Source: Promethearchaeota archaeon (lineage in GTDB: Archaea; Asgardarchaeota; Lokiarchaeia; Sigyniarchaeales; SOKP01). Taken from it: a stretch of DNA of 15,567 nucleotides. A model generated the notes under the pieces. It made no database searches, was not told the origin of the DNA, and saw only the letters and a list, made by a program, of their open reading frames with translations. Within the stretch, counting starts at the first letter, position 1. Every line of letters begins with the position of its first letter. This document shows, piece by piece, positions 1 to 15,567 of the stretch. A program made the translations under genes and the position numbers. The stretch spans positions 1 through 15,567 of the forward strand of contig JBHLME010000108.1 in NCBI GenBank assembly GCA_048938445.1, in the 5' to 3' direction.

Positions 1-291
1 ATGAACATATTATTTAAATCTTATGGAAAATAAAAAATGATACATGTTCATTAAAATAGTATTATCAATTTAAATTTTGATATAAGAAGAATTTGAATGA
101 AAAATTCTCATTAAATTTTGTGTAATAAAAATCAAAGAGTATGAAATTTTAGGTCTAAAAAATTTATTATATTCTTAATTGACAAAATATTATAAATTAT
201 TTATTTTTATTTGATTTTTAAATTAAAATTATAGATTTATATGCTCACCTTTTTAAATTCTATGTTCATATTAATAATATAGAGTGAACAA
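1..291. promoter_or_regulatory. Five copies of an ATGTTCAY-like 8-bp box upstream of the RHH regulator gene (putative operator sites), one overlapping a TATA-like TTTATATG (236-243)
   Basis: ATGAACAT 1-8 (reverse complement ATGTTCAT), ATGTTCAT 44-51, ATGCTCAC 241-248, ATGTTCAT 262-269, GTGAACAA 284-291 (reverse complement TTGTTCAC). The last three are spaced about 21-22 bp apart. Confidence 0.5.
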
Positions 292-305
292 TTTATTTTG
301 TAAAT

Positions 306-917
306 GTGAAAAAAGTGAGTGAAAAAACAGTGAAATCTAGTAAAAAAACAATACATACTACCTTGTCTGAAGAATCAAGTGAAATTTTAGATAAATTTGC
401 AGATTTAACAGATAAAAACAATCAAAAAATATTTGGGAATAAATCAAAGGTTTTAGAAAAAGCTTTGGAGCTTCTTGATAAAAGTTATAACCCCCAAAAT
501 AAAGATGACTTACAAGCAATATGGGATAGGGCGAGAAACGAATTAAACATGGTATTAGTGGGAAAAACTACATATCTCGCCTATATTTCTGGTGATTATG
601 AAAAAGCTTTTGAGGAAAATATTGCAATAGACATTTTAGAATGGTATTCTCGCATGAGTATTGAAGATATGAATTTGTCTGAACTTTTAGAGGCGATAAA
701 AAATGTATGGCTAGCTGCTAATTATTTTTATCAAATTGAAATTGAATTAGGAAGTAAAGGATCTTATCAGATTTCATTTTATCATGATTTGCATAGTAAA
801 AAATATAGCGAATTCTGGGGAAATTACTTCTCAAAATTACTTCATGATCAAAAGAAATGCGACATTGAAATATTTCCAAGAAGTTCTTCATTAATTTTAA
901 GGATTTCCCCGCCTTAA
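306..917 (+). CDS. Putative transcriptional regulator: N-terminal ribbon-helix-helix-like domain plus C-terminal alpha/beta (V4R-like?) domain
   Basis: 203-aa ORF with GTG start (alternative in-frame GTGs just downstream). KTIHTTLSEESSEILDKF...NKSKVLEKALELL fits the beta-alpha-alpha RHH pattern. Co-oriented, 40 bp upstream of comD. Confidence 0.6.
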   Translation: MKKVSEKTVKSSKKTIHTTLSEESSEILDKFADLTDKNNQKIFGNKSKVLEKALELLDKSYNPQNKDDLQAIWDRARNELNMVLVGKTTYLAYISGDYEKAFEENIAIDILEWYSRMSIEDMNLSELLEAIKNVWLAANYFYQIEIELGSKGSYQISFYHDLHSKKYSEFWGNYFSKLLHDQKKCDIEIFPRSSSLILRISPP

Positions 918-957
918 TATTATGAAATTTATTAAAAAAAACAATTGAATAATAGAT

Positions 958-1470
958 ATGAGTACAGATCAAAAATTATACAATGCCATAAAAGAATCAG
1001 GTATAAGTCTTATTTTATCAGTACCATGTGCAATGATAAAAGGGCTTTTGGAAATCATCGATGATAAAAACGAAATCCAACATCTTTCTGTAACCCGAGA
1101 AGAAGAAGGAGTAGGAATTGCAGCAGGAGCATATTTAGGGGGAAGAATCCCTGCATTACTCATGCAAAACTCTGGTCTTGGTAATTCAATAAATGCTATA
1201 AAATCCCTCTTAGAAATATATGAAATTCCCATAATATTTATAATGACTCATAGGGGCGCGGAAGGAGAGAAAATAATTGCTCAAATACCAATGGGACAAG
1301 TAATTTTCAATCTACTAGATTGTATTAATGTTGAACATGTGATTGTTGATTCAGAAGAAAGTATTGGAGAGATAATTAAAACTGTGAAAAAAAGTCAAAA
1401 TTCAGGAAAATCTATAGCGATTGTCTTAAAAAGAACATTATGGGGGGTGCTTGATAATGAAAAGATATGA
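958..1470 (+). CDS. comD: Sulfopyruvate decarboxylase subunit alpha (ThDP enzyme PYR domain; ComD/phosphonopyruvate decarboxylase family)
   Basis: Motifs SVPC, TREEEGVGIAAGAYLGG, LMQNSGLGNSINA and HRG...E...Q.PMG; 170 aa, typical ComD size. Confidence 0.88.
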   Translation: MSTDQKLYNAIKESGISLILSVPCAMIKGLLEIIDDKNEIQHLSVTREEEGVGIAAGAYLGGRIPALLMQNSGLGNSINAIKSLLEIYEIPIIFIMTHRGAEGEKIIAQIPMGQVIFNLLDCINVEHVIVDSEESIGEIIKTVKKSQNSGKSIAIVLKRTLWGVLDNEKI

Positions 1471-2011
1471 TGCTCTCAAGGAAATTGTAAAAGTTGTAAG
1501 TGATGAATTAATCATATGTAATATAGGCATTCCTTCTAAAGAGCTCTATGATTTAAAAGACCGCGATGAAAATTTCTACATGCTGGGTTCAATGGGACTT
1601 GCCTCTTCTATAGCCTTAGGCGTCGCTTTAGCAAGACCTAAAAAAAGAGTGTGGTGTATTGACGGAGACGGTTCAATATTGATGAATCTGGGGAGCTTGA
1701 GTACTATTGGCAATCATGCTCCTAATAATCTAATGTTAATAGTTATCGATAATGGATGTTATGGCTCAACAGGTAATCAGCAAACCCATACATGTAATAG
1801 AACTCAATTGGACGTGATCGCCAAAGGGGCTGGTTTTGAATCAATTCATACGATTGATGATAAGGTAGAAATTATACCGAAGTTGAAAAAACTTGGTTCA
1901 GGGAGTCATTTCATCCTTATCAAAACGGAGCCTGGAAATGCTCAAGTAAAAAATATACCCTTGCATCCCATACAAATAAAAGAGCGATTCATGAAATCTC
2001 TTACTAAATGA
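1457..2011 (+). CDS. comE: Sulfopyruvate decarboxylase subunit beta (ThDP-binding PP domain)
   Basis: N-terminal MKRYDAL, CNIGIPSKEL, NFYMLGSMGLASSIALGVAL and the ThDP motif GDGSILMN...IDNGCYGSTGNQ. Overlaps the comD end. ATG at 1457 preferred over TTG 1451; a GGGGGTG RBS-like run lies at about 1443-1449. Confidence 0.88.
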   Translation: MKRYDALKEIVKVVSDELIICNIGIPSKELYDLKDRDENFYMLGSMGLASSIALGVALARPKKRVWCIDGDGSILMNLGSLSTIGNHAPNNLMLIVIDNGCYGSTGNQQTHTCNRTQLDVIAKGAGFESIHTIDDKVEIIPKLKKLGSGSHFILIKTEPGNAQVKNIPLHPIQIKERFMKSLTK

Positions 2012-2135
2012 TTAGCAGTAAGAAGAATTTCATTTCTAATTATGAATATAGACCTTTTTAGGATCTTAACATTTAATATGAATTGAATATAAGTTACTTT
2101 TTTATATATCATTGATTAAAATGTAAATAACTAAA

Positions 2136-2141
2136 AGGTGA
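2136..2141 (+). promoter_or_regulatory. Archaeal-type ribosome binding site AGGTGA
   Basis: AGGTGA ends 6 nt before the ATG at 2148. Confidence 0.6.
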
Positions 2142-2147
2142 AATTAC

Positions 2148-4424
2148 ATGAATAGAGTGAAAAAAATCATTGTTATTTTATCATTACTCTCAATATTGAG
2201 TTTTTCTAGTTTATTTAAGATTATTACTATTAATAGTGGGGGAACCAATGAATATTCTGAAAATAAGGAACTCGATTTGCATCCTTCGGGATTTTTCAAC
2301 TTGACAGGAGGCAAAATATTCATAGATGATATGAATTCGTCATGTAATTGGGACGAAACAGTAAAAAATGACTGGTGTAGTGGAGAGGGAAGTATTGACA
2401 ATCCTTATGTCATTCAGGACGTGTTTTTGGATGGCAATGGTTCCGACACTTGTGTCGAGATTCAAAATTCAAGAGCCTATTTTAAGATTGAAAGTTGTAA
2501 CTTTTCAAATGCAGGAATAGGAATTAAAATTGAAAATTGTACAGACTTTAAGATTATTGATAATAGTATTTCAGACTTAAAAGGAAAAGATGGTTTATCT
2601 GGTTTAGAGAGTAGTCTTGGAATAAATGGAGAAAACGGAGACGAAGTTTTTGGGATTTTTATAAATAATTCTAATAATATACACCTTTCATTAAATGAAA
2701 TTTGTAATATTGAGGGAGGTATGGGTGGTTATGGAAAAAACGGAACCAGTTCAAGAGAAACAGGTGGAAATGGTGGCAATGGATCGAGTTCATATGGACT
2801 TTTAATAAACAATACAGTGAATGTGTTTGTTGCTCATAATAAAATCTCAAATATCATAGGGGGAAAAGGAGGTGATGGAGGGAATGCCTGGATATCAGAT
2901 GGTATGACTTATTCAGCAGGGTATATAGCAGATGGTGGCATTGGAGGTTGTGGTGGAAATAGCATTGGACTCCATTTTGATAATACTATGAATATTATGA
3001 CTTATAAAAATGAATTGAGCGGAATTACTGGAGGTTCAGGAGGAATAGGTGGATCTGGAGGGTATTGTTTTTCAATTTCGGGATCTATTATTTCCGCACG
3101 TTTAGATAATGCTGGAAATGGAGGACCAGGGGGAAATAGTAAGGGAATATGCTATCATAATTCTATTAAAATTAATACAATCTTAAACGAAATTTTTGAT
3201 ATTATAGGTGGTAATGGGAATAATGGAGGTCTGGAAAGCTTTTTTGTGCACGTGTTGCTTCCTGATAAAGGAATACAAATCGGTGGAATTGGTGGTAACG
3301 GAGGTTTAGGTGGCTTGAGTTCAGGTATTTTTTATAGTAATGCTAATATTATTAAAAATATCGATAATCAAATATATAGGATTAAAGGAGGCATTGGTGG
3401 AGCTGGTGGGAACGGAGGATTTGGTGGAGAGGAAATGATTAGTATTCTCCCAGGTCCTGTTTATATAGAGTTATCTTGTAAAAATGGTGGAGATGGTGGG
3501 AAAGGTGGTGAGTGTTATGGGATTTGTTTTAATAATTCAATGAATATTGAAAACTATTGGAATAAAATTGAAAATATTGAAGGTGGTGGTGGAAATATGG
3601 GGGGGAATGGTTGTGTTGGTTATATAAATGAAATTTGGGTCATGGATATGCTCATTATGATCGAAGAATATGATGGTGGAAATGGAGGAAATGGCAGTGA
3701 TGGAGGAATGAGTATGGGATTATACTTTCAAAATTCACAAAATATCATCAATATTGGAAATGATATCTTAAATGTTTTAAGTAATAGAGGAGGAAATGGT
3801 GGCGATGGAGGGGATGGCGCTTATTTTAATAGAACTAATGGTGGGAATGGAGGAAATGGCGGAAATGGAGGTTGCAGTTTTGGATTATATTTTGAAATAT
3901 TAAAAAACAGCACGAATATAATGAATGTTTTATCTTTCATTATTGGTGGTGATAGTGGATACGGTGGGTTGAAAGGAATTGGAATCATTAACGGAATTGA
4001 TGGAAATAATGGAATAATAGGGAGTGGTTATGGATTTTCACTCGTGAACACGAATGATAGTCTTAGCTGGTTCAATGCTATCTATTGTGAAAATAATGTG
4101 GATAATGGGATAAATAACCGCTGGAATAGTTTTATATGTGGTAATTATTGGTCAGGGTATGATGGTGTCGATTTGAATAGAGATGGTATAGGCGATACAC
4201 CGTACCTGCTTAATGGCAGTGCTGGATCTCAGGATTATTTACCTTTAATGTTCTGGCCAATAGATGATTCATCTTTACCTAAAAATCCATTGCAGGATTT
4301 AGCGATTTGGATCATTCTTGGAATAGCATCCATAGGAGGCACAGTAGTTATTTCAGGAGTCGTGGTTTCAAGAAGAAAAAAAGCAAGAAAAAAAGGATAC
4401 TGGCTCTCTAAATTAAAAAAATAA
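2148..4424 (+). CDS. Secreted, C-terminally membrane-anchored right-handed beta-helix (NosD/CASH-like) surface protein with glycine-rich inserts
   Basis: Basic-hydrophobic signal peptide (MNRVKKIIVILSLLSILSF), G.GSIDNPYVIQD cap and beta-helix rungs (GI.I.N...I..N.I). Also a NosD-type C-terminal motif (GNYWSGYDGVDLNRDGIGDTPY...DYLPL), a TM helix LAIWIILGIASIGGTVVISGVVV and a basic tail RRKKARKK. Confidence 0.8.
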   Translation: MNRVKKIIVILSLLSILSFSSLFKIITINSGGTNEYSENKELDLHPSGFFNLTGGKIFIDDMNSSCNWDETVKNDWCSGEGSIDNPYVIQDVFLDGNGSDTCVEIQNSRAYFKIESCNFSNAGIGIKIENCTDFKIIDNSISDLKGKDGLSGLESSLGINGENGDEVFGIFINNSNNIHLSLNEICNIEGGMGGYGKNGTSSRETGGNGGNGSSSYGLLINNTVNVFVAHNKISNIIGGKGGDGGNAWISDGMTYSAGYIADGGIGGCGGNSIGLHFDNTMNIMTYKNELSGITGGSGGIGGSGGYCFSISGSIISARLDNAGNGGPGGNSKGICYHNSIKINTILNEIFDIIGGNGNNGGLESFFVHVLLPDKGIQIGGIGGNGGLGGLSSGIFYSNANIIKNIDNQIYRIKGGIGGAGGNGGFGGEEMISILPGPVYIELSCKNGGDGGKGGECYGICFNNSMNIENYWNKIENIEGGGGNMGGNGCVGYINEIWVMDMLIMIEEYDGGNGGNGSDGGMSMGLYFQNSQNIINIGNDILNVLSNRGGNGGDGGDGAYFNRTNGGNGGNGGNGGCSFGLYFEILKNSTNIMNVLSFIIGGDSGYGGLKGIGIINGIDGNNGIIGSGYGFSLVNTNDSLSWFNAIYCENNVDNGINNRWNSFICGNYWSGYDGVDLNRDGIGDTPYLLNGSAGSQDYLPLMFWPIDDSSLPKNPLQDLAIWIILGIASIGGTVVISGVVVSRRKKARKKGYWLSKLKK
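2562..4073 (+). repeat. Nine imperfect protein-level tandem repeats (about 44-66 aa): N-x-I-x-x-I-x-GGxGGxGG-[variable]-GGxGGxGG-S-x-G-[ILF]-x-[FY]-x-N
   Basis: Units begin at NSISD, NEICN, NKISN, NELSG, NEIFD, NQIYR, NKIEN, NDILN and NVLSF in the translation. GGAAATGG/GGTGG-rich DNA. Confidence 0.8.
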
Positions 4425-4512
4425 CAAATAAGAGCACCGAGTTTTCATAATTAACTCATATATTTTTATTCTATTAGTTAAATAATAAAGGGAAAATTTT
4501 ATTTAAATGAAT

Positions 4513-5265
4513 TTAGGTCAATTTTTTACCTATGACTCCCACGTAAATTGCTGTTTCGGTCTTCCCATCAATTCCAAGTAAATCATTTAATTCGTCATCA
4601 TAAATTGCTCCAATTGTACATGCTCCTAATTCTAACGCTTCAGCAATTAAATAGAAATTTTGACCGATGTGCCCGCAATCCATGTAAATGTAGCGGTAGC
4701 ATCTCTGAAGGTACTTCCATTTCGAACGTTCTATAACAGCGGTCCATATGAAATTTATTGCAGAGTCATATGCCATTTTTTGACCAAGACACGCTTCAGC
4801 AACCTCCTTACGAAAATTTCCTCCCTTCAAGTATTCAAGTTCGTGATGCAATATATCATAATGATATACACCTTGTTCAATTTCTTCAACATTGTTTATG
4901 ATGGGATAAATTTCTATGGGATATAATCCCCCTGCTGATGGTGTAGTGCGAAACGCAAACTGAGGATATATTCTAGTTAAACCTGCCATTCCAAAAAGTA
5001 TTGAACTGAGGGTATTTAATGAAATAGATTCATCATTAAATGTTCTAGTTGAGTGTCTACTCACTATAACCTCCCAAAAATCAACTTTTTTTTTCACTTC
5101 AAATTTTGGAAGTTTTATTCTAGTTATGGCATTTTCATATGTTTTATATGTCCTAGGTTTTCTTGACCAGTCTAAATAATGACGTGGTAAATTATCTCTT
5201 GAATATTTTGATTTCTGCTGAAAATTATCACCATACTGGTCTTCTTTTATTGAATTTTCAATCAT
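4513..5265 (-). CDS. SagB/ThcOx-family FMN-dependent dehydrogenase (nitroreductase superfamily)
   Basis: SRHSTRTF, RTTPSAGGLYPIEIY, GVYHY, WKY..RCYRYIYMDCGHIGQNFYLIAEALELGACTIGA.YDDELNDLLG. Confidence 0.88.
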   Translation of the reverse strand: MIENSIKEDQYGDNFQQKSKYSRDNLPRHYLDWSRKPRTYKTYENAITRIKLPKFEVKKKVDFWEVIVSRHSTRTFNDESISLNTLSSILFGMAGLTRIYPQFAFRTTPSAGGLYPIEIYPIINNVEEIEQGVYHYDILHHELEYLKGGNFRKEVAEACLGQKMAYDSAINFIWTAVIERSKWKYLQRCYRYIYMDCGHIGQNFYLIAEALELGACTIGAIYDDELNDLLGIDGKTETAIYVGVIGKKLT

Positions 5266-5385
5266 TAGGTTTATTATTATTCTTGGATTTAAAAATTCTC
5301 AGATAATATTTTAAAAATCATTTTTAAAAAGAAAAGAATTTTTCTAATTAAATAAAAAAGTAAAAAATATCTAACTACACACTCA

Positions 5386-5697
5386 TCAGTATGGTTCAGG
5401 ACATTTCTCTAATAACTGTTGGCATGTCTCAGAATCTTTTGAGATTTCCATGCTCTCAATCGAACTCACGCTTCGAATATTCATGTGTTTATCTATATAA
5501 ATAATCATCCCATGAAGTGGATTACCATGTAGAACAAGGTGGGGATAAACACCGCTCTTATTCTCCAATATTTTCTCCATCATGAAAAGATCGATATCGA
5601 CCTCAATCTTTTTATGACATATTGGACATTCATTAGCATTTCTTGAATTCTGCCACTGTTTTCTTTTATTTTGAATTTCTTCCCGTGATAAGATCAT
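5386..5697 (-). CDS. Small hypothetical protein, possible Zn-binding (CxxC ... HxxxHGxPxH)
   Basis: 103 aa with ATG start, alone in an AT-rich intergenic region. ECPICHK and YPHLVLHGNPLHGMIIYIDKHMNIRSV. Confidence 0.65.
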   Translation of the reverse strand: MILSREEIQNKRKQWQNSRNANECPICHKKIEVDIDLFMMEKILENKSGVYPHLVLHGNPLHGMIIYIDKHMNIRSVSSIESMEISKDSETCQQLLEKCPEPY

Positions 5698-5897
5698 ACT
5701 TAATAATGATCATATATCAAGACAATTTATTAATTTTTAGGTTTATTCAAAGAAAATATCATTATAATGCTTATATTAAATAAGTAAAAGCAATAGTTTA
5801 AAGAAGAATTTATAACATACATAAATGTCAAATAATGATAGAAGTAAGGAGAAACAATTTTTTTTTTAAAAGAATAAAATTAAAGAAAAAAAGATAA

Positions 5898-7388
5898 TTA
5901 ATGGTGGATAGGACGTCCTTTTTTGTGAATTGCCATTCCTACGACAGCTTCAGCACCTTCAAGGACCATTTCAGAAATAGTTGGGTGGCTATGAATCGTC
6001 TCTCCTATATCATGAACCGTTAGACCGTGTTGCATTGCAAGAGAAACTTCAGATATCAATTCTGGCGCTTCAGCACCAATACATGATGCCCCAATTATTT
6101 TATGCGTGTTCTTATCTGCTAAAATCATGATAAAGCCTTCTTCTTCCCCCATGCATTTAGCTTTTCCAAGAGATTGGAATGGAAATTGTCCCATTATAAC
6201 ATCTATACCTATATCTTTTGCTGTTTTCCTTCTTAATCCAACTGAACCAATATTTGGGGAGGTAAAGATAGTTGCAGGAACAACATTGTAATCAGTACTA
6301 ATTTCTTTTACTGGAAATCCTCCTATACTTGATAGAGCATTAGCCACCGCTACATCACCCATATGACTTGCAATATGGGCTAGCATTGGAGCTCCTGAAG
6401 CTGCAACATCACCTATGGCATATATACCCTTTATTGCGGTCTCACAAGTTTTAGTATCAATTTTAATAGCCCCTCGTTCTAGTTCAATTCCTAATTCTTC
6501 AAGACCTAAATTTGAAGACACTTTAGCTCGACCTATAGACACCAAACAGAGATCTGCTTCATAAATAAATTTCTCTGTTTCGGGATCATTTTGTTTATCT
6601 CTCGGAACATCTGCAGAGCAAGTAGTAGCTTTAACTCCAGATCCGGTGTTCTCAACTGATAAAACCGCTTGAGAAGTATGGATTTTAATCCCTTTTTTAT
6701 CAAATTTTTTCTGAAGTTCTTTAATTATCATTGGTTCTTCAGTTGCTATAGGGGAAGGTAAAAATTCTAATAATTCGACTTTACTACCAAATGAAGCAAA
6801 AATATTCGCAAATTCACATCCTATGACACCAGCACCAACAATTAAAAGTCTTTCAGGGATTCTTTTAAAATCAGGACTTAATATATCATCACTCGTCAAA
6901 ATTTTTTCATGATCAATATTAAAAGCTGGAATTAAAGCAGGAGCCGATCCAGTTGCTATAATTACCCTTTTTGCCTTTATATTATTAGTTTCGTGCCCCT
7001 CTATTGAAATTTCAAAACCATTATTGGAATTTCCTCCAATTATTTTTCCCAAACCAAAGAAGACATCATTTTTCCAACCTTTTTCTAGGCCTTCGATCCC
7101 AGATACTAATTCTGAGACAACTTTATTTTTTCTTTCAACAGCTTTGGCAAAGTTTGAAGTGAAAGAAGAAATTTCTACTCCAAATCCTTCTGCTTCTTGC
7201 ACTTGCTCAATTAAATGTGCTGAAGCATATAATGCTTTTGTAGGAATGCATCCTCGATTAAGGCAGGTACCACCTAGTTTATCTTTTTCAATCAATGCAA
7301 CTTTTGCACCATATTGAGCAGCACGAATGGCCGCGTGATAACCACCAGGTCCTGCGCCAATTACGGCTAAGTCATAAATATCGCTCAT
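5898..7388 (-). CDS. lpdA: Dihydrolipoyl dehydrogenase (E3 / glycine-cleavage L protein)
   Basis: FAD motif GAGPGGY, redox disulfide GGTCLNRGCIPTK, NAD motif VGAGVIGCE, IYAIGD, MLAH and active-site HPTISE. Confidence 0.93.
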   Translation of the reverse strand: MSDIYDLAVIGAGPGGYHAAIRAAQYGAKVALIEKDKLGGTCLNRGCIPTKALYASAHLIEQVQEAEGFGVEISSFTSNFAKAVERKNKVVSELVSGIEGLEKGWKNDVFFGLGKIIGGNSNNGFEISIEGHETNNIKAKRVIIATGSAPALIPAFNIDHEKILTSDDILSPDFKRIPERLLIVGAGVIGCEFANIFASFGSKVELLEFLPSPIATEEPMIIKELQKKFDKKGIKIHTSQAVLSVENTGSGVKATTCSADVPRDKQNDPETEKFIYEADLCLVSIGRAKVSSNLGLEELGIELERGAIKIDTKTCETAIKGIYAIGDVAASGAPMLAHIASHMGDVAVANALSSIGGFPVKEISTDYNVVPATIFTSPNIGSVGLRRKTAKDIGIDVIMGQFPFQSLGKAKCMGEEEGFIMILADKNTHKIIGASCIGAEAPELISEVSLAMQHGLTVHDIGETIHSHPTISEMVLEGAEAVVGMAIHKKGRPIHH

Positions 7389-7600
7389 ATGTTTTTCACT
7401 GACACTAAATTATACGTATTTTTATTTAGTAATATATTAAGTAGGTAAATAAAGTAGTAAATATTAATTTTATTTAAACAATTTTTATACTTAGAATACA
7501 TCAAATCGTTCAAAAGATTCGATATTAAATATAAAATTCATTAAAATATGTAAATGAATGATCGAAATAATTCATTATATACATTAATACATGATCAATA

Positions 7601-9028
7601 ATGGTTACTATTAAAAATCGTTCAGAACTAGAATCGAAAACGTTAGGAAAAAATCAGTTATATTTAAGAAAAGTTGGCTTAAATTGTTTGGTAAAAGCCA
7701 TAGAAGCTGTAAAACCTGAGAATCTTGTAAGTAAAAGCGTGAAAATTAAAAATGATAATTTAATCATTGATCAAGACGCATATAATTTAAATAATATTAG
7801 AAGAGTGTATATTATAGGTGGTGGTAAAGCTTCAGCAAGTATGTTGGTTTCAATTGAAAATATTTTCCAAGAATATAGAAAAATTGGATATGAAGGAATA
7901 ATAAATGTCCCTGAAGGATTAGAAATTGAAAATATCCCCTTGACGAATAAGGTAATGCTTAACTTTGCTACACATCCAATTCCTAATGAAAGTGGATTGG
8001 ATGGCGTTAAAAAAATGATGGATATCATTAATAAAGCTTCCCAAGATGATTTGATAATATGCTTGATTTCGGGAGGCGGTTCTGCCTTATTACCATTGCC
8101 ACGTGAGGGAATTTCGCTAGAAGATTTAAAAAAATTGAATTCTTTATTATTAGCATCTGGAGCATCCATACATGAAATAAATATCATAAGAAAACACATA
8201 TCACGATTTAAGGGAGGTAATCTAGCTAAGGCTGTGTATAACTCATCAAAAGCTCTATTAATCTCATTAATTATTTCTGATGTAGTAGGAGATAAGCTAG
8301 AATCAATTGCTTCAGGTCCTACTGCGCCAGATATTTCCACCTTTAATGATGCGGTTAAAATCTTGAAAAAATATAATCTCTATGAAAAAATCCCAATATC
8401 AATTAAAACAACTTTAGAAAAAGGATTGATTGATAAAGATTTTGAAACTCCTAAACCTAATGATGTTTATTTTAAGTATACACATAATTATTTAGTAGGT
8501 AATGTAAACTTCGCAGTCAAAGCTGCTGAAACATTTTTAAAAGCAGAAGAATTTTATCCATTATATTTCTCAAAAAGAGTTTCTGGAGAAGCAAGAGAGT
8601 TTGGCGAAAATTTATATGAAATAATAATAAGCGAAATCGAAGAAATAACTAATGAAAAAAAAAATAATTTGAAATTAGCCTTAATTGGAAGTGGAGAATT
8701 AACTGTAACTCTTAAAGGAGATGGTATCGGAGGAAGGAATCAAGAAATGTTATTATCTTTCCTTCAATCAATAAAAAATAAAAAAATAAATTGCGATTTT
8801 ATTGTCATTTCGGTAAATCTTGATGGTATTGAGGGAAATAGTAAAGCAATGGGTGCAATGGTAGATAATTACATATTAAAACAAGTTATTGAAAAAAAAT
8901 ACAATCCAGAGGAATATTTGTCAATGAATGATTCAAATACTTTTTTTAATTTGGTTGGAAGTGAAATAATTACTGGTCCTACTGGATGTAATGTAAATGA
9001 TTTTCTTCTTATTCTTCTTACTTTCTAG
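7601..9028 (+). CDS. gck: Glycerate 2-kinase, MOFRL/DUF4147 family
   Basis: IGGGKAS, THPIP, LISGGGSAL, GASIHEINIIRKHIS..KGG.LA, ISDVVGD....IASGPT, GELTV...G.G.GGRNQE, DGIEG and TGPTGCNVND. Confidence 0.9.
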   Translation: MVTIKNRSELESKTLGKNQLYLRKVGLNCLVKAIEAVKPENLVSKSVKIKNDNLIIDQDAYNLNNIRRVYIIGGGKASASMLVSIENIFQEYRKIGYEGIINVPEGLEIENIPLTNKVMLNFATHPIPNESGLDGVKKMMDIINKASQDDLIICLISGGGSALLPLPREGISLEDLKKLNSLLLASGASIHEINIIRKHISRFKGGNLAKAVYNSSKALLISLIISDVVGDKLESIASGPTAPDISTFNDAVKILKKYNLYEKIPISIKTTLEKGLIDKDFETPKPNDVYFKYTHNYLVGNVNFAVKAAETFLKAEEFYPLYFSKRVSGEAREFGENLYEIIISEIEEITNEKKNNLKLALIGSGELTVTLKGDGIGGRNQEMLLSFLQSIKNKKINCDFIVISVNLDGIEGNSKAMGAMVDNYILKQVIEKKYNPEEYLSMNDSNTFFNLVGSEIITGPTGCNVNDFLLILLTF

Positions 9029-9090
9029 ATACCAATAGAATTTTAGGATCATAGTTTTAGTTTATTTCCAGATCTTAATTTATTTATAGA

Positions 9091-9369
9091 TTAACCTTTC
9101 TCATAAACGACTCCTGTTCCCCCTGCGGGAAAATTAAAGTCTATAGCTCCTGCTTCACAAACTTGAGCACAACTCCCACATTCAATGCATCTTGATTTAT
9201 AATCATCAACAATATAAATCTTACCATCTTTTTTCTTCCACAAGTTTTTAATGCAAATTGTTAGACAATTCCCACAATTATTGCACCTTTCATTATTAAT
9301 CGAAATGAAATCCCCGGTATCTCCTACATGAGTAGAAATACTTTCTAAATCAATGTCTTGAATATTCAT
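9091..9369 (-). CDS. FixX-like 4Fe-4S ferredoxin
   Basis: CNNCGNCLTIC and CIECGSCAQVC cluster motifs; FixX-style C-terminus FPAGGTGVVYEKG; starts 2 nt after the flavoprotein stop. Confidence 0.82.
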   Translation of the reverse strand: MNIQDIDLESISTHVGDTGDFISINNERCNNCGNCLTICIKNLWKKKDGKIYIVDDYKSRCIECGSCAQVCEAGAIDFNFPAGGTGVVYEKG

Positions 9370-9371
9370 GT

Positions 9372-10772
9372 TTAAGATCCCCTCCTTTTCCTTTTCTTCT
9401 CAGGTAACATGTTTAAGAGTTTAGGTAATGCACTCATGAACATTTGTGGATCAAACAAATTGTCAAGTTTATCACCGAGAATTTTAGATAACAAAGGAAC
9501 TACATCTTTCATTAAAACGGGCAGAGCTTGTGGTAAATAAGACTTTATATTACTAAGCATTTGACGTACCCGAAGTGTATGAGGTTCAGACCAATCAAAA
9601 ATACCAGATAATCCTTCGCTAAGCATGGGTACAAACCATTCCATGTTAGTTGCACTAAATGGAAGTGCTTTCCAAATATTCCATAGTTCTTCACCATCTT
9701 CAAAATCACGTCCGACAGAAGTTTGTTGCCATTGTTCGTCATACTGGCTTAAAAATCCCTTTGAAAAATCTTCGGCAGAAATTGCTTCTGCTGCGACTTC
9801 GGCAGCGATTTTTCCCGTCACCATCGCAGGATAAATTCCTTCACCTTCTAAAGGGCAAGGGAATCCACCAGCATCACCAATCAATATAACATTATCAGTG
9901 TGCGTGGTAGTAGGATACGGCATCCATGGTAATAGGTGTGCTTGCACTTCCCGAGGCTTTGCATCCAATCTTTTAATGAGCTTTTTGAAATATGGAACAT
10001 TTATAACTCTATTGAGGTAATATAAGGGATTTTTTTTCCAATAATTCATCCAATTTCCCAAACCAATGTGAAAACCATCGCCAAAAAACACTTGGTAAGC
10101 GGCTGGAAAATTAGCGCCCCACCAGACTGCTAATGCTTCATCACCCATGACTTTATCGATATTTTCTCTTGGTACGTGAAAATCATATTGAGGAACGAGT
10201 GTTACATGATCATGAAACCATCTCTCACGTAGACCTGCCGATTTTGCGACTGTAGAAACTGCTCCATCTGCTCCTATTATTATAGGTGCCTTATATTTTT
10301 CTCCCTTTTCGTCAATTACTCCAGCAAATTTGTTATTTTCTTTGAATAAACCCTTTATTAGAGTTGAAGTTTTGAGTTCTGCTCCTGCGTTAGTAGCAAA
10401 TTCAGCAATCCATGGATCGAATTCACTTCGATAACAATTCATGGTTATAAAGCTTTTAGCTGGTTCGTAAGTTACAGATTCTGTTGGTTTAGAGATAATC
10501 GCAGCTGTAACAATATCATCCTTGTTTACTAAATAATTTCTTGCATACGTGCCCGCTCTCATTGATGGACACTTTTCGGGAGTTAATTCTTTCATCATTT
10601 CTGGAAAATCACGCCATATTCTTGGACCTAAACCACATCCAGATGAATTTTTCTCACCCGGTTTTCGACCGCGTTCAAAAAAAATGGTTTTTAATCCTTT
10701 CTCGGCAGCTACTTTAGCGGTCATTGAACCTCCAGGACCCCCACCAACAATTACAATATCATATTCTTTCAT
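9372..10772 (-). CDS. FixC/geranylgeranyl-reductase-family FAD-dependent oxidoreductase (probably FixC-like ETF:quinone oxidoreductase)
   Basis: MKEYDIVIVGGGPGGS, ERG..PGEKNSSG (FixC-like), R.EFD.W, GADG..S and LIGDAGG.....GEGI..A. ATG at 10772 preferred over the ORF-track TTG at 10862 because the Rossmann motif normally starts the protein. Confidence 0.78.
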   Translation of the reverse strand: MKEYDIVIVGGGPGGSMTAKVAAEKGLKTIFFERGRKPGEKNSSGCGLGPRIWRDFPEMMKELTPEKCPSMRAGTYARNYLVNKDDIVTAAIISKPTESVTYEPAKSFITMNCYRSEFDPWIAEFATNAGAELKTSTLIKGLFKENNKFAGVIDEKGEKYKAPIIIGADGAVSTVAKSAGLRERWFHDHVTLVPQYDFHVPRENIDKVMGDEALAVWWGANFPAAYQVFFGDGFHIGLGNWMNYWKKNPLYYLNRVINVPYFKKLIKRLDAKPREVQAHLLPWMPYPTTTHTDNVILIGDAGGFPCPLEGEGIYPAMVTGKIAAEVAAEAISAEDFSKGFLSQYDEQWQQTSVGRDFEDGEELWNIWKALPFSATNMEWFVPMLSEGLSGIFDWSEPHTLRVRQMLSNIKSYLPQALPVLMKDVVPLLSKILGDKLDNLFDPQMFMSALPKLLNMLPEKKRKRRGS

Positions 10773-11069
10773 TATATTCTCTCTCGAACTTTTTTTTGTT
10801 GTAGTTAGATTACAATTAATATACTTTTGTGTCGGTATAATATAAAAGTTCTCTTTTTTCAAGGAGATGAGTAAAAAAGATATTTAATGATATTGTCCCC
10901 CTTTTTTCATTAATAATTTACAAAAAAAAGTATCTATATCCTGAAATTTTTGATATTTATATTATCGATTTATTATCCATAAATAAAATGTTTTATAGGA
11001 AACTTTCTTCTACAATTATTAACTCATTATTAGAGTTGGATCCAACAAAAAAAATAAGGTAACTATCTT

Positions 11070-13235
11070 ATGGCAAGGAAACGAAAAGTTGAAGAAACTA
11101 AACCATCAAAACCATCCAAAACAATGGGATGGGATGATGAAGATAAAGATGAAGCATTAGAAGCAGAAGGACTAAAAAGTATCGATATGGATAAAGGCTA
11201 CGTAGAACTTGTAGATAGAGATACATCAACACCATATATTGAAACTTATGATGAAAAAACAGGAGAAGTAGAAGGTAAAATCTTACTAAAAAATGGAAAT
11301 AGACGTGGAAAATTAGCTTTAGTTAAAATAATAGAACAAGTTGATGTTAAGCAAGATCATGAGGCAAATATCGATAGTATTGGTTTTTCAGGTAAATTGA
11401 ATGTGGAAAATCCTAGCACTGTTGATAGAATTTGGGATATTGACATCACTCTCAAAAATACTAGTGAAACAAATCTTAAATCAGATCAGATTAAGATAAG
11501 GGAATTAGGTACAGATAAGGATAATAATGTTGATTCGAGGGAATTTAAAATTACTGGAGAAGCTAAGAACCTTCTCTTAGTAAAGGAATATATTAATACC
11601 TTATCTAATGCTGAAGATGTATTAAATATTCATGATATTGAAAGAGATCTACTTAAATTACAGGATCATACAGCAAGCACTACGACAATCGAAGAAGAAG
11701 AGGAAGAAGAAGAGGAGGATGAGGACGAAGAATATGAAGGTGGTGCTGAAGCTTTGGAGTCATATGGTATTTCCATTGATAAAGAGAATACAGTTACCTT
11801 TGCAATTGCAACAAGAAGTTTATTTGAGAAACCCATTGCAAATGTAAAAGTAATTAAGACCATACCTAGCGAATTTTCAAATGTATCCATTAAAGACACT
11901 ACAGTTGGAAGAGCTGAACGTTCTGGTGATGAAGTCATATGGACGATTGATAGAATGGACCCAAATAATACTGAATTATTGACTTTCACGGCAACAATTT
12001 TAGTGAGCTCTATAGAATCAGTAAAAACGGGAACAATCGAAGTCATGTATGAGGCCTCTTCTTCATTTTCGGGTGGTTTAGATATAGATAAATTTGATGC
12101 ATATACTCGAAATAAATTTTACGTAGATATCATTGAACGAGATGAAGAACCTGAAGTATGGGATTGCAAGTTGGTATTTGAAAATAGTTCAGAATTCATC
12201 ATAGAGCTTTTCAATGCTGATGTATATTCTCCAGACGATAAATCAACAAAACTCGTCGATATCGATCCGAAAGATGTTCCTCGTTTACCCGCAGGAGCTC
12301 AATTTCATTCTAATCCATGGATGGTTGAGTCTGAAGATTATCCTAGTTTTATGAAGAAATTAGAATTTCGAGTAATGCCAAACTTCATGACAATTGTAAA
12401 TGGTAGCATCGCTATTACTGATGTAGAATTATCAATTGCAAGCATAACTAGCGATGCTATATTTAGTCTTTCAGAATTAGAACCGGGAGCAGCAAGAGCA
12501 GGATTAGAAGATCTTCTTCAAGTTCCAACCTTCAAAAAGACCGATGTGTATGCTTCAGTTAAGATTGAAAATAATGGTTCAGCACCATTGAATGAAGTAT
12601 CAATTAAACATCAATACTATTCTGATGAGTATAAACCTCCATCATTAAATGAAATTAAACTCTTTTTGGACGACAATGAAGTAGATTTAGAAGGGGGCGC
12701 TGTAGATGTTGAAAATGACATCCTTACTATTTCTCTTAAAGATCTAAAAGACAGTAGTACAGGAATGTTTAAGCCCAAATCTACATTAGAGGTAATATAT
12801 CCAATTCATTGCGTAAAACCAAGTAAAGATGCAAGGTTTGAATCTGAAGTCATATGTTTAGCTAATACTTATCCTTTAAGTAATGAATTAGAATCCAGAC
12901 CAGAAGTTCCAATTATCGAAGCAGTCCATCTACGTCGTAAATTCCGCGTTGGTAAAGAGGTCATTGCTATTGGCTCTTTAGGTGAGTATGAGATAATATT
13001 ATCCATTGAAAATATTGGTGACATGACACTACAGAATCTTGTCTTGCTTGATAAGGTTCCAGATAGTTTTGAATACGGAGATTATAGCACTGAACCTGAA
13101 ATAACTGATGAAGTGGGTGAGGATACTCTTAAATGGTCTATTGATGAGCTTGCTGAAGGTGAGAAATTAGAAATAACTTACAAAATCACAGGTTCTGGTG
13201 AATATAGTCCTAGTGACGCGCAATTGTCTTATTAA
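11070..13235 (+). CDS. Acidic cytoplasmic beta-sandwich protein: probable mu-homology domain (adaptin mu/delta-COP/muniscin-like) followed by additional Ig-like (DUF11-like) modules
   Basis: 721 aa, no signal peptide or TM helix. MHD-like segments LVKIIEQVDV...IGFSGKLNVEN, IANVKVIKTIP...TTVGRAERSGDEVIWTIDRM and IEVMYEASSSFSGGLDI. C-terminal IENIG...NLVLLDKVP..F...LKWSIDEL..GEKLEITY. The CDS is certain; the product is inferred. Confidence 0.55.
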   Translation: MARKRKVEETKPSKPSKTMGWDDEDKDEALEAEGLKSIDMDKGYVELVDRDTSTPYIETYDEKTGEVEGKILLKNGNRRGKLALVKIIEQVDVKQDHEANIDSIGFSGKLNVENPSTVDRIWDIDITLKNTSETNLKSDQIKIRELGTDKDNNVDSREFKITGEAKNLLLVKEYINTLSNAEDVLNIHDIERDLLKLQDHTASTTTIEEEEEEEEEDEDEEYEGGAEALESYGISIDKENTVTFAIATRSLFEKPIANVKVIKTIPSEFSNVSIKDTTVGRAERSGDEVIWTIDRMDPNNTELLTFTATILVSSIESVKTGTIEVMYEASSSFSGGLDIDKFDAYTRNKFYVDIIERDEEPEVWDCKLVFENSSEFIIELFNADVYSPDDKSTKLVDIDPKDVPRLPAGAQFHSNPWMVESEDYPSFMKKLEFRVMPNFMTIVNGSIAITDVELSIASITSDAIFSLSELEPGAARAGLEDLLQVPTFKKTDVYASVKIENNGSAPLNEVSIKHQYYSDEYKPPSLNEIKLFLDDNEVDLEGGAVDVENDILTISLKDLKDSSTGMFKPKSTLEVIYPIHCVKPSKDARFESEVICLANTYPLSNELESRPEVPIIEAVHLRRKFRVGKEVIAIGSLGEYEIILSIENIGDMTLQNLVLLDKVPDSFEYGDYSTEPEITDEVGEDTLKWSIDELAEGEKLEITYKITGSGEYSPSDAQLSY
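11691..11738 (+). repeat. GAR-rich low-complexity tract encoding EEEEEEEEEDEDEEYE
   Basis: gaagaagaagaggaagaagaagaggaggatgaggacgaagaatatgaa, in frame (aa 208-223). Confidence 0.9.
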
Positions 13236-13244
13236 TCTTAATTA

Positions 13245-13277
13245 AATTTTTCATTTTTTTTTATTATTTATTTTTAT
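13245..13277 (+). terminator. Putative archaeal oligo-T terminator
   Basis: Several T runs (up to 9 T) starting about 10 nt after the stop of the 721-aa gene. Confidence 0.45.
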
Positions 13278-13369
13278 TGTTAAAATGATTGATTTAAATA
13301 AGCGAAAATCTTTGATTTATATAATGATTAAAAAAAATCATTCAATTTTCTTATAATAATATCATTGAG

Positions 13370-15016
13370 ATGACAATTAGAAAAAGATTTCATCAAGATT
13401 GGATATTTAAATGCCCCGATGCGGTCTTGACATGTTCTATATTAAAATGTAAAGATGAATCTTTCATAGTATTTGGTGGACATGATAAAAAACTATACCT
13501 AATGGATAAAGATAGAAATATTATAGATCAAGTCGTTTTTGATGGTTGGTGCAGGTGCACTTATTGCAAAGATATAACTGGTGATGGATGTGATGAAATA
13601 TTAGTTGGATCTGGAGATGGAAGTTGTTTGGTATTAAAATTTGATCAAATAACTAAAAAATTAATTAACCTAAAGCATTATAAAGGGGAAGAAAAGGTTA
13701 ATTGTTGTATTGCAGGAGATTTGTATAGAAAAGGGGTCATTAATTTAATATATGGGGGTGAGGATGACACTCTTAAAATCTTCAATACCTTAGCATCAAC
13801 TAAACCCGATTCTATTTTTTATTTTGATTCTTGGGTAATGAGTGTTGATTTTGGCTTCTTTAAATTACCTGAATTTTCGGAACAAATACTTGGATTAATA
13901 ACTGGAACAAAGAATGGTCATGTATATTTTATAGCATTTAATGAGGATAAACCAGGAATCTTATGGCAAAAAAACCTATATTCTCAAATTAATGACATTA
14001 AAATTGGAGATGTCTCAAATGATGGTTATAATGAAATTATTGCATGTACAAATGATTCCTATGTTAAAATCATGAATAGTGTTGGTAAAAAATTACATTT
14101 TATATACATAGAAGAAAGTCGTCCAGTTTCACTTTTAATTGATGATATTGATGGAAATAATGCAAATGAGATAATTGTTGGATGTGCAGATGGTTCTTTG
14201 AGAGTTTATGAAAATATTAATTTAAATTCACTTGATTTTCAGCTTAAATGGAAGTCTAAAATTCGTACTTCTATAAAAAATATTTGCTCTTATAAGATAA
14301 AAGGAGAAGAGGTTAAATCTGTCCTTTTTGGAGGTTATGATAGAACAATTAGAAAAATTAATGATTTTGAATGGGGTCAAAAACAAAAAATAAACATACC
14401 TAAAAGAAAAGTTCCCGATAAAATAAAAATTAAAGTAGAAAAGGCTGAAAATGAAGAATTATCTGAAGTACCTATGAATCTAAGAGAATATATCTTTAAG
14501 ATTATAAAATATCAAAAAATTTTAGGTTCTTTAGAAATTTTAAAAGAAGAATTACTCAAAATTGGATATTCTAAAATAGAAATTGAAGAAGAATTAGAAT
14601 ATTTGAAAAGTAGTGGATTGATTGTTTATGAAAAATATAATAATCCTGTATATTTTTTAAATGAAAAAAAACTTATCTCCCAAGAATATCACACTGAATC
14701 TAATGAAGAAATGGAAGAATATATCAATGAAAGAGTCTCTGAACTTGAGACAGGAGAAATTCCTGAAAAATCAACCATTATCGAAAAAAAAAATGATAAA
14801 AATGATTATGCTGAATTAAATTCAATATTAAAAAATATTATAATTGAATACCTGAAAGAGAAAAAGATAATTAATTCAAAGTCGGATTTTATCAAGGATA
14901 TATCAAAAATGGGATTTTCAGAGGAAAAAATAGAACAAAAAATAAATTCAATGAAAGAAAATGGAATAATTAAATATTCACGTTCTGTTCCTCGAGGATG
15001 GAGCTTAGTTTCCTAA
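13370..15016 (+). CDS. Beta-propeller (FG-GAP/WD40-like; BBS2/ITFG2-type blades) with two C-terminal winged-helix-like domains
   Basis: About seven blades: VFGGHDKKLYL, DITGDGCDEILVGSGDG, GDLYRKGVINLIYGGEDDTLKIF, LITGTKNGHVYF, GDVSNDGYNEIIACTNDSYVKI, DDIDGNNANEIIVGCADGSLRVY, VLFGGYDRTIRK. A Lys-rich linker follows, then two similar helical units (GYSKIEIEEELEYLKSSGLIVY; GFSEEKIEQKINSMKENGIIKY). No signal peptide. Confidence 0.7.
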   Translation: MTIRKRFHQDWIFKCPDAVLTCSILKCKDESFIVFGGHDKKLYLMDKDRNIIDQVVFDGWCRCTYCKDITGDGCDEILVGSGDGSCLVLKFDQITKKLINLKHYKGEEKVNCCIAGDLYRKGVINLIYGGEDDTLKIFNTLASTKPDSIFYFDSWVMSVDFGFFKLPEFSEQILGLITGTKNGHVYFIAFNEDKPGILWQKNLYSQINDIKIGDVSNDGYNEIIACTNDSYVKIMNSVGKKLHFIYIEESRPVSLLIDDIDGNNANEIIVGCADGSLRVYENINLNSLDFQLKWKSKIRTSIKNICSYKIKGEEVKSVLFGGYDRTIRKINDFEWGQKQKINIPKRKVPDKIKIKVEKAENEELSEVPMNLREYIFKIIKYQKILGSLEILKEELLKIGYSKIEIEEELEYLKSSGLIVYEKYNNPVYFLNEKKLISQEYHTESNEEMEEYINERVSELETGEIPEKSTIIEKKNDKNDYAELNSILKNIIIEYLKEKKIINSKSDFIKDISKMGFSEEKIEQKINSMKENGIIKYSRSVPRGWSLVS

Positions 15017-15480
15017 TTTGCTGCTTCTACTTTTTCAATATCAAAATATTTGATTATATCTACTTGAAATTCTTGAAATTGATTTACTTCACAGAAATCT
15101 CTACCATTATATCTTTGAATAAAAAGTTGTAGAAGGGGTTCAATTTTTTCTAAAAATTTTTTAACCGTTTTATCTACTTTTTTTTGTTTTGATTTAGATA
15201 CTAACCCATATAAAATAATGGGTTCTATGTTAATACTGTCCATACTTTTAACACTCGCCATTTTAAATATGAAAAGAGTAGTGCCTGATTCTAAATATTC
15301 TAATGAAGTGTTCGTAAAAGCAGATTCAGCAAAAGAACTAATCGCTGATACGAAAGCTCCTCTAAGATCCTTATGTTTTCCAGCAATCGTAACCGCAGAG
15401 TCTTTGGGCAATTTCTTAAAAATGTAGTTGATGATTACAAATCCTCTAAACACTATTCCAATTTCATAGAGTTGTTTCAT
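15013..15480 (-). CDS. Stand-alone longin-like domain protein (sigma-adaptin/sedlin/TRAPP-like; Asgard eukaryotic-signature type)
   Basis: Longin beta-beta-alpha-beta-beta-beta-alpha-alpha pattern: LYEIGIVFRGFVIINY, DLRGAFVSAISSFAESAF, LEYLESGTTLFIF, IILYGLV, FLEKIEPLLQLFIQRY and FQEFQVDII. RBS GTGAGGA at 15491-15497 (minus strand). Start is ATG 15480 or TTG 15483. Confidence 0.68.
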   Translation of the reverse strand: MKQLYEIGIVFRGFVIINYIFKKLPKDSAVTIAGKHKDLRGAFVSAISSFAESAFTNTSLEYLESGTTLFIFKMASVKSMDSINIEPIILYGLVSKSKQKKVDKTVKKFLEKIEPLLQLFIQRYNGRDFCEVNQFQEFQVDIIKYFDIEKVEAAN

Positions 15481-15567
15481 CAAGATACAATCCTCACTTT
15501 ACATAACTATAGGTAAGGTACTATTCCTTTAGTGAAATTTTGACCCTTATCAATTCTTAATTTTACT

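Follow-up and report, generated by a model that had tools for sequence, protein, structure and literature searches.

The mu-homology domain (MHD) is the sorting-signal reader of clathrin and COPI adaptors, and its origin bears on how vesicle traffic arose. At the end of a 15,567-nt contig of a Promethearchaeota archaeon (the whole stretch analyzed, hereafter the window), three adjacent genes raise the question of whether an archaeon encodes a minimal adaptor: the preliminary description of this DNA saw in them an MHD-like protein, a propeller, and a longin, and proposed an adaptor- or coat-like complex in which longin and MHD have yet to fuse. All three open reading frames are real at the positions it proposed. 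P0001 (721 aa; 11070..13235, plus strand) is, from its translation and AF2 model, an MHD and Ig-domain protein; P0002 (548 aa; 13370..15016, plus strand) is identified by Pfam and by a profile-to-PDB search as an FG-GAP beta-propeller followed by two winged-helix-like repeats; and P0003 (15013..15483, minus strand), to which the AF2 model and VIA assign a free-standing longin fold, is 156 aa long if translation begins at a TTG, and 155 aa in the database version, which begins at the following ATG. As first described, the longin gene is convergent, its 3′ end overlapping the propeller gene by 4 bp, and the window's 10 remaining ORFs include no solenoid or small-GTPase family; the window is the entire contig, so that nothing lies past the longin gene in this assembly. 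The prediction that all three proteins are soluble agrees with a crude hydropathy script (not a dedicated predictor), in which the Kyte-Doolittle maximum over a 19-residue window is at most 1.3 in P0001, P0002, and P0003; both large proteins, P0001 and P0002, have charged N-termini.

Residues 78-451 of P0001 (11301..12422, plus strand) are modeled as a complete MHD with both lobes, on the evidence of VIA, a structure-chain search, and a sequence profile. VIA superposes them on residues 168-435 of AP2 mu2 with Z 18.8 and an rmsd of 2.9 Å (224/245 residues), and a Foldseek-independent search of 48,161 chains ranks mu2 first (Z 17.7), followed by mu4, mu3, mu1, delta-COP, SGIP1, and Syp1; Foldseek itself gives TM scores of 0.64-0.74, normalised to mu2. 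The confidence of the model is low at residues 348-433 (pLDDT 41-58), which counts against the explanation of the locus that we favor below. An MHD-only profile built from 24 diverse sequences (A3) was searched against the PDB, and all 27 matches at E ≤ 10 are mu1/2/3 or delta-COP chains, the best being AP-3 mu (1.1e-4) and delta-COP (4.9e-3, over profile positions 3-195). The Pfam model Adap_comp_sub (PF00928) matches 18 of 36 family members at E ≤ 0.01 (best 1.2e-8) and is precomputed on many close homologues, while P0001 itself falls under the gathering cut-off (26.8 vs. 31.6 bits, E 3.9e-6, profile positions 123-237 only). The P0001 domain is genuinely homologous to the domain with which AP mu subunits, delta-COP, and the muniscins bind cargo and motifs. 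The earlier assignment, worded as "MHD-like motifs," thus appears to have been too cautious, since the model contains the whole two-lobed domain.

The same two-lobed unit, with lobe B inserted in lobe A, superposes on the MHDs of AP-1 to AP-4 mu, delta-COP, and SGIP1/Syp1 with Z from 18.8 to 13.2 (reference structures include PDB 5wrk, 4mdr, 4ikn, 1w63, 4o8q, 5awr, and 3g9h); its sequence-profile matches are weak but exclusive. P0001 differs from these proteins in what surrounds the domain: it lacks the N-terminal longin of mu and delta-COP and the F-BAR of the muniscins, and it carries instead an N-terminal extension of 77 residues, a poly-Glu insertion, and, at the C-terminus, a pair of Ig-like domains. 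Eme et al. (2023, Nature 618:992, PMC10307638) list AP domains, PF00928 among them, for Asgard archaea, "not fused to each other," and call their distribution sparse. The P0001 family is probably the same as those PF00928 proteins, and its distribution is far from sparse: MHD plus Ig proteins occur in 113 of the 151 Asgard genomes sampled and also in marine Euryarchaeota/Thermoplasmatota MAGs. The archaeal MHD, as modeled, is a whole domain rather than a fragment and is widespread among the sampled Asgard genomes, and its presence in marine Euryarchaeota makes it a less convincing Asgard-plus-eukaryote signature.

P0001 is very acidic (151 D+E vs. 78 K+R), its AF2 model has a mean pLDDT of 74.4, and it has 366 homologues at E ≤ 1e-3, the best 120 of which share at least 59% identity. 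Its N-terminal extension (aa 1-77; 11070..11300, plus strand) is modeled with a pLDDT of 30-58, yet has many nearly invariant columns among close orthologues; it is missing from most of 18 shorter relatives (581-768 aa) in other families, in 13 of which the MHD begins within the first 31 residues and in the other five after 50-153 residues. Being short and poorly structured, residues 1-77 do not form the fused N-terminal longin that marks mu, delta-COP, and TCUP. Inside the MHD lies the acidic poly-Glu insertion (aa ~207-232; 11688..11765, plus strand), evident in the sequence and disordered in the model (pLDDT < 50 at 208-226). Behind the MHD, a pilin/CnaB-like Ig domain (aa ~457-620; 12438..12929, plus strand) aligns by VIA with RrgB (Z 14.4, rmsd 3.0 Å, 149 residues) and also resembles SpaD and other pilins, and a C-terminal beta-sandwich (aa ~623-721; 12936..13232, plus strand) aligns with a carbohydrate-binding module (Z 10.5, 96 residues), pLDDT being 72-86 over aa 621-720.

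The propeller assignment of P0002 holds as well. Three Pfam models with a cut-off of 27 bits each score above it, Beta-prop_BBS7 (PF23743) with 64.2, Itfg2 (PF15907) with 37.5, and BBS2_Mid (PF14783) with 36.7 bits; the six main propeller models match all 33 family members; and the family profile (A4) finds ITFG2 (E 7e-12), BBS2 (0.017), and BBS7 (0.034) in the PDB. The propeller occupies aa 1-~345, and the Atlas structural neighbors are propellers over residues 1-340. The C-terminal unit of ~70 aa is duplicated (blastp E 1e-6) into repeats at aa ~356-445 and ~471-548, whose winged-helix likeness is weak (RPA32 winged helix, E 0.15; MCM winged-helix Pfam models in 3/33 members). P0002 thus has in common with ITFG2 of KICSTOR and with BBS2/BBS7 of the BBSome an FG-GAP propeller of the seven-blade type; its C-terminus differs from the coiled-coil/GAE/platform of BBS2/7, and BBS2_GAE and platform models give zero Pfam matches in P0002 or its family members. 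At 548 aa it is also longer than the human ITFG2 chains in the PDB (447-466 residues). To our knowledge ITFG2, which pairs with KPTN, has no winged helices. A BBS7/ITFG2 cluster is already catalogued as an Asgard ESP in a preprint (bioRxiv 10.64898/2026.10.28.762692).

The AF2 model of P0003 (mean pLDDT 76.9, pTM 0.74) has the topology beta-beta-alpha-beta-beta-beta-alpha-alpha, and VIA returns the Sec22 longin (Z 11.2), VAMP7 (11.0), the AP2 mu2 N-domain (10.7), and a Lokiarchaeota longin (8yqg, 10.0), with longin-domain protein names at all of ranks 1-33. Known longins (Sec22b, VAMP7, AP mu/sigma, TRAPP synbindin/sedlin, Mon1-Ccz1, and the Lokiarchaeota Roadblock-Longin 8yqg) have this same topology and align with Z 11.2-8.1 over 112-138 residues, so that the longin assignment, too, is borne out by the predicted structure. 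Membership of a longin sequence family was not found, longin-type Pfam models matching 0/36 family members at E ≤ 1, and the fold does not lean toward the sigma/zeta subtype (Clat_adaptor_s, PF01217): SNARE, mu, and TRAPP longins score at least as high as the sigma chains, whose Z is 9.2-10.0. Longins often work with small GTPases. In one locus of genus g4 (L023), the gene adjacent to the longin encodes a Ras/Arf/Rag-like GTPase (Pfam, one locus) and is divergently oriented; its cluster-mates adjoin the longin in the other two g4 loci.

Gene context separates the three genes into two groups. Among 26 genomes of one GTDB family (f1, this genome, G000, included), the longin orthologue is present in all 26 and the propeller orthologue in 19; an MHD orthologue occurs in 17 of these 19 (one of them, G138, with fragments only) and in none of the seven propeller-free genomes. 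The order MHD> PROP> <longin is found in 14/14 complete loci fetched, as well as in G077, in which the MHD gene is cut by the contig end. The longin abuts the propeller gene in 19/19 genomes with a propeller orthologue, its 3′ end lying -113 to +19 bp from that gene in the 14 complete loci; in G138, where a 46-codon MHD remnant precedes an intact propeller gene, the ORF clustered as longin lies 674 bp away, and tblastn finds a closer longin copy at ~140 bp. In five of six cassette-free loci fetched, the longin directly follows the same glycerate-kinase-like gene, and the three of these loci that were checked for MHD or propeller remnants contain none. The MHD and propeller genes are thus a cassette that is gained or lost together, and the longin is a backbone gene; because it is kept beside the same upstream gene in cassette-free loci, its adjacency looks like inherited local synteny, although the longin may yet have a functional link to the propeller gene, given how closely its 3′ end is held. 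Single-gene trees, which are poorly resolved and midpoint-rooted only, require two to three cassette gains or losses and do not separate cassette-free G144 from cassette-bearing genomes. The three-gene neighborhood, whose synteny across Asgard genomes the preliminary description proposed to test, is conserved, but only in part of one family. Outside that family, 20 MHD loci fetched have neither a longin nor a propeller neighbor, and the three P0001 paralogues in this genome have other neighbors, from which it follows that the pairing is not general to the MHD family.

We favor, as somewhat the most probable account, a two-gene MHD/propeller cassette beside a neighbor that is unrelated by context. 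P0001 belongs to a family of soluble proteins, widespread in archaea, in which a complete MHD precedes two Ig-like domains. The MHD and propeller genes are inherited and lost jointly at one fixed chromosomal site in one Lokiarchaeia-type family, which suggests that they act together. The most likely role of P0001 and P0002 would be that of a cytosolic protein-protein recognition scaffold, in which the MHD and Ig domains would take hold of short motifs or of partner proteins, with the propeller/winged-helix protein as a second interaction platform; the longin, as the conserved backbone of the neighborhood, would more probably work with other partners. Nothing in these data establishes an AP/COPI-like heterotetramer or a membrane coat. 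In this one lineage the steady gene partner of the MHD is an ITFG2/BBS-like propeller, a concrete pair for bench work.

Alternatively, the three genes may be functionally unrelated, the joint travels of the MHD and propeller genes reflecting no more than the arrival or deletion of a single stretch of DNA; we regard this as unlikely, while giving it real weight. It accords with the restriction of the pairing to part of one family and with the spacer between the two genes, which is 134 bp long and A+T-rich here, as read directly from the sequence (13236..13369), and 128-171 bp in 14/14 loci measured. A T-run after the MHD stop codon may be a terminator and a TTTATATA-like box ~45 bp before the propeller ATG a promoter, an assignment made by inference only in DNA of ~30% G+C; a spacer with such a T-run and TATA-like box allows separate transcription of the two genes. 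Elsewhere the MHD gene keeps different company: an MBL-fold hydrolase is its neighbor in 7/20 distant loci, CheW-CheY-CheA lie directly upstream of the C48 paralogue, and an EMC3/YidC-like insertase gene lies directly downstream in the sole euryarchaeal locus that was Pfam-scanned (L051), with same-sized ORFs in the other six. Against a chance association, both genes are well conserved where they occur, with an identity across genera of 61-65% for the MHD and 44-51% for the propeller; order, orientation, and spacing are constant in the 14 complete loci; and no complete locus has an intact copy of one orthologue without the other, with the sole exception of G138. Co-inheritance in related, non-independent genomes may go back to one DNA segment inserted once and deleted a few times, rather than to selection for a joint function.

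The original proposal, that the three proteins form a minimal adaptor/coat-like complex with a coat-like propeller and with separate longin and MHD as the pre-fusion state of mu/delta-COP, is improbable. In its favor, all three folds are real, each Asgard MHD examined is free of a fused longin (as also reported by Eme et al. 2023, PMC10307638), and the longin abuts the propeller gene in all 19 family genomes that have the latter. On contig C105, a Roadblock/LC7 gene lies two genes from a 52%-identical P0001 paralogue and is convergent there as well, and AP complexes and TSET combine longin, MHD, and propeller-bearing subunits. The gene context argues against such a three-protein adaptor: the longin stays at the same site in the 7/26 family genomes that have lost or never had both other genes, and with P0003 as query its relatives are found in 0/125 genomes outside the family (E ≤ 1e-5), whereas MHD relatives occur in 89 of these 125. 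No longin lies beside MHD homologues in the 20 distant Asgard loci or in seven euryarchaeal loci, and P0003, which is matched by none of the longin Pfam models, sigma/zeta included, ties structurally with SNARE, TRAPP, and Mon1-Ccz1 longins. In AP complexes it is the large subunits, rather than its own MHD, that hold the mu longin, so adjacency alone predicts no interface. Pfam finds no adaptin-trunk or sigma-type families in the window or in the conserved neighbor clusters of 20 related loci, and the cassette is not accompanied by a GTPase gene. Genome-wide, no adaptin-trunk partner was found: PF01602 (Adaptin_N) gives four generic HEAT-type hits, one frame above cut-off, and a Methanosarcina control also gives such hits, while PF01217 gives 0 hits here as in 14/14 control genomes and so says nothing either way. 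The idea that this locus shows a mu subunit split from its longin is attractive but unsupported.

A variant in which the MHD/Ig and propeller/winged-helix proteins form a cytosolic cargo-recognition complex, recruited to membranes via the longin and a small GTPase, we consider very improbable. If true, it would be a living prokaryotic assembly in which the cargo-binding domain of AP/COPI is combined with a propeller of the BBSome/KICSTOR type, and a direct experimental model of the beginnings of the adaptor-coat machinery.

We give almost no credence to the view that P0001 is a common cell-surface or S-layer protein made of DUF11-type Ig repeats, whose MHD likeness stems from generic beta-sandwiches. 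In favor of this view, DUF11 is the sole Pfam family over its cut-off in P0001, its Atlas look-alikes carry the DUF11 label, giant multi-repeat proteins lead the profile search via the lobe-B region, and the Foldseek matches include integrin legs and streptococcal adhesins. But P0001 lacks a signal peptide and any hydrophobic segment; its alignments with adhesins and integrins have rmsd values of 7-40 Å and TM 0.11-0.38, as against 2.9 Å to mu2 over the whole interleaved two-lobe domain; and MHD proteins make up all PDB matches of the sequence profile. The preliminary description had counted a match to generic DUF11/S-layer Ig domains and nothing else among the grounds for giving up its proposal; a DUF11 match does exist, but it is confined to one of the two lobes of a true MHD. 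This is lobe B (aa ~238-346; 11781..12107, plus strand), where DUF11 (Pfam, E 5e-11 at 238-318) and the subthreshold Adap_comp_sub match (238-346) coincide, and the lobe-B part of profile A3 is matched by giant proteins with 20-40 repeats. The sequence relationship of lobe B to DUF11 repeats, which are common in very large many-repeat proteins, suggests how the MHD may have been built.

The three ORFs of the preliminary description are present exactly at 11070-13235 (plus strand, P0001), 13370-15016 (plus strand, P0002) and 15013-15483 (minus strand, P0003), and all three products are predicted to be soluble, the highest Kyte-Doolittle 19-residue window (1.3) lying below transmembrane strength. 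P0001 (721 aa) passes the Pfam cut-off for DUF11, and the adaptor family Adap_comp_sub reaches 26.8 bits, below its cut-off of 31.6, over residues 238-346, a stretch shared with DUF11. The AlphaFold2 model of P0001 (36 sequences; mean pLDDT 74.4, with low confidence at residues 348-433) was compared with solved structures by Foldseek, by re-alignment with the structural aligner VIA, and by a Foldseek-independent search of 48,161 representative chains. Foldseek alignments to long multi-Ig chains such as integrin legs and streptococcal antigen I/II are poor (TM 0.11-0.38, rmsd 12-42 Å), whereas those to the C-terminal domains of AP2 mu2 are good (TM 0.64-0.74, target-normalised). VIA re-alignment likewise ranks mu2 best (Z 18.8, rmsd 2.9 Å over 224 residues), followed by mu4 (16.8), mu1 (16.7), mu3 (16.4) and delta-COP (15.9). 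In this alignment, residues 78-451 of the predicted structure superimpose on mu2 168-435, which is the entire mu-homology domain (MHD). The search of representative chains again returns mu2 at the top (Z 17.7), adds SGIP1 (14.2), yeast delta-COP (14.0) and Syp1 (13.2), and resolves the part that follows the MHD into a pilin/CnaB-like Ig domain at residues 457-620 (Z about 14) and a further beta-sandwich at 623-721 (Z 10.5).

To compare sequences as well as folds, we used a profile restricted to the MHD region (A3), derived from 24 diverse relatives with a mean column identity of 26%. Against PDB sequences at E<=10, A3 yields 27 matches, every one of them a mu1/2/3 or delta-COP chain, the best being AP-3 mu (1.1e-4) and delta-COP (4.9e-3, over profile positions 3-195). 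The sequence comparison supports homology in addition to a likeness of fold. The MHD-like motifs noted earlier thus prove stronger than claimed, amounting to a complete, unfused domain. The alternative that P0001 is a cell-surface protein, as its DUF11 match might suggest, was rejected on the poor multi-Ig alignments relative to mu2, the exclusive retrieval of MHD chains by A3, and the lack of a hydrophobic segment.

The fold calls for the two neighbouring proteins are also borne out. In P0002 (548 aa), as in 33 of 33 relatives, the Pfam families Beta-prop_BBS7, Itfg2 and BBS2_Mid score above their cut-offs, and a profile of the P0002 family matches human ITFG2 in the PDB at E 7e-12, ahead of BBS2 (0.017) and BBS7 (0.034). 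Its Atlas structural neighbours, among them bacterial and other archaeal FG-GAP/PQQ propellers, place the propeller over residues 1-340. A tandem duplication (E 1e-6) makes up the C-terminal 190 residues; its repeats weakly resemble winged helices, and we considered the reading that P0002 might be a winged-helix DNA-binding regulator with the propeller as its sensor. P0003 (155-156 aa) draws no Pfam family and nothing from the PDB by sequence or profile, and Foldseek gives a mix of sigma, LAMTOR and delta-COP chains (E about 2e-3, TM 0.36-0.5). The order of elements in its model (pLDDT 76.9) is that of a longin. Where Pfam, PDB sequences and Foldseek were insufficient, the wide VIA search settled the fold, with ranks 1-33 all occupied by recognised longin-domain proteins led by Sec22b (Z 11.2), VAMP7 (11.0) and the mu2 N-domain (10.7); a Lokiarchaeota longin scores 10.0. 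Sigma chains lie at Z 9.2-10.0, and P0003 therefore shows no preference for the sigma/zeta subtype.

To follow the three genes across the phylum, each protein served as query against one set of 151 genomes; 26 of these, including the window's own, belong to its GTDB family (hereafter f1). Orthologues of P0003 occur in f1 alone, in 26 of 26 genomes and in none of the 125 others at E<=1e-5. The propeller orthologue is found in 19 f1 genomes, 17 of which also carry the MHD orthologue (in one, G138, as fragments alone); in the remaining two the propeller gene is truncated at a contig end. The seven f1 genomes without a propeller yielded no MHD orthologue. We fetched 20 loci and clustered their ORFs; 13 of these together with the window make 14 complete loci, and all 14 share the order glycerate-kinase-like gene, MHD gene, propeller gene and convergent longin gene, with two extra genes between the glycerate-kinase-like and MHD genes in the window. 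The MHD-propeller spacer is 128-171 bp and the propeller-longin gap -113 to +19 bp. In five of six fetched loci that lack the MHD-propeller cassette (two whole genera and the genome G144), the longin gene directly follows the same glycerate-kinase-like gene, and tblastn recovered no MHD or propeller remnant in the three of these loci tested. These presence-absence patterns and cassette-free loci indicate that the MHD and propeller genes behave as one unit at one site, with the longin gene as part of the backbone.

Trees of the glycerate-kinase-like and longin proteins require two to three gains or losses of the cassette and do not separate G144 from cassette-bearing genomes; they are poorly resolved and only midpoint-rooted. 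In G138 (locus L020, contig C25, 34-8157), all that survives of the MHD gene is its last 46 codons, in front of an intact propeller gene. A 1,925-aa CARDB/Ig-repeat ORF precedes this remnant and the longin gene is present as two tandem copies, an arrangement that reflects either a genuine rearrangement or misassembly. The other conserved neighbours in f1 are metabolic (MBL-fold hydrolase, ferredoxin, C_GCAxxG proteins, CoA transferase and ligase). In one cassette-free genus, g4, a 334-aa gene for a small GTPase of the Ras/Roc/Arf/Gtr1/Rag type, as assigned by Pfam in locus L023 (10348-11352), divergently adjoins the longin gene, with cluster-mates in L024 and L026.

P0001-like proteins extend well beyond this family: at E<=1e-10 they occur in 113 of the 151 sampled genomes, including 89 of the 125 outside f1. 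The 77-residue N-terminal extension and poly-Glu insert of P0001 are features shared with its close orthologues, with one paralogue and with two sister families; of 18 other-family relatives (581-768 aa) without the long N-terminus, 13 reach the MHD within the first 31 residues. A search of 1.84 billion representatives with A3 gave 3,252 matches at E<=1e-3, 263 of them at E<=1e-30; the account given here covers the best 150, and of 20 matches looked up, seven clusters bear a taxon name. Among the best 150 are proteins of 2,200-6,300 aa (P0362-P0364 and others) in which 11-40 separate stretches fall on MHD profile positions ~95-208. Given the overlap of DUF11 and Adap_comp_sub in P0001, these appear to be DUF11-repeat proteins, which suggests that lobe B of the archaeal MHD (residues ~238-346) is related in sequence to a DUF11-type repeat. 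A further match, the 687-aa protein P0500, covers the full domain (E 1.3e-53), matches 309 columns of the Asgard MHD profile with a probability of 99.9% (hhalign), and has cluster members labelled Euryarchaeota TMED192 and Thalassarchaeaceae. Its relatives lie in seven MAGs titled Euryarchaeota, Methanobacteriota or Thermoplasmatota (L051-L057); with full-domain relatives in such genomes, the family of MHD+Ig proteins is not confined to Asgard archaea.

The company kept by these homologues is varied. At 20 loci of distant MHD homologues, no ORF matches the longin profile, P0002 or the propeller profile; in seven of them (L031, L034, L035, L037, L038, L046 and L049, all Asgard) a co-directional gene for an MBL-fold hydrolase of 229-267 aa lies directly upstream of the MHD+Ig gene. 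The window's own genome holds three P0001 paralogues, each with different neighbours. The closest (contig C105, 844-5013, locus L027; 793 aa, 52% identity) retains the N-terminal extension, with a TrkA-N gene nearby and a convergent Roadblock/LC7 (MP1-like) gene two genes off, a layout that recalls the window's MHD/longin arrangement; as such genes are abundant in this genome, the likeness may be accidental. The second (606 aa to the contig end, 28% identity) begins 35 bp behind a co-directional CheW-CheY-CheA row (contig C48, 9078-13983; locus L029, 4079-8983), which hints at a possible link between one branch of the MHD family and chemotaxis-type signalling, and the third, on contig C177, neighbours genes for a coiled-coil protein and a peptidase. 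In the euryarchaeal locus L051, the homologue is, by Pfam assignment, followed closely by EMC3/YidC-like insertase, cytidylate kinase and Cbf5 genes and preceded by a GPN-loop GTPase gene on the opposite strand; the other six euryarchaeal loci have same-sized ORFs after the homologue. Since the distant loci have neither partner and the paralogues keep other company, the MHD-propeller pairing is not a property of the MHD family as a whole.

These results bear on the proposal that the three proteins form a minimal adaptor or coat in which longin and MHD represent a pre-fusion mu/delta-COP subunit. That model is only partly supported: the MHD is genuine, complete and unfused and the longin is genuine too, but gene context ties the MHD to the propeller rather than to the longin. 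The three-gene neighbourhood is conserved in the 14 complete f1 loci but not in the seven f1 genomes with the longin alone, nor at the 20 distant loci. We found no large-subunit candidate near the cassette in 20 related loci. Elsewhere in the window's genome, PF01602 (Adaptin_N) gives four HEAT-type matches, and this model also matches a Methanosarcina control; PF01217 matches neither this genome nor any control genome. A three-chain prediction (P0001 1-452 as partner, P0002 1-350 and the longin) scored 0.00 against a mark of 0.32 and points neither way on binding, as its three chains, truncated proteins and own alignments, with the P0001 Ig domains and P0002 winged helices left out, are unlike the tool's calibration. 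The archaeal MHD+Ig family is published and widespread, and P0001 is a member of it; on balance, P0001 and P0002 seem fairly likely to constitute a lineage-restricted, cytosolic two-protein module around this member. In such a module, the MHD and Ig domains of P0001 would recognise motifs or partners, and the propeller-winged-helix protein P0002 could serve as a second platform.

Eme et al. 2023 (PMC10307638) report that the adaptor-type (AP) domains of Asgard archaea are sparse in distribution and occur as unfused units, Koestlbacher et al. 2026 mention adaptor homologues as patchy, and the relevant portions of Liu et al. 2020 and of an ESCRT preprint treat adaptin appendage domains, not the MHD. 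A BBS7/ITFG2 cluster is already catalogued among Asgard ESPs in a 2026 structural-clustering preprint (bioRxiv 10.64898/2026.10.28.762692), beyond which our searches on Asgard ITFG2, BBS7, KICSTOR or BBSome found nothing. Among the papers listed by our searches, none links Asgard archaea to delta-COP, FCHo, stonin, muniscin or TSET, names an Asgard "mu homology domain" or MHD adaptor, or describes the pairing of MHD and propeller genes or the euryarchaeal MHD relatives; the Greek letter mu is unsearchable, and a prior account may have been missed.

The window, contig C23 in its entirety (15,567 bp), comes from an Asgard MAG of 4.6 Mb (96.5% complete, 8.2% contamination), and NCBI labels on close homologues include Promethearchaeota and Lokiarchaeota among others. 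By Pfam, its other ten ORFs are metabolic (TPP enzyme halves, nitroreductase, two flavoproteins, ferredoxin and a glycerate-kinase-like DUF4147/MOFRL protein) or have no assignment; none encodes a solenoid or GTPase, as the preliminary description had cautioned. One ORF with no Pfam family, of 758 aa (2148-4424, plus strand), begins with a hydrophobic leader, continues in long Gly/Asn-rich GGxGG repeats that probably form a beta-helix, and ends in a membrane anchor with a basic tail, features that make it a likely surface protein. This ORF accounts for the extreme GC skew (0.37-0.58) at 2001-4000.
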